Below are positions 1-64,000 of a stretch of DNA of 64,000 nucleotides, one piece after another. The stretch's first letter is position 1. Each line of letters begins with the position of its first letter. The stretch lies in assembly GCF_009914755.1 (NCBI RefSeq), contig NC_060925.1. One strand, written 5' to 3'. The stretch comes from the human T2T-CHM13v2.0 reference genome, Homo sapiens. The translations under genes were made by a program, and so were the position numbers. The notes beneath the pieces are model-generated. The model had not been told where the DNA came from and made no database searches. It saw nothing but the letters and a program-made list of their open reading frames with translations.

Positions 1-940
1 AAGTACCTAAGTGAGGGTCTGGCCCAGAGTAGAGGCTGAGATTAATTTAAAAATAAGTTGGAAGGGAGCGAGTCAGAAACCTAGGAGAACAGTTAGGAAG
101 AATTGACAGGGTGCACTATTAATCTATTCTCTATAGTGCAAAGAGATTCCTCTAAAATGTGTTTCTGATGATGTCACTTCTCTTTTTAAAAACTCTAAAT
201 TAATGCATGCTTTTCTCCCTGTTTGGGTCATTCTAGCTTCCACATTAATCATAACAAAAACCCTACTCATTTTGCAGGTCTCAGCAGATGACATTTCCTC
301 TGGCAGAACTCCCCCAGTGCTGCCCACCCATCCTCATCCAGTGACCCCTTCCCCCATTAGGTCTGCATTAAGGGACATGCACACCTGTATTAGCCAGGAA
401 GCAACATAAAGAGAGAGAGATTTAGAGAGCTCCCTTATCTAACATGGACTAATTCCCATAATATGAGCTGTCTCTGTTCCTATAGTTCTCCTTTGTAGCA
501 TTGCCAAGTTTTTTTGGTAATGACTTATTCAGTGTTTGTTCTTATCTTCAACTATTGGCTACAAAACGTTCTATCTTGTTGATTGCATTAATCCTAGCAC
601 CAAGACATATGGTCCATGCTCAGTGCATGTTTGTGGAATGATTGACAGGCAAGACTTGAATCTGTCTTATTCTTCCTAATGCAGGTGCCTTTAAAACAGT
701 GCTTGGCCCATTACAGATGCTCAGCAAAAATTATTTAAACAAAAGCAAATATAGCTCCTCATAAAAATCCATAAGTTATAGCAAATAGATACCAAGGAGA
801 TGAAGACTTACTTGCCCAAGGTGCTCTGCAAGAAGGAGGCAGAAATTGAATTCTTCTGACTCCAATGCTTGTTTTCCCTTTGCACAATGCCCAGTCTTAA
901 CAAGCAGGCTGATTTAACAACAGTGGTATAGTTTAGTGAT

Positions 941-1097
941 TATCAAAGTTTAGTGTGCATATGAGACACCTGGGAGTCTTGATCAAATGCAGATGATGAG
1001 TCAGTGGGGCTGGAGTGGGGCCTGAGAGTCTGCATTTCTAACAAGCTCACGAGTGATGCCCAGGCTGCTGGTACAGCAATCATACTTTGAGTAGCAA
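941..1097. mobile_element. MER5A-like hAT-Charlie DNA transposon fragment
   Basis: Motifs aaatgcagat...ggagtggggcctgagagtctgcatttctaacaagctc...tgatgc...atactttgagtagcaa match MER5A as I recall it. Confidence 0.75.
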
Positions 1098-1408
1098 AGA
1101 TGATGATGGCCCACAGGTTAATTTTCCTTTTGTATATACCTATAGCTTCAAAACAGAAACAAGAATAACATTAACCAGTATAAAGGCTTCTTCTTACAAA
1201 GGAAGGAATAGTCAAGCAAAATTGGTTATCTAAATGGATCAAATTTCACAGATAATTGTTCAGCTCTATTCTTCCTTCTGGGAGGAGAGGGTCTATAACT
1301 CTGAAACCAGGTCCCTACTTTTGTTTTAAGAAGTTGAAAACAACACAACTTCAGGTAAAATAAACTCTACATTTTGTAATGATTTCATATGTAATGGTTC
1401 AGTTACAT

Positions 1409-1821
1409 TGTCTTAGTATGGGTTCTCTGGGAAATAGACTTTGAGATAGAGATGTGCCTGTAGCAGGTTTGCTGGGGAATGAAGGAAGCAAGATGGATCC
1501 AGGGAGAACTAGACCTGCAGTGCAACTGCCGCGGAGCTTTGGCTGACCCTACGGGGAACTCTGAAACAGAAACGGCTCTCAGAGTTGTCCCAAATCAAGG
1601 CAAGCACACTGTGTCATTATACCCTTACACTGACCAGTGATTGGGTGCAGACTGACACCTCCAGGAGGAGAATAACTTGGATGGGCCACTTTGACCAATG
1701 GCGGTTCACAGAGAATGGCCTGGGCTGTGAGCCAGTCAGCAGCCCTTATTCCCAGAAGCTGGGGAAATAAGAAACTCAGTATTGGCAGGTCATCTGAATG
1801 GGCTCCACAGCATCTACCACA
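1409..1821 (-). mobile_element. Old ERVL/MaLR-class solo LTR (LTR16/LTR33-like)
   Basis: Starts tgtcttagtatgggttctctgggaaatagactttgaga and ends cagcatctaccaca; TG...CA termini. Confidence 0.5.
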
Positions 1822-3177
1822 CATTGTTCCTAGCACTTAGACAATTCTAAAAATATCTTCTGCACTATCTCTGAGTTTTGTAAACATCAGCTCTGTAGCT
1901 TCTCTGGAGAAACAGGCTTTTAGATGCTGGAAGGCATTAGAAAGTAATGGGGGCAGGGAGAATGAATTAGAAAGGACAGCAGTTTTCTACTACCTAGACC
2001 TGTGAGTGATCGTACCCAGGGCCTTCTGAAATAATTACAAATGCAAAGATTTCATTCAACGCACAACATGTCCATTGGATCCATCCACTTATCTGCTCTT
2101 TATATTTTTCTAGCTGTATCTTTCTCAGTTTCTCTGTCATAAAATGTGAGATTTCAAACAGATGATCTATAAAATCCCAAGCAGTTTTAATAAAATTCTG
2201 ATGATATAACTCTTTCTCCTTCTAAATCCCTGCCCTTATCAAATAGCTCAGAGAACAGAAACTTGGCTTAACCCAAATATGTTTTTTGCCCACAAACATC
2301 TATTCCAAGAATCAAGAAATACCTAACAGGGACAAAGAAAAAGAAGAACTGGAATTAATATAGATCTTTTTATATAATAAATCTCTTAAAAATTAAAAAA
2401 TTAAGTGAAAGAATAATTTTATAGAAAATCTGGAATATAGAGAAAAGAATAAAAGCACAACTATCTTAACAAATATGTAATATTCAATTGTATTTCTATT
2501 TTCTACTTTTTATATATAATTATAATCACATAGTTATACAAGTTTGCATCCTATTCTTTTCATTTAACATTGAATATCCAAAGCATTCCCACATGTATTG
2601 AATGACCTTTGTAATATTTCAATATTTTTATACTATGTCACACAGAGAATAAATTGGAATTTACTTAATACTTCTAATTTAGAAGATTTCTATAATTTTT
2701 TTTGTTTGTTTAACAAACAGAGATTTGTCCTTAACTTTTTTCTAAAATTTGGATCGTGTTTTAGGGTAGAATCTCAGAAATGGAAGATAAAGCAGGTTTC
2801 AAGGTCAAGGGAAAGCAATTGAGATGATCACAGAAACAGGAAGGACAAAGCCTGGAAAGATATTGTTTTATCAACAAGACCGCCTTGTTCTCTACATCTA
2901 TTTGAGGATGACATTTATTAATGACAAAGACTATGACCTGATTCTTTTAGAAGGTCCAAGATTGGCAGTAAACATCATAAAAAAATTAAAAGAGGAAAAA
3001 AAAGGAAGAAAAGGAGGAGGGAAGAAAAGAGTACAAAAGAATGACTAAACCTGAATTATTTTTATACATTTGTAGGTCTGACAAATTGATCTTCTATTTT
3101 CCTCTGTAAATGGCACTTACCTAATTGGGGAGAACACAATCAAGCAATATTGCTTTACACTCTATTTTTTGTGTGTA

Positions 3178-3569
3178 TGTGTGAGCAACATGGCTGTTTA
3201 TTTCACCTGGGTGCAGGCGGGCTGAGTCCGAAAAGAGTCAGCGAAGGGAGATAGGGGTGAGGCCGTTTTATAGGATTTGGGAAGGTAATGGAAAATTACA
3301 GTCAAAGGGGGTTGTTCTCTGGTGGGCAGGGGTGGGGGTCACAAGGTGCTCAGTGGGGGAGCTTCTGAGCCAGGAGAAGGGAATTCACAGGGTTAATCAC
3401 TCAGTTAAGGTGGGGCAGGAACAAATCACAATGGTGGAATGTCATCAGTTAAGGCGGGGCAGGGCCTTTTCACTTCTTTTGTGATTCTTCAGTTACTTCA
3501 GGCCATCTGGGCGTATACGTGCAAGTCACAGGGGATGTGATGGCTTGCCTTGGGCTCAGAGGCCTGACA
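3178..3569 (-). promoter_or_regulatory. 3' LTR7, U3+R only (U5 absent)
   Basis: Minus strand begins TGTCAGGCCTCTGAGCCCAAG at 3569; TATAAAA at 3266-3272; AATAAA at 3197-3202; stops at ...GCTCACACA without the AAGCCTGTTTGG U5 seen in the other copy. Confidence 0.92.
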
Positions 3570-3584
3570 TTCCTGTCTTCTTAT
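3570..3584 (-). other. HERV-H polypurine tract
   Basis: Minus strand TATAAGAAGACAGGAA abuts the TG of the 3' LTR. Confidence 0.8.
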
Positions 3585-3599
3585 ATTAATAAGAAAAAT

Positions 3600-6110
3600 A
3601 AAACAAAATAGTGTTGAAGTATTGGGGCGGCGAAAATTTTTGGGGGTGGTATGGAGAGAGAATGGGCGATGTTTCTCAGGGCTGCTTCAAGCGGGATTAG
3701 GGGCGGCGTGGGAACTTAGAGTGGGAGAGATTAAGCTGAAGGAAGATCTTGTGGAAAGGGGTGATATTGTGGGGTTGTTAGAAGAAACATTTGTCGTATA
3801 GAATGATTGGTGATGGCCTGGATACGGTTTTGTATGAACTGAAAAACGAAATGGAATAAGAGAAGGAGAAAACCAGGTATAAAAGGTCTAAGAATTGGGA
3901 GGACCTAGGACATCTGATTAGAGAGTGCCTAAGGAGATTCAGCATAGTCCTGCCAGCCAAGATTATTTATTTACTTTAAGAGCTTAGAGTGGCAGTTTGG
4001 GGATAGCACCAAGAGACATCAGCTGTGATGGCTTGGAGAAACAGTGTAAACCGGCAGTGTAAACAAGAGCAGGGCATGTGTGAGTAGATGAGAACGGTGA
4101 ATAGGAGTATGACTAGACAGAAGATAGTAGGGATGACAAGTTTTCTTGGGGGCACAGTCTAAGTTGGTCTGGTGTCTGGAATGAGACTGGGGCCTAATAA
4201 AAAGGAGTGTCTATACAGTAGCTCAAATGGGCTGTACCCTGTAGCATTCCGAGGACAGGCCTGAATTCCGAGAAGGGAAAGTGGTAAAAGTATTGTCCAG
4301 TCCTTTTTAAGTTGGTAGCTGAGCTTGGTGAGGTATGTTTTTAAAAGACCTTTAGTCCATTCTACTTTTCTTGAAGACGGAGGACCGTAAGGGATATAAA
4401 AGTTTCACTGAATACTAAGAGCCTGAAAAACTGCTTGGCTGATTTGACTAATAAAGGCTGGTCTGTTATCAGCCTGTATAGAGGTGGGAAGGCTAAACTG
4501 AGGAATTATGTCTGACAGAAGGGAAGAAATGACTGTGGTGGCCTTCTCAGACCCTGTAGGAAAGGCCTTTACTTATTCAGTGAAAGTGCCTATCTAGACT
4601 AAGAGGTATTTTAGTTTCCTGACTCGGGACATGTTGAGTAAAGCTAATTTGCCAGTCCTAGGTTGGGGCAAATCCTCGAGCTTGATGTGTAGGGAAGGGA
4701 GGGGGCCTGAATAATCCCAGAGGAGTAGTAGAATAGCAGATGGAACACTGAGAAGTTATTTCCTGGAGGATAGATTTCCACAATGGAAAGGAAATGAGAG
4801 GTTCTGAGAGGCGGGCTAGTGGCTTGTACTATAGCATAGCCTGCCTTTGCTGGTGTATGGCAATTAGGCCAGTGGAACTGCCATCAATAAATCAAGCGTG
4901 ATCAGGGTGAGGAACAGGAAAGAAGGAAATATGGGGAAATGGGGTGAATGTCAGGTGGATCAGAGAGATACAGTCATGGGGGTCAGGTGTGGTATCAGGA
5001 ATAATGTGGGAGGCCAGATTGAAGTCCGGGCCAGGAACAATGGTAACTGTGGGACTTAAAGAGTGAGTACAGCTGAAGGAGCCGGGGAGCAGAAAGTATA
5101 TGCGTCAGGTATGAGGAAGAAAATAGATTTTGGAAGTTATGAGAAATGTAGAGAGTGAGTTGAGCATAGTTTGTGATTTTTAGGGCCTCTAACAGTATTA
5201 AAGCAGCGGCAGCCGCTGTACACAGACATGAGGGCTAGGCTAAAACAGTAAGGTCAAGTTGTTTGGACAGAAAGGCTACAGGGTGTGGTCCTGGCTCTTC
5301 TGTAAGAATTCTGACCACGCTAACCATGCCTAGGAAGGAAAGGAGTTGTTGTTTTGTAGAAGGTGCTGGGGTTTGAGAGATCAGTCGGACACGATTGGCA
5401 GGGAGAGCACGTGTGTTTTTATGAGACTTATGCCGAGATAGGTAACAGATGAGGAAGAATTTGGGCTTGATTGAAGTAATAGGGGCTGTCTGTGAAGCTT
5501 TGCAGCCGTACAGCCTAGGTAATTTGCTGAGCTTAATGGGTGTCAGGGTCAGTCCAAGTGAAAGCGAAGAGAGGCTGGGATTAAGGGTGCAAAGGAATAG
5601 TAAAGAAAGCACGTTTGAGATCTAGAACAGAATAATGGGTTATAGAGGCAGGTATTGAGGATAGGAGAGTGTATGGGTTTGGCACCACAGGGTGGATAGG
5701 CAAAACAATTTGGTTGATAAGGCACAGATCCTGAACTAACTTGTAAGGCTTGTCTGGTTTTAGGACAGGTATAATGGGGGAATTGTAAGGAGAGTTTATA
5801 GGCTTAAAAAGGCCATGCTATAGCAGGCGAGTGATAACAGGCTTTAATGTTTTTAAAGCGTGCTGCGGGATGGGATATTGAGTGGGGTAAGGGTGATTAA
5901 GTTTTAATGAGATGGTAAGGGGTGCATGATCGGTCACCAAGGAGGGAGTAGAGGTATCTTATACTTGTGGGTTAAGGTAGGGGGGATACAAGAGGAGGAC
6001 GCAAAGGAGGCTTTGGATTGGGAAGAAGGGCGGCAATGAGATATAGCTGTAGTCCAGGACTAGTCAGGGAAGCAGATAATTTAGTTAAAGTGTCTCGGCC
6101 TAATAAGGGA
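3600..6110 (-). pseudogene. Deleted, disrupted HERV-H pol with small env remnant
   Basis: RT-thumb-like peptide TPAPSTKQQLLSFLGMV and PVAFLSKQLDLTVL in ORF 5235-5612; many stops; far shorter than an intact pol+env, as in the common deleted HERV-H form. Internal boundaries are approximate. Confidence 0.75.
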
Positions 6111-6129
6111 ACTGGGCAGGTGGGGATAA

Positions 6130-6340
6130 CTAAAAGGAGTGCTTAAAAGAGTATTGTCTAAGTTGGCACCAGAGTTGGGGAGTTTTAAGAGGTTTAGAAG
6201 CCTGGCCGTCAATACCCACAACAGTTATGGAGGCAAGGGAAACAGGACCTTGAAAAGAAGGTAATGTGGAGTGGGTAGCCTCCGTATTGATTAAGAAGGG
6301 GACGGGCTTACCTTCCACTGTGAGAGTTACCGGAAGCTCG
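6130..6340 (-). pseudogene. HERV-H protease remnant, catalytic motif lost
   Basis: EGKPVPFLINTEATHSTL: expected LIDTGA reads LINTEA; flap-like VVGIDG follows. Confidence 0.85.
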
Positions 6341-6498
6341 GCATCCGTGATGGTCTACGGGGCTTCCGAGGCGATCGGGCAGCATCAGTCTTTAGCCGCT
6401 AAGCCGAGAAGATCTGGGAAGGAGTCAGTCAGAGAGCCTTGGGCCAGAGTTCCAGGGGCTCTGGGAGTGGCTGCCAGGTGAGTTGAACAGTCCGATTT

Positions 6499-7480
6499 TC
6501 AGTGGGGTCCCACACAGATGGGACGTGGCTTAGGAGGAATCCTGGGCTGCGGGCATTCCTTGGCCCAGTAGCCAGATTTCCGGCATGTGTAGCAAGCTCC
6601 TGTGGGAGGAGGTTCTGGAGGAACTCCTGGCCGCTGCGGTTCAGGCGTTTGGAAGTTCTTGTGTGCTGGAGATGTGGCTGGGGTTTGTCTCACAGTGGAG
6701 GCAAGGAATTGCAATTTTTTCTGTTATTGTACACCTTGAAGGTGAGGTTAATTAAATCCTGTTGTGGGGTTTGAGGGCCAGATTCCAATTTTTGGAGTTT
6801 AATGTCGGGAGCAGATTGGGTAATAAAATGTATATTGAGAATAAGACGGCCTTTTGACCTTTTAGGGTCTAGGGCTGTAAAGCATCTCAGGATTGCTGCC
6901 AAACGAGCCATGAACTGGGCTGGATTTTTATATTTGATGAAAAAGCCTAAATGCTATCTGATTTGGGATAAAGAAAAAGGAGCATTAACCTTGACTATGC
7001 CTTTGGCTTTTTAAGAGTAAATTGCTGGGACAGGTTGGGGAGGGCTAGTCATGGAACAAAACTGCAAGCCGGACCAGGTGTGAGGAGGGGAGGTGAAAAA
7101 GAGATTATAGGGTGGAGGAGCAGAGGCTGAGGAAGAACTGGGACCTAGCTCGGCCTGGCGAGGAGCAGCCTGGGGAGGAAGGGAGAGGTCAGATGGGTCT
7201 GTAGAAAAGGAAGATTAGAAAGACTCAGCGACGCTTGGGGTTGGTACTGAGGGGACAGGCGGGAGGGAAAGAAGGAAGATTTGGGACGAGTTGCACTGGG
7301 CACAGAGACTAGGAAGGGACTGATGTGTAAAAGAATGCCTGGATGTCAGACACCTCAGACCCTTTGCCTATTTTACGACAAGAATTATTTAGATCTTGCA
7401 GGATGGAAAAATTCAAAGTGCCATTTTCTGGCTATTTGGAACTACTGTCGAGTTTGTATTGGGGTCAAGCGGCATTGCAG
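6499..7480 (-). pseudogene. HERV-H gag remnant (CA/NC)
   Basis: HFITQSAPDIKLQKLESGPQTPQQDLINLTFKVYNNR (capsid C-term) and zinc knuckle CYTCRKSGYWAKEC (CCHC with His changed to Tyr); frameshifted. Confidence 0.85.
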
Positions 7481-8324
7481 AAGAAAATAAGGCATTTAGG
7501 TTTTAGGTCAGGTGTGAGTTGAAGAGGTTTTAAGTTCTTAAGAATATAGGCTAAGGGAGAAGAAGGAGGAATGGAAGGTGGAAGCTTGCCCATAGTGAAG
7601 GAGGCAAGCCCAGACAAAAGAGTAGAGACACGGAGAAGGGGTTGGGGGTTCTTGCCCTCCAGAAAAGCAGAGAAGGGGTTGGGGCATGGAAATAAGGGAT
7701 TGGGGCACAGAGATAAGAGGTTGGGGTGTGGAAATAAGCGATTGGGGGGTTCTTGCCCCCTAGGAAAGCGGGACTTGCTGCTAAGGGTGAAGGAGAAGGG
7801 GTTGAGGGGTACTTGCCCCTGCCCCAGGAAAGCAGAGAAGGGGTAGAGACAAGGAGAGAAGGGGTTGAGGTACTTGCCCCTTCCCCAGAAAAGCGGGACT
7901 TGCCACTAAGGGTGAAGGAACAAGGCAGGCGTCCCTGCGTGGTCTGACACCCTTGAAACGTGGGTGTATAATCAGAGAGGCGTCCCTGCAATGATTAAAC
8001 ACGAAGGGAAGGCTGCCTTCCCAGTCCGTGACCGGCGCCGGAGTTTTGGGTCCACGGATAAAACGTGTCTCCTTTGTCTCTCCCAGAAAATGAAAGAAAT
8101 TGAAATTAAGAGAAGGGAGAGATTGAAGAGTGGAAAGGATAAAGTGGTTGAGGGACAGTGAGAGAGGTTGGAGAAGAGAGTAAGAAGAGGCCACTTACCT
8201 GATTTAAAATTGGTGAGATGTTACTTGGGCTGGTCGGTCTGAGGACCTGAGGTCATAGGTGGATCTTTCTCACGGAGCAAAGAACAGGAGTACAGGGGAT
8301 TGATCTCATAAGGGAGGTCCTCCG

Positions 8325-8342
8325 ATCCGAGTCACGGCACCA
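8325..8342 (-). other. Primer binding site for tRNA-His
   Basis: Minus strand TGGTGCCGTGACTCGGAT just after U5, complementary to the tRNA-His 3' end. Confidence 0.95.
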
Positions 8343-8344
8343 AA

Positions 8345-8451
8345 TTTCATGTGCGTCCCTGTGAAGAGACCACCAAACAGGCTTTGTGTGAGCAACATGG
8401 CTGTTTATTTCACCTGGGTGCAGGCGGGCTGAGTCTGAAAAGAGAGTCAGC
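8345..8451 (-). mobile_element. 5' LTR7, R+U5 only (U3 promoter absent)
   Basis: Starts GCTGACTCTCTTTTC, which lies 23 nt after TATAAAA in the other LTR; ends GCACATGAAA. Confidence 0.93.
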
Positions 8452-10439
8452 CTACACTCTATTTTTGCAAAAGTCTTTGTGTGATGAACAAAAAGGTTGA
8501 TTATGGAAGTCATTTTACACCGTAGGCAGAATGTTATTATTCTAATATGTGGTTTGGAGCTGGGGTGTGAAATTCTCCTTTACTGGAGATAGAAGAGAAT
8601 GGAATGTTATTTCTCATTTGGGAACACAATTTTGGAAGAATGACCAACTTTTTAAAACAAAACCTCTTCCACTACTAAAAATCTTAAAAAATTAAAGAAA
8701 AAGAGCCAATTCTTTGATTTCCTTTTGTATTTTTCTTTTATCAAAACTTCCTCATGTTCTACTAAACTTTCTTTTTTTCAGGATGTCTATGTCTCTATTT
8801 CCCAGTTCCCCAGTTTCGTTCCCTCTTTTGCTTCTATTTGGCAAGGGTGACCAGTTAACCTTTGAAGAACAGCCTGGGAAAATTTCCAAGGTGCTTAGCC
8901 ATAGACAATTTCATAGATTCCCTCTGCCTAACTGAAAGAAATAACAGGTTAAATCTGGAGCCACTGGGTAATGTCTAATTGCTTTTTGGCATAGCTCAAC
9001 CAAGGCATAAGCACTCCTAGCTGGGTTTGGGCTTGATATTCATAGATGAACTATTTTTCTTTGTATATATTTTTAATGCAGATCAATGCAAATCAGTCCA
9101 GAGAAGTAAAATCGTTTCAGAAAAAATTATATATGTAGTGGACAATCATGGCTGCTCGTAATCATTCAACCATTGATTCTGTCACATCATTGGTTTTAGA
9201 GGGACAGTAGGCTTAGGTGGGCTAAGAAAAGCAGGGAATGATTGTGAGTTTTTCAGCAGCTGCAGATAACTTTCTTTGTGTAGAGCACTTAATCTCTTAG
9301 AGTTTCAGTTTACAGCTCTGTAAAAATTAGTAGAGCGCAGCAATACTAACTGACCTCTGAAGTGATTTGGTGAAATACTATTAAAATTATGGAAAGTAAA
9401 TATCAAATGCTAGACAAACATTTAAGAATAACCCTTTTCTCTTTAATGGTTTCAAGTCCTGAGCTTTTCTCTACTTCCTGAATGATCTTTTTCCTTCTCT
9501 GCATCATCCTTTGTATATAATGTACAGTGCCTCAGCAAGGCTAGCTGAATGTTTGTGTTGTAGATAAATGCTCCTTTTCAATACTCTGAGCCTGCATCCT
9601 ATAACATGCCTGTGAATGATCTAATTCACTGGTACACAACTCTCAGGAGTATATGTTTTCAACAGAGTGAGTAGTACAGGCACAACGACCTACAGACCTT
9701 ACTCCCTGTATGAATAAACATAGAAAAAATACTTGATTCTGGTAATAGCACATTTTAAGTCATTTGGATTCTAGAAAATGCTTATTTCTGAAGCTTTACT
9801 TATTCATCCAACAATTATATATAAATTTAATGTTTGTATTCCTTCCTTTTTAGTTTTGGGAATTAATAGAGTATTAAAGAAGGGAAGTAAGTTCTATATT
9901 CTTAGTTGGAAGACTTGTATATAAGTAAACAAATTATACAATAATGTCAAAAAATCCATAAATGCTTTATAGATAGCAAAATAGGGTTGCATGAGACCCC
10001 ATGAAAAGGATAGCTACTTAGATTGAGTGGCCAAGGAAGGCTTTCTGAGTGGTAGCAGTTGCTTAAGAGCTGAATGATAAAAAAATATAAACCATCAGAT
10101 GAAACATTTCCATCTGCTGCCACCACCATGTCTCTCCACCTCGGGAACTCTGTCCTCTTCCTTGTTGCTATTGATGATCTCTCCCTGTGTGTCTCCCTCC
10201 CTTGTCAACTGGATTCTAGCTTCTTGTCCCCACTCAAGGGAATCACACAATTATTTCCTTGCTTTTCTGCAAAAACAAATATTCACTTTCTAATAGTCCA
10301 TTCTTATTGAGACCTAAGCATAATTGTAATTTTTCTTCTATCTTGAAAAATATTCTGACTCTACATCCCTTTCCTATTACAATCTCAATTATCCACTTTT
10401 TTAAATTGAACATTCCTTGAAAATTTTCCTTTTTGTCTC

Positions 10440-10925
10440 TATAGTCTGTTTGGGAGCCACTCCAATTATGCTTTAACCCTCAGCACTCATTGAAGCAGCT
10501 CTTATCAAGGTCACTGATAACCACAATGTTGATAAGGATGGTGCTCATTTATCTAAACCTGACCTATCAGTAGCAGTTAACAGAGTGGATCACCCTCCTT
10601 GAAACACCTGCTTCAACCTAAACTAAGGACACCATGCTGTGGAGATTCGTGCCCACCTCACTGCCTGCTCCTTCTCCTGTCCTTGGATCCCTTGCTCTCA
10701 TTTTCTCCACATGTTGGAGTTACCTGTGGCTCAGCTCGCACCCTTACTCTTCTCCATTTATATTCACCACTTAGGTAATTTCATGGATTTAAATTCCATC
10801 TCTATATTGGTGGCTTCCTAACCTATCTCCCCAGCCTGAAGGCCTAGGCTCTTTTATCCAAATGGTTGCCTGATACGTCCAAAGGCAAGTCTAAGAGTAT
10901 CTCAACTTAGCATATCCCAAAAAAT
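10440..10925. mobile_element. L2 LINE fragment
   Basis: gctcttatcaaggtcact, cttgacctatcagtagcagttaaca and ctcaacttagcatatcccaa resemble L2 motifs. Confidence 0.6.
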
Positions 10926-13456
10926 CCCTGCAGCCTTAGAAAATAATTTGTCCCTTTGATGAAAAAGGGAAACGTGAGAGATAAAATGGTTTTATGAGAG
11001 AAACTGAAGCATTCAGTTTTGGACCACTGTTCCCAGGGTCACCGGCATGCTGGGCAAAATTTCAAGAAACTATTAGGGCCAGAGTCAAAGACTTAGAGAA
11101 ATGCTTCTTATTTTCACAGCATCACAGCTGTTAGAGATATGATTTTTGTTCTTCTCTTGGCCATCTACCAGTGTGAACTTCGGAATCTAGAAAAGAACAA
11201 AATTTTTTTTGGATGTGTATGTGAGTATGTGTGTGTGTTTATATTACATTTTTGAAACAACTTCTATCATTTTGGGTGGGCAATATATGATGAATAGGTC
11301 TACCCAGCCTACTTATACTATAGCAAACTTTCAATCATTTAAGAAACATTAAATTACTTAAGAAGAATTAATTGAGCTCCAAATAACCACCAACATTGTG
11401 ATATATATTGAAAATATAAAATACTATGATGTATTATCTGATATTAAAAGCTACAGTCTCTGAGAAGACTTATAAAGTAAATAGTTTTATAAATGGAATG
11501 TATAGTAGTAGGTGTTTACCAAATGTGATTTGAAATGAATAAGTTTTAGCTCTAAATACTAACAATATACCAGGAGGCTATAGTCTTATATTGCTTGAAG
11601 GATGTGAAATTTGCTATTGTAAGTCAGTTTAACTAAAACATCTCCTAAAATAATTCAACAGAGACAAAAACTGTCTGATATGCCAAATTTAGATATTCTC
11701 TTGGTTCATTATAAAAATTAAATTGCTTTTTATTGGTTAGATTGATGTTGAATATGATATTCAATTTGAAAATGTCAGGGGAAAACTCAGAAAATAAAAC
11801 TTGTAGGGTATATATCCCATGTAATTCTAATTAGAGAGTTGTTTTGTATTCTATTTATATTTAATACAAAACAAAACAAAGAACATTAACAGTTTTCTGC
11901 ATGAAAAGATTTAAGGTAAATAAAGAAATGAGAACCTTATACATAGGTGAGCTTACTTCTTTTAATTATAATTTTTAAAGGAAAAAGCCAATTAGAGTGC
12001 ATCGAGCTTGGAGAAACTAAAACATTTGGATACCACATTTGTGTGTTTTTTTAAACGCTTCAAGCTCCCCAAGTTTATGAGCCCAGGACAAACACAATTA
12101 AAGTCATTGGAAAAAAACATGGAGCTATTTTGGGATGAACTTTTAATAAGTCAAAGTTTTATACATTAGGGAACAGCTTATAGAGATGTGTGGTTTTAAG
12201 AGTATGAAAATGGGGAATGAGGAAAAGTGAGGCTAGAAAAGTTTGTGACCACTGACCAACATATGTGTTACTGCCCCCATCCTTGACACAGGGTTCATGG
12301 TTTACGTTTACAAAGACTAAGCCACTTAGCTAAGTGGAGAATCACCTGCTAAATCATGGTGAATTCTTCACTGGTTTTCTGGTAGACTGTTCATTGTGTT
12401 TGCTTTCTGGGGTCAACATGCCTTCATTTTCTCACTTTCTGCTACTTGTGGGTTTGCAAACAATACCAAATTCTTCTAGCAATCCTTTCCAGAAATGGTT
12501 TCTGTAGCTCTGAGCCAGTAAAGAAGACTCAACTTTCTCTTGTGATAAATGTCTTCCTTGTTTCTCCTTAGAGACTTCCCATCTCTGGTGCTCTGCTGAC
12601 AGCCCTCTTGACATCTGCTTCAAGCCACTGCTTCCTATCTCAGGAGGGAAGCTGGGAATTTTGATTTGTAAAAGGGTGCTCTTCATTGAAGCTAGGGTTT
12701 TTTCACAGCTTTTATATACAACCTTATCTGTCTCTGGAAATGTGATCTGCATGATAGATGTGAACATATGAGTTGAATAATCTGTTCTTTCTTCTCTTTG
12801 GATCATCAGTTTTCCCCATGTTGACTGGGAAACTTGCAGATATCTGTAGAGCTGGCATTTTCAGTGGAAAGGAAGAACTGAGTCCCAGGTTGTAACTGGC
12901 TGGAAGCCTGTAGTGGGCCCAACATTATGATTGATGTTGGAAATGCATCATATAAGAGAAAAACATTCTCCTCTAAGGGTTATGCTTTTATTGAATTGCC
13001 ATTTGCTTCCCGCTGTCCTTATCCTAACTCTGTCTAAAGCTCCATTTCTGAAATAGTGTCCTTCCTCTCATTTGTCTCAGAGAGCCATAGTCAAACATCA
13101 TGAAAAAGCATTGGGAACTAAAGATGCCTTTAAACTGAGAGGGCTACTCAGCAGGGATCCAGGATTTCAAATCTCTGCCAGGAAGTGGCTTCAGACGCTT
13201 GAAGCCTGAAGATGGAAAATCCTAACCCTTGGTTTTGCTTCAGGTTCCAGCAAGTAGGAACAGAGTTCCCATAAAATGAAGCTAAGGTCACTGGCAGAGT
13301 GCAATGGGTTAAACTGACATGACCGGAATTGGACAGTGAGCACTGCTGGCCCCATCTCGGAAACGAGGTAATTAGCAAGTCCTGTTCCAAGTCTCTCCTT
13401 TGTCCTTGTGACTTTATGCACTTAATTGTAAATTATCTTTCCTCCTCTCAGTTTCC

Positions 13457-13458
<2 letters not shown>

Positions 13459-13509
<51 letters not shown>
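13459..13509. repeat. (TG)n microsatellite, ~25 units
   Basis: Perfect dinucleotide run. Confidence 0.98.
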
Positions 13510-13510
<1 letters not shown>

Positions 13511-15329
13511 GGTGAAGCGATTCAAGGAGAAGTGCTGGGACTGAGCTCCCACTGTAAAAACAAAAAAAGCAGTGCTCAGTGCCTGTGAGGGCCCGCTCAT
13601 GCCGGGCACTGGAGCTGGTGACATTATGGAGCTTGTTAACTCCAAATCTTCTTCGTTTTACATTTTTTTGTGATACATTTTGCAAAAACCCACCCCGGGG
13701 AGAGAAGGGCCAGTTGCCTCTTTATTACACTGTGGAAGAGGCACATTAGCGTTCCAGTCTATATATTATGAAATTAAGTGGATACCCTTGGGGTTAATTC
13801 CTTGTTGTAATTGTAATGAAAAGAAACAATTTCTAACCCTCCATTTAAGATCTATAACTATTAAAATCCACTAGTCTTAGTGACTCCTGGGGCCAGTGGA
13901 GTGCTTCAGTGTGTATGAAAAGGGCACTCCTACAGTGTCCAATATCAGTAATTTACAAAAATAACCACCTCCAAGTGGGAAAACTAACAAACGAGTTTTC
14001 CATTTAGCTCCTCCCTGCTGTTTACCCATGGTGTGTTATATTCATCAGCTGTGTGAATTTGTGTGCGTATTAAAACTTCAGGCCTGGGTTTTAGGATTTT
14101 GGTTGGGTAAGAGGAGGGGAAGGGTACAATGTGATGCTCTTCAGGAAGAAGTTTAGAGTGAATCATCCTAAAGGACAAAGTTGAAAGAACTGAGAAAGAG
14201 GACCAAGTTAGAGAAAACTAGCATGTTGCCTGCTCCTCTGGCAAATCCAGAGCCTTTTCTGCTTGTCTTAGAGTGGTTTTCACATGTGCTTTCAATTGCA
14301 AATAAATCTATATTTTGCTCTCTAATATTTAGCCTACTATAATTCAGTATATTGTTAGTGGCAAAAAATGTACATTCAGTATATGACATCTGATTTAATT
14401 TCTTTATTACAGCTATTAAGGCCATTAAAATACCAAATTTACTAGTGTATTATCATCTGACATGGTGTAAATCACTGGTAGGTACATGCACAGTGGATGA
14501 TGACAATAATTTAAAATAAAAGAAAGGGACGTTTCAGTTTATAATAGAGTTAGTGTGTGAAAAAGACTTTGTGAGGCTTCTAAGATTTCTGGTGGGAGTT
14601 CTTTTTAATAAATGTATTTGTTTAGTTGTGGCCGATACGATCATAGCTCTTTTATTTCTCTCCTTTCACTCATCATAATATGAACTGCTTTAGAAGAAAG
14701 AAAACGCAGTTGCATGCTTGACAGAAAAAGAGCAAACTAAGAAATAATTGTTGTATTTTTAAAAAATTCCATTCTATTGCCTCAGGAAATGTGATAAAAG
14801 GTTCTATTTAGAGGTTTTTTTTTTTTAAATAATGCATCATATTATATGTCACAACTTATTGGGCAAAAGTTTTATTTTGGGTGAATAGTTCCTGTTAATT
14901 CATGCAGCATAGCTCCTGGTGACTTTCTGTATATGTGTGTGTCTCAGAATGCTCGTGAAAAGTCATTAATCCTTTGCTGTTCTTTTGCCATTTGCAAATT
15001 TTGGCATTCCCAGATTTGACTCCTATGTAATCATTTCAGAATGCCAGCAGAGGGCTGGTAATGGCCCATCATGTTTAGGTCACTGGCTTGTGTTGAACCA
15101 GGCAGGTGGTCTAAGTGAAATTAGCAGGCTTGTCTCAAGTCAGTTCCCACTTTCCTCCAGTCCACTCAAACAAACCATTTTGCCAGTCTCATTTCTGAGC
15201 TTCTCTCTCATCCTTAATTGGCCACTTCAGAGAGGAGAAGATTTTTGAGACACTTCAACATGAATATGGCAGTAGAAGGAAAAACTGCTTTGTGTTGAAC
15301 TCTACCTGGGACTATCGAACTCCTAATGA

Positions 15330-15900
15330 TTTTTTAATTTTGAAATTTTAACTTTTGAAACAATGTTAGACTTACAGAAAATTTGCACAAACTGTGCAGG
15401 CAGTTTGTGTGCCCTTCATCCAGCTTCCCCCTAATATTAACAAGTTACATAAACATGATACAATTATCAAAACCAGAAAGTTAAAATTGCTATACTACTA
15501 GTAAATGAATCATGGTATATTCAAATTTCTTTAAATTCAAGATTATTCAAATCTTAGCAGTTTTTTCCTTAATTTTTTTTCTGTCCCAGGGTCCAATCCA
15601 GGAATCCACATTGCATTTAGTTGATTTTTCTTCTTATTCTCCTCTAATCTGTGACAGTTCCTCAGCCTTTCCACTCTCAGTCTCTCAAACTTGGCTTGCT
15701 GATATTTTTTAATCATTGGATTAAGGTTATGCATCTTAAGCAGAAATACCACAGATGTGATGTGTCCTTCTTGAATGCTGAGTATGCTGTACATGATGTA
15801 GGTAAGTCTTATTATTAGCAATGTTGACCATGATGGCTTGCTTAAGGTAGTGTCTGCTGCGTTTCTCCACCATAAAGCTACTACTTTCCTGATACAGTGG
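15330..15900 (-). mobile_element. Old L1M (L1MC/ME-type) 3' UTR fragment
   Basis: ttagacttacagaaaatttgcac, ccagggtccaatccaggaatccacattgcatttagttg and taaggtagtgtctgc motifs. Confidence 0.65.
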
Positions 15901-16075
15901 TTTTCACATTCAAAATTATAAGACCATTCCAAGGAGGTATCTGTTTGTGTGTATATTTCAAGAAGGAAAAAGGAAGAGCTGCCCTTCTCTTTAAGTCTTG
16001 CATTTACAAAAGTCTAAACTTATTTATTTATTTAAGCAATCTTCATTTTTCTATCTAGCTAGTATTGAAGGTGCT

Positions 16076-16405
16076 TGTCTTAGTTCAGGCTGCTATAACA
16101 AAGCATAAATTGGGTTGCTTATAAACAACAGTAATTTAGTTCTCACAGTTCTGGAGACTGGAAGTCCAAGAGCAGGGTGCCAGCATAGTCAAGTTCTCAT
16201 GAGGTCCATTTTCTGGATACAGACTGCCAACTTTTCACTGTGTCTCACATAGCGGGAAGAACGCGAGAGAGCTCACTGGGTTCCTTTTATAAGGGCACTA
16301 GTTCCATTCCTGAGCGCTCCACCGTTATGATCCAATTTCTCACAAAGGCCCACCTCTTCATACCATCACATGGAGGGTTAGAATTTCAAAATGTGAATGT
16401 TGGTT
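16076..16405 (-). mobile_element. MaLR solo LTR (MLT1A/B-like)
   Basis: tgtcttagttcaggctgctataacaaa...cacagttctggagactggaagtccaaga...ataagggcacta. Confidence 0.75.
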
Positions 16406-16660
16406 AATCCGTTGCAATGCTCAAATAGTTGAAGTAAAATTATCCTTAGTTTTGTGGTCCTACAACCATAATTATAATGTTGGCACATGAGAACAATGTA
16501 AGTGCTTGGAGGCAAGAAACCTCTAAACCTGGGCCAATGGAAGCTATTGACATTAATTGCTGGGCCAAGCAAATGAATGAAATTTGGAATACAATTTGAG
16601 CTGTATTCCTGAAATCGCTTTTTAATTTTACTAACATGATGGGCTGAATGTTTGTCCTCC

Positions 16661-17350
16661 TGTATTAGTTAATGTTCTCCAGAGAAACAGAATAATACAC
16701 ACACACACACACACACACTCCAAACATATATATGTATATATATGTGTATATACATATATACATATACATCCACATAGACATCTTTCTCTCTCGCTCTCTC
16801 TCTCTCGACTGAATTATACTATAGGCTTTCTCAGGCCTTGCAATTCAGACTGAATTATACTATGGGCTTTCCAGCTTGCAGACAACCAATGGAACCACTT
16901 GGCCTCTGTAACCAGTCATGTGAGCTAATTCCCATAATCTACCTCTCTCAGGAATTAGCTCACATGACTGATTACAGAGGCCAAGTGGTTCCATTGGTTG
17001 TCTGCAAGCTGGAAAGCCCATAGTATAATTCAGTCTCAGTTGCAAGGCCTGAGAACCAGGGCAGACAATGTTGTCAGTCCCGGTCTGTGTCTGAAAGCCT
17101 GAGACCTGGGGTGGGAGGGTGCTGGTGTAAGTCCTAGAGTCTGAAGGCTCAATAACCAGGATCTTCAATGTCCAAGAACAGGAGACAGTGGATATCTCAG
17201 CTCAAGAAGAGAGAGAATTTTCCTTTTTTCTATCTCAATAGATTGGATGATGCCCTCTCGCACTGGTGAGGGCAGATCTTCTTTACTTAGTCTACAGAGT
17301 CAAATGCTAATCTCTTCTGGATACCTCCTCACAGGCATAGCCAGAAATAT
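16661..17350 (-). mobile_element. MLT2 (ERVL) LTR with compound microsatellite and internal inverted duplication
   Basis: tgtattagttaatgttctccagagaaacaga, ctgcaagctgga, aaggcctgagaaccagg, caaatgctaatctcttctgg. Confidence 0.8.
16828..17055. repeat. Long inverted repeat: 105-bp arms, 18-bp spacer
   Basis: 16828-16932 is the reverse complement of 16951-17055 with 3 mismatches. Confidence 0.95.
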
Positions 17351-17946
17351 ACCAGCACCCTCTCACTCTCTTTTTGCCATGTGAGAATACCATGAGAAGT
17401 CAGCCTTTTACAACACAGAAGAGAGTTCTCACATTGGTACCCTGATTTCAGACTTGCAGCCTCCCTAACTTCCAGTCTCCAGGGAGAAATATATTTCTGT
17501 TATTTATAAGCCACCCAGTCTATGGTACTTTGTTATAGCATACTAAACTAAGGCAACTACTTTGTGTAATTTATAAAATATGTTTCTGTCTGTACCACTG
17601 TACTGTGATCCCCAGGAGGTTGGGAATTGTGTGTCATCTCTCTTTGAACCTGCAATATGTGGCAGAATACCTGCCATACTAGGTGACTAATATGTGTTTA
17701 TTAAGTAAAAGAATACATGCTCAGTAGGGAGAAGGTAGAAATTAAAGGGACCAGCATTTAGCCAAAGAAACTCATGACTAGACTAAGACAGTCACAGGGA
17801 TCTATAATCATGATATGTGTCACCATGGAGTGTATCTTGTATTTTGTACACTTGTGGGAAAAGACCATGTGCACCCTGTTTACTGTTTTATTCGTAGTTC
17901 CTAAGACAGTTACATGGAACATTTTAGGCAACTAATGGATGTTGGC

Positions 17947-19024
17947 TGTATTAGTTTTCTATTGGTGCCATACAAATTACCACAAATTTAGTGGTTTAAA
18001 ACAATATTTCTTATCCTACAGTGATGTGGGTCAGAAGTTTCACACAGAGATCTCATTGAGCTAAAGTTAAGATATTGGCAGAGCTGTATTCCTTTATGCA
18101 GGCTCATTGAGGTTATGGGCAGAATTCAGTCCCTCGTGACTCTAGGATTGAGGTTCTTATTTCCTTTCTGGCTGTCAGTTGAGGGCTGTATCCAGTTTCT
18201 GAAGGCTTCATCCCCGCCTTGGCTCATACCTCCTTCCTCCATCTTCAAAACTAGCAGTGGCATGTTGAATAGGATTCTCTCTTCCCTCTTCTTTTGTTGT
18301 TACATCTCTCTGACCCTTCTACCTTTCTTTTCCACTTTTAGGGTCCATGTGATTCCATTTGACTCACCAAGACAATCCAGGATTATCTTTATATTTTAAG
18401 GTCTGTGTGGTAAGCAGAATAATTATTCCTCAAAGATGTCCATATCTTAATGCCTGGAATCTGTGAATATGTTAAATTATATGGCAAAGGACAATTAGGG
18501 TAGAAAAAGAAATTAGGTTGTTAGTTTGCTGTCTTTAAAATGGTAAGAGCAGCCTGGATTATCCAGGTGGGTCCAATTTAATCACACGGGTCTTAAATGT
18601 GGAAGAGGCAGTCAGAAGAGTCAGTGTCAGGGTAATGGGCTGTGAGACGCTCCGCCAGCCACTGTCAGTTTTGAAGAGGAAGGGAAGCCAAGAGCTAAAG
18701 ACTGCAGTTAGCCTCTACAATCCGAAGAAAGCAAAAAAATGGATTCTACCCTAGAAAATGGATTCTACCCTATAGCAGCTAGGAAGGAATTCAGCCCTGC
18801 TAACCCCCAGGAGACCCATTTTGGACTTCCAACCTTCAGAACTACAAGATAATAAGCCTGTGTTGTTTTAAGACACGAAGACTGTGGTGATTTGCTATAC
18901 CAGCAGTAGAAACCAATGCAGTCCATAACCTTTTTTCCATCTGCAAGTTTCTTTTTACCATGGAACATAGCATAGCAGACATCTTTGGTGGGACAGTGGG
19001 GTGTGTCATTATTTGGCTTACCAC
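17947..19024 (-). mobile_element. MLT1D/E-like LTR split by a second MLT1 LTR
   Basis: tgtattagttttctatt...aaattaccacaaatttagtggtttaaaacaa; resumes at 18921 and ends cttaccaca. Confidence 0.7.
18406..18920 (+). mobile_element. MLT1D-like solo LTR, nested in opposite orientation
   Basis: tgtggtaagcagaataat...cctggattatccaggtggg...cagcagtagaaaccaatgca; flanks gtctg/gtcca. Confidence 0.8.
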
Positions 19025-20599
19025 AGTAGAAGAGGGACTAAATGAGATTAACATTGTTAGTAGAAGAAGAGTAATAGAAACAACACAGGTGGCAGTGATC
19101 TCTTTCTACAGTATTTTGAAAGCTACATGCTACATTCTTGTGCTTGTGCTTTACATATTATAGATTAGGTTGATTTCATTCTGTTTTTCAGATGTGGTAA
19201 ACGAAGAATCAGAGGGCTTAAGTAATTTGCATAGTTGATAAATGGCAGTTAGAATTTTATTCTTTGATTTTCAAACCTATTTCCTTCACCACCATCCCCA
19301 ACCCTTTAAAAAATTTTGATCTAATACTTGTGGCAAAAAAAAAAAACAAACCAAAAAAAAAAAAAACCAACAAATTGAATGGTAAAAATTTCCTCTGGCC
19401 CAATTCCCTTTCTGCTTTTCTATTAAACACTAGCCTTTGAAGTCTTGGAATGGCAAATCAGAACTAAAAGGTAAAAACAGCCAAGAATAGATTAAATAGA
19501 CCATAAATTGAGAAAGTAAAGATACATTGAGACACTTATTAATATTTTAAAATGAGAAAATAAATATGTGAGCAGTAGAATCACCGAATTTTCCTTCTTG
19601 GGGCTGTAAAGTTTTCGACGGTTATGTTTACCTCTTCAAATTACACAGGTGGCCTTAGAACCTGTTTGGATTTGGAACTGAATTAGTAAAAGAGGCTAAT
19701 TATGAAATGAGTATTACTGCAATTGATTATCACTGGGCCAAGGATAGAAAAAAATCCTGAGAGATCATAAATTCAGAGAAATTATGACCACATTAAGAAC
19801 CTGCTCAAGTTGTTATAGAAACTCTTAGAAATGCTCTCCAGTGAGGTTACAACCACAGGATCACAGAATTGTTACAACTGAAGTTACATTTATTAGGTTG
19901 GGCAAAGATTTTCTTGCTTTTGGACTAGTCATGAAATCATGACTTCCCTCAGACTTTCCTGTTTCTGCTGGGCTATGTATTCTTTGTTACTGTGGTGCTG
20001 TTGACATCCTCAGGGCCAGCAATCAGTGAAATCCATCCAACCACTGAACAAAGATCCTTCTGAGAGCAGCTAACAGATTATGTGTCAGATCATTCCTGCC
20101 TCTGATATTCTGCCAGATCTACTGTATAGAAAACTGTAAATATCTGAAGGCTGCCTTTCATTTGTGATCCCCTTATTCAGGGTGTAATATGTCTGTTGTG
20201 TACTTCCACTATTGGACATTGTCTCAGCTTCCAAATATTAGGGCTAAAAAGTTCTTCGATTTTTCCAACTGCTTCTTGTTCCTCAGTGCTCCTTTACAAA
20301 AAAATCATTAGATCTTCTTAAATGAAACTTTTGATAAATGTACTTTTGTACTGAAGTTAAACCACTAACATATATTTTAGATTAATCCTCTCACCTCCCA
20401 CACCCACTTTTCAGGTATAGATGTCTGATATAGAAGTATATTATTGCTTATGGGGTTTGAAAGCTTGATTGAGCCCATTTCAGGATTTCTTTATCCTGAT
20501 TAAAGAGTCCAGAAGAATGGTAAGTCATATTCAGAGTTTGCGACTAGTGATAATGTTGAACTGTATTGGGAATAACACGTGTTAATCCAAACAGAATTA

Positions 20600-21110
20600 C
20601 AGTTGACGCTTGAACAACATGGGGGTTAGGGATGCTCACCCCTGTGCAGTCATATAATTTTTGTTCACATATAATTTTTGAATCCCCCAAAACTTAACTA
20701 CTAAGAGCTACTACTGACTGGAAGCCTTACCAGTAACATAAATAGTCAATTAACACATATTTTATCTGTTACATGTATTATATACTATCCTCTTACAATA
20801 TAGTAAGCTAGAGAAAAGAGAACATTGTTATTAAAATCATAAGGAAGAGAAAGTATATTTACCATTTATTAAGTGGGAGTGGATCATTATAAAGGTCTTC
20901 ATCCTTGTCATCTTCATGTTGAGTAGACTGAGTAGGAGGAGAGAGAGGGGAAATTGGTCTTGTTCTTTCATGGGTGGCAGAGGAAGAAGAGGTGGAGAAG
21001 GTGGAGGGGGAGGCAAGGGAGACAGGCACATTATGTGTAAGTTTAATTTTAAAAAATCACGTATAAGAGGACCTGTGCAGTTCTAACCCATATTATTCAA
21101 GGGTCAACTA
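20600..21110. mobile_element. Tigger2-type (MER28/Tigger2a-b) non-autonomous DNA transposon
   Basis: TIRs cagttgacgcttgaacaa / ttattcaagggtcaacta, flanked by TA. Confidence 0.85.
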
Positions 21111-21526
21111 TACGCTTTCCGGTAATTCTTGAGTGGTTTAATTCTTGATGGCCATCAACTTTTCTCAGAAATGGTACTGTCTAAGTAACTCTGTGGATTT
21201 ATAGACATTTAAAAAGAATAAGAAGCTCAGAAATGAATATTATTGGCTAAGTACAGATTGAGAAATGTAGGACTTATTCCAATTTTTGTTATAATCTCTG
21301 CAGGAGTTTATAAACTAGGACATATCTTCTGGACTTGTCTCTGAACACAGCTTGTTTGACCTTTAAACTGGCCACTACATTCAATAAAACCAAGTGTCTG
21401 ATGGTTGTTTTTCTAGATTGATTGGCCAACTTAGTGAAATAAGATTTTGTCCACTGTACATGCAGACACTGCCCACAAAACCTATGAGATGGGGAGAGCC
21501 ATACCCTTTTTTGAAGCAAAGCCATC

Positions 21527-22086
21527 TGTATTAGTGTTCTTCAAAGAAACAAAACCAATAGGAGATATATACAAAGAGATTTAAGGTAAGAATTGGGTCA
21601 TGTGATTACAGAAGTTGACAAATCTCAAAGTCTGCAGGATAAGTCAGCAAGCTGGAGAGCCAGGGGAGCCAATGGTTTAGCTCCAGTCTTAACCTGAAGG
21701 CCAGAGAACCAGGAGAGCTGATGGTGTAGCTGTAGTCTGGTGAATGGCTCAGGTGTAGTTGCAGTCTGGTGAAGACTCAGGAAGAGCTAATGTTTTTGTT
21801 TGAGCCCAGAGGCAAGAAAAAAAGCCAGTGTCCCAGTTTAAAGGCAATTAGGCAGGAAGAATTCTCTGTTAATTGGGGGAACTTCAGCCTTTTTGTTTTA
21901 TTCAGGCTTTCAAGTGATTGGATGAGGCCCACCCACGTTACGGATGGCAATCTGCTTTACCCAGTCTACTAATATAAAGGTTAATTTCATCCAAAACCAC
22001 TGTCACAGAAACACCCAGGATAGTGTTTGATCAACTATCTGGGCATCCAGTGGCTCAGTCAAGTAGACACATAAAATTAGTCATCA
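21527..22086 (-). mobile_element. MLT2 (ERVL) solo LTR
   Basis: tgtattagtgttcttcaaagaaacaaaaccaatagga...gattggatgaggcccaccc...gacacataaaattagtcatca. Confidence 0.8.
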
Positions 22087-23419
22087 GTTTTCAAAAGTGT
22101 AGAGTATTTTAAAGTGCTTTAAAAAACATCACATTTTACCAACTCTAAACTCAACCCCAGTAATCTGTCTGGGGTACTCTTATTATTACTATTTTTAAAC
22201 ATAAGAAAGTATATGTGACAGGGTTCAGATCATACCAATAGTCGAAGAGACAATGAAGGTCAAGATATTTGCTTCCTTGATCTACATGAATCTCAAAGAA
22301 TAACACAAGTATTGATCTGTGTTATGAAAATTTCAGAGAAGAGGTGTGGAAATCTATAGCCTGTGATATTTTCTCATTGATAATTCCTTCTCAGGGTGGC
22401 CCTGTGCTCTTGATATGCCATGTTTGTGCCATAGCTCTCTCTGCTCCATGGAAGTCTTCTTGTGCCAGCCTGTGATGGCTGCCCTCAGCATATTTTCTGC
22501 AGTCGTGACCTCTCCTTGTGACTCTATCAGCTCATGTGGCTGCTGCTTTGTCATTCTGTTGGCATCTGAGGAGAGGACACCACAGATCCTGTCCCTAAAT
22601 GCTTCAGAAATGATGATTAGAGGGAGAACTGTCAGTGAGTCATTGTGGAAAATGATTTTTCTGTAAGTAAGAAGGAGAAGTGTGTTGTTGAAGATTATAA
22701 ACCCCACCATAGCATCAAAAACCTGACTATTTAAAGTATACATGGCAGTTTTCAAAAGAAGAGATGAGCTCAGTGGGATTCTTGGTTGTTATGCATTCAA
22801 TCTTAAATGGATTTGGGGGGAGAAAAAACACCATTTGGTTATTTTAAAGAGTTTAAGGTGCTAAGAAAAATAAATGTTATTTATAAATACTCAAACTTTT
22901 GAATATTCTGCCTACATTTTCTACATTTTACTTCTATTACTTTTGTTGATCAGCTTATCTTCTCCCTTAGAATACTTTCTCAGTGATTTTTTTAAAGTCT
23001 TAAAAACCATATTGCCACACTCCTACCACCAAAACACAATTAACTTATTTTTATAATCCTATCTAAAATGTATTTTTATTATGTATAATTCTATGTAGCT
23101 CTAATTAAAAACTCATATCATTTTAAGATATCAATTGTTAATACTTGGCTCCATTGAAAGGAAGTTTTTCTTCTTCTTCCTTTGGAAAAGGTTTCTATTC
23201 CATCTCTAATCTATCCAGTGTCAGCCATGAGTATATGGTAAAACTGATAGGTGTGATAAGCAAAGAGTTTCTCAGTTTATTCCATGATTTCAAGTAAATA
23301 TAATGTGATGCATCTGTTGTTATAGAGGCAATCAAAATGCTTTGTCAGATCCATTCAATGATGAAGCTTGTTGAGATGAGCCCCTAGGGTGATATAGTCT
23401 TATAAAGTATTACATATTT

Positions 23420-23556
23420 GAATATATATATATACTTTAAAATACAAGAGTATATTTTAAACTACACATATAATATATATAATAAATATATATATATAAT
23501 GTAGGTAAAATATATTATATAATATATAATATATGTATTTAAAAATATACTCTTGT
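23420..23556. repeat. AT-rich low-complexity tract with palindromic arms
   Basis: acaagagtatatttt (from 23444) and aaaatatactcttgt (to 23556) enclose (TA)n. Confidence 0.85.
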
Positions 23557-24609
23557 GGAAAATAAGTTAGATGCCATGGTAACTTTTGATTCAGTCTTTA
23601 GGAGGAGCTATTTTAATTAAAAATAAAGTCTTTCAGAATAGTCTTTTAGTAAGTAATATGGCAAACTCTGTTATCTATTTCTAGGACAGTGCAGTTTGCA
23701 TGACAATTATTGAACTCCCCAGGCCCAGTGATGTTTGTGTGCTTAGTGAATGCCTCTAACTTGACAAATATATTTTAAATAAAACAAATTTTGATTTTGG
23801 AACTTGGTGCCAGAAGACATCATTGAAGGTGGAAACATATGGCTATGACTGGAGTCTGGTTCAGGGCCCTGAAGTTTTAAAATCCTAATGCTTCCTGCAG
23901 AAATGGAGCTCTGAGAAGGGAAATGAAAGAATTATCCTTTCTTGATACCCCAGAGTACTGCACTATCAAGTGCATTATGGTGGTTTTATACATTCTCAAG
24001 AGGGTCATTAGTCTATTTCTCTACAACAATTTTTATGTTTTTTAATGTACATCAGTGTGGAAGGAATATCTAACTAAATTATTTATAAGGACCATAAAAG
24101 ATTGCTTTTCCTCTTAAAATTGTGTTATGAAAATGAGTCTTCACATAGCTTTATTGCTGATGTGTTTTCAAGATTTTTTCTTTTTGTGAAAAATATATTT
24201 TCTTTTAAAAGTATTAGCCATTTTACTTGTCTTTTCTCATTAATGAAAAGAAAGCCATTGTTAAAGGTCAATTGAGAAGAGAGCAAACTCCCAAATTATC
24301 TCCAGACATGATGAATTTAACCCTAAAGCTACCTACAAAATCCAGTATCAACTACAACAGAAAGGGTTTTCCTATTCACAACTGAAGACGACTTTCTGTA
24401 GCTATAATCTAAGATAATTATTAAAAAAGTTTTAAAATTCTAAATTGGCAGTAAACCAATCGTAAAAGACCTCTCACTATTCCCTTTCTAGCTCTGCCTA
24501 AAATGCTTATTTTAGTCCCCTAAAATAAGCACATTGTATCCCCTAAGGAATTTATGCTGTGATTTTTTGTGACTTACTGTGCTACCCATTGATAACACAT
24601 ACAGATATG

Positions 24610-24950
24610 TATCTGCTAGGAGCGCCAAGTTATACTGTAGTAACAAACAATCTTTAATTCTCATTGGTTAAATACATCAAAGTTTATTTCTCTCCCAATG
24701 CAGGGCAGCATAGAGCTCTGCTCATTGTAGTTACTCAGAGACCCAGACTAGGAAGGTTCGATCTCAACCATGTGGCAGGAAGAAGGAAATGTGGTGAATT
24801 TGGCATTAGCTATTAAATCTTGCAGCTGAAAGGGATGCATTTTACTTCCCCTCACATTTCACTGGACGGAGCAAGTAATAAGGTTATGCCTAAATTTGAA
24901 AGGGTCAGGAAAATGAGAAATATGGTGAATGGTCTTAATGACTGTGATAA
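24610..24950 (-). mobile_element. Old MLT1 (K/L-like) LTR fragment
   Basis: tatactgtagtaacaaacaa, aaagtttatttctc, ctctgctcattgtagttactcagagaccca. Confidence 0.55.
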
Positions 24951-25081
24951 CATATTATCTATATATGCATGTGTGTGTATAAGCATGAATCTGTGATGGA
25001 AAGCAAGCTGGCTTAGGTAAGATAGAGCTAGGATTATGATGGAAGGAAACTGCCGACAAATTCCATGGGTTGTAGAGATTA

Positions 25082-25988
25082 AATATTTTAAAATAATTTT
25101 TGATTTACAGAAAAATATGAGGATATTACAGAGTTCCTGTATACTCTACATTTAATTTCCTATTATTACATTTATATTAGTATAGCAACTAATAATCAAA
25201 TACTGAAATGCTATTTTTAACTAAAGTCTATACTTTATTCAGATTTCCTTAGTTTTTACCTAATGTTCTTTTTCTGTTCCAGGATCCCATATTGCATTTA
25301 GTAGCTATGTCTCCTTAGGCCCCTCTTGACTGTGACAGCTTCTCACCATTTGCTTGTTTTTGATGACCTTCACAGTTTTAAGGAACACTGGTCAGGCTTT
25401 TATGGAATGTCCTTCAAATGGATTTTGTCTGATGTTTTCTCAAGCCTAGACTGGAGTTATGGGTTTTGGGAAAGGTGATCACAGAGGTAAAGTGCCATTT
25501 TCATCATATAGCATCAAGGAAAATAATATCAACATGATTTATCACTATTGTTATTGACCTCGATGACCTGGTTGAGGTAGTGTTTCTCGTTTCTACACTG
25601 CAATCTTTCTCTTCTTTCTATTTTTTCATATTGTACCTTTGAAAAGAGTCACAATGAGCAGCCCACCCTTATGGAGTGGAGAGTCATGCTCTATTTCCTT
25701 GATGAGTGTGTATCTATATTATCTATATAAATTATTCAGAATTCTTCTGCATGAAAGATTTGTCTTCTTCTATGTATTTGTTTATTTCTTATTTATTTGA
25801 CATTTATTTATAGTAATATAGACTCATGTATATTTATTTTATGCTTTGGGTTATAATCCAATGCTACTTAATTTTTGTTTTCTCAAATAGTTCCACCTTT
25901 GGCCACTGGGAGCTCCTGTGTCTCCATAAGATACCCCATCAGCATTTATTTATTTTATTTATTTAACATTTTCTTACTTTCTGCTACA
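25082..25988 (-). mobile_element. L1M (L1MA/MB-type) 3' fragment with 13-bp TSD
   Basis: L1M 3' UTR motifs (ttctgttccaggatccca, ggagttatgggttttgg); gttgtagagatta at 25069-25081 and 25989-26001. Confidence 0.8.
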
Positions 25989-28900
25989 GTTGTAGAGATT
26001 ATGCCTCTAAAAGTTGAGTTCATGGTCCGAATGAGCCATCTGTTAAAATAATTTCAATAATTTCATATATGTTCCTTTTCACTTTGTTGCCTGGTCTTTG
26101 CTAAGAAATATAGGAAGGTGTCAAAACGCCTGTCAGATAAATGGATCCATTAAAACTGGCACTGACTTGAAGTGCAATGAACAACAAAATTCCTTTTTCT
26201 ACAAGAGATTACAAAGTCCAAAAGGGAAAAAATTGCTAAGGGCTAGGTTGGCTAAATCAGTTGTTTCTGCCCTAGAGAGACTATCTTCTTTCTAGCTGTA
26301 GTAGCTGTAGGAATAACAACCCAATGGGCTCCTTCATTGTCTAGCATAGTTGCAGGAAAAGGGAACCTAACCTGCATTAAGATATTGAGTGTCCTGATGA
26401 CATTTTCTTTTTAAAATACAGCATCTATTTAAAATTTAGCTTCTGTGTAAGGTACAACAGTTGTGTAATTAAGTAGCTTATTTATTATAGTGGTAATCAT
26501 TTATATTTTTGCTCTGGAAGGCTAAGGTTTAAACAAAAATCATTCCACCATTCTTGCCCTATGGTACTAGCAGACTGTAATCTCTGACTCTTTCTCTTGC
26601 TTTTTCTGTTACAAAGGAAGCAATTGCTAAAGCTGTTCATAAATGAAAGGCTTTTTATTAAGCATTCACTTAAATTGTGATTTGGTTTTGTTGCCATAGC
26701 ATGGACTGTCACTATCAGCTCGGGCCATAAAGACTTTGGATAACTGGTAGACAGTAATCATCACCAATCTGGGCTACATGTTTTAATTGTCAGTTCAGGC
26801 CTAGAGAACTCCAACTTGCTTCACATCTGCCAGCAGATATCCTTAGGCATGGGAATATCACTGCTATTGGAATATATCAGTTTTTTTTTTTGTTGAAAAA
26901 TATTAGAAGTATACCAAAGGGACATGAGGTAAAGTGACTTTTATTTTAACTGGGATAAAGGACATTGGATAGAAACATGATGAATGGTCAAAAACAGTTG
27001 GATTCCTTGTTTACAGGCAAAGTAGTTCAGAACTACTTCACACTGGAGAGTACTCTTGGAATTGGGTGAGAAGGGACATGGGCCAAGAATAGACTCTCAG
27101 GCCTGCAAGTGAACATTTCTAGAGAGATTTATTCTTCCGTGTGTGCTGTAGAAAAGTGAAGGGAATGTGGCAGAACATGCGATATCAGTTGGTTTCTTCC
27201 ATAGCTGAATCCCACATCATTAAGGGCCGGCCTTGAAAATGAAACAGCACTTTAAATTGGTTGCTAAGTTGTGCTTGTAACTAGCAGAGAGAACAAAGGT
27301 TTTGGGCAAACGTGTTCTTGGCGGCCTATGCTACCTTGTAAGAGGGTTGATGTTTTCTACATTGTATAAAAATTATCTGTGACCGCCTGTGCCATATGCC
27401 ATTCCCAATCCCCTCAGCACTAGGAACACTTTAGCCGCTACAAAAGACCTCTTTACTACCACTGGAATTCAAAAGACTTGAAAGGCCTCCAGGAGGCACT
27501 GTAGAGAGAGAATTTGCAGTTAGAATTAAATACCTTTTAGTTGAGGAGAACCAGTTTCACACTAGTCTCTGAACTTGGAAATCTTAGCATTTTTTCCCCT
27601 GGGAGATGGGGTGTTGAAATCAGATTGCTGAAGCTGTGTCACATGAATGAGAGCTTAAAAAAAGATTAAAGAAGTTTAAGGCAAAGTTCAGATATATCTT
27701 TACTATCTTCCCCAGCACATTGACACAAAGGATTAAATACAGTTTAGCAGAAAAGTGGAAAAATGATTTTAATAGAATATGGTCAGAATTTGGAATCTCA
27801 AGGATTGTTATCTATATTTCTAGAAGTAGAATATTCTCCATAAAATTGAGAAGTCATTGAAGTTATGTTCTTCTGTAATGACATTCAGAAAAATCCCTAT
27901 TTATTTTGACCTGAGAGAAGGAGCTGGAAAAAAAAAATGTCTCCTAGTAACCAATAGTTTATTTCACTTTCTTCCTGACTCACGATCATACCTGATTTAT
28001 TGTTACATCTGCCAGTGGCTGAGGATGTTAAAGATCCCAAACTATGCTTGAAGTCTCTTTACAATCAACACAAACTTTATATAAAATAAGTATTTCTCAC
28101 TGATGTTAGTACAACTGGGCTGGAAAAAAAAAACTACTGGAAGGGAAAACGCTTAATACCTTATATATGTACAATCAAGGATTTAAATGAGTTTGCTTTC
28201 TTGGCACTTACTTTTCGAAATTAAATTAAGACTGAGATAACACTTTAAGACACTGTACTTTGATAGTACTTGGTAGAGGGAAAAAAGGTCCCACAAGTGC
28301 CTAACTTGAAGAGCCCCACGAGATTCTGAGAACTATACTTTTTGAATACTTCAACATACTAGTGTCTTTTCGGTACTCAATTAGCATAATTTGACACAAT
28401 TATAGGTATAAACATTTTATAGGCACTTGGTAGCAAGAGTGTTAAAAAAGGGTTGATCTCCATTCGCTTCTACTGGCAACATTCACCTAGTTCTAGAATG
28501 ACACTTGAATGAGCACTGAAATATGCTCCATACTGTTAATAAAATTCAAAGCATATTTCATCTTGACACCATATCACAAGTTTGACACTGCGGTTCCTCT
28601 CTGAGGAATTTTGAGTCATGGAGACATCCCCTTGCTACATCCCCATCTCAACTAGATGATAATTTGATTCAGACTATTTCAATACATGCCAATATGTATA
28701 TCTTCCCTGCAAAATGGAGTCATACCCACAGAGAAAAAAAGATAGAACTAACAGGTCAACATCATTTTTGTGAAGCGGTACCTCAGTGGTTTAAAAAAAA
28801 TACTTAAGTATGACTTTTACCAATTCTCATTTTTATCATGCTTCATCAACAGGTCCTTTAAGAATATGAAATTGAATGAAAAAAAGAAATTGTGACTTTT

Positions 28901-31597
28901 AACTGTCTTGATGAGGTTCAATTTTTAATGAAATGCTTTTCAAAATTTCAGTAATAAAGGAGGTGGTTTAAACAGCTGTAAACCATTTCCAAATCCCACA
29001 GCATGGAAATTTATGGATATCAACAACTTCATACAAGTGTTTTTGGTTTGATTTGTTTTCTAAATAACTAGACCTTATTGTGTGTGTACTATCTAAAATA
29101 TTTGAAAAGAAAAAAATAAGAAATGTAGGAGAAAGAAACTCAAACATTAGAAGAAAAGGATAGAAATGGTGAGATATGACATTTCTTCCGTTATATTTTC
29201 CCTCATTGTTAATCATTATTTTCAGCTTTCTCAGAATTAAGATGATATCCATTTGGTTTGGTGCTATTTTTACCAGTTCTGATTAAAATTTATGCCCAAT
29301 AAAAATAATCTGATTCATCTTAATACTATTGAAAATGGAAAATAAGCCCCATCTCAGTTAACAGTAATTTTTTGGGGGTCAATCTAATTAACCACACTAG
29401 TCATTTTCATTTTTCAATGCTAGTTTCTGATTAGAAATTGATTTTTAGAGATGCGTTTTCTTAAATCTCCTATGTACAATCATTTTGCCAGGTCTAAGGT
29501 TTTTTTTTCTTGATTTTAAATATGTATCAATCAATCTGATACTTATAATAATAGTATTATGATAGAGATTTTTAAAATTTAATACCTCTAAAAGTAAGAA
29601 GGGTGAATTAATGTGAATAATATTCACTTATATCTGAAAACTTATATACAATTTTTGCCATATTTTGACATGTTATTTCAGTTGATATTCACAATAACCC
29701 TTATAAGTAGGGAAAACAAGTCTCAGAGTAAATTGAAATATTCTTTAATAATTAGGAACTAAATACTCTTGTAATTCTGACCACATTATTGAATTGTATC
29801 ACACATTTATGTATATCTTCTAAGGTTGGCACAATTATTCTCCCCATTTTGTGGAGGAAAAACCTGAGGCTTCTAGTAGTTGGGTAATTTGATTAAGATC
29901 ATGAGTTGGTGAGTGTCAGAGTTTGAATTTGAACTCAATTCTCTTTGCTTCCAGAGTTCAAGGTTTCAACCTTTAACCTGTGTTGTTTGAAAGCAGTTCA
30001 TCCCACTCTCATTTTTTAGATAAACTAAGTTTCAGAGGAGCTAAGCGTTTGGGAGCAAATTTCCCAGTCATTTAAAAGTAAAACGAAGGGCCTGGGCTTG
30101 GTGTTAGCAATCCTATAGTACTGAATTTCTGTGGCTACATTGTTCTCTCAGTTGTGCAGTTCTATATATGGGTCACTGCATAGGTGAAGTAGTTACTTAA
30201 CTCAAATGCATTTGATAATTAATGGCAACTAAAGGTGATTTCTTACCTGTGTTTCATGAATGAGATGTTTCAGAGCTGACGCTAGTATGGATTTATTCTC
30301 TAGCTCAGATGGGATTTAAGCTTGCAGTGATCACTAAGTTGTATGGATCAAATCATACTTTCTAAATGCCATTCCCCCTTGATGTGCTATCCCTTTACCT
30401 ACACTGATCAATGGGCTTCTGGTTATAAAGATAGGATTGGAAGTGGTTTCTTTGATTTCCCTTGATGATTTCAAAGGCATGAAAGGATACCGCCCCTTTT
30501 GTGGGCCCCCGGGCTAAGGGTGAGGGGATGGTGCACATTGAGATAGCCAGCCAAGGCCAATCCTGACCTTTCTTTGCTGTTCCTTGAATAAGATTTTGAA
30601 ACAGAAAGAGACAAAGAGGGAAGGACACACTGTAGAACAATATAGCTTTTAACATTTATGTCGCGCTTTAGGAAGATCACAGGGGAGCTAAAGCTGAGGG
30701 AGGAATGGTGACAGTGATCCTTTCAGAGTGAAAGGTGGCAAAAGTGGAGAATACAGAAGGGAAGACTGCAAGATGGGATGAGATGCCAACAAGATTATAT
30801 AGTTCAGTGAGGTCCTCCAAATGATTTTTTCCCCATCTCCATGTTTTCTTGTTTGTTTTCCTGGAAGAAAGTACATGACAGCACAGAACTAGCTTTGGGG
30901 CATTAGTTGCTCCACAATGAGCCCATTCTCAAAGGATAATTTTTGCAACTAAAAAGTTTATATCAATGACTTTAAAACAGATGGTGGGCCAGAATGACTG
31001 ACTTAGAGTGCTAGTGATTTTTATTGAATGATTGATTGGAGTCCTTTTTGGAATTCTATTAAGTGCATTGAATTTTTCCCGACGAAAATGAAGACATGCC
31101 TGTACCCCATTTTTTAAACATATAATGTTAGACTTACAGGATCCTTGAACTCCTGGTTAAAGAATGCTTAGTTCAGGCAGTCACACCAGACTTCATAAGG
31201 AGAGCAGAGAGAGTGTGAGAAGATGGGTAAGTTTGAGATAGGGAGAAAGATTAAACATGAGACATGAACAAAGTACTCAATGCGATTGATGAAATAGAAT
31301 GGATGATTGAGCTAAGAGAGTTTTTCCTCCAGCTTTCAGCCTCTCTCTCTCTTCATTGTTCCACTACTTAAAGATTCAGTCGCCTTGGTAAAGATTTGTG
31401 CCCTTCGTCACCCACTTTCTTTTCCTTGCCTTATTCACCTCTGAAGATTGAAACTCTGCTAGGAACTAGCAGTCAGACTGGAAATGCCGCCAAGCCTAAT
31501 AGCTATGTATGTCAGCCGCAGCAATAAAATGGTTACAGCAACCCTATGTTTCTGGGAAATGTGTACTCAGCTTTAACTCAACAGCCCATCTTTTAGG

Positions 31598-31762
31598 CCA
31601 GTGCTTCTGGAGCTGCAATGCATATTTGTCTCCCCTGGGGATATTGGTAAAATGAAGACTCTGGTTCTGGAGGTCTAGGGTGAGCTGGGGTCTGCGTTGC
31701 TAACAAGTTCCCAGGTGATGCTGCTGCTGCTGTTCCATGGGCCACGCTATGAACAACAAGGT
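31598..31762. mobile_element. MER5A-like fragment
   Basis: ggaggtctaggg...ctaacaagttcccaggtgatgctgctgctgctg. Confidence 0.65.
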
Positions 31763-32239
31763 TATGGTTTTCCTAGGAAGCTAGCACAACTGTCTTCATA
31801 ACTGTGGGTTAATTTTTTTATGTATGTCAAATATTCTGTTTACTTTCCCCCAAAATGCTAATTTCTAAATGTGATACCATAAAAGAAGATTTTGAAGCAA
31901 ACAAGGAAGTTGAAGATCATCTTTTAAAAATCTGAATTTTTCAGAGTATTGAAAAATCAGCTCTTTGATCTAATTCAATTGAGGCTGACAACATATCCTG
32001 GGGCACTGGCTGGGGAGTAAGAGTAATATAGATACCTGTCTCTCTCCACATGAATCTCAACCAGAAATACCTAGAGGAAGCTTACTCTACTTCCATAACA
32101 ATATATAATTTATACACATACACACACATTACACACATGCAATTGTATGTAAAGGCTAAGTAAATTTTACAACAAGATGGAAACTCTTTTCTCATACACA
32201 TTTCAAGAAGTAAAGTAAAAACTTGCTGTGTTTCATTGG

Positions 32240-32845
32240 TTTTATACACTTACTGCTTCATATTTTAACATCCCTGAGTTAGGATGTGACTAAATTCGAT
32301 AGAGTTTTGCAATTGCTGTTGATCAGATGGCAGCAGTAAGAAAGGTGTCATTGCGTGTACATGTGTGTACAATTGTTATTCTTGGTGGCATGACCGGACA
32401 ATGGCAGCCTCTTCACATTTCAGCCAAAACCATCGGGACTATCTGAAGAAGAAATACGAGTACAGAATGGGTGTCAGTAGCTTAAAAGAAAATCATGGGG
32501 ACAATTTTAAGGAATGCTGCATCACCAATGCTCTTGATGGCAGAGAGGTTAACATTAGTGTAATGTGTTCTCTGTGGCTCTGAGATGAAACATAGCACAG
32601 GAAGGTTGGATTCTACACATGCAGAAGTGTTTAAAGTATTAGTTCATATATATTTTGCTTATATTTTCCTTTTAACTTGTGAATAATAGTAATGATAAAA
32701 ATCCATGTGTAAATGAGACTGAAAGAACTCTTTTACTAAGTATGAAATAAAAATATTAAGTAGCAAGAAAACATCACTAGGAAATCAAAACATAATGCTG
32801 GTGCATCTTACAATTAGTGGCAGCTTAATTTGATGAAATACTTCA
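32240..32845 (+). mobile_element. Tc2/pogo-type DNA transposon remnant (Kanga-like)
   Basis: Degraded DDE transposase motifs: ggtggcatgaccggacaatggcagcctctt (GGMTGQWQPL) and FKECCITNALDG. Confidence 0.6.
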
Positions 32846-33469
32846 TTTTCAAATTTGCATGTTGGGGAAATAAAGTTATATCATACAACTGCAGATAATA
32901 GAATCAAAAGCAAATCCAAGAAATTACCTTCACTTAGTGTGTGTCTAAATCAACCACGACACATCAGGCCCAAGGAAACAATGGAGAATAGTGAGTGTTG
33001 CTATAAATTAGAAAATCCAGGTAGTAGATTTGTTTTTGATACTGAGCATATGTGTGACCTTGTGTGAGTCATTTTAACTCTGTGAGTCTCAGTTTTCTAA
33101 CTTACAAAGTTTGTCTTAGATAATCTCCAACACACCTTCAAGCTCTTGGTTTATGTACACTAAAAAAATGTAATAAATAAAAGGTTACTCTTACCCACTA
33201 TCTATTGTTTTATTCCCTTCACTATATTGAAATTTTTCCTGATGAGGAACTGATTTTACTTACATTTTAGCTTGTATTGAGCCAGGGTTCATTTAGCTAA
33301 AATCTATTTAGCTCCTAGTCGGATATGGAGAGCAACTGGTCAGTCTCTTCCTAGCAATTCTGTAGATTCTTGGAAATCTGTAATGTATAGATTTCAAGGC
33401 TTTCTCTTTTCTAGAGAAAATAAACCTATTTTTCGAATACGTCCAAAAATAAGAAGCTTGCAATCCTGT

Positions 33470-33956
33470 AACAACTTCTATTATATAAACTCACCATTTG
33501 GTTTTTTGACTGTCCAACAACCCTTCCTCTTTCCAAACAGTGCCCTGATTTCTTTTGACGAATAACTTATCTAACTCTGTGTAGTCTTACTGGGGCTATA
33601 AATCAAGGTTTCTGCATGCCCTTAGCCCCAAATGGACAGGTTTCTCAGACAAAAGTAATCACATTTTGTTATTTTAGGGAACTCAGAATCCAGAGCCAAG
33701 TGTTACAAGAATGAAAAAGACAATTGAGTTTACTCACTCCTGTGAAATGTCCTGAAGGTGGTCAAGGTGGTCCTGTGGCCTCGACGTCCATAGCTTGTCT
33801 GGTCCTTCGTTTGATGCTGATTTGCCTCCAAGCCTGGCTTTCAGCCTCAGTTCCATTTTGAGCTCCCCAAACTTGCCCTGTTGAATTCTCTTTTTCATTT
33901 AAGTTAACCAGAAATTCATTTCTGATGCTTACAATCAAGGAAGCCTAACGAGTACA
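33470..33956 (+). mobile_element. Old MaLR/ERVL LTR fragment
   Basis: 3' end ttaagttaaccaga...tttctgatgcttacaatcaaggaagcctaacgagtaca. Confidence 0.5.
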
Positions 33957-36900
33957 GGGACAGAATTTGCGTGGGGAGTTCCAGGACTCCAATATTAAAC
34001 TGAATTCACCACTCCCATCAGCGTCTTGATGCACGAACTGTGGAGAGGGTGGAGGGAATCGTTCAGAATTCCAGCATCTCATGGCATACCACCTGAAAAC
34101 AGTTCAAATGTCTCCACTGGTGTCAAATAGATATAATATAAAACTAAAAAGTCTCCACATACTGTCTTTGCTTTTACTTTGGATTCCCCAAAGCCTTTTA
34201 GTCAGTGTGATGGAGTTTGGTTTTGATTCAAATTACATCTCCAAATAGAATTTTGAAATGCAGTTTTTCTATCTATCCTCTGTCCATAATTAAAAGTAAT
34301 TGAGTCCCTTCCTTGACTGATCACCAAATGTAGTGTACAAAAAATATCCAAGAAAGAAAACCACTAAAAGACTGCTTTATTCTATTTGAACGTCTCTTCA
34401 CACAAGGAAAGAATATAAACTGGGTATTTCTTTTGTGCTACCATCGTTCTATTCATTGTTGTAACATTTTGCTAATTTTCCACAAGCCAAACTGCCGTTT
34501 CTTTGGAAACCCATTACCTTGCTGATACCATGCCAGATTTTAGAAACTATTCACTATTGAAATGAAAAGAAATATGATGGCAAAAAAAAAAAAAAAACAC
34601 TTAGAGAAAGCAACTCCTGGCTCCCCAAGTTACCCCTCTTGGAAACACATGCTCTGAAGGATCTCAGAGGCCTTTTCATGTTGTCCTCACCTCCTCCCCT
34701 GCCACTTCCAAATGGCTCTCACTTGGCTTTCTCTTTTGCCACTTCCAGTTCACAAGAAACATTCCTGTATGTATTTAGGATAGCAGTTCAAAGTTTGAGC
34801 CCTAGAATCACATTTCTTGTGTATAAATACTAGATTCATTATTAATGTGATCTTGGGCAAATTAATCAATGTCTCAAAAGTTAAATTTTTCTGCCTGTAA
34901 AATAGAGTCAACCAGAGTACATCGCCTTCTGATTACTAAGAGGCTTGTTTGAGGTAACTGATGTAACACACTTAGCATGCCATCTGGCACTGTATTAGAC
35001 CCTTGATATCAGTTATTTGTTTTGGCTATTTTTTTTTAAGTTACATAATAGACAAATGCAAATACATAATGGAGGTAGAGTTTTGAATGAATCACATGGT
35101 GGACTGCAGAGGACAGGATGTGAAGCATCAAGGTTAGTGGATTTCTTTTGCAGTAGATCTGACATGATGTTTATGTGGTCAGATATCGTAGGTGGAAAGT
35201 AATGATGCAAAAGAAGGGACAAATTAAATAAAGGGCTAACGGAAAAGGCTTGCTGATGATCAGATGAGAGTATCAAAAGGAAGAGTCATTCCTGTATGGT
35301 TGAAGGTGAGGAAGTCAGGAAGGAGATAAGATGCAGGGATAACAGGCAGGCATATTATTTTGTGTAGGAGAGGCATTCACATAGAAATGTCCAGCCAAGA
35401 GGTGGAAAGCTTGGGAAGTGCTGAGCTGAAGTCTGTAGTAAGTCTTTTGTATGAGTAAACAGAGCATGCCACCTTTTTCTGTTCCGTGAGATACATCAGA
35501 ACATTGCGGAGAAGCAGTGGCTTTTGAAAAAACACACAGCCTTATTAAACCTCAGTTTCCCAATCTATAAACCTGATATTGAAAGATCTTTCTGGGCTAC
35601 TTATCAAATGGAATGGAAATGTAAAGTATAAATGTAAGGATTAGCTGTGTTGAAGTGAGAGTTAAAACAGAAAATTGTATAGGATACTATTCTTTACCAG
35701 TTTCTCTATAAAATTTTCATTTTTGTTCTGGATGTTAGAAATATTTAAGATATTATTGGAAAATGCAGACAGCATGTCCAAAAGGCAAGAAAATATATCT
35801 CCTTCCTCACTCTACTCCACAGAGCTGCCAGATTGGATGCAGGGCACACAGATATAACTAAAGTAATTGGCAAACAATAAATGCATAGTCTAACAGCCTA
35901 AGGGTTTTATATGACAAACATAATATAGAAAATAAGATTAACTTCAAAGGAAAAACACACAAAGGGATTTTTTGTCTCTATCAGAAATAAAAACTGTAAG
36001 AGTGAAAATACATAGCACAAAACCTTTGTAATTTGTGTGTTTGTGTGTAAACTATTCTCAATGAAATACAAATATGATGATTAAGCATGTCAGGTTGGAT
36101 TGTGAGCACAGAGTCTAATTGTGCTCACCTAATCATCCATTATATACACAATTTACCAATTTGTACGCTCAACTAGAAAGGCTCCAATATCTTCTAAGTG
36201 TCACTTAAATATCCATCATTTATAAGTTCAGAGTTGTTAATAATAAAAAGGTTCACTTCTCTAGTAGACATACCACTTTACCTTGCTTATATTTTAATGC
36301 AACAAAGTGTTTATAGGTTATTTCTTTCAAACCTCTTTTTAACTTTTTAATTTTTTTAATTAAACATTTTTAATTTCAAACCTCTTTATGCTTTTAATTA
36401 TATACAGCTAAGTTTGCTACTTTTTTTGGCCTACTATAAAGAAAATTCATTTTATTTTATTTTAGCTGATAATGAGTGTGCTGATTCATATTAAATCATT
36501 GTATCCATTCTTGTTTCACAGGCTGTAGAGTTTGGTGTAGCCTTTGAACTCAATTATACTTTAATAGTGTATTTTACCTTTTGATATCTTAATTTATAGA
36601 ATTGCATCTTTCTATTGTGGGGCATTTGAAACTTTGAGAAATAGTTTTATGTTAAAGATTGGATTTGAAAATTTATATTCTTTCCCCAATTTTCCATATC
36701 AAGTATTTATTTTGGTATCTGATCTTTTCTTTGTCTCTAAGGTCATCTGGTGCTGGGTGCATGGCTCTTGGCAGAAAATTTTGGTTGAAGAGATGTGTGC
36801 TAGAATGGTCTTGCAGTTAATTGTACTGACAAATAGAAAATATCTGGAAAGAGACATAAGTTATATTGTTGTCTTTAGAATTTTATACAAGAAGAGCTTT

Positions 36901-36970
36901 CTTTTCCTTTTGCTGCACCCACCTGAAGTATTTCTTTGGGTTTTTTTGTACCTACCCCCACGTAGATGTT

Positions 36971-37270
36971 TGTCTGTTTGTTTTTGAGATGGAGTCTCGC
37001 TCTGTCACCCAGCCTGGAGTGCAGTGGTGTGATCTCAGCTCACTGCAACCTCCGCCTCCCGGTTCAAGCAAACAATTCTCCTGCTTCAGCCTCCTGAGTA
37101 GCTGAGATTGTAGGTGTGCACCACCACGTCCAGCTAATTTTTGTATTTTTAGTAGAGACGGGGTTTCACCATGCTGGCCAGGCTGCTCTTGAACTCCTGA
37201 CCTCAGGTGATCTGCCCGCCTGAGCCTCCCAAAGTGCTGGGATTACAGGCATGAGCCCCTGCACCCAGCC
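36971..37270 (-). mobile_element. AluS element
   Basis: Complete dimeric Alu with tcctgacctcaggtgatc; short flanking repeat agatgtt. Confidence 0.95.
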
Positions 37271-37531
37271 CAGATGTTGACAGCAGGGTGGTTAAGAGTT
37301 GGGCCCTGAGCTCAGGACTTTGGGTTCAAGTACCAGGTTTGCTAATCACTAGCTAGGGGACATTGAGCATATTTTCTAATCTGTGTAAGCTTCAAATTTT
37401 TTGCTAAAGTATATTTTAAAATAACAATCCTTTAATGGGTTGCTAATGTTTGTCTTATAATTGATATGATGCACTTAAAAATAGTAAACAAATGTTTGTT
37501 ACTATTAAAATTTTTAGAGTTTCCATTTCTC

Positions 37532-40500
37532 CAACTTCATCATAGTGAATTATCTTTTTGATATGTTGTTGGATTTGGCTAGCAAGTATTTTGTTAAGGA
37601 TTTTAGTATCTATGTTCATCAGGGATATTGGTCTGTTGTTTTCTTTTTTGGTTATGTCCTTTCCTGGTTTTGGTATTAGGGTGATGCTGGCTTCATAGAA
37701 TGAATTAAGGAGGTTTCCCTTTCTCTATCTTGTGAAATACTATCAATAGGATTGGTACCAATCCTTCTTTGAATGTCTGGTATAATTCTGCTGTGAATCT
37801 GTCTGATCCTGGACTTATTTTGTTGGTAATTTTAAAACTATCATTTCAATCTCACTGCTTTTTATTGGTCTGTTTAGGGTATGTAATTCTTCCTGATTTA
37901 AGCTAGGAGGGTTGTATTTTTCTAGGAATGTATCTATCTTTTCCAGGTTTTCAAGTTTATGTGCATAAAGTTGTTCGTAGTAGCCTTGAATGATCTTTCG
38001 TATTTCTGTGGTGTCAGTTGTAACATTTCCCATTTTGTTTCTTATTGAGGTTATTTGGATTTTCTCTCTTCTTTTCTTGGTTAATCTTGTTAATGGTCTA
38101 TCAATTCTATTTATCTTTTCAAAGAACCAGCTTTTTGTTTCATTTATCCTTTGAATTTTTTTATTGTTTCAATTTTATTTAGTTCTGTTCTGATCTTGGT
38201 TATTTCTGTTCTTCTGCTGGGTTTGGGTTTGTTTTGTTCTTGTTTCTCTAGTTCCTTGAGGTGTGACCTTAGGATGTCAGTTTGTGCTCTTTTGGTCATT
38301 TTAATGTAGGTGTTTAGGGCTGTGAACTTTCCTCTTAGCACTGCCTTTGCTGTATCCCGGAGGTTTTGATAGATTGTATCACCATTGTCGTTCAGTCTGA
38401 AGAATTTTTTAATTTCCATCTTGATTTTGTTTTTGGCCCAATGATCATTTAGGAGCAGGTTATTTAATTTCCATGTTTTTGCATGGTTTTGAGGTCCTTT
38501 TTGGAGTTGATTTCCAGTTTTATTCCATTGGGGTCAGAGAGAGTGCTTGATATAATTTTGATTTTCTTAAATTTATAGAGTCTCATTTTGTGGCCTATCA
38601 TATGGTCTATCTTGGAGAAGCATCCATGCACTGTTGAATAGAACATGTATTCTTCAGTTATTAGATGGAATGTTCTTTATATATCTGTTAAGTCCATTTA
38701 TTCCAAGGTGTAGTTTAAATCCATTGTTTCTTTGTTGACTTTCTGTCTTGATGACCTGTCTAGTGCTGTCAGTGGAGTATTGGAGTCCCCCACTATTATT
38801 GTATTGCTGTGTATCTCATTTCATAGCAGAAATTGTTCTATAAATTTGGGAGCTCCAGTGTTAGGTGTATATATGTTTAAGACTGTGATATTTTCCTGTT
38901 GGACAAGGCCTTTTACCATTATATAATGTCCTCTTTGTCTTTTCTAACTGCTGTTTCTTTAAAGTTTGTTTTGTTTGATATAAGAATAGCTACCCAAGCT
39001 TACTTTTGGTGTCCATTTGCATGAAATACCTTTTCCCACCCATTTACTTTAAGTTTATGTGAGTCCTAATGAGTTAGGTGAGTCTCTTGAAGGCAGCAGA
39101 TAGTTGGTCAATTTTTATTCATTCTGCTGTTCTGTATCTTTTAAGTGAAGCATTTAGGCCATTTACATTGAATGTTAGTATTGAGATGTGAAGTACCACT
39201 CCATTCGTTGTGCTATTTGTTGCCTGCATACTTTGGGGTTTTTTGTTTGTTTGTTTGTTTTTGATTTTTAAATTGTATTTTGGTTTTATAGGTTCTGTGA
39301 GCTTTATGCTTTAAAGAGGTTCTGTTTTGATGTGTCCAGCATTTGTTTCAAGATTTAGAGCTCCTTTTAACAGTTCTTGTACTGGTGGCTTGGTAGTGGC
39401 AAATTCTTACAGCATTTGTTTGTCTGAAAAGGACTGTATCTTTCCTTCATATATGATGCCTAGTTTTTCTGGATACAAAATTCTTGGCTGATAATTGTTT
39501 TGTTTGAGGAGGCTGAAGATAGGGCCCCAATCCCTTCTAACTTATACGGTTTCTGCTGAGAAATCTGCTGTTAATCTGACAGGTTTTTCTTTATAGGTTA
39601 CCTGGTGCTTTTGTCTCACAGCTCTTAAAATCATTTTCTTTGTCTTAACTTTAGATAACCTGATGACAATATGCCTAGGTGATAATCTTTTTATTTTTAT
39701 TGTACTTTAAGTTTTAGGGTACATGTGCACATTGTGCAGGTTAGTGACATATGTATACATGTGCCATGCTGGTGCGCTGCACCCACTAACTCGTCATCTA
39801 GCATTAGGTATATCTCCCAATGCTATCCCTCCCCCCTCCCCCCACCCCACAACAGTCCCCAGACTGTGATATTCCCCTTCCTGTGTCCATGTGATCTCAT
39901 TGTTCAAATCCCACCTATGAGTGAGAATATGCGGTGTTTGGTTTTTTGTTCTTGCGATAGTTTACTGAGAATGATGATTTCCAATTTCATCCATGTCCCT
40001 ACAAAGGACATGAAATCATCATTTTTTATGGCTGCATAGTATTCCATGGTGTATATGTGCCACATTTTCTTAATCCAATCTATCATTGTTGGACATTTGG
40101 GTTGGTTCCAAGTGTTTGCTATCGTGAATAATGCCGCAATAAACATACGTGTGCATGTGTCTTTATAGCAGCATGATTTATAGTCCTTTGGGTATATACC
40201 CAGTAATGGGATGGCTGGGTCAAATGGTATTTCTAGTTCTAGATCCCTGAGGAATCGCCACACTGACTTCCACAATGGTTGAACTAGTTTACAGTCCCAC
40301 CAACAGTGTAAAAGTGTTCCTATTTCTCCACATCCTCTCCAGCACCTGTTGTTTCCTGACTTTTTAATGATTGCCATTCTAACTGGTGTGAGATAGTATC
40401 TCATTGTGGTTTTGATTTGCATTTCTCTGATGGCCAGTGATGATGAGCATTTTTTCATGTGTTTTTTGGCTGCATAAATGTCTTCTCCTAGGTGATAATC

Positions 40501-41042
40501 TTTTTGCAACGAATTTCCCAGGTTTTCTTTGTGCTTCTTGTATTTGGATGTCTAGGTCTCTAGCAAGGCCAGAAAGTTTTCCTTGATTATTCCCCCAAAT
40601 ATATTTTCCAAACTTCTAGATTTCTCTTCTTCCTCAGGAACACCAATTATTCTTAGGTTTGGTCATTTAACAGAATCACAGACTTCTTGGCGGCTTTGTT
40701 CATATTTTCTTATTCTTTTTTCTTTGTCTTTGTTGGATTGGGTTAATTTGAAGATCTCGTCTTCAAGCTCTGAATTCCTTTCTTCTACTTGTTCAATTCT
40801 ATTGCTGAGATTTTCTGGAGCATTTTGCATTTCTATAAGTGTATCCAATGTTTCCTGAAGTTTTGATTGTTTTTTTCTTTAAGCTATCTATTTCCTTGAA
40901 TATTTCTCCCTTCACTTCCTGTATTGTTTTTTGGATTTCCTTGCATTGGGCTTTGCCTTTCTCTGGTGCCTCCCTGATTAGCTTGATAACTAAACTTCTG
41001 AATTCTTTTTCAGGTAAATCAGGGATTTCTTCTTGGTTTGGA
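37532..41042 (-). mobile_element. Older primate L1 (L1PB-like) internal fragment: ORF1 plus ORF2 endonuclease region
   Basis: ORF1-like NQEEIPDLPEKEFRSLVIKLI; ORF2-like [38 protein letters not shown]; no 5' UTR, 3' UTR or polyA. Confidence 0.9.
39693..40486 (-). mobile_element. Young 5'-truncated L1 (L1PA2-like) nested in the older L1
   Basis: Open ORF2 C-terminus ([18 protein letters not shown]); 3' UTR gctagatgacGAGttagtgggtgcagcgc (non-Ta); 19-bp TSD cctaggtgataatcttttt at 39674-39692 and 40487-40505. Confidence 0.95.
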
Positions 41043-41216
41043 GAGTTCTTTTTCATAGTTCTTATTAAAAAGTCTCCTGAACATTAAAAAACTCCTAGAA
41101 ATATATGTGTTTTGAAAATACTAACGCACAAAAAAAGAAAGGCAACTAACATATACTCCTGGGGAGTTGAAGTACCAGACTACTGGCCCATTTTCATAAG
41201 AATATTTATCAGGTGC

Positions 41217-41648
41217 TGTATTCCAGAGTAACAGAAGCAATAGTCTATATATAGATACATAAGAGAGATTTGTCATGGAAATTGGTTCCCACCACTATGG
41301 AAATCAAGAAGTCCTCCCATCTGCCATCCACAAGCTGGAGGACCAGGAAAGCTGATGGTGTAATTCAGTCCAAGTTCAAAGACTTGAGAACCAGGAGCTC
41401 TGATGTCCAAGGACATGAAAAGATGGATATCTCAGCTCATGAAGACAGAGAATTTACCCTGCCTCTGCCTTTTTGTTCTATTCAGGCCCTCAACAGATTG
41501 GGTAATGCCTGACCACATGGTGAGGGCTGATCTTTACTCAGTTTACTGATTCAAATGCTCATCTCTTCTGGAAACACCCTCATGAACACACCCAGAAATA
41601 GTGTTTTAGCAGCTATCTAGCCAAGTTGATACATAAAATTAACCATGA
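41217..41648 (-). mobile_element. MLT2 solo LTR
   Basis: ccagagtaacagaagcaatag...caagctggaggaccaggaaagc...ttgatacataaaattaaccat. Confidence 0.8.
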
Positions 41649-42955
41649 TAGCTACTTTTCATGAAATATGGATTTTAAATCTTAAATAATCTGTAATGTC
41701 AGCATTGTTGTTATTTTTCCCATTTTATTAATGAGAATATTAAGACTCACTGAGGTCAAATATCTTTCCCAAAATCAAAGATCTAAAACTTGTACATTAT
41801 GGAATTCATCCCTTGTACAAAGTCTGGGTTTTTGTATTTATGAAGTTGCTTTTTTAGTTGAATTAAAAAGAGTACAGCCTTTTTACAAATTAAAAAGGAA
41901 AAAAAAAACCCACCAAGAATAACTATGCACTCGCAGTTTCTGACAACACTAGTTTAAATATATTTATTGATTCAGAATATTGAGAAATGCAAGTCAAATG
42001 AGGTATATGTGAAAATAATCCTTCATCAATTTTGAGAATATATTCTTATAAAGAGGAAAAAGCCACCTTTTCCAAAATTTAATTGCTTCCTTTAAGTCAT
42101 ACTGGATTTTTATTCTTTAGCTTTCTCTATTCACTTGCCAAAATGTTATTAGATTGGTTATCATTCAAACAAATAAATAAGCTTATGTCTTTCTATTAAC
42201 TTGCCAACATGTAAAAAGGCTAGGAGATTGATTTGCTCCAGGAATTAATTTAAAGGAAATTTTTCTAGATCTAGTGTAACTTTTATTTTTTTAGTCTCTC
42301 TGTCAAGCCAATCACCTCAGTTTTGTTTTCCTGACCTTGAAATTCCCCCTGCCCCAGTCAGCTTTGGTGACATGAACTAGATATAGTTCTACTAGGTATT
42401 TGTTTTAGCAAAAATGTTCTTGATGTAAAGGCAAAGCAGAAGATATAATCACAAAAAATTGCTCAACTATCGTTGGACTTTGCTTTCTATAGCATTTAGA
42501 AAAACAGAACAAACACAGAAAAGTCAAAAGTAAAGTCTCACAGTGTAAGTGTGATTGTTCAAAAAGCAATAGTAAATATATACATTTCAGAGGTATATAT
42601 GGACAAAGAGAGAGAGAAAGATAGAGAAAAGATAGAGAAAAGGTGGGGAGGGAAGAAGGAAGAGACAGAGAGAATGAGAGAGAGAGAGAAAGAGATATGG
42701 GTCAAGAAGAAAATGAAGAACTATGTCCTAGAAGCTGAATGTTATTTCTTTATTTGTAGAAGTGCCCACTACCTTTATTTCTAATTTATGTGCTGGGACA
42801 CTATAGCATAAAACTTTGCATGTGCTTGCAAATAGACTACTTCAGCAACATAATGTCACATAGGTATCTCATTTCATTTGTGAGTATAAAAAAATTGATT
42901 CATTGCAGCAGTACCACAGATGTTAGAAGACTGCACAAAAAAATGGCTTCTTTCT

Positions 42956-43350
<395 letters not shown>

Positions 43351-44079
43351 TCAGCAGGCATTTGTTTATTATTGTGATTTAAAATGTCTGGCATTGCAGA
43401 AAAAATAAGTGACTTGTGAAAAGTGTAATAATAATAACAATTCACTGGGAACTTACTATGTGCTGGAATTTTACAAACACTGTCCTTAAATACAAGAATT
43501 CCACAATGAAGGAGTTATTTTAGTTAGAGAATTTAAGCCATTTTTCAACGTCTTTATAATGAGTAAGTTCCTAAGGGAGGATATGAGGTTCTTTTGTTTG
43601 GCTTAACAGACTTTGCTTCTGTGCCCCCTACATTGAGCTGCTGCACCTAAAATAAAATAGTATCAATATAAAATCATATACATATCTAATCTTGTGTATA
43701 TAAAATAAAATCTGTATGTTTAAACCGTATCCAGATCTGTATCTATACATACACTTTCTCATACCCCTACCTATACCTATTCATATACTATCTCTTTCTC
43801 TCTGTCTATATCTTTATCTGTGAATTAATTATATTTTAACATATAAAATAATTTTAAAATGAAGGCATAATATGAACAAGTAAAGTACACTCTGAACTGA
43901 GTAGAAGGTGAAACTGGTCAAGAAGGAAAACGATTAAGAGTGCATTCGTTTAAACTTTATGCAGAGGTACTTATGAGTGCCTGTAAACTGTCAGATTATT
44001 TAAGAGTTTAGAAATAAGCAAAATGGGACAGAATTTACCAGATGTGTAACAGGCCGGTCTGACAACACAGAATATAATT

Positions 44080-44305
44080 CGGACAAATTTAGTAATCTAA
44101 TGTACAACATGAGGACTAAAGTTAATAAAATTGTATGAGGAACTGTACAATAGACTTTAGCTGCTCTTGTCACAAACAAGTAACTATGTAAAATGATAGG
44201 CACGTGAATCTGCTTCACTATAATAACCATTTTACTATCTCTATATATCCTATAACATCATGTTGTAAACCTAAATATGCACAATAAAGTTAATCTTTTA
44301 AAAAA
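44080..44305 (+). mobile_element. L1MA-type 3' end
   Basis: tgtacaacatgaggactaaagttaataa...tagctgctcttg...aacatcatgttgtaaacc...aataaa. Confidence 0.7.
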
Positions 44306-44839
44306 GAGCTCAGTAAGGTTAGGTTAGGAATTTCTCACTATTCTGCATTATGTGCAGGGTAGAGAGATGGAGATCCTAGTATTTTTAAATGAGTTCACAT
44401 GTACTAATTCAACAGAATTATACTGGGGTCGGGGAGTCTTGAGAGTAGTCAAAAATGAGATTGCTGAGCAATTTTCAGTGGTTTTATCATTAAGAAATTC
44501 TGGAGAATGGGAATTGGCAAACTGGAGATAAGCAAGTATCATTTTGAGTTTTGAAAAAAGGAAGAAATATTTTGCAAAGTAGAGACTGACAAGCTTTATT
44601 TACCTCTTGCAAGACTAGAATGAACTAGAGGAGTGTGGTTTCACACCTGTATAAGAGGAAATGCTGGTCGTTAGGTCCCAGAATAGACTCACTGAGATCA
44701 AAGCGTAAGAGAATAATGCATTTCATTTTGGAATGGCATTGAGTTTCTGGTAAAACAGACCAATGAGGTGACATTTCATTCACTGAGTTGCCTGATTATT
44801 TTACATCTGCCCTGTCTGCAGATCTGCAATATCTATCCC

Positions 44840-45372
44840 ACCCCATTCCTAACTCTTTCTTGATGACCATGTATATATATTTTTTTCACTGAGAAAATAA
44901 AAGCTATCAGAGGGCACTTTTGTGTGTTTCCACCACCTGAACATGTCTGCCTTTCCTCCTGTCCTGGAGGTGAAGTGTCCTGCTGCAGTGTAAGGCCAGC
45001 CCCTGTCCTGTGCTCCCATGCCCTTTAGTTTATTCAAAGCCATCACACCAGTGAGTATCACGTCTTTCTCCTATGATAAAAACTTCTTTTCTGTTGGATC
45101 ATATCCATCAACACACAGATATGTTATAGTATTTTCCACCTTTAAAAACAGATAAAACCCCAAAACAAACAAATGAAACCAAAACTTAACAAATAAAACC
45201 TTCCTTTATTTTTCAATCTACTTCCAATGATTACTTCGTTTCTCTGATTCCCTTTTGTTGAACACTCCTTGAGTTACTTGTATTTTCTGACTCTCATTCC
45301 CCTCTTTATGTTTTTCCTTAAACCCACTTGTTTCAAGTTTCATTAGCTTCAGTCCAATGAAACTGCTCTTGA
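44840..45372. mobile_element. L2 fragment
   Basis: aaaatagaagc-like motif, ctgttggatcatatccatca, ccaatgaaactgctctt. Confidence 0.55.
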
Positions 45373-48300
45373 AAGAGGTTTTGACCTAATTCACCTGGGG
45401 TGGGCCCTGGGCCTTGTTATTTTTTATAAGCTGTCCAACTGATTATAAAGTGTGACCAAGCTGAGAACGGCCCTAAACCTTCCAAGTAAGGATGAAGTCC
45501 CTCAGTGTGCTTACTCCCTCAAAGAGCTGGATGCACACCTCTGAGACCTTACCTAGACATCTAGTTACCTAGATCATCATGTACCAAAAAAGACTGATTC
45601 ATGAATTTTCTGAAACATAGCTATTGCATAAGACCAGGTACATATTTATTTTCTTTTGTTGGTGCTTGAGTGCATTTATCAACTAATAATCAGAAAGAAT
45701 ATGGGACATAAGAAAATCATTATAACAACTTTATTTTGTCTTGTGTGAAGCATCTTCTCCCAAGCAATTTAAAATAGTTTACATCTTTGTAGGACAATTC
45801 TCGAAATGTTGTATTCTTGAATTGAAATATATGCCCAGGCTGCTAAAAATTCATAGGTGATCTTAAGCTGTGGTTTCTCTTGCTTGTGTGCACAAAAACC
45901 TTTGAGGAGTTAAGTGTTATGTGTTGAAAATGTTAATAGTAGGTGAATTTTCTATCCATCAATCTCTGGGTTTGTCATCTACTTCTACAGTGCTTATCAC
46001 CCTATCATCTATTTGCTACATATTTTCTCAAGATATGCAGTTTATACTTTTCTCCATACTTATGGCACATAATGATTTTTGATGTTTATTTGTTCCTATT
46101 TCTCTTTTGAGGGAGAGTAAGATAATATCAGTGCACAGTAATGGAAAGAATGAGAGAAAGAGTTGACTTTTCAACATTCCATAAAAACTTTGAAGATCAA
46201 ATCAGCAGTTGAATAATCTGAGCACTACTGGCAATCACAGGAGTGAGAAGAGATCAGAAGTGATACGAAACTGAGCTTTCAGTCCTAAGTTGGCCAGTAA
46301 TCAGCCATACGACCTTGAATGAACCTCTAACTGTTCCAGGCCTCAATTCCTTCAACTCTAAAGGAGTCTAACTTTTGTTGCTCCAAAATGTTTGGGATTG
46401 TATAACGCTTTTTATAGTGATACCTGTGAAAACTGTAATCTATCCTTGAATAAGGATTTTATTCTTTAATAAAAAATGAGAATAATGAACGTCATAATAG
46501 CTGTGAATAAACCCTGTTTTAGTGAGTGCTAAAATAAATTAATTTGGTAATTTTTCTTTATGAAAATTGCCAGAGAAATTAGATCTGTCTTTGAGCACAA
46601 ACATGAGAGTCAAAAGAACAGTAAATGCAATTTCAGTTTCATTCATCTCCTTTCAGAGACTGGAGACAAACTTGGACCTCTTCCAAAAGACCAAAGTAAA
46701 CACAGAGGAAATTTTGGAAGATTGAATCAGAGCCAGAATAAACTAGGATTTCTAATGTTTAGGACGAATATTGCAAAGGGATCAGAAAATGGTTCAAGGA
46801 GAAACATTTAGATCTGAAAACCAGGCCAAGTTGCTTTAATTAATAATTTTCAGAATTAGGAAATTAAGTTGTATCAATATCAATCTGTGTGAGTGACTAC
46901 TAAGGATATACAGAAAGGACATTCTGACTAATAAACTTTTTCCCCCTATAGCATCGTTGCCTATTTCAACTAAATGAATAAAAAATTCAAATTAACTCCA
47001 TGTAACTGCTTAGTATATGAATGTAAAGATTGAATTTAAAACAACTTTATCATTGTTTTGGTTTTGTCTTTGAGTATAAGTGAAATAGAAACAATTGTAC
47101 TTTTAATAGAATTTCAGAAAAGATCATAAGTTGTAGCAAAGGCACTCAAAGCATTTAAAAAGAAATAATGACCAATGAGGTCAACATACCATTAAAATAG
47201 GTCTTACTGTCTGGTGTTTCATTGGCCCAACAGTAAAAAAGAAAAAAGGATCAGTGATATTCTCCATGCTATAGTGGAGTTCTGAAAGAGCCAGCCTTCA
47301 CTCTTAGAAAAGTGAGTCTTATTATTCAGGTTAGCTTTATTACTTGTTTCTGGACAGATTTACTTAGAGTCATTTCACATTCCCAACAATGAGTCTTCTA
47401 CCTTGTAAAGTCTGATCAATTGACTAATGATACAATATTATGTAAAGAATGAGTGAGTTGTTACAAATTTTAGGGAACTGCAGATGGATGGAATACTGCA
47501 CTTGGATATCTCACCTGATACTAATGTGATTAATAAAAATTATTTTTTCTCTTGATTTTAAGAAAAATGATAGAAACTCTTGGATGAATAAGATCCTAAA
47601 CAGCAATAGAAAACACCTCTGATTTTAATGCTTTAGAATGTTTGGGGGATTCTGTAGGGACTCTAGCACCAATGAATAGCACAATGTGATTTGAATTCTG
47701 GAGTTACTGATAAGGAACAGAACTGCTTTCAAATCTGTCTACTATTCATCTAGAGCGACACTAATCAGATAACTGAAGGGGTGAAAATTTATAAGATATT
47801 AGAGCTGTCATCTAAAAAAGTTATTTAATATAAGGTTTTAGCTAGATATTTATTTATAATTATTTATAGTAACTGTGGTAAGATATTTCACAAAAGAGTT
47901 ACCCTTTAGTGGAATGTGTTCTATTTTACAGAAGTAAATATAAACCCCATTCATTTATTCAATAAATATTTACTGAGTGCCTACGATGGCATGGTGCTTT
48001 GCTAGGTGATGAGAATTTTTCTTCCTTTTCTATTCTCACTTTTGCTAAGTATAAAACTTATACTTTACTTTTCATTACTCTCCATTAAATGCTTTTGATT
48101 TTATGTTAGGATAAAAATGGAACACATGAGGAGATTTTTTCAAGACACATTTTAATTTTTTTAACTTGTACTTTGAACAATGTATTGGATCATCAGTTTT
48201 GTTTGGGGTTCCCTAGAATTCCGGCAGACTCACCCGGTCCACTGTCTTCATAGGCAGCATTGCTCATGGGGACACGGAAGTGTCAGGGTTCTGCAAGCAT

Positions 48301-49115
48301 CACTTGGAAGTGACTTTCCTCTTCCATAGTAACATTAGAACTCATATCATGTACTAAGTAACGATAGTCATTAGCAACTGAAAAACAAAATGGGGAGGAC
48401 AGAAAGTATTTGGAGCAAAGCAATTGTTCACGAATTTGTTTGCCTCATATAGTTGTACCTGTACAATTGTGAGTGCTGACATTTTGGAATCACATAACTA
48501 GAAACTTGGCCCTAAGAAAAATACAAAACTCCATGGCTGGATAGGGCCATGGCAAATCCACTCCAATATTTGATCTCTTTTAGTAGGTGAAAATATACAG
48601 TTAAAGGTGCTTCAAACCACAAGGCATTGAAATTTATAGTAACACATATCTGTGTTTGAACTCCGGTTTTACCACTTGGCAGTTGTGGGACCTTGGACAA
48701 GTTACTTAACCTCTGTAAACCAAGAAAATAGTGGTAAAAGGGGTAGGATAATCTCAACTTCATAAAATTATTGAGGATTAAATGGAATGCTGATTAACAA
48801 AGTGTTTATCATGGGCTTCATCTGTGGCCTTAAAATGTATTGATCGAATTCCATCTTCATAGGTATGTATTCATGAATATGACTACCAAATATTTATTTA
48901 GCACCTTTATATACTAGAGTCTTTGTCATGTGTTGGAGGTATAAAGTTGAGCACCTTCTGGTGGGAGGGAGAAGAGATAATCAATAGTTATGAAAGAATG
49001 TACATATACAGGAGTTATACTGAGCTTCACTCACTGCATGCATATTTCATGTAGTGGGAAGTTTCCTTTATGGGAAGGAAAGTATTTTCTGTTATTAAAA
49101 AAAAATACTTCTTGG

Positions 49116-49413
<298 letters not shown>

Positions 49414-49489
49414 AGAAACCCAAAAAACTTCTTCTGGTAAAGCCATGGAAATCTTTGTTTTACATTATAATATCTACAAAGATGATAGC

Positions 49490-50160
49490 AGAGAGATTAA
49501 AAACAGAGCTCTGAAATTAGACTGCCTGGGGTTCAGTTTTGGCTGAATGTGATTAATAAGAATTATTTTTTTCTCTTGATTTTAAGAAAAATCACTAGCT
49601 ATGTAACCTCAGACTATCTACCTTTCTCTGTCTCTGTTTCCTCAATTGAGAAAAGGGGATAATATATTACCTGTGATATAGTTGGATATTTGTCCCTGCC
49701 CAAATCCCATGTTGAAATGTAATCCCCATTGTTGGAGATGGGGCCTGGTGGGAGGTCATTAGGTCATGAGGGCCGATCCCTCATTCATGGCTTGGTGCTG
49801 TCCTCATGATGGTGAGCAGGGACTCATGAGATCTAGTCATTTAGAAATGTGTGGTCCATACCTCTGCCATGTGAGATGCCTTCTCCCCCTTTGCCTTCTG
49901 CCATGTCTAGTAGCCTTGTGAAGCCTCACTAGAAGCCAAGGAGATGCTGGTGCCATGCTTCCTGTACAGCCTGTAGACTGTGAGCCAATGAAACCTCTTT
50001 TCTTTATAAATTATCCAGTGTCAGGAATTTCTTAATGACAGTGCAATAATGGCCTAACACAACCTGTTACTTGAGATTGTTGTCAGGTCTAAATATTAAA
50101 ATAAACATAAAATTCTTAGAGCAGTTTCTAGCACGTAATGAACATTCAGCAGGTGTTGAT
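49490..50160 (+). mobile_element. MIR split by an MST LTR and a short templated insertion
   Basis: agagctctgaaattagactgcctgggg...actagctatgtaacct...ctctgtttcctc; resumes after 50066. Confidence 0.65.
49674..50061 (+). mobile_element. MST (MSTA/B) solo LTR
   Basis: tgatatagttggatatttgtccc...ggcctaacaca with perfect 5-bp TSD acctg (49669-49673, 50062-50066). Confidence 0.9.
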
Positions 50161-50199
50161 TGTTACATGCATTATACATTACAAACTGTATATAAAGAC

Positions 50200-50226
50200 T
50201 GTGTGTGTGTGTGTGTGTGTGTGTGT
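50200..50226. repeat. (TG)n microsatellite
   Basis: Dinucleotide run. Confidence 0.9.
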
Positions 50227-50849
50227 CTGTGTGCATGCACGTGCGTGCATGTGTTAGGGCTTAGAACTACAAAGTGCTATATCAGGCAAAATAATATTAG
50301 CATTCTGTATTCCATTCATTTGTCTTTACCCGTTTTAATAATATAGCCGATAACTATGTTCAGTAATATTACGTTTAGTCGTAGGAATAATAGTGTCAGG
50401 TATAAATGGCACAATTAAAAACACTACAGAAGCTAAGTTGCTCAGAAAGTTGCAATGCAAATGTTCCTTTCTAAGAGCCTTGCAAATGCAGAGTGAGAAT
50501 AAAATGAGGATATCTTATTTTATTCCCTGTTGGGAATTTATTCACATCAAATATACTATATAATTCTGCACGTGGACAACTTCTGCTGAGACTCCCTGCC
50601 TCATCATCCAAGCCTTTCAGAGAAGAAAATTGATGTACATTGATTTCATTTTAAAGGAGTCAATACATTATAATGTAAAAGTAGAAGTGTGTCACGTGAT
50701 TCTCAGAGATATTTTGGAATATATCTGGTTTAAGAGAGCTAATATTAACAGACACTTGGGTTAAGATGAAAAATCATTGTCAAATGATATTTCTATTACA
50801 TCCAAAACTGTTTTATAATGACATTCATTCAACTTATTTCAGGACTATG

Positions 50850-52700
50850 ATATTAATTCGTTCATTCATTTATTGAAAAATTGTGTGTTAAGCACTCGTG
50901 ATACATTAAGCACTGTACTAGGCACTGGAATACAAAGACTGATTATCTTTCACTAACCTCAGGGGCTTACGGTCTAATAGGGGAGAAAGGGAAATAAAGT
51001 AACTTTTAAGAAACAGACACTATGTTAGATTCATACAGAGAGATTTAGAGGACAGAAAGGAGGTTTTTAATTAAGACCAGGGTGAGTGTCACCAAGGGCT
51101 TCCAAGAGTTGAATCTTGAAGCACTGGCTGAGTAGGTGTGGGTGCATATGTTCGGCACCCTGGTATGGGGTGAGTACTGAGGGAAGGCACACTTTATCTA
51201 GAAAAAGAGAATGGCTTGTGTGCAGGGACAAAGGTATTAACAGCAAGTGTTCCTTGTGGATGGAGCACAGGGATCAATGAATTTACAGAAAACTAGGAGT
51301 TGCCTGGGAGGGGACACTGGAATATGGGATCTTGGGTTAGGAGTAGGGATGAGAATGTCCCTTGCCCCTGGAGCACAGTGTTCAGAACACAGAGGGTGAT
51401 TAGGGAGCCCATACTTTGGAGAAAACAAGAAATGAAATGGACACAGGAAGCGGAACATCACACACCGGGGTCTGTCGTGGGGTGGGGGCAGGGGGGAGGG
51501 ATAGCATTAGGAGACATACCTAATGTAAATGATGAGTTAATGGGTGCAGCACACCAACATGTCACATGTATACCTATGTAACAAATCTGCACGTTGTGCA
51601 CATGTACCCTAGAACTTAAGGTATAATAATAATTAAAAATGAGTGAGCATGTAGCAGTTGCTGACATTTGGATATTCTCGTTTCTCTTTGACTGCAGCTC
51701 TCTGTGCCCTGTTGCAATAAAAAATTCAGTTAATACTGTAAAAAAAAAAAAAAAAGAGAAAAGCTAACAGATCAGATGTCTGAGGAGGCAGCCAGGTAGC
51801 ATTCAGATCACAGGCAGGGACTAAGAAGAAATCAGGGACCTGTGATGAGAACAGAGGCTCAAAGCTGCAACCAAGCGACGGGGTGTGATATGGAGCTTGG
51901 AGGAAATTCCTGAGCAGCCGGAACATCGCTGCAGCAGATTTTTATAGGGCACTTGCAGCCTCCTGAATGGGCAGAAAGAGAGCTGTTAAGGGCACTGATC
52001 TGGCTCAGGCAGAGGGCCTTGAACTACACTGACGAGTTTGAACTGTATCCCGAAAGCTTTGGGGAGTCATTGCAGGGTTTTAAGCAGGGCAATGGTGTGA
52101 TGAGATTTGCGTTTTAAAAAGATCTTGTTGACTGTTGTGTACAAATGGATTGGAAGTTTGTTACTCTGAAGGCACAGAGATCAGGTAGGAGGGTTTCTGC
52201 AGATGAAAGAGGATGGGAAGCTGATCTAAGGTGCTGCACTGGAAATGGAGTGGGGAGAAGATGTTTGGGAAGATGTGGAAAGTGGAACAAAGACTCATGA
52301 AGAGTAAGAGAAGAGGAGAAATAGCAGAGCCTATGTGTCGTCTAATTTGTCTGAATGAGGGACCTAGTGCCTAGTATAGATAGATGTCTGCCATTGCCTC
52401 CCAGGGGAGGTGCAGGGGAGGAGAAAAGCTGATTTCAAAGGTAGAGGTGTTGAATTTGAGGGTCCTGCTGAAAAGCTAGGTGGGGACGATCTGAAATCTG
52501 TTGCATAGAGGTCTAAAACTTAAAAAAAAAAATCTGAGGGATAAAGATCTGGAATTCATTATTGTTTAGATGGTAATTGAAACTGATGGATTTGGATGGT
52601 GTGTGTAGAGTGAAAAGGGTGGAGCCTTGGTAAACACTGACATTTAGAAGAGAATGGAGGAAAAGGATTCATGACATTGACATATTATGGCCAGAAAGGG
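50850..52700. mobile_element. Fragmented L2 region
   Basis: ttcattcatttattga...ctaggcactgg end motif; ggggagtcattgcagggttttaagcaggg...ttttaaaaagatc. Confidence 0.55.
51438..51633 (+). mobile_element. L1PA (about PA5-7) 3' UTR fragment
   Basis: tggacacaggaag...gggatagcattaggagacatacctaatgtaaatgatgagttaatggg...ccctagaacttaa. Confidence 0.9.
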
Positions 52701-55587
52701 AGAAGGGAAGTGACAGTCAGGAGTGATAGGGAAACCACATGAGAAAATAATCTCAGGACAAAGGAAGAGCTGCAGAAGAGCCAAGCATGATAACGAAACT
52801 ATACACCCGTGCAGGACAAAATAACAATTGTGCAAAGTTTGCCAGACACTTTACATATGGTAGCTCCTCTGATCCTCATGACAACTCCATGGGTTGGATG
52901 CTGTTGTTATGCTTGTGTTCCAGATGAGGCTATGGAGGCACAGGAAAGTTAAGTGACCTGTCTCCCATTATAAAATGAATCTTCAAACCAACAAAATCTG
53001 ACTCCTGAATTCAGACACATTACAACCACCTCTGCCAATGCTGAAGTACGCAAAAAACAAAATATAAGGCTACATTGCAGTGAGCTGAGGAAGGACAGAG
53101 GAAGTAGGAAGTAGAAGAAGTGAGTGAATACCTCTCTTAAAAATTTTCATAAGGAAACTAGAAAGGCCCTCATTAGAGGGGAAGCAAAGGTAGGGTGGAG
53201 GAGAGATTTTTTTTTAAAGATTGGAAAGACCTGAGATATTTATGCATTGAGTTAATAGAGGGGATAAAGATGTGGATAAATGATAACATGAATCCTTAGA
53301 GACAACAGAAGGGGTTAGGATCAAGAATATTGGCACAGACATTAATTTTGAACAAATTTGTATTGAACACAAACTATGTAGTTGGCCCTGTGTAGGTACT
53401 GGGGATACAAGGTGTGTAATATATGGCAGTTAACCTCAAAGATCTCAGAGCTGAGCTGGAGGTAGACATTTATAGCATTATATCATATCCTGTTAAGAAA
53501 GGGGGTTTGATGGACTGACTTTGAGGGGATGGCAGCAAGACGTTTGGGAGTAAAGCTCATCTCCCACCACCTTAGTCAAGGTTTTGGCTCCAGTTACATT
53601 GGTCTCCTTTCAATTTCTGATCATGCCAAAGGCCTTCTAGTCACTTACCTATCCCTTCTCATCCTCAAGCTTCTGTTGTAATGTTACCTCTGCAAAGAGG
53701 CCTTCCCTGATCACCTTGTCTAAAGTTATGTTTCCTCATGCTTTATTCTCTCTCCCATCACTCATTGACTTCCTTCAGGACTGTTTTCACAATCTATAAT
53801 TGTCTTCCTTATTTACCCATTTGTTTATCGTGTATCTGCTCCAGGTGTAAGCTCCATGACAGTAGGGACCATCTAGTGTGTAGATGACACGTGGCTCATT
53901 GGTGATTGTCAATACGCTTTTGAGTAAATGAGTGAATACCATAATAGTGTTTGGACGGTCTTTAAAAGTAGCCATTGGCTATGTAAGAGAGATGGAGAGA
54001 TGATTTTAGGTAAGTGGGAAAGTATGTACAATGTTACAGAAGCATGAGCCAGGATGGAATAGTTAAGAAGCAGTCAGTAGCTTGGCATGTTCATACCATA
54101 CCATAAAATAACTGAGTGCCAGCGGTAGTGAGGGTAGAGGGGGAAGGGAGAGGTGTTGGCAAAAGAACAGTACATTAGGGCCATATAAGGAAAGGTCTTA
54201 TATGCTAAGTCAGTGATTCTGCTGACAATGGACAGTCCATTGAGAAACCAAATATTATGGAAATTAGATCTTGAAAATAAATTCTGTATGAATTCAGCTA
54301 TTAACATTTATGCCTGAATTTTGAATAATTAGAATATATTCCCTTTAGTTTGTCCTCAAAATCTTCCATTGAGTTCTGTCTTGATGTAATTATGATCATA
54401 CAACACAAACTAGTGACCTAAATCCTTCAACAAAATTTGATTTCTGTGAAAAATCAAGAATTCCTGTTAGTGTGTATTATATGTTTTCTTGTGATCACTG
54501 CCTAGTAATTCAGTAGCCAGAGAATAAAGGGCTTCATCATTATATGAAGACATCAATATTCATTAAAACATTTGGGCTGGTCTTTGTAGGTATGGTAATG
54601 AAAGTCTGCAAACTTGTTTAGCCAAAGATCAAACAACGTAATTAAATGTTAGTCAGTAATAATAATAACTTCACAAAATGGGAAATGGTAGAAATACAGC
54701 ACAAAAAGCAAGCAAGCAACATTTCCTGAGAAACCTGTCTTTGTTTTTTTAATTAATTACTAGATTAGGGAAATGACATTTACTGAAGAAAATAACAGAT
54801 CATTTAATGGAATTGCCAAAGGTCTTTCGAACCTCCAGAGAATTGGAGAAATGAGCTAAATGATCAGAACTAATGTTTGGAGCCAGTACTGTAATACTTG
54901 CTAATATTTTTGCTAATTTGATAAGTTATATAAGCTTCTAACCAATATATTGAGAGCAAAGAGAAGACTGTGGTGGGGACAAATACATTTTACAGCACTG
55001 TTTGCTGCTTTAGATACCTGAGGTTATTACCATGATGAAAACATTGCCTTGTGGGAACTTTGGTAGGATAGATATCACTAGCCATATGTAAGTAGACAAT
55101 TTAATTTACCCCATAAATTCTGTCACTTTTTTGGAATAATGTATCACTTTATAAAAATATAATTTAACAATTTACATAATTACTAACTAATCAAAATAAA
55201 TCAAGAGCACAAGTAGTATCTTTTTAACTTTCTAGCACATTGAATCAATATATTTACTTTAATTCTGTTTTTGAGGTGTATATTCAGCTTAATTCTTTGC
55301 ACTTGCTTGGAAATGTATAGCTGTTTAAAATCTGTATTCTTGTCCTGGGTCATTTACAAAACCATAGGCATCTACTTGTGCTGAGCTGAATGTGGCAGAT
55401 ACCTTAGCACTTGAGGTGTCTTTACTCTGCATGGTTGAGAAAACTAGATCATCACTACCTGCATACGCCTTCTCGTGTCAGAGTGAAGCTCAAGGAAACT
55501 CCTCGCGGTCATTGATCCCTGAAGAACACTTGAAGACAAACCCTATTGGATAAAGGTGGTGGATTTTTAGCTTTTCTTCTTCCACTT

Positions 55588-55800
55588 CAGGGCTCAGCAA
55601 ATGATGGCCCCTGGAATAAATCTGATCGGCTGTGTTTTTGTAAATAAAATTTTATTGGCTCACAGCCATACCCTTAAATTTATGGGTGTATTCAATTATG
55701 GCTATTTTCATGCTGCAAAGATAGCATTGAATAGTTGCTACATTGCAAAACCTAAAGTATTTTCTATCTAGTCTTTACAGAAAAAATTTGCCTATCCCTT
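55588..55800. mobile_element. MER58A-like hAT element
   Basis: cagggctcagcaaa...tttttgtaaataaaattttattgg...aaaatttgcctatccct. Confidence 0.7.
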
Positions 55801-56718
55801 CTCTAGTACAAGATTTTCCTAAATATTTCCATATGACAATAGTTAAAGGGGATTTTAATGGGTGGGACTAATCAAAGGTCGAATAGTTAGGGAAACTGTT
55901 TAAGCAAATTTAATTTTTTCCTTACTGCTGGAATTCTCAGAGTGATTAATATATGAATGTATATTTTGACCCTTTTAGAAGGAAATATTGTATTAGTATT
56001 TCCCCAAATTACTTGACTATCATCACTTTTATTTGTGGGCTAGGTATGAGATTAGTGATCTTTGAAACACACTTTCAAAAATGCTAAAATACTAAAATAC
56101 ATGTTTTCTTCATGACTTTCTATTTATAAATTCTGCTTTACTGCCTAAGAGGACTGTCAATTCCCTATTTTCTCCATAGTGTAGATATTGCAAGAGTTAT
56201 TTAACTTAATATCATGTGTACCTTGCTCCTTCTATTTCAATAAGATCCCAGTAAGGATTATTTTGATGTCTGACCTCATTTCGAAAGGGATTTTTTTTTC
56301 ATTCTTTTGAACAATTTTAAACTTAACTTGAAAAAAAGTGTATATTAAGCAGTTATGTAACTGCATGATTTTTTCCTTCACACCACTGCACTCAGAAAAT
56401 ATTTGGAAGCAAGCTATATAAATTAGCTGGTTTGGAAAATTAAATGTATACCTAGCATCTTCTTCACAGTGGACAGTCTGAATTAATAACTCATCCTTCC
56501 TTATATGGAAGTAATTATTTACAAAAGAAGAAATGCACATGGGGAATATAACTGTGTGGTTCTTTCCCCCTTAAGTGCAAGCGTTAACTTATATCAATAA
56601 AAAGTAGTGATTGAAGACTGTGTGATGTGTTTCAGTTAAGCCAATAAAAATTTGTGGCTTCTGTTTGTTTTTGTTTTCTTCTGTCATGTTACACATGTCC
56701 TCAAAGCAGAGGATATAA

Positions 56719-57275
56719 AGGTTGAGCATCCCTAATTCAAAAATCCAAAATCTAAAATATTCCAAAATCCAAAACTTTTTGAGTACTGATATAATGTGAC
56801 ACGTGAAAAACTTTATACGTGACCTCATGTGACAGCTTGCAGTCAAAATGAAGCTGTGATATATATTTTCTGCACACACCCAGATTCCCCCACACGAACA
56901 CACCTACAAAGAATAATAAAATGGCACATGTGTAGGCTGGATGTGCCAAGGACAGGTTCTCCATGATGCCCCGCATAGGGCCAAGACCTGTGTGCATTAC
57001 TGGCTGTGTTTTTCTACTTCCCTGCTCTGTAGTGTAAAAATATTGTTGAAAATGTCAGAAAGGCCTACAGATACTCCTACGGGTAACAGTGATGAGAAAG
57101 AGAGGGAGCATTCCTTACTTTTAATGGCAAAAACTGCAATTACTTTTGCACCAACCTAATATGTTCATCTGTAGCCACAGAAAGTCAAGCTGTTGGTGAA
57201 ACTGGGTAGTGGTGTAAGTGTGAAACATCTCACAGAAGAGTGTGGTGTTGGAATGACCACCATATGTGACTTGAG
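56719..57275 (+). mobile_element. Tigger4 (Zombi) 5' part including transposase N-terminus remnant
   Basis: aggttgagcatccctaattcaaaaatccaaaatc TIR region; atgtcagaaaggcct...cagaaagtcaagctgttg...ggtgttggaatgaccaccata (CENP-B-type HTH start). Confidence 0.75.
57115..57159. mobile_element. Half MADE1 / solo Hsmar1 terminal inverted repeat
   Basis: ttacttttaatggcaaaaactgcaattacttttgcaccaacctaa followed by TA. Confidence 0.9.
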
Positions 57276-57871
57276 GACTTAGAGGGGTTGTGTCCTTGTG
57301 TCTTAATAGTAGTAATCTGCATGATCTTCTGCGATCCAGTGTAAAACAATTATGAAACTCCATCATTTAAAATGAGATCAAGATTGTAAAATACAGGGTA
57401 ATCACATACATTTTTCTATGTGCTAATTCTAGGTCTGTTTCTACCTTTGAGCCACTAGTCTACAAATGTATAATTTAATTTGCTCAGCTTTACCATACCA
57501 TTAGAATATTTTGATTGAAAGCTAAGTTTTCAATTTATACCAAATTAAATAAAACTATGTTGAAAATCATAGTTTTACTTAATTTTGATTTATAGTGTAC
57601 GTTGTAGTTGATGGACACTATCAATTTATTTGCATAGTTATTTATTAATATCTATTTCATAAACTGGACTATAATTTCCATGAGGGCAGAGACTATATAT
57701 TTGTATAGTGTGCTTGGTACACATTAGAATCTCACTAATATTTGTTGAATGATGAATTTCAATAACCTTTTATAAGACTTTTAAAGGATCTAAATAACGT
57801 ATATATTTAAAATTTATCCTGTACAGGTAAATGTAGCTGTATATATTGCTTTGGTTTTGTAATCATTCTAA

Positions 57872-58206
57872 ATCAGTTGACAATCTATGGCCTGCAGGCA
57901 AAAGCTGCCCCATTGCCTGTTTCTGTAAGGCATGGGAGTTAAAAAAATGGGTTTGTTGTTTTTAAATATTGGAAAAAAATTAAAAGAAGAGTCATAGTTC
58001 ATGATATGTGAAAATTGTAGGACATTCAGATTTCAGTGTTGATAAATAGTTTTATTAGAATACGACCATATTCATTCATTTCTATATAATCTATGGCTGA
58101 GTTTGTCCTAAATGGCAGAGTGGCATAGTTACAACAAAGACTGTATGACCCACAGAGCCTAAAATATTGACTATCTGTCCCTTCATAGGAAGTTTGCAGA
58201 CGCCTG
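57872..58206. mobile_element. MER33/MER58-like hAT element
   Basis: ctatggcctgcaggcaaa...gcctaaaatattgactatctg...aagtttgcagacgcctg. Confidence 0.7.
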
Positions 58207-59202
58207 TTCTAAATAAATAAAAAAGACACTATGCAGTTCGAGCTTTTGAAAAAATCAAGATGAATGACTACATACATATTTTAGTCTTCTATTTAACTAT
58301 AAATTATATTTATATAATTTAGCATCAATCATGACTCTAAAGTTATAAGCTATACAATTTTTAAAACAATATCCCTACAAATGAACCAGTATTAAATATA
58401 TACATTGCTAAATGTCAAATTAGCTCTTATTTCAAAGCTCTGTGTTTCCAGTTGTTTTCATTTATATACCCTTAAAAATGACTCATATATCTGTGTAGCT
58501 ATGAGTTTGTATTTTTTTTTTTTGAGAGCAATGGACTTAAAACCTAAATTCTAAATTCAGACTTCTTAGTAGTGTATTCGACTAATTTCAGAAATACTAT
58601 TTTGTTTGTTCTGTTATATACATTTTCTGTCCTCTCTTTCTCAGCTCTGAAGCTTTAGGTCACTAGCTGCAACAATTTGAAAAAGAAAAAAATCTCTGGA
58701 AAATGATGATGATGATAATAATAACCCTTTATATTTTATAGTTTATTATATTCTTCTAAGTTTTTCAAAAGCTTTCATATACATCGTGGAAACCAGCTAA
58801 ACTTATTTTAAAGCCTTACATGTTTCACTCTTGAAATTAGTATGAGTGCAACTATAATAGAGGTGAAGACATTAATATCCTTACCTTTTTCTAGTCTATT
58901 AATTCCCATGCTGATGTCAGAAACTGTTGACATAAATATATAAATAAAAGATGAAAGGTTTTTCCTTAATTTTAGTAGTTGAAAGCAACACTATAGGTAA
59001 TTGGAATCAGATTTTTAAAAACTTTTGTAAAGAAATTTATCAAATAACATAGGGCGACTTTTTCACTTTTGTTTGGAGTAAATAGGCACATATAAACTAT
59101 GGTTAAATTAGGCATTTCTGGTAGTTCCAGCTGTACACAATTCTCATTTACTGAGTATTTTTGATAAACACTCCCATAATTTTTTCTCTTCCTAATAGGA
59201 AC

Positions 59203-59640
59203 TGTGTTAAATTGGGTATAGGATAAATTTCTATAAAAAAAGAGAATACAAACTAGTGGTTTAAAATGATAGAACTGCTTGTTTCTCTTACAGTAATCCA
59301 TAGTTAAGTGATCCAACGCTGATAAGGAGATATTGTCATCCTCAACACATAGCTGTTTTCTCTGGGTCCACAGTGGCTGCTCCAGGTGTTACCATCTTCC
59401 AGCCAGAAAGAATAAAGGCCTGGGAGCACACACATTATTTTTTAGAGAGAAGGCCTCACCTTGGCATACGTATTGCTTCTGGTCTCATCCTATTATTTAG
59501 AATGCAGGCCCATGGCCATACTAAATCTAGGGTATGTAGGCTAAAGCAGAGAGGACGTGTGCAAAGCTTAACTCAGTCCTACTGTCAAAAAAAGAGACAG
59601 TAGATATTGATAGATAACTAATAATCTTTATTGTATACAT
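59203..59640 (-). mobile_element. Old MLT1 LTR fragment
   Basis: tagtggtttaaaatgataga, gtggctgctccag, catggccatac motifs. Confidence 0.5.
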
Positions 59641-61647
59641 GGTGCTGTCAGTTTTATCTGTCAATGTCTACCTATCTTGATCAATCAATATAAATAGACA
59701 TAAATATAGACACTTCTCCCTTTTACTAACAGAAAATTTGATTAGATATAAATTTGCTCAGATTGACTTGATTTTCTGATACCAATATCTCTACAATATT
59801 GCGCACAAACTGCTGAATATATCTGAACACTTTCCATAGCCATTATGTGACCATTTCTTGACTTCAAACCATTTCTTCTGAAACTGATTTGAATACAGAG
59901 CATCCTAAACTACAAAGGATCCATAACTTTACGCCAGCTTTCTGGGCCCTCGGATGTACAAGAGGAAACCTATAGTTTTCAGTTCACTAGGTAAAAAAAA
60001 GTAGAATTAGAAATTCTCAAAGCCAAAAAGATTTAAAAAGTGACAGATAATTAAAAAACCCTTACTAATAATATATTGTAAGTGTGGTGTAACAGAAGTC
60101 AACACAGCTAATTTGATTATTATGAACAACTTAGCTTGAAATTGAGTTGATAGAGGGATGAGGTTCAATAAAGGGTTAGTGACTGTTAATTCTATGAGGT
60201 TTAGTTTCAAATGTTATTTAAAAACTAGCTTGCAAATATTTAGAAAACCTAGGATACTGTACGCCCAATTAACACACATTTTAGGTGGCATTTCAATAAA
60301 TTTCAAGGATAAACTCAGTAAAACTCATTAATTTCTAAATTTTAAATGATTTGCACCAGCTATGCCTCTTTCTTGGATGAGTAGTTCCTCTAGTAAGTAC
60401 CCTAATATTAGACTGTCTCTTGAATTTTTAAACGGACTTATTAAAAGAAACGGCTTGAGTGAGAAAAATCATACAATTACAAAGCCATCCTTTCCACTTA
60501 CTATTAAGCTAACAATGTAAGCTCAATATTTAATGTTATTAACAATGCCCAAAGTCAAAGGTTTGTGATTAAATGAAGGATACAAAAGGACTGCCATATT
60601 TAAAACATTTAATTTTTTTAGAAGAATGCAAATCAAAGACCAGAATTAAAGCCCAAGAGAAAATTTTATTTAAGCATATTTGAATTTCTATTGAGTTCCA
60701 TTTAACCCTGAGGTTTTTTTCTCCCCTTCTGATAAACTTTTGCCCTCTAGCCTGCTGTGAAAAGAACAATGAAGCAGCCACCAATGCTCCCTAAACTCTC
60801 TGTAAGTGACTCTTCCTGAGTCATTATCCTTCAGCTTCCATAAGTAGCATGAAAAATCTCCTTTCTACCTCTCCCACTAGGAATCCGGTGCAAAGCATTG
60901 CATTTGATGTCTTGTAGAGCGGAAATCAAGAAACACAGGGCCCATCTGTGTCCATCTTGCATGTTGAATGAAAAACATTACCACCATTATAAATTAATGA
61001 GAATCTTTTATCTGGCCAGGGCTCTTTCCCCACACAATGTGAGTAACGTGGCAAAGATCTGAGACTTCCATAAAATGGCTGCCCTGAGTCTGGCCTCTTC
61101 TAGTGTGAAAGAAGAATGGGAACCTGGAAAATTTTCACTGACTGACTTAGGCCGTGAATCTGCTGCTGGGCTGCAGGAACCTTTGTACTTTAAGTTTTCA
61201 GCTTTTCATCAAAAGAAGAAGAAAGGCAAAAAGGGAGAAAAGATTCAAAGCAGCAATTTAAATTTCAGAAGTGAAGAAATTCTGAAAACTATTAATACTG
61301 GTTTTCTATCTCTCCCTCTTCTTTTTTGTCAAGTAACCAAACTCTCATTTTCATATGTAGTTTCTCTGCTTCTTTGTCAATTCATTAGCCTGTGAATCCA
61401 CAGTAGATTTCATCTAGGAATCGGACTTCAAAATCCCAGGAACCTGAGCGATTCTATAAGGTGATAACGCCATTATCCAAATGCTGCATACTGCCTTCTG
61501 ATAAGCCTGCTGTCTCCTTAGGAAATCCCAAGGCTTTGCTAGTCACTATTGTTTTAGGTTCCTGGAACAGTATTTATTAGCATGTGGAGTCATTCATTAC
61601 TCGATCAGAATCAGGAGGGTAGGATTCCAAAATAAAAACTGCAGGGG

Positions 61648-61701
61648 GTATACATACACACACACACCCACACACCCACACCCACACACCCACACACACA
61701 C
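61648..61701. repeat. Interrupted (CA)n microsatellite
   Basis: cacacacc-type repeats. Confidence 0.9.
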
Positions 61702-62861
61702 ATTCCTGCTTTAACCTGCTTACTAGCCAAGGTTCATGCCTTATAGGTGAAATACCTGAATATTTTCTGTGAATGATACTTCCCCACTTAGTCTTATGTC
61801 TTCCACTCACCTGCTTGCCTTCTTTTAACTAGCCAAATGGCCACTCCTGACTTTTTCTCTTGTTACTCTCTTTACCTGCTCTGGATAAATCTTTTTCTCC
61901 CATTGCAATCAGTTCTTACAATGACTTCCTAATTAACACATAGTAAGTCTCCTCTATAAAAATACGTATTTACTAATTATACACAGGCGCTTTGTCTTAT
62001 AAGTCTTCAAGGTGGTGAAGGGTTTCTGTTATCTGTCACGTAGAAGACAATAAACTTAATGACAATTGCCACATCACCTGTGGTGTTGCTGTGTCCATCA
62101 TAAAGAGTTATTTATTCACATTTATGCTATACATTTCTGTGGATAAACTCATGTTTTTCTTTCTGGAAAGAAAAGCACCCATCCTCTCTGGTCTTTCTCT
62201 TCCCATTTGCTCTATTTTTCTACTTTCCATCTTCTTCTTTCTCTGATTTCTAATTGAGATAGAAAAGATTAAAAAGCTCTTTGAATAAATCCAGTAATTT
62301 ATACAGGCATTCCTGCAGGCATTTTCGTCCCTTCAGCAGCGGGTTATGCTAAACATTGATTTACACAAAAGCAACTGTAACTGCATCTGTTACTGTTTTG
62401 CATCATAATTTTGGCTCAGAAATTACAGCTTCCATAAAAGTCAATTATTAAATGGCAGAACTCGAAACGATGTTGCTGAATTAGTGATTGTGGTACAGAT
62501 TGACTTAGTCTTCCAATACCAATACTTCTACCACATAGAGATGCACAGACACCAATGAATATCCCTAACTGTTCTTTATATAAGCTCAATGAAGCAATAT
62601 CATAAGCAAATATAACCTAACTGGCATTTGGCATAATGTTTTTGTGATCTGTAACTTCCTTGTTGCAGAAGTTTGGTCTCAGCATCATTTTTCTGTGTTG
62701 TCTTTTTTAACTTTTGAGGGGTGGATAACCCAAAATTAAATGGCAATGCCCAAGGACAGAAAAACCAAAATGAAAGAGAAAGGAGATTTCTATGTAGCAA
62801 ATTCTGTAAGTGTGAAAAATGTATCAAATATCTAACTAGATATTCCTGTTGCCCACGCAAC

Positions 62862-62899
62862 AGCCAAGCTCCTTGCACAAAGCCAAGCTCCTTGCACAA
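62862..62899. repeat. Perfect 19-bp tandem duplication
   Basis: agccaagctccttgcacaa x2. Confidence 0.95.
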
Positions 62900-64000
62900 A
62901 GACAGAGTTTTTGGTTACAAATGTTAGCCTGCTCAGGAATGTCTAGTTAAGGTTGTTAAGCCTAGAAACGAATATCTTGTGAAACTTAAAACACATTGTT
63001 TTTCTGGTTGAAAAATCAAACTGAGACTGAATAGTAGTGATTTATCTCATTCTTTAACTGCTAACATGAAACATTGCATTTGAATTTTAAACTTGCTTAT
63101 AGGAGCTTCTGCATGTTTTTAGCATAGGGAATGGATAGTTTGTATCAAAATAAATAACATTAACACTTGAAAGACAAATAACCAATAAAAATTTTAAACA
63201 ATTATTAAAATCACAATATTGCATTATTTTAATTAAATAAAAAGTGGTAGATAAAGCAATAATGTGATAACAGAATATTGGTAAAAGTATCGTTTGTAAG
63301 TTTCTGGTTTGTGTGAAAATTTAAAAACCCATAAATTTATAATTCATCGTATCGTGGACTCACTTCCAAGTCACTTTTAATTAATGCAAAAGCTACATAA
63401 ACTAAACAATTCAGAATAGGAATGTAGAATTTTGTTGCAAAATTAAATGTCTCTGTTGTAGGCTAATAAGTTTGCCATCCAATTAGATTAAAAATGAATA
63501 CTGCATATATAGTACGTATTTATAGACTAATTTCCAAGCAAGAATTTTTAGATAAATTACATAAACATAATTAAAACATACATTGCCCAGAGTATACCTA
63601 AGAAAACTAAAATCTATTAAAGTTTTTGAAGTTTTGAAGTCCACTGTATCCCTGGAGAGGAAACTTCATGGTTGAAAATCTTTTAATAAAGTGATAAAAA
63701 GGAAATATGTATTCATAATATCTACTTGATATCAGAAACTTTCCAAAAAGAATTTTATTAAACCAAATGGGTAATGAGAGGATCTTTGATAATCATGTGT
63801 GTCCTGACTCTTAAAGCAGTCAACGAAAACACATATGAATACAGATGACTGAGATTTAGTCTATTTTAATTGCCATTATTTTCACTTGGTAGAAGGTTAA
63901 TGTATAATAATCGCATTACCGGGAAATACTGAGAAGTTGGGGACAAACACCTGAAAATTTCCCACTGAATAAACTTCATTTTCTAAGCCAAATATATGAA

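What the first reader, a model, noticed from the sequence alone, without database searches (positions are those of the whole stretch)
3156..8466. HERV-H copy mobilised as mRNA by LINE-1 (retroviral processed pseudogene)
Seen: the 5' LTR lacks U3 and starts at R (8451). The 3' LTR lacks U5 and ends about 19 nt after AATAAA, followed by a short A-rich remnant (minus strand ...CACACATACACACAAAAAA). A perfect 14-bp repeat tacactctattttt flanks the element, and the empty site reads TTTTT/GC. Known: retroviral integrase yields two full LTRs with 4-6-bp TSDs (5 bp for HERV-H), whereas L1 target-primed reverse transcription (TPRT) yields mRNA-shaped inserts with polyA and ~7-20-bp TSDs at T-rich sites. 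This route is well known for HERV-W and much less commonly described for HERV-H. Inference: L1 ORF2p copied a full-length HERV-H RNA in the germline or early embryo, a second dispersal route for LTR7 regulatory DNA that standard annotation would label simply as a truncated provirus.
Basis: partly seen in the sequence, partly recalled or inferred. Interest (0 to 1): 0.85.

Follow-up and report, generated by a model that had tools for sequence, protein, structure and literature searches.

The report
HERV-H RNA copy inserted by LINE-1
This 5.3-kb HERV-H element is a DNA copy of a retroviral RNA pasted in by LINE-1 machinery, not an integrated provirus, and the same genome holds dozens of similar copies.

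Summary
On the minus strand, window 8452..3170 is a HERV-H copy. It starts at the LTR transcription start (no 5' U3) and ends 19 nt after AATAAA in the 3' LTR (no 3' U5). It is flanked by a perfect 14-bp duplication, TACACTCTATTTTT (3156-3169 and 8453-8466). No 14-nt match appeared in 8,365 same-spacing or 19,881 random window pairs. The A-tail is the weak point: only TACACACA separates the LTR end from the A-rich duplication.

The L1 reading is strongly supported, mostly by genome-wide recurrence. Fifty-one loci carry the LTR7-type R end followed by poly(A) (control 0). Twenty-three copies, this one included, start at the same nucleotide without U3. Besides this one, thirteen have both ends mapped, each with a 10-17-bp duplication. 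One is doubly spliced and one is R-only. Ten of 11 unbiasedly found R-start copies carry a non-templated G before the start, against 0 of 26 U3-bearing LTRs (p = 3e-8), which fits a copied cap. A control provirus has complete LTRs and a 5-bp duplication.

This is a new member of a known kind (HERV-W-type processed pseudogenes). Six literature searches found no description for HERV-H, but two key papers were not held. The orthologous empty site could not be checked here.

The parts
3156..3169 (.). Target-site duplication, copy next to the element's 3' end (minus-strand reading AAAAATAGAGTGTA)
   Evidence: family D5, 100% identical to 8453-8466; only 2 matches in the window, 0 expected; 0 of 8,365 and 0 of 19,881 control pairs reach 14 nt.
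3170..3177 (-). Degenerate tail remnant TACACACA between the LTR end and the duplication. The boundary with the A-rich duplication is ambiguous.
   Evidence: read directly. Another R-to-R copy (L006/L062) has a similarly decayed tail, ACAACAACAACAAAAAAAA.
3178..3242 (-). R region of the 3' LTR, ending at the poly(A) site. AATAAA lies at 3202-3197 and the LTR sequence stops 19 nt later. No U5 follows.
   Evidence: family D3: 60 nt, 98% identical to the 5' R at 8385-8444. The canonical continuation into U5 is seen in the 5' LTR and at 519 exact genome sites.
3243..3569 (-). Complete U3 of the 3' LTR (starts TGTCAGG at 3569; TATAAAA at 3272-3266). It overlaps the RefSeq 'enhancer' 3190-3753 given by the hub.
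   Evidence: It aligns to the U3 of other copies at 71-96% identity. The name LTR7 is recalled and comes from no call.
3570..8324 (-). Internal HERV-H region, unspliced, with all frames broken (longest stop-to-stop frame 147 aa). Remnants lie in retroviral order: Gag_p30 6953-6690, zinc knuckle 6723-6499, protease 6142-5972 (weak), integrase core 4572-4405 (weak). A purine-rich tract (3584-3570) precedes the 3' LTR.
   Evidence: Gag_p30 scores 29.8 bits against a cut-off of 27.4. zf-CCHC, RVP and rve are below their cut-offs. The region is collinear at 88-91% with other copies and 95-96% identical to its nearest relatives over 2 kb.
8198..8201 (-). Major splice donor CAG|GT (cut between 8199 and 8198). 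It is retained with its intron, so the template RNA was unspliced.
   Evidence: The spliced copy L079 joins exactly here (element positions 1-255 to 1943).
8325..8342 (-). Primer-binding site TGGTGCCGTGACTCGGAT, complementary to the 3' end of tRNA-His
   Evidence: the complementary 15-mer ends a predicted tRNA-His(GTG) gene in 7 of 9 loci scanned.
8345..8384 (-). U5 of the 5' LTR (a TT spacer at 8344-8343 precedes the primer-binding site)
   Evidence: Alignments to LTR-only loci stop at element position 108, which is 8345.
8385..8451 (-). R of the 5' LTR, beginning at the transcription-start G (8451). No U3 lies upstream.
   Evidence: The same start is used by 22 other copies without U3.
8452..8452 (-). 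Extra G not templated by the LTR (position -2 before CTGACTC). It is read as a copy of the RNA cap.
   Evidence: G at this position in 10 of 11 R-start copies found without reference to this base, against 0 of 26 U3-bearing LTRs. Fisher p = 3.2e-8.
8453..8466 (.). Target-site duplication, copy next to the element's 5' end. The first-strand nick is inferred between 8466 and 8467 on the + strand (TATTTTT/GC).

Best explanation
Window 8452..3170 (minus strand) is a retrocopy of a full-length, unspliced, capped and polyadenylated HERV-H RNA, inserted by LINE-1-type target-primed reverse transcription.

Steps:
1. A source HERV-H provirus was transcribed from the start site in its 5' LTR, a G 31 nt after the first T of TATAAAA. 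The RNA ended at the poly(A) site in its 3' LTR R, 19 nt after AATAAA.
2. The RNA was used in trans by L1 ORF2p.
3. The endonuclease nicked the window's + strand at TATTTTT/GC. The T run primed cDNA synthesis on the poly(A) tail.
4. Reverse transcription ran to the very 5' end and copied one extra G from the cap.
5. A second nick 14 bp away gave the TACACTCTATTTTT duplication.

The product has R-U5 at its 5' end, so the body has no promoter. It has a complete U3-R at its 3' end, so one outward-facing LTR promoter/enhancer remains.

Shown: the anatomy, the duplication, the recurrence of the same architecture elsewhere, and the extra G. Inferred: that the enzyme was L1 ORF2p, that the extra G comes from the cap, that the event was in the germline, and its age. 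The age is probably many millions of years, because the nearest relatives are only 95-96% identical.
For: (1) Ends coincide with RNA ends. There is no 5' U3 and no 3' U5. R is 67 nt in the 5' LTR and matches the 3' R (D3).

(2) A perfect 14-bp duplication abuts both ends and is far beyond chance.

(3) The nick site has five T before the cut.

(4) The architecture recurs in the genome:
- R end plus A10, exact: 9 other loci, reversed-pattern control 0.
- Same pattern with up to 3 mismatches: 51 loci, control 0. The canonical R-U5 32-mer has 519 exact sites.
- Of the 9 loci, 7 start at the same R nucleotide without U3 and 2 are 5'-truncated. All 9 have 9-19-bp flanking repeats, some with one mismatch or an indel, and A tails of at least 12 nt, some interrupted.

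(5) A 5'-end pattern found 21 sites, control 0. Eighteen of the 21 have no U3 upstream. In total there are 23 distinct R-start copies, this one included. Thirteen others have both ends mapped, with 10-17-bp duplications.

(6) RNA and L1 signatures in relatives:
- L079 is doubly spliced at GT donors, with an A26 tail and a 15-bp duplication.
- L039 is R only plus poly(A).
- T_C4 has a 5' inversion of the kind twin priming gives.

(7) Non-templated G: 10 of 11 against 0 of 26, p = 3e-8. Extra G from the m7G cap in L1 events is discussed in passages of PMC4038843.

(8) Control: an ordinary provirus (C1:208.695-208.701 Mb) has complete LTRs and a 5-bp duplication, GTCAG.

(9) Both flanks are single-copy, so the locus is an independent insertion.
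Against: - This locus has no convincing poly(A) tail. Only TACACACA (4 of 8 bases are A) separates the LTR end from the duplication. The A run belongs to the duplication.
- The bases 3' of the nick are GC, not the AA of the textbook TTTT/AA site.
- No orthologous empty site could be examined, so the pre-insertion state is inferred.
- The enzyme is inferred from hallmarks only.
- Of the 51 poly(A)-ended loci, I examined the 3' side of 25 and the 5' side of 18. Of the 29 with the CCTTG variant, I examined only 4.
- For T_C3 no duplication was recognised.
Confidence: 0.93

Rival explanations
1. An ordinary integrase-made provirus later lost its 5' U3 and 3' U5 by two separate deletions. The 14-bp repeat would be coincidence or microhomology.
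For: Old proviruses are often truncated. The tail at this locus is poor.
Against: Both deletions would have to end exactly at the RNA start and at the poly(A) site. They would also have to leave a perfect 14-mer abutting each end, with a chance of about 2e-6 and 0 of 28,246 control pairs. The same end points recur at 22 other loci with their own long duplications. The control provirus shows the expected 5-bp duplication.
Confidence: 0.02
2. The element is an RNA-derived copy made without L1. For example, cDNA made by a retroviral reverse transcriptase could have been captured at a chromosome break.
For: The tail is short. The nick site deviates from TTTT/AA on its 3' side. HERV-H RNA can be reverse-transcribed by retroviral enzymes supplied in trans (established knowledge, recalled).
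Against: Retroviral cDNA synthesis regenerates full LTRs rather than an R-to-R product. Break capture does not give a 14-bp staggered duplication beginning with a T run that can prime on poly(A). Related copies have long A tails, A-first duplications and one twin-priming-type inversion.
Confidence: 0.04
3. The locus is a DNA-level duplicate (segmental duplication) of another truncated copy.
For: None found.
Against: About 450 nt of each flank matches only itself in the genome. The nearest relatives of the body are only 95-96% identical (40 of 1,209 candidates scored).
Confidence: 0.01

Closest known systems
HERV-W (HERV17/LTR17) processed pseudogenes made by L1 (Pavlicek 2002, as summarised in passages of Grandi 2016, PMC5016936)
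   Same: R-U5 at the 5' end, U3-R at the 3' end, a poly(A) tail, a variable 5-15-bp duplication and a TT/AAAA-type insertion motif. The body has no promoter.
   Different: This is a different retroviral group: a tRNA-His primer-binding site and an LTR7-type LTR. For HERV-W these copies make up a large share of the group. Here they are a small minority (8 exact R+A10 sites against 519 exact R-U5 sites). This copy's tail has almost vanished.
HERV-K(HML-2) locus 2q32.1, a retrotransposed spliced rec-like mRNA (Schmitt 2013, PMC3590776, abstract and passages)
   Same: A single HERV RNA copied by L1 machinery, with a 13-nt duplication, a short A stretch and partial LTRs.
   Different: That copy is spliced and beta-retroviral. 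This one is an unspliced full-length gamma-retroviral RNA. The spliced HERV-H counterpart exists elsewhere (L079).
Ordinary HERV-H provirus
   Same: The same internal sequence, primer-binding site and LTR type. It is collinear with other copies at 88-96% identity.
   Different: An ordinary copy has two complete LTRs (TGTCAGG...GTGAAA) and a 5-bp duplication (control C1:208.695-208.701 Mb). This one has neither.
Cellular processed pseudogenes and SVA, which are L1-mobilised in trans (established knowledge, recalled)
   Same: Trans use of L1 ORF2p on a polyadenylated Pol II RNA, with long duplications, 5' truncations and inversions.
   Different: The template here is a retroviral genomic RNA that carries its own promoter sequence in the 3' U3.

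Membership tests
L1-made (TPRT) retrocopy / processed pseudogene | The 5' end lies at the transcription start of the source, with no promoter sequence upstream | tested here: met
   The element starts at G 8451 (plus an extra G at 8452), 31 nt after the TATAAAA position. No U3 lies upstream.
L1-made (TPRT) retrocopy / processed pseudogene | The 3' end lies at the polyadenylation site | tested here: met
   LTR sequence stops 19 nt after AATAAA and U5 is absent. The same end point occurs at 51 poly(A)-ended loci.
L1-made (TPRT) retrocopy / processed pseudogene | A poly(A) tail | tested here: inconclusive
   Only TACACACA remains, and the adjoining A run belongs to the duplication. Relatives have A tails of at least 12 nt, some interrupted.
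L1-made (TPRT) retrocopy / processed pseudogene | A target-site duplication of about 7-20 bp | tested here: met
   A 14-bp perfect repeat.
L1-made (TPRT) retrocopy / processed pseudogene | A T-rich endonuclease nick site (TTTT/AA-like) | tested here: inconclusive
   The site is TTTTT/GC. The T run is present but the 3' side deviates.
L1-made (TPRT) retrocopy / processed pseudogene | An empty orthologous or allelic site with one copy of the duplicated sequence | not testable with these tools
   No primate genomes are held. No paralogous empty site exists in this genome.
L1-made (TPRT) retrocopy / processed pseudogene | Introns removed | tested here: not met
   The major donor CAG|GT (8199/8198) and its intron are retained. 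The template was the unspliced genomic-length RNA, as in full-length HERV-W pseudogenes. A spliced HERV-H copy exists elsewhere (L079).
HERV-H | A primer-binding site complementary to tRNA-His | tested here: met
   The site is at 8342-8325. Its complement ends a predicted tRNA-His(GTG) gene in 7 of 9 loci scanned.
HERV-H | A gamma-retroviral gag-pro-pol order | tested here: met
   Gag_p30 is above its cut-off. The zinc knuckle, protease and integrase remnants are below their cut-offs but lie in the right order.
HERV-H | An LTR of the LTR7 family | not tested
   No repeat library is held, so the name is recalled. The LTR matches hundreds of copies that flank the same internal sequence.

The most novel reading that the evidence does not exclude
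HERV-H would be a second human endogenous retrovirus group repeatedly mobilised by L1, and not only HERV-W. T2T-CHM13 holds at least about 60 such insertions: 51 poly(A)-ended loci, plus copies with decayed tails such as this one. They include full-length, spliced, R-only, 5'-truncated and 5'-inverted forms. Most full-length ones carry a cap-derived G. Standard annotation files them as truncated proviruses. Each deposits one outward-facing LTR7-type promoter/enhancer without a driven body.
Probability: 0.55. Interest if true: 0.55.

Novelty: new member of a known kind. Interest (0 to 1): 0.48.

Why it matters
- **Dating and classification:** these copies are not proviruses. LTR-LTR divergence dating, solo-LTR/provirus ratios and 'full-length HERV-H' counts should exclude them. 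One classification paper says it did not separate processed pseudogenes from proviruses (PMC4724089, passages).
- **Expression studies:** the body has no promoter, which matters for locus-level HERV-H expression work in pluripotent cells. The 3' U3-R is intact and overlaps a RefSeq 'enhancer' here.
- **Biology:** the class shows that HERV-H RNA and active L1 ribonucleoprotein met in heritable cells many times. It also qualifies the statement that HERV-W is the sole group mobilised by L1 (PMC5537654 abstract).
- **Mapping RNA ends:** the shared start nucleotide, the extra G and the R-only copy mark the LTR's transcription start and poly(A) site from genomic DNA alone.

Tried and rejected
- **Papers not held:** Pavlicek 2002 could not be read. 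Belshaw 2005 is recalled only; I made no call for it. Either may mention HERV-H copies.
- **Literature searches:** searches found no description of HERV-H processed pseudogenes. I read passages in PMC5537654, PMC5016936, PMC6298018, PMC12228294, PMC4724089, PMC5753468, 10.64898/2026.04.29.721355, PMC11359688, PMC3590776, PMC5775608 and PMC9343867. No supplements were opened.
- **Fetch limit:** I fetched 502-nt windows instead. As a result, the 5' ends of 9 of the 13 further A/C-variant loci remain unmapped.
- **Paralogous empty site:** none found. Both flanks are single-copy.
- **CCTTG variant:** I suspected that loci with this R variant might belong to another LTR family. In the 3 of 29 examined for U3, it is 91% identical to the 3' LTR of a HERV-H retrocopy, and one carries HERV-H internal sequence. 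A fourth, L079, carries a HERV-H primer-binding site region. The other 25 were not examined.
- **T_C3:** no duplication was recognised.
- **Source copy:** the nearest relatives are only 95-96% identical over 2 kb (40 of 1,209 candidates scored), so no source can be named and no precise age given.
- **Pol remnants:** Pfam matches are below the cut-offs.
Full report
**What is there**

Read on the minus strand, window 8452..3170 (5,283 nt) is a HERV-H copy.

- It begins with G (8452), then GCTGACTCTCTTTTC (8451 onward).
- R runs to 8385 and U5 to 8345. After a TT spacer comes the primer-binding site TGGTGCCGTGACTCGGAT (8342-8325).
- The complement of that site ends a predicted tRNA-His(GTG) gene in 7 of 9 loci scanned. 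The 'H' assignment is therefore tested and not only recalled.
- The body keeps the major splice donor CAG|GT (8199/8198) with its intron.
- Gag_p30 (above cut-off) and weak zinc-knuckle, protease and integrase remnants lie in retroviral order. No frame is longer than 147 aa.
- The 3' LTR starts at TGTCAGG (3569) and has TATAAAA at 3272-3266 and AATAAA at 3202-3197. It stops at 3178, 19 nt after AATAAA, without the U5 that follows the same R in the 5' LTR.
- Then come TACACACA (3177-3170) and the duplication.

- TACACTCTATTTTT occurs twice in the window, exactly at the two ends (family D5; 0 expected in 100 shuffles).
- In 8,365 window pairs at the same spacing the longest shared word was 11. 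In 19,881 random pairs it was 12. The observed value is 14, and the analytic chance is about 2e-6.
- The start G lies 31 nt after the first T of TATAAAA, judged from the intact 3' LTR and from 26 other U3-bearing LTRs.
- One correction: the 'A-rich remnant' is only 8 nt. The A run beside it is the first part of the duplication, so this locus alone gives weak evidence for a poly(A) tail.

**Recurrence in the same genome**

The window's assembly could be searched.

- *Exact 3'-end pattern.* The 22-nt R end followed within 8 nt by A10 matches 9 other loci, with 0 for the reversed control.
- *Relaxed 3'-end pattern.* With up to 3 mismatches, the fixed 32-mer matches 51 loci, control 0. Twenty have CCATG as here, 2 have CCCTG and 29 have CCTTG. 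The canonical R-U5 32-mer has 519 exact sites, against 8 exact for R+A10.
- *The 9 loci.* I fetched about 8.3 kb for each.
  - Seven start at the same R nucleotide with no U3. Six of these are 2.8-5.4 kb and collinear with this element at 88-91%. One (L039) is just the roughly 66-nt R plus poly(A).
  - Two are 5'-truncated.
  - All 9 have flanking repeats of 9-19 bp beginning with A-rich sequence, some with one mismatch or an indel, and A tails of at least 12 nt, some interrupted.
- *Other poly(A)-ended loci.* I examined sixteen only around the 3' end. All 16 align to U3-R and stop at the R end.
- *CCTTG-variant loci.* Three were extended.
  - Their U3 is 91% identical to the 3' LTR of a HERV-H retrocopy.
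  - One is a 5'-truncated HERV-H copy with the duplication AGAAACATGG.
  - One has a 53-nt 5' inversion of the twin-priming type and the duplication GTGTTTTCTCA.
  - One showed no recognisable duplication.
- *5'-end pattern.* A non-T base, then GG, then the R start gave 21 matches, control 0.
  - Eighteen have no U3 upstream.
  - Two are the two LTRs of one ordinary provirus.
  - One is preceded by an inverted copy of R.
- *Totals.* I saw 23 distinct R-start copies, including this one. Thirteen others have both ends mapped, with duplications of 10-17 bp.
- *Informative members.*
  - L006/L062 has a decayed tail like this locus and was missed by the 3' pattern, so the counts are lower bounds.
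  - L079 is a doubly spliced HERV-H RNA copy (element positions 1-255, 1943-2120, 4875-end). It has GT donors, an A26 tail and a 15-bp perfect duplication.

**A further signature**

- Eleven R-start copies were found without reference to the base before the start G. In 10 of them that base is G.
- In 26 U3-bearing LTRs it is C or T in every case. Fisher p = 3.2e-8.
- In one of the ten (L036) the G could belong to the duplication.
- A non-templated 5' G is what copying of the m7G cap gives. Passages of PMC4038843 report such extra G residues in engineered L1 events and in cDNA made by a retroviral enzyme.

**Control and independence**

- An ordinary provirus (C1:208.695-208.701 Mb) has complete LTRs and a 5-bp duplication, GTCAG.
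- About 450 nt of each flank of the window's element matches only itself in the genome, so the locus is an independent insertion.
- Over 2 kb of the body, the nearest relatives are 95-96% identical (40 of 1,209 candidates scored).
- No source copy can therefore be named. The insertion is probably old, which is inference only.

**Mechanism**

The best reading (0.93) is as follows.

1. A full-length, unspliced HERV-H RNA was capped at the LTR start and polyadenylated in the 3' R.
2. It was copied by L1 ORF2p after a nick at TATTTTT/GC on the + strand.
4. A second nick 14 bp away gave the duplication.

The anatomy, the duplication, the recurrence and the extra G are shown. The enzyme, the cap origin of the G, the germline setting and the age are inferred.

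Rivals:
- Two precise deletions of a provirus plus a chance repeat (0.02).
- An RNA-derived copy inserted without L1 (0.04).
- A DNA-level duplicate (0.01).

**Comparison with what is known**

- The architecture is that of HERV-W processed pseudogenes: R-U5 ... U3-R, a tail, a 5-15-bp duplication and a TT/AAAA motif. These features are summarised in passages of PMC5016936.
- One L1-made HML-2 copy is also described (PMC3590776).
- A review abstract calls HERV-W the sole group mobilised by L1 (PMC5537654).
- A classification paper did not separate processed pseudogenes from proviruses (PMC4724089).
- Searches found no description for HERV-H.
- Pavlicek 2002 was not held, and Belshaw 2005 is recalled only. 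An earlier mention cannot be excluded.

**Verdict**

This is a new member of a known kind. The locus is not surprising in mechanism, because L1 copies abundant polyadenylated RNAs. The size and variety of the HERV-H class, and the cap-G signature, are worth a census. Interest is 0.48.

**What stays open**

- The orthologous empty site and the age.
- The 5' ends of most of the 51 poly(A)-ended loci, and the family assignment of 25 unexamined CCTTG-variant loci.
- Whether the 3' LTR here acts as the annotated enhancer.

Noticed in passing
L039 (G000:C14:33487227-33487330, minus strand): A retrocopy made only of the roughly 66-nt R region plus a long A tail, flanked by the 13-bp duplication AAAACTCTGTTCT. 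It looks like a copy of a short RNA that started at the LTR start site and was polyadenylated in the same LTR.
   Followed up: partly
L079 (G000:C12:113998710-113999530, plus strand): An 0.8-kb copy of a doubly spliced HERV-H RNA (exon joins at element positions 255/1943 and 2120/4875). It has an A26 tail and a perfect 15-bp duplication, AGAAATATCTGATAC.
   Followed up: partly
L076 (G000:C9:27012946, minus) and L082 (G000:C19:42779183, plus): Two R-start copies run through R-U5 exactly to the LTR end. They then continue into an Alu fragment, at a different Alu position in each, and an A run. They could be copies of chimeric transcripts from solo LTRs, or template-switch chimeras. This is unexplained.
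   Followed up: no
L067 (G000:C3:90149542, plus): An R-U5 segment is directly preceded by an inverted copy of R, giving a head-to-head R palindrome. This is unexplained.
   Followed up: no
T_C4 = L060+L057 (G000:C4:145683200-145683640, plus): A 5'-truncated LTR copy has a 53-nt inverted segment at its 5' end and the duplication GTGTTTTCTCA. This is the pattern that L1 twin priming gives.
   Followed up: partly
window 7620-7920 (minus strand, between the primer-binding site and gag): A block of degenerate repeats with a 21-nt period and longer units of about 60-125 nt lies in the pre-gag leader of the element.
   Followed up: no
window about 36950-41000, minus strand: A degenerate LINE-1. Pfam finds ORF1 trimerisation and RNA-binding domains at 40878-40379 and the start of a reverse transcriptase at 37724-37455.
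   Followed up: partly
window 2975-3035: A purine-rich low-complexity stretch (runs of A, GA and GGA) lies about 120 nt from the insertion site.
   Followed up: no
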